Assembly: GCF_003334815.1 (NCBI RefSeq)
Contig: NZ_QOWO01000127.1
Length of the DNA stretch: 575 nt
Reading direction: 5' to 3' (one strand)
From: Escherichia coli
Lineage (GTDB): Bacteria; Pseudomonadota; Gammaproteobacteria; Enterobacterales; Enterobacteriaceae
Shown: piece after piece, positions 1-575 of the stretch
Layout of the letters: each line of letters begins with the position of its first letter
Position numbering within the stretch: the stretch's first letter is position 1
Notes under the pieces: model-generated
The model's input: the letters and a program-made list of their open reading frames with translations, nothing else
Databases searched by the model: none
Told to the model about the DNA's origin: nothing
Program-made: the position numbers and the translations under genes

Positions 1-68
1 TTCGCCAGGAACGACCGGAACGCGGCATCATGCGGCGTGGGCGTTGTGGTGTTTTTCTTCTTACTCAC
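1..68 (-). CDS. 5' end of a downstream gene Z (partial, continues beyond the window); hypothetical protein starting M(GTG)-SKKKNTTTPTPHDAAFRSFLA...
   Basis: GTG at 68..66 is preceded by a full-consensus AGGAGG. The frame is open to the window edge. The nearest in-frame upstream stop is TAA at 131..129, and the only other in-frame start candidate before the GTG is a weak TTG at 125..123 with no SD. The other two minus frames stop immediately (TGA, TAA). Not in the ORF track because it is truncated. Confidence 0.5.
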   Translation of the reverse strand, partial: MSKKKNTTTPTPHDAAFRSFLA

Positions 69-72
69 GGTT

Positions 73-78
73 CCTCCT
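73..78 (-). promoter_or_regulatory. Shine-Dalgarno (AGGAGG) for gene Z
   Basis: Plus-strand cctcct at 73..78 is AGGAGG on the minus strand, followed by a 4-nt spacer AACC and GTG at 68..66. Confidence 0.5.
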
Positions 79-99
79 GGTGAGATGTCTGAACGTATC

Positions 100-118
100 C
101 TGCCGCCTGCACAGGCAG
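100..118 (-). other. Short GC-rich stem-loop / imperfect palindrome in the Y-Z intergenic spacer
   Basis: CTGCC (100..104) pairs with GGCAG (114..118) across a 9-nt loop that itself holds the near-palindrome GCCTG-CA-CAGGC (105..116). No adjacent U tract on either strand, so not a canonical terminator; could be an RNA processing or stability element or a protein-binding site. Confidence 0.25.
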
Positions 119-132
119 ACGGCAAGGGTTAA

Positions 133-399
133 TCAGTGGCAGACCCGCTCAATTTCAAGCGCGCGGAGCAGGTGGCCCCATTCGCTGACTTTCATAGCGG
201 GGATACGCACCCGCTTCTGCTCACTGCAGCGTCTGGCGATATGGCCGCTCATCGCCAGGACGTCCGGGTTAATCTCATCCTGTGCCAGCTCCTGACGTCT
301 GAAGCGGGTATGGCGGTGCAGGGGTTTATTCTCCCGCAGGCACTCTTCACGCAGACGCTTTACATACTCGGCGGTTGCGAAGATAATTGATGGTCTCAT
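133..399 (-). CDS. Hypothetical small basic protein Y, 88 aa, arginine-rich (14 Arg, 10 Glu, 3 Cys, 5 His); possible nucleic-acid-binding or regulatory protein, function unknown
   Basis: ORF-track entry 133..399 (-). ATG at 399..397 is the first start codon in the frame and sits 8 nt after a GGAG Shine-Dalgarno. Codon usage favours CTG, CAG, ACC, CGT, CGC. Same strand as the flanking genes X and Z. About a third of residues are charged, with helix-like amphipathic stretches (TAEYVKRLREECLREN, SEWGHLLRALEIERV). No family recognised by eye. Confidence 0.6.
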   Translation of the reverse strand: MRPSIIFATAEYVKRLREECLRENKPLHRHTRFRRQELAQDEINPDVLAMSGHIARRCSEQKRVRIPAMKVSEWGHLLRALEIERVCH

Positions 400-407
400 G
401 GCATAAT
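399..407 (+). promoter_or_regulatory. Candidate extended -10 promoter element (TGgCATAAT) on the plus strand
   Basis: TG at 399..400, one spacer base, then CATAAT at 402..407 (5 of 6 match to TATAAT), i.e. the TGnTATAAT extended -10 pattern. No good -35: TTGCGA at 375..380 is 21 bp away. A start near 414 would give a transcript of about 80 nt ending at the 466..493 terminator. Motif match only. Confidence 0.2.
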
Positions 408-411
408 CTCC
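408..411 (-). promoter_or_regulatory. Shine-Dalgarno (GGAG) for gene Y
   Basis: Minus strand reads ...CTATGGAGATTATGCCATG; GGAG is the complement of 408..411, with an 8-nt spacer to the ATG at 399..397. Confidence 0.5.
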
Positions 412-465
412 ATAGATAGTGATTGAGATGCCGGACTTCCTGGCGGGGAAGCGCCGGCGGAGAGA

Positions 466-493
466 GGCAGGGTTTATCGCCCTGCCTTTTTTT
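466..493 (+). terminator. Rho-independent (intrinsic) terminator-like hairpin, plus-strand orientation
   Basis: Perfect 7-bp stem GGCAGGG (466..472) / CCCTGCC (480..486) with 6 of 7 G:C pairs, 7-nt loop TTTATCG, followed directly by TTTTTTT (487..493). An A/G-rich stretch (461..465) upstream could extend pairing with the T tract. On the minus strand the hairpin is followed by UCUCUCC, not a U tract, so the canonical orientation is plus. Confidence 0.6.
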
Positions 494-575
494 CATTTCG
501 GACAGCGACGCAGTGCCAGCGCGAGCGCTTTCATCTTCCAGCCTTCCGGCGTGCGGTACATCACCTTCCAGTAGC
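493..575 (-). CDS. 3' end of an upstream gene X (partial, 5' end beyond the window); hypothetical protein ending ...YWKVMYRTPEGWKMKALALALRRCPK*
   Basis: Minus-strand frame is open from the window edge to a TGA stop at 495..493. Codon choice is typical of enterobacterial coding sequence (CTG, GCG, CCG, CGC, CGT, AAA). The other two minus frames in this region are closed or read through the terminator hairpin with rare codons. Too short for the supplied ORF track. Confidence 0.55.
   Translation of the reverse strand, partial: YWKVMYRTPEGWKMKALALALRRCPK

What the first reader, a model, noticed from the sequence alone, without database searches (positions are those of the whole stretch)
399..493. 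Strong plus-strand intrinsic terminator with no plus-strand gene to terminate: candidate cis-antisense small RNA opposite the X-Y junction
All credible coding sequence here is on the minus strand, yet the best-formed RNA signal in the window (7-bp GC stem, 7-nt loop, T7 tract at 466..493) is oriented for the plus strand. Its T tract abuts the stop codon of gene X on the opposite strand. About 60 bp upstream on the plus strand is an extended -10-like TGgCATAAT (399..407), lying between the SD and ATG of gene Y on the other strand. A transcript from about 414 to 493 would be fully complementary to the 5' UTR of Y's mRNA just upstream of its SD. That geometry resembles cis-antisense regulators of type I toxin-antitoxin and other antisense-controlled loci, but nothing here shows Y is a toxin. 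The alternative is that the hairpin is a leaky terminator or stabilising stem-loop for gene X.
Basis: partly seen in the sequence, partly recalled or inferred. Interest (0 to 1): 0.45.

Follow-up and report, generated by a model that had tools for sequence, protein, structure and literature searches.

The report
Plasmid antisense RNA opposite ygdA start
The plus-strand terminator is real and most likely ends a roughly 100-base antisense RNA that covers the ribosome-binding site of a small gene (ygdA) in the first-transferred region of IncI1 resistance plasmids; it is a diverged, unannotated relative of an antisense RNA (AS-pc01) already catalogued for IncF plasmids.

Summary
At 466-493 the plus strand has a 7-bp GC-rich stem, a 7-nt loop and T7. 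No dinucleotide shuffle of the window matched it (0 of 3000).

The window matches the leading region of IncI1-type plasmids at 100% identity. Gene X is ygcA, gene Y is ygdA, and the left-hand gene is the Rpn nuclease gene ygdB. All three follow an Frpo/ssi-like ssDNA-promoter repeat.

- **Promoter.** The likely promoter is TTTACA-17-GATAAT at 359-387, not TGgCATAAT at 399-407, which a common allele replaces.
- **Extent.** The predicted RNA spans 392-493. It covers ygdA's start codon and Shine-Dalgarno sequence and folds into three stem-loops.
- **Conservation.** The same layout recurs upstream of ygdA/ydaB homologues of 35-58% identity in IncF and other leading regions, with compensatory stem changes.
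- **Known family.** In a Klebsiella IncF plasmid the element is Rfam RF02875 (AS-pc01). A model built only from IncI alleles hits the same place.

The window itself is not detected by Rfam. No transcript data for IncI1 could be accessed, and repression of ygdA is inferred. Verdict: a diverged new member of a known antisense-RNA family, of moderate interest.

The parts
359..364 (+). -35 hexamer TTTACA of the predicted antisense promoter (inside ygdA codons 12-14)
   Evidence: the only sigma-70-like site in the window (10/12, 17-nt spacer); a site this good within 300 nt upstream on the same strand occurs in 0.9% of shuffles. Invariant in all 66 unique sequences. T[TG][TG]ACA sits at the same relative position in diverged homologues.
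382..387 (+). -10 hexamer GATAAT of the predicted antisense promoter (inside ygdA codons 5-6)
   Evidence: Wobble sites inside the two hexamers: 0 of 4 variable, against 49 of 85 elsewhere in ygdA (p=0.037, singletons included; not significant without them). Equivalent -10 elements in IncF lie 7 nt before the 5' end of the Rfam AS-pc01 match.
392..493 (+). Predicted antisense RNA, about 102 nt (IncI-complex homologue of AS-pc01)
   Evidence: Folds into three stem-loops, dG -49.1. Model R1, built from IncI alleles, hits the homologous antisense position in L125, L126, L131, L134, L135, L138, L141, L128/129. The L141 hit coincides with Rfam RF02875.
393..429 (+). Stem-loop 1 (stem 393-398 with 424-429). 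Contains the anti-start codon CAT (397-399) and the anti-SD CTCC (408-411).
   Evidence: Helix 1 has changes on both sides in 6 of 6 pairs, with 90% of cells paired.
430..458 (+). Stem-loop 2 (GCCGG 430-434 with CCGGC 454-458; inner stem 436-441 with 446-451)
   Evidence: The base stem GCCGG/CCGGC is kept in nearly all lineages while the interior differs entirely. Helices 2 and 3 are 95% and 86% paired.
466..493 (+). Intrinsic terminator: stem 466-472 with 480-486, loop 473-479, T7 487-493
   Evidence: Stems found in diverged lineages: GCAGGG/CCCTGC, GCAGGC/GCCTGC, GGCAGAC/GTCTGCC, GCAGAGC/GCTCTGC, GCAGGT/ACCTGC. T5-T7 is always on the antisense strand.
133..399 (-). ygdA (gene Y), 88 aa, member of the YgdA/YdaB leading-region family; the presumed target
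408..411 (-). Shine-Dalgarno GGAG of ygdA
   Evidence: Read from the sequence. Conserved in both spacer alleles.
493..575 (-). 3' end of ygcA (gene X, 144 aa; stop codon 495-493)
   Evidence: Sometimes mis-annotated as PndC.
1..68 (-). 5' end of ygdB, an Rpn-family nuclease gene downstream in the same operon
399..407 (+).
   Evidence: Replaced in allele B.

Best explanation
Window 392-493 (plus strand) encodes a roughly 100-nt cis-antisense RNA. It is a diverged IncI-complex member of the plasmid antisense-RNA family that Rfam calls AS-pc01 (RF02875).

**Shown or strongly indicated by sequence**
- A sigma-70-type promoter (TTTACA-17-GATAAT, 359-387) lies inside the first codons of ygdA.
- The predicted start is at about 392, and transcription would stop at the intrinsic terminator 466-493, exactly at ygcA's stop codon.
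- The RNA folds into three stem-loops.
- It is perfectly complementary to ygdA's first two to three codons, its AUG, its SD and the whole ygcA-ygdA spacer.

**Inferred**
- Pairing with the polycistronic ygcA-ygdA-ygdB mRNA blocks ribosome binding at ygdA. It may also trigger duplex cleavage, lowering YgdA and possibly the downstream Rpn nuclease while sparing ygcA.
- The operon lies in the leading region, and the plus strand is the transferred strand. The mRNA can therefore be made from incoming single-stranded DNA through the upstream Frpo/ssi-type promoter.
- The antisense RNA needs the complementary strand as template, so it can appear only after conversion to double-stranded DNA. It would then act as a lock that shuts the module off once the plasmid is established.
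For: **Terminator.** It is far beyond chance and strand-specific.

**Promoter.** It is the only sigma-70-like site on the plus strand within 3.4 kb. A site this good occurs within 300 nt upstream in 0.9% of shuffles. The hexamers are invariant in 66 unique sequences.

**Conservation in diverged loci.** The exhaustive HMMER search found YgdA homologues of 33-58% identity. Their contigs are other plasmid leading regions, carrying psiB, psiA, N6-methyltransferase, antirestriction and SLT genes. In 10 of 11 lineages the antisense strand carries:
- a hairpin plus T5-T7, 65-90 nt upstream of the ATG;
- a -35/-10 pair with a 17-nt spacer, 40-52 nt inside the gene;
- a predicted 95-108-nt three-hairpin RNA.

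**Terminator detail.** The stems differ by compensatory changes. Four lineages have a GAAA tetraloop on the antisense strand only.

**Covariance model.** The model built from IncI alleles alone finds the right place and strand:

| Locus | E-value |
|---|---|
| L125 | about 1e-23 to 3e-23 |
| L126 | about 5e-6 to 1e-5 |
| L141 | 1.3e-5 |
| L131, L135, L138 | 0.001-0.008 |
| L134 | 0.007 |
| L128, L129 | 0.01-0.02 |

**Base-pair counts.** On that alignment 93% of cells pair and 20 of 25 pairs have changes on both sides. 0 of 500 shuffles match; slid controls give 35-52%. G-U cells outnumber A-C cells 27 to 6 in the antisense orientation.

**Known family.** Rfam RF02875 AS-pc01 hits L141 at 2416-2512, minus strand, with 97.7 bits (gathering 79). 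Sub-threshold hits fall at the homologous place in L140 (73 bits), L126, L138, L135, L128 and IncI allele B. The Rfam model's 5' end lies 7 nt after the predicted antisense -10 in L140 and L141. That position corresponds to window 392 through R1.

**Independence from gene X.** The hairpin is present in L126/L127 without an upstream ORF ending at it.

**Principle of dsDNA-only expression.** Genes whose template is not the T-strand are expressed only after ss-to-ds conversion (Couturier et al. 2023, PMC9849209). The operon follows a repeat of the region upstream of ssb, including a long hairpin. ssDNA promoters have been mapped in IncI1 pESBL (PMC12672017).
Against: - No strand-specific transcript data for an IncI1 plasmid could be accessed. 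Expression of this diverged copy is inferred from sequence and homology.
- The window itself gives no RF02875 hit even at E<=10. IncI allele B scores only 24 bits.
- Promoter conservation is confounded by protein constraint. The hexamers overlap conserved I-I/V and V-K/Q codons, and the fixed 17-nt spacing follows from the protein alignment. The wobble-site test loses significance when singletons are dropped.
- Secondary structure mirrors onto the mRNA strand. Composition-controlled z-scores for SL1+SL2 are equal on both strands (-2.8 each). One common variant (CCAGC) pairs better on the mRNA strand.
- The alignment used for pair counts was fitted to the model.
- The function of AS-pc01 itself is uncharacterised as far as I could find. 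Repression of ygdA and the ss/ds timing logic are inference.
- If the ssDNA promoter is silent in dsDNA, there may be little mRNA left to repress.
Confidence: 0.72

Rival explanations
1. The conserved element works only in the sense mRNA. The stem-loops form a structured 5' UTR that sequesters ygdA's SD and AUG, giving translational coupling or attenuation. The hairpin after ygcA's stop codon protects the upstream cistron from 3' exonucleases. On this reading the antisense T tract and promoter-like hexamers are by-products.
For: The mRNA strand folds as significantly as the antisense strand (z -2.8 versus -2.8). The common CCAGC variant gives G-U on the mRNA strand and a mismatch on the antisense strand. 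The hairpin usually sits right after an upstream stop codon.
Against: A stabiliser needs no A run before it, yet an A5-A7 run (T tract on the other strand) is kept in 10 of 11 lineages. GNRA loops are on the antisense strand only. The hairpin persists where no ORF of 40 aa or more ends at it. The homologous IncF element is catalogued as an antisense RNA gene. This rival is compatible with the main explanation, because antisense/target pairs have mirrored structures.
Confidence: 0.12
2. The plus-strand terminator is only an insulator. It stops stray antisense transcription coming from oppositely oriented genes nearer oriT (for example ygeA), so that it does not run into the ssDNA-promoter hairpin and the anti-defence genes. 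No dedicated small RNA is made.
For: Plus-strand genes lie 1.1-1.6 kb upstream (ygeA and a small ORF). The Rpn terminator is unidirectional for the minus strand.
Against: A strong promoter-like site lies about 100 nt upstream on the same strand in every lineage. The structure between promoter and terminator is conserved with covariation. The Rfam family boundaries match promoter-to-terminator.
Confidence: 0.07
3. The three hairpins act in the transferred single-stranded DNA (plus strand = T-strand), for example as a priming or protein-loading site for complementary-strand synthesis, and not as RNA.
For: The element is in the leading region on the T-strand. Three adjacent stable hairpins are present. 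Some lineages carry GCGAAAGC-type loops on the T-strand; from my own knowledge these are known as very stable DNA mini-hairpins.
Against: A T run directly after a GC hairpin is the RNA-terminator signature. The element is tied to the ygdA/ydaB start region rather than to oriT distance. The IncF homologue is reported as an RNA.
Confidence: 0.05
4. The locus is a type I toxin-antitoxin pair with YgdA as the toxin.
For: The geometry (antisense RNA over the translation-initiation region) resembles hok/sok, pnd and flm. Some records label ygcA as PndC.
Against: YgdA is 88 aa, pI 9.9, GRAVY -0.66, and its most hydrophobic 19-aa window scores 0.23, so there is no membrane helix. There are no PADLOC, NCBIfam or Pfam hits. 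Frameshifted ygdA copies occur without loss of the RNA element. The real pnd locus lies elsewhere on the plasmid.
Confidence: 0.02

Closest known systems
AS-pc01 (Rfam RF02875, 'Antisense to pHK01_035'), from the IncFII plasmid pHK01 (Jiang et al. 2017, FEMS Microbiol Ecol 93:fix090; reference seen in PMC11980398)
   Same: Same position and strand relative to a YgdA/YdaB-family gene. Same length of about 100 nt. Same three-hairpin layout, with the anti-SD CUCC in the first loop, a GCCG...CGGC second stem, and a terminator plus U tail. The 5' end lies a few nucleotides inside the ORF.
   Different: The primary sequence has diverged so far that the window gives no Rfam hit at E<=10, and IncI allele B reaches only 24 bits against a gathering score of 79. 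The downstream partners differ: Rpn nuclease in IncI, DUF3560 plus methyltransferase in IncF. No expression data exist for the IncI copy.
FinP / traJ of F-like plasmids
   Same: A short cis-antisense RNA made from a promoter inside the target's 5' region. Stem-loops are complementary to the target's ribosome-binding site, and the RNA ends in a terminator with a U tail. IncI1 plasmids also encode a FinO-domain protein, FopA (PMC7491321).
   Different: No sequence or Rfam relationship: FinP is not among the hits. The target is a leading-region gene of unknown function, not a transfer activator. Chaperone dependence is unknown.
Inc RNA / repZ (IncI1) and CopA / CopT (IncFII) replication-control antisense RNAs
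   Same: Plasmid cis-antisense RNAs with mirrored stem-loops. Allelic diversity is concentrated in the stem-loops.
   Different: Different locus and target. There is no role in replication, and no conserved UUGGCG-type loop motif (loop sequences vary).
Sok/hok, PndB/pndA and FlmB/flmA type I toxin-antitoxin systems
   Same: An antisense RNA over a translation-initiation region on conjugative plasmids; flm also lies in a leading region.
   Different: The target is not a small hydrophobic toxin. There is no conserved mok/pndC-type leader ORF: T-run length variation shifts the only spacer ORF in and out of frame.
Frpo/ssi single-stranded-DNA promoters of leading regions
   Same: Same genomic neighbourhood. 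They provide the sense transcription that this RNA would oppose.
   Different: Those are roughly 300-nt DNA hairpins active as ssDNA. This is a conventional dsDNA promoter-terminator unit on the opposite strand.

Membership tests
Intrinsic (Rho-independent) terminator, plus strand | GC-rich stem of 5 bp or more with a short loop | tested here: met
   7 bp (6 G-C), 7-nt loop, dG -14.4.
Intrinsic (Rho-independent) terminator, plus strand | U/T tract directly after the stem | tested here: met
   T7 at 487-493, T score 5.12. T5-T9 in all alleles.
Intrinsic (Rho-independent) terminator, plus strand | Actual 3' ends of transcripts at the T tract | not testable with these tools
   No Term-seq or RNA-seq data could be accessed.
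Bidirectional terminator (would also stop ygcA transcripts) | U-rich tract after the stem on the minus strand as well | tested here: not met
   The minus-strand tail is UCUCUCC, T score 1.65.
AS-pc01 (Rfam RF02875) | Score at or above the Rfam gathering threshold (79 bits) | tested here: not met
   The window gives no hit at E<=10. IncI allele B L010 scores 24.3 bits. L141 scores 97.7 and L140 73.1 bits.
AS-pc01 (Rfam RF02875) | Antisense to the 5' end of a YgdA/YdaB-family (pHK01_035-like) gene | tested here: met
   The Rfam hit in L141 overlaps the start of the gene annotated YdaB. YdaB and YgdA are homologues. That pHK01_035 itself belongs to the family is inferred from this.
AS-pc01 (Rfam RF02875) | Homology shown by a reciprocal profile search | tested here: met
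   The IncI-only model R1 hits L141 at 2413-2512 with E 1.3e-5, the same interval as the Rfam hit. Intermediate lineages link the two.
AS-pc01 (Rfam RF02875) | Shared three-hairpin secondary structure | tested here: met
   Caveat: the alignment was fitted to the model.
Cis-antisense regulatory RNA | Own promoter on the antisense strand | tested here: inconclusive
   A 10/12 sigma-70 match with a 17-nt spacer, conserved in position. It is confounded by coding constraint, and no TSS data are available.
Cis-antisense regulatory RNA | Detected transcript and an effect on the target | not testable with these tools
   No expression data for IncI1. The literature searches found none.
Type I toxin-antitoxin system | Small hydrophobic membrane toxin (usually under 60 aa) | tested here: not met
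   YgdA is 88 aa, pI 9.9, GRAVY -0.66, maximum 19-aa hydropathy 0.23.
FinP (Rfam RF00107) | Match to the family model | tested here: not met
   FinP is not among the hits at E<=10 or at E<=5.

The most novel reading that the evidence does not exclude
The AS-pc01-type antisense RNA is a conserved 'establishment timer' of conjugative plasmids. The YgdA/YdaB module is transcribed from the incoming single strand through ssDNA promoters. The antisense RNA can be made only once the complementary strand exists. It would then shut off translation of YgdA/YdaB, and by polarity or cleavage the downstream nuclease or methyltransferase genes. This would couple leading-region shut-off to ss-to-ds conversion in at least 5000 IncF, IncI and related plasmids. 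The mosaic stem-loop alleles would give plasmid-specific pairing.
Probability: 0.3. Interest if true: 0.7.

Novelty: new member of a known kind. Interest (0 to 1): 0.5.

Why it matters
IncI1-type plasmids carrying this exact window occur in about a quarter of complete E. coli genomes (1341 of 5426). The wider YgdA/YdaB family occurs in at least 5000 PLSDB plasmids.

The leading region is under active study as the place where plasmids express anti-defence and establishment genes from single-stranded DNA. None of the leading-region papers I could read mentions an antisense regulator there.

Linking the IncI element to AS-pc01 has three consequences:
- An obscure Rfam family gains a conserved genomic logic.
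- Its range extends to plasmids where Rfam does not find it.
- It suggests a testable mechanism for switching off an ssDNA-promoter-driven module after establishment.

Tried and rejected
Rejected as the promoter. It is not conserved in allele B and has no -35.

**Type I toxin-antitoxin reading.** Rejected on YgdA's properties.

**Coding role for the spacer.** Rejected. T-run length (5-9) shifts the ATG(496) ORF between a 49-aa frame and an in-frame 120-aa extension of ygdA.

**Telling the strands apart by structure.**
- RNAalifold on close IncI alleles showed almost no covariation.
- Raw MFE favoured the antisense strand in 7 of 8 lineages.
- Composition-controlled z-scores were equal, so I do not use MFE as strand evidence.

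**Published expression evidence.** None found in:
- FopA, FinO and ProQ RIP-seq papers and their supplements;
- SL1344 TSS and sRNA supplements;
- the ED-TA paper's supplements, which are not held;
- general searches.

IesR-1 of pSLT is unrelated.

**Function of YgdA.**
- No Pfam, NCBIfam, PHROG, PADLOC or PDB-sequence hit.
- The AlphaFold model has pLDDT 68 and no PDB fold match.

**Other searches that added little.**
- The species-representative genome scan found only one locus.
- The 'divergent' YgdA proteins of 65-84% identity turned out to be mostly frameshifted near-identical DNA.
- A hairpin-pattern metagenome scan gave many IncI alleles plus unrelated chance terminators.
Full report
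**1. What the window is**

The 575 bases match IncI1-type plasmids at 100% identity. They occur in 1341 of 5426 complete E. coli genomes, almost always on plasmids, and in about 2300 PLSDB plasmids of Escherichia, Salmonella, Shigella and Klebsiella.

In annotated records the window lies in the leading region between oriT/nikA and ardA-psiA-psiB-ssb. Using R64-style names:
- gene X is ygcA (144 aa, sometimes mislabelled PndC);
- gene Y is ygdA (88 aa);
- the leftmost gene is ygdB, an Rpn-family nuclease.

All are on the minus strand. The 640 bp upstream of ygcA repeats the region upstream of ssb (81-95% identity) and contains a long DNA hairpin. This fits the Frpo/ssi single-stranded-DNA promoters described for IncI1 plasmids (PMC12672017; PMC10104558).

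The leading region enters the recipient first, 5' to 3' away from oriT, and its genes use the transferred strand as template. The window's plus strand is therefore the transferred strand. This is an inference.

**2. The observation**

The hairpin and T tract are as described: stem 466-472 with 480-486, loop 473-479, T7 at 487-493.
- On the plus strand this is a canonical intrinsic terminator (dG -14.4, T score 5.12). On the minus strand the tail UCUCUCC scores 1.65.
- No dinucleotide shuffle of the window (0 of 3000) reaches it.
- In 50 kb of pCol1B9 it is one of eight sites passing a looser threshold, and the only one in the leading region that is antisense to the leading-region genes.
- TGGCATAAT is at 399-407 as stated.

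**3. Promoter**

A second spacer allele replaces 399-440, reading CACAAATATTT with a GTG start codon. It is found in about 450 plasmids whose YgcA and YgdA proteins are identical to the window's.

The tool's only promoter-like site in the window is TTTACA-17-GATAAT at 359-387 (10 of 12). It is also the only plus-strand site in 3.4 kb around it.
- A site this good within 300 nt upstream of the terminator on the same strand occurs in 0.9% of shuffles.
- The hexamers are invariant in 66 unique sequences.
- 0 of 4 synonymous sites inside them vary, against 49 of 85 elsewhere in ygdA (p=0.037). This is not significant if singletons are dropped.
- The predicted start is G392/G393.

**4. The predicted RNA**

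The RNA spans 392-493, about 102 nt, and folds into three stem-loops (dG -49):
- SL1 (393-429) holds the anti-AUG and anti-SD;
- SL2 (430-458) has a GCCGG/CCGGC base;
- the third is the terminator.

It ends exactly at ygcA's stop codon and overlaps only the first two to three codons of ygdA. Within the IncI complex the spacer is a mosaic of SL1 and SL2 alleles. The T run varies from 5 to 9. This moves the only spacer ORF in and out of frame, so the spacer is not coding.

**5. Distant homologues decide the matter**

A word-indexed protein search suggested that ygdA was confined to the IncI complex. The exhaustive HMMER search then found homologues of 33-58% identity. Their contigs are other plasmid leading regions carrying psiB, psiA, N6-methyltransferase, antirestriction/KlcA and SLT genes. 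The family, annotated YdaB in one record, occurs in at least 5000 PLSDB plasmids, including mainstream E. coli and Klebsiella IncF plasmids.

In 10 of 11 lineages the antisense strand carries:
- a hairpin plus T5-T7, 65-90 nt upstream of the ATG;
- a -35/-10 pair with a 17-nt spacer, 40-52 nt inside the gene;
- a predicted 95-108-nt three-hairpin RNA.

The terminator stems differ by compensatory changes: GGCAGGG/CCCTGCC, GCAGGG/CCCTGC, GCAGGC/GCCTGC, GGCAGAC/GTCTGCC, GCAGAGC/GCTCTGC and GCAGGT/ACCTGC. Four lineages have a GAAA loop on the antisense strand only. In L126/L127 no ORF of 40 aa or more ends at the hairpin, so the hairpin travels with the ygdA 5' region and not with gene X.

A covariance model built only from IncI alleles finds the correct place and strand in the diverged loci. 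On the resulting alignment:
- 93% of cells pair;
- 20 of 25 pairs show changes on both sides;
- no shuffle matches, and slid controls give 35-52%. That alignment is fitted to the model, which is a caveat.
- G-U cells outnumber A-C cells 27 to 6 in the antisense orientation.

**6. Link to a known family**

Rfam RF02875, 'AS-pc01, antisense to pHK01_035', hits the Klebsiella IncF locus L141 at 2416-2512 (minus strand) with 97.7 bits against a gathering score of 79. My IncI-built model hits the same interval (E 1.3e-5).

Sub-threshold AS-pc01 hits fall at the homologous place and strand in L140 (73 bits), L126, L138, L135, L128 and IncI allele B (24 bits). The window itself gives none, and no Rfam family passes its gathering threshold in 16.5 kb of IncI1 leading region.

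In L140 and L141 the Rfam model's 5' end lies exactly 7 nt after the antisense -10. Through R1 this position corresponds to window 392. The family derives from Jiang et al. 2017 on plasmid pHK01; I saw the reference but the paper is not held. From memory, it was based on RNA-seq with Northern validation. An RT-qPCR detection of As-pc01 in STEC vesicles is reported in PMC12370729. I found no functional study of the family.

**7. Mechanism**

- Shown by sequence: perfect complementarity to ygdA's SD, AUG and the whole spacer, plus a promoter-terminator unit on the strand opposite the operon.
- Inferred: occlusion of the ribosome-binding site and/or duplex cleavage, lowering YgdA and perhaps downstream ygdB.
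- Inferred from the strand logic: the antisense RNA needs the complementary strand as template. It can therefore appear only after ss-to-ds conversion, while the sense operon can fire from ssDNA. Couturier et al. showed this logic experimentally for the oppositely oriented ygfA gene of F.
- Weaknesses: there are no IncI1 transcript data, the promoter is confounded with coding constraint, and the structure mirrors onto the mRNA strand.

**8. Rivals**

- An mRNA-only 5' UTR/stabiliser element: compatible with, but not sufficient for, the conserved T tract.
- A bare insulator terminator.
- A T-strand DNA structure.
- A type I toxin-antitoxin system, rejected on YgdA's properties.

**9. Verdict**

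The element is a diverged, Rfam-invisible member of a known antisense-RNA family. What is new is its conserved association with YgdA/YdaB genes in leading regions and the timing hypothesis that follows from it.

Noticed in passing
L001 8981-9614 and 15327-15990 (upstream of ygcA and of ssb): A repeat of about 640 bp (81-95% identity) that includes a long DNA hairpin. It is presumably the Frpo/ssi class 1 ssDNA promoter driving ygcA-ygdA-ygdB. No Rfam family (for example STAXI) passes its gathering threshold there.
   Followed up: partly
window 399-458 (spacer alleles; L009-L011, L053, L101): The ygcA-ygdA spacer is a recombining mosaic of very different SL1 and SL2 alleles (85-88% identity over 171 bp), while the flanking proteins are identical. 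One allele uses a GTG start. This may reflect diversification of antisense/target specificity, or simply weak constraint.
   Followed up: partly
window 487-496: T-run length varies from 5 to 9. With T6, an ATG overlapping ygcA's stop (ATGA) reads in frame into ygdA, and gene callers then report 119-120-aa forms. With T7 it opens a 49-aa out-of-frame ORF.
   Followed up: yes
L001 6909-7154 (minus strand), just downstream of ygdB: An 81-aa ORF resembling the C-terminal part of Rpn proteins (TIGR01784 positions 215-273, E 2e-6). It is reminiscent of the short Rpn fragments reported as antitoxins. The operon's minus-strand terminator lies at its start.
   Followed up: no
NC_017718.1 30311-31360 (SL1344_P2_0044, the Rpn gene): In a supplementary RIP-seq table of El Mouali et al. 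2021 (file 4, which I take to be the ProQ set), this mRNA is strongly enriched: log2FC 2.86, padj 1.8e-18, TPM about 6-7 in the controls against 185-272 in the co-IP.
   Followed up: no
L004 1565-1954 and equivalents (between ygdA and ygdB): Many IncI/K/B/O plasmids carry an extra 129-aa gene (ccgAII, sometimes labelled CbiX) inserted between ygdA and the Rpn gene. It has a weak PADLOC hit to PRTase_III-A (E 5e-4).
   Followed up: no
L005, L006, L008 (ygdA copies): Several assemblies carry ygdA with 1-2-bp deletions, giving proteins of 65-84% identity from near-identical DNA. The antisense element is intact in them. These may be pseudogenes or assembly errors.
   Followed up: partly
L125-L141 (genes downstream of ygdA/ydaB homologues): The gene after the YgdA/YdaB homologue varies: Rpn nuclease, N6-adenine methyltransferase plus antirestriction, DUF3560 plus SAM methyltransferase, DUF5983, DUF4942. 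The 5' antisense module stays the same. YgcA matches two PHROG families of unknown function.
   Followed up: partly
L137 906-1247: The most distant homologue examined (33% identity, different N-terminus, followed by DUF4942) lacks the antisense terminator. It is the one exception among 11 lineages.
   Followed up: no
L135 601-698 (+): A weak hit of the IncI-built model (19 bits, E 0.01, GC 0.67) about 800 nt upstream of the real element. It is probably spurious.
   Followed up: no

Follow-up and report, generated by a model that had tools for sequence, protein, structure and literature searches.

The ygdA gene of the IncI1 plasmid leading region as a probable early establishment gene with a predicted antisense RNA over its translation start

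The gene ygdA was identified in the window, which is the whole stretch of 575 nt that was analysed. It is probably (roughly 0.6) an early establishment or anti-defence gene of the IncI leading region that would be driven by an Frpo/ssi single-strand promoter at entry and silenced by an antisense RNA after the plasmid has become double-stranded. The gene itself had been catalogued before. The conserved antisense promoter, hairpins, and terminator that accompany its 5' end appear to be new to the literature.

The ygdA/ydfB coding sequence (133-399, minus strand) consists of 88 codons, starts with the ATG at 399-397, ends with the stop codon at 135-133, and encodes WP_001247862.1 (UniProt Q7B1W6). 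The Shine-Dalgarno sequence GGAG (408-411, minus strand), which was read directly from the sequence, is located 8 nt 5' of the ATG. The ORF listing exhibits three ORFs of 83-88 aa that share this stretch on both strands, thus the length of the ygdA ORF by itself is no proof of coding, and its reality is decided by the selection pattern. The dN/dS values of ygdA are 0.05, 0.12, and 0.27 against relatives whose proteins are 99%, 83%, and 58% identical, respectively, and the substitutions in the same three comparisons pile up at third codon positions. All of the 37 divergent family loci that were examined have an unbroken frame. The protein is 100% unchanged in R64, ColIb-P9, IncK2/Z, and IncI-gamma plasmids, even though the DNA of the last three differs by 5-7%. 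The plus-strand mirror ORF was rejected as the true gene since it has dN/dS values of 1.1-1.7 and gains stop codons in relatives. ygdA is a genuine and strongly conserved protein-coding gene. The initial annotation had described a real minus-strand ORF with an ATG and a proper Shine-Dalgarno sequence, and both the GGAG and the dN/dS range agree with that description; its proviso that the mirror ORF might be the conserved one has been settled in favour of ygdA. Its composition of the protein (14 Arg, 4 Lys, 10 Glu, and 2 Asp) was reproduced by our recount, which gives a basic protein with a pI of 9.9 and a net charge of about +6.

The window exhibits a 100% DNA match to IncI1 plasmids. A match to the window is present in 1,341 of the 5,426 complete E. 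coli genomes (~25%), nearly all on plasmids. The IncI-type ygdA was identified on 2,016 PLSDB plasmids and the IncF type on 4,101 plasmids, and the family is carried by > 6,000 of the 72,556 catalogued plasmids. The gene order of the region is illustrated by plasmid pSF-468-2, where ssb, DUF905, parB-like, psiB, and psiA genes are followed toward oriT/nikA by ardA, a spacer of 730 bp, ygcA, ygdA, the Rpn nuclease gene, and a small Rpn-like ORF. Past this ORF lie two opposite-strand genes, the gene of a DUF4942 methyltransferase, and oriT. ygdA is the seventh annotated ORF from oriT in this plasmid and shares its strand with ardA, psiB, and ssb. The window is assigned by sequence to the IncI1 leading region, the first DNA that enters the recipient, and the transferred strand is the template of these genes. 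The earlier suggestion that the neighbourhood is cargo of a mobile element is therefore borne out by the leading region of a conjugative plasmid. The genes ardA, psiA, and ssb of pSF-468-2 (11657-12158, 13214-13935, and 16729-17257, respectively) are annotated as frameshifted pseudogenes, which might reflect true decay or assembly errors.

The window also contains the 3' end of ygcA (493-575, minus strand; partial; a 144-aa gene annotated as phrog_1987 of unknown function, the name being that of the source records) and the 5' end of a gene annotated as a nuclease of the Rpn family (YhgA-like; 1-68, minus strand; partial), which starts with GTG at 66-68. The Rpn nuclease matches NCBIfam TIGR01784 at 2e-53 and RpnA at 3e-96. 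The three genes share one strand as had been noted from the sequence alone, but the array is not very tight since the gap between the ygcA stop codon (493) and the ygdA start codon is 93 nt and that between the ygdA stop codon and the rpn GTG (68) is 64 nt. The 93-nt gap contains no terminator in the sense orientation, and we infer that ygdA is co-transcribed with ygcA.

The spacer upstream of ygcA (pSF-468-2 10928-11656) is one of three dispersed repeats of the leading region, and the other two precede ssb and the DUF4942 gene. Over 681 bp it shares 82% identity with the copy before ssb, and it has homology to each of the two Frpo regions of plasmid F. The transferred strand of this spacer folds into a long hairpin (z = -7.7). 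The Frpo-homologous element is located ~0.5 kb upstream of ygcA-ygdA-rpn. The Frpo/ssi-like repeats of pSF-468-2 were mapped to 8095-8423 (DUF4942), 10981-11614 (ygcA), and 17327-18005 (ssb). A second pair of repeats was identified at 12176-12475 and 19130-19429, before ardA and klcA, respectively. The report on plasmid pESBL (PMC12672017) describes three Frpo-like class 1 single-strand promoters (ssi1-3) as well as class 2 promoters ahead of ardA and of klcA, all of which drive operons that are induced in transconjugants by up to ~500-fold; six operons, including those behind ssi1-3, are stated to be induced. The three repeats and the ardA/klcA pair correspond to these class 1 and class 2 single-strand promoters, respectively. 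With an Frpo/ssi promoter upstream and the transferred strand as template, ygdA should be expressed in the recipient a few minutes after DNA entry and ahead of complementary-strand synthesis.

We have identified an antisense promoter of the sigma-70 type in codons 5-14 of ygdA (359-387, plus strand). It consists of the -35 hexamer TTTACA (359-364), a spacer of 17 nt, and the -10 hexamer GATAAT (382-387), and its predicted transcription start is at ~394. The promoter scan gives 10 of 12 matches to the consensus for this site where 0.1 such sites were expected by chance. Both hexamers are invariant among 11 variants of the IncI complex, and all five third-codon positions within the spacer vary. 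Among 39 family loci, whose protein identity goes down to ~31%, 38 have this layout in the same place, with TTTACA or TGGACA as the -35 hexamer, a spacer of exactly 17 nt, and xAxxAT as the -10 hexamer. The extended -10 TG is present in 33 of the 39 loci. Five of the six loci that lack it have the best -10 hexamers (GATAAT or AATAAT) and the sixth is a mis-anchored locus; this offsetting of the absent TG is compensation of the kind that is typical of real promoters. The shuffled controls attain 9 of 12 matches in only 1.6% of cases and have the TG in 6%. The synonymous sites are constrained as well, where codon 12 ends in T in 39/39 loci and Val13 is encoded only by GTA or GTC. Part of the conservation of the promoter is due to the protein because the promoter overlaps the conserved codons of Ile5 and Val13.

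Two hairpins were identified on the plus strand beyond the promoter. Hairpin A (430-458) is formed by GCCGG (430-434) that pairs with CCGGC (454-458) in the predicted folds, and five of its five pairs exhibit compensatory changes across 30 family sequences. Hairpin B (465-493) is of the terminator type according to its sequence and folds, where AGGCAGGG (465-472) pairs with CCCTGCCT (480-487) and is followed by a run of six T (488-493). It is GC-rich, it is located ~100 nt 3' of the antisense promoter just after the ygcA stop codon, and its stem and T-run are kept throughout the family while its fifth pair covaries from A-U to G-C. No U-run follows hairpin B on the sense RNA, and it is oriented for transcripts of the plus strand. 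A simple terminator scan did not list hairpin B although its 8-bp stem, 7-nt loop, and T6 agree with the criteria of that scan. For both hairpins together, 98% of the cells in the family alignment are paired and 6 of 10 pairs are compensatory, and none of 500 shuffles reached values as high. The counts of G-U against A-C pairs (4 vs 3) gave no answer on which strand of the hairpins is functional.

A candidate cis-antisense RNA of ~100 nt (394-494, plus strand) extends between the promoter and the terminator. This RNA, which is predicted to be made from the promoter embedded in ygdA, would be complementary to the start codon and the ribosome-binding site of ygdA, and it folds at -49.4 kcal/mol (z = -4.5). 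The template of this RNA is the complementary strand, hence the RNA would be possible only after second-strand synthesis. In 696 kb of plasmid DNA, a covariance model (R1) of the element matched the start of each family gene once, always in the antisense orientation, and gave no further copies elsewhere in pESBL, pMS7163B, and F. An orphan copy (71 bits) was observed on a Cedecea contig (L010 9118-9224, minus strand), 1.1 kb downstream of a family gene and with no family ORF after it. A few weak covariance matches were observed as well, two of which (26-29 bits) are located just upstream of the parB-like gene on two Serratia plasmids (L007 998-1108 and L009 3453-3557, both minus strand). The element has no match in Rfam, where the best hit (plus strand, 418-493) scored 17 bits against gathering thresholds of 37-47 (E ~0.3). 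IesR-1 of pSLT was considered as a match and rejected as an unrelated antisense RNA. We found no paper that describes the element, and no mention of it was found in Samuel et al. (2024).

The arrangement resembles FinP/traJ, Sok/hok, and SymR/symE in its predicted RNA of ~100 nt with stem-loops and an intrinsic terminator that is complementary to the ribosome-binding site and start codon, and in having its antisense promoter within the 5' end of the target gene. It differs from these systems in that it exhibits no sequence similarity to them, in that its RNA is a prediction from sequence, in that its target is hydrophilic and basic, and in that sense transcription is proposed to start from a single-strand promoter.

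The YgdA family consists of ~470 clusters at 90% identity in very large protein sets, all from Enterobacterales, and no Pfam domain was found in these clusters. Its hosts include Escherichia, Salmonella, Klebsiella, Enterobacter, Serratia, Yersinia, Erwinia, Hafnia, Providencia, and others. The phmmer and hmmsearch matches to YgdA reach down to 1e-35 on Enterobacterales plasmids. The identical protein is named YdfB in UniProt (Q7B1W6), and some plasmid records use the name ygdA together with ygcA for the upstream neighbour. The IncF version on the 4,101 plasmids has 76 aa and is located directly behind a copy of Frpo, as in pO157. Plasmid F itself lacks a family member. In 35 species-level loci the gene is located 2-4 kb from traM or nikA and shares its strand with psiB, parB-like, ardA, and klcA genes. 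No match to the family was found in phage genomes by DNA or tblastn searches, so a phage origin of ygdA, and with it the proposal of a phage accessory protein in the initial annotation, was excluded. The family is confined to plasmids in the sequence sets that were searched.

By sequence, YgdA belongs to the YdfB/YgdA/YdaB family, which corresponds to family 1 of Samuel et al. (2024) (PMC11541004; Nature 635:186), the largest of the families enriched in leading regions and labelled "uncharacterized" in that work. Family 1 has 4,739 members, a median distance of 6 ORFs from oriT, and T-strand orientation, and it has no DIAMOND or Foldseek match to sets of anti-CRISPR and anti-restriction proteins (PMC11541004). 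The literature search found no work that links ydfB or ygdA to a function. The family had been called unrecognised from the sequence alone, which agrees with the absence of matches in Pfam, NCBIfam, PHROGs, PADLOC, and PDB but has to be amended by the legacy names YdfB/YgdA/YdaB and the listing by Samuel et al. (2024). No well-characterised housekeeping family was matched; a match of this kind had been named beforehand as a result that would overturn the initial annotation.

The AlphaFold2 model of YgdA (124 homologues; pLDDT 82.7) consists of three helices (residues 10-22, 45-59, and 71-84) that are linked by conserved extended segments. The invariant residues across the family are R32, L78, R79, and E82, and the almost invariant residues are I5, V13, H53, I54, V64, P67, G75, L81, and R85. 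At three sites that are nearly invariant in the family, the protein of the window has a non-consensus residue (G52 for R, E60 for K, and V86 for A). The median pI of the family is 10.7. The conserved arginines suggest that the ligand of YgdA may be nucleic acid or a nucleic-acid-handling protein. YgdA has no match in Pfam, either as a single sequence or with the family alignment, and none in NCBIfam, PHROGs, or PADLOC, and the sequence-profile search of PDB gave zero matches at E <= 10. Foldseek searches with the model found only entries of the family itself (YdfB, YgdA, and YdaB) in AFDB50 and nothing under E = 2 in BFVD. The family is without a recognisable fold or a curated family. YgdA was rejected as a known anti-restriction protein (ArdA/Ocr, ArdB/KlcA, or ArdC) as it matches none of them in Pfam, NCBIfam, or PADLOC and, with a pI of 9.9, is not an acidic mimic.

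The cysteines and histidines of YgdA had been listed in the initial annotation, where C20, C58, and C87 are correctly placed, H27 and H29 are actually H28 and H30, and H53 and H76 were overlooked. They do not form a meaningful motif. A zinc-binding Cys/His protein was rejected because only H53 (112/124) is conserved among C20, H28, H30, H53, C58, H76, C87, and H88, and the C20 column is a gap in 122 of 124 family sequences.

A mechanism is proposed in which ygdA is the second gene of a ygcA-ygdA-rpn operon whose three genes have the transferred strand as template. The sense transcription would start in the recipient from the Frpo/ssi promoter while the DNA is still single-stranded. YgdA would most likely act transiently in the new host as an establishment or anti-defence factor, and it might use R32, R79, and R85 to bind nucleic acid or else a nucleic-acid-handling protein of the host or the plasmid. 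It may also support the orphan DNA methyltransferases that come after it on most plasmids. Once the plasmid is double-stranded, the cis-antisense RNA with its promoter in codons 5-14 and its terminator in the upstream spacer would probably shut off ygdA. A bolder version, which we hold only tentatively and consider on balance doubtful, is that the ygdA family and its antisense RNA form an undescribed "entry-only" cassette for a factor of new fold that is transient, possibly harmful, directed at nucleic acid, and used against a host barrier.

Among known systems, ygdA resembles the zygotically induced genes behind Frpo/ssi promoters (ssb, psiB, ardA, klcA, and M.EcoGIX), with which it shares its region, its strand, an upstream Frpo repeat, and its dispensability in the laboratory. 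Its product is related to none of theirs by sequence or fold, and YgdA is basic whereas ArdA is an acidic DNA mimic. The dispensability is known from a transposon screen of pESBL (PMC4288162), where Hp17 was scored as 1.00 non-essential for maintenance and transfer alike and where ardA, psiB, and M.EcoGIX were likewise non-essential. Hp17 is 99% identical to YgdA. In ~21 of 37 loci, a DNA methyltransferase gene (N6 type or DUF4942) is the first or second downstream neighbour of the family gene; this adjacency may be a coincidence because methyltransferases are common throughout leading regions. The nearest one here (DUF4942) is split from ygdA by an rpn cassette that has been inserted between them, and it is preceded by an ssi promoter of its own.

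In Enterobacterales, antibiotic resistance is carried to a large extent by IncI and IncF plasmids, and what such a plasmid expresses during its first minutes in a recipient contributes to the success of transfer. The YgdA family is the most abundant leading-region-specific family of enterobacterial plasmids. A gene that is switched on by a single-strand promoter and off by a double-strand antisense promoter is a concrete regulatory hypothesis. Such an off-switch, if real, would be a new means of confining a plasmid gene to the single-stranded entry phase.

The main alternative to an establishment factor is a module that resembles type I toxin-antitoxin systems, in which YgdA would be a harmful protein that targets nucleic acid (comparable to SymE or RalR), its translation would be blocked by the antisense RNA, and the outcome would be post-segregational killing or an abortive function. 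We consider it improbable, though it accounts for several observations. The conserved antisense promoter and terminator span the translation start, the predicted sense fold would sequester the ygdA ribosome-binding site, insertions in the gene are tolerated as expected of a toxin, and leading regions are enriched in toxin-antitoxin genes. However, the family proteins are hydrophilic and have 76-88 aa, unlike most type I toxins, and the strict location behind single-strand promoters near oriT suits entry better than maintenance. The overexpression of gene '810' of pMS7163B has been reported to give a severe growth defect, but this toxic gene, which is next to ardA, maps to ygcA and not to ygdA. 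The identity of '810' with ygcA is probable, as the mapping was inferred by locus-tag arithmetic.

The fold of the sense RNA (400-495, minus strand) has an MFE of -36.8 kcal/mol (z = -3.9). In this fold, pairing is possible between CUCUC (459-463) and GGAGA (407-411) of the Shine-Dalgarno region and would hide the ribosome-binding site. The stems of this fold are the same in five IncI-type variants, and no compensatory change was seen among them.

A second reading of similarly low probability is that YgdA is a small DNA- or RNA-binding regulator, either a repressor or a chaperone, that would tune gene expression in the leading region or transcription in the host and would not be directed against defence systems. 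YgdA is strongly basic and helical in its model, and YfjB/HerB, another leading-region protein, has recently been reported to reprogram host transcription. A weak HU-type match also favours it, where PF14908 (HU-CCDC81) was reached at E <= 0.001 by 3 of 34 family members, the best being one IncF member at E = 1.9e-5. The likeness is local and covers helix 2 and strand 1 of HU, that is, a helix followed by K-G-x-x-V-x-I-P. An HU/IHF fold was nevertheless rejected for YgdA since the profile comparison by hhalign gave a probability of 1.7%, the protein of the window has no Pfam match, and the model has three helices and no beta-arm. Further against a regulator, no helix-turn-helix or ribbon-helix-helix fold is recognisable, and a tandem-dimer model with a Gly-Ser linker (pLDDT 60.7, pTM 0.35) exhibits no new strand pairing and no confident interface. 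The disruption of the gene also gives no defect in maintenance or transfer. The early establishment factor remains our preferred reading over both the toxin-like module and the regulator.

It is far less likely that YgdA is an antitoxin or neutraliser of a neighbour, either the ygcA product or the Rpn nuclease. ygdA does lie between ygcA, which is probably toxic on overexpression ('810'), and the Rpn nuclease gene, but the family keeps neither neighbour elsewhere. Roughly 30 of 37 loci have a gene of 118 aa (hyp118; L003 5545-5901) upstream of the family member, and neither ygcA nor hyp118 is found there on pO157. The rpn gene has a separate small ORF after it that matches the C-terminus of Rpn, and Hp17 transposon insertions are fully tolerated. 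A type II antitoxin was rejected for the same kind of reasons, where the upstream partner varies between ygcA, hyp118, and none (on pO157), the partners are non-homologous, and Hp17 insertions were scored as 1.00 non-essential. The antitoxin function that had been suggested from the sequence alone is thus unlikely as neighbours differ among plasmids and insertions in the gene are tolerated.

The least probable reading, for which hardly any room is left, is that the ygdA ORF is untranslated and only a non-coding antisense or structured element is conserved: ORFs of similar length overlap on both strands and a conserved non-coding module does overlap the 5' end of ygdA, but that module spans codons 1-14 only, whereas conservation extends over all 88 codons (dN/dS 0.05-0.27 with third-position bias), residues are invariant or nearly so up to position 85, and the frame is intact in 37 divergent loci.

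The neighbours of the family gene exhibit several further features. The ygcA gene (pSF-468-2 10493-10927; L046 23636-24070) is often misnamed "post-segregation killing protein PndC". The hyp118 protein has a C-terminal motif EIYVR.G.RYF; its gene is a near-constant upstream neighbour outside the IncI1 group and is located downstream of the family gene in two Yersinia loci. No match to hyp118 was found in Pfam, PHROGs, or PDB. A remote homology between ygcA and hyp118 was rejected, where the BLASTP comparison was empty and neither has a Pfam or PDB match. The ORF after rpn (pSF-468-2 8909-9154, minus strand) has 81 aa and matches only the C-terminal part of Rpn (TIGR01784, 2e-6). Small C-terminal Rpn proteins have been reported as internal antitoxins of Rpn toxins. 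In pESBL and pMS7163B, an extra gene of 129 aa that encodes an acidic Cys-rich protein is inserted between ygdA and rpn (L040 16517-16906; L046 22711-23100). This gene is missing from the window and from R64, it is widely misnamed "cobalamin biosynthesis protein CbiX", and it was rejected as a relative of hyp118 since it is not hyp118-like.

Two alleles were also observed just 5' of the ygdA start. In comparison with R64, ColIb-P9, and three further loci (L048, L050, and L051), the window differs over 399-435, where the window type has ATG with GGAG and the R64 type has GTG with AAGGAG. The R64-type allele carries ~25 substitutions relative to the window type, both hairpins are kept, and the protein is identical.
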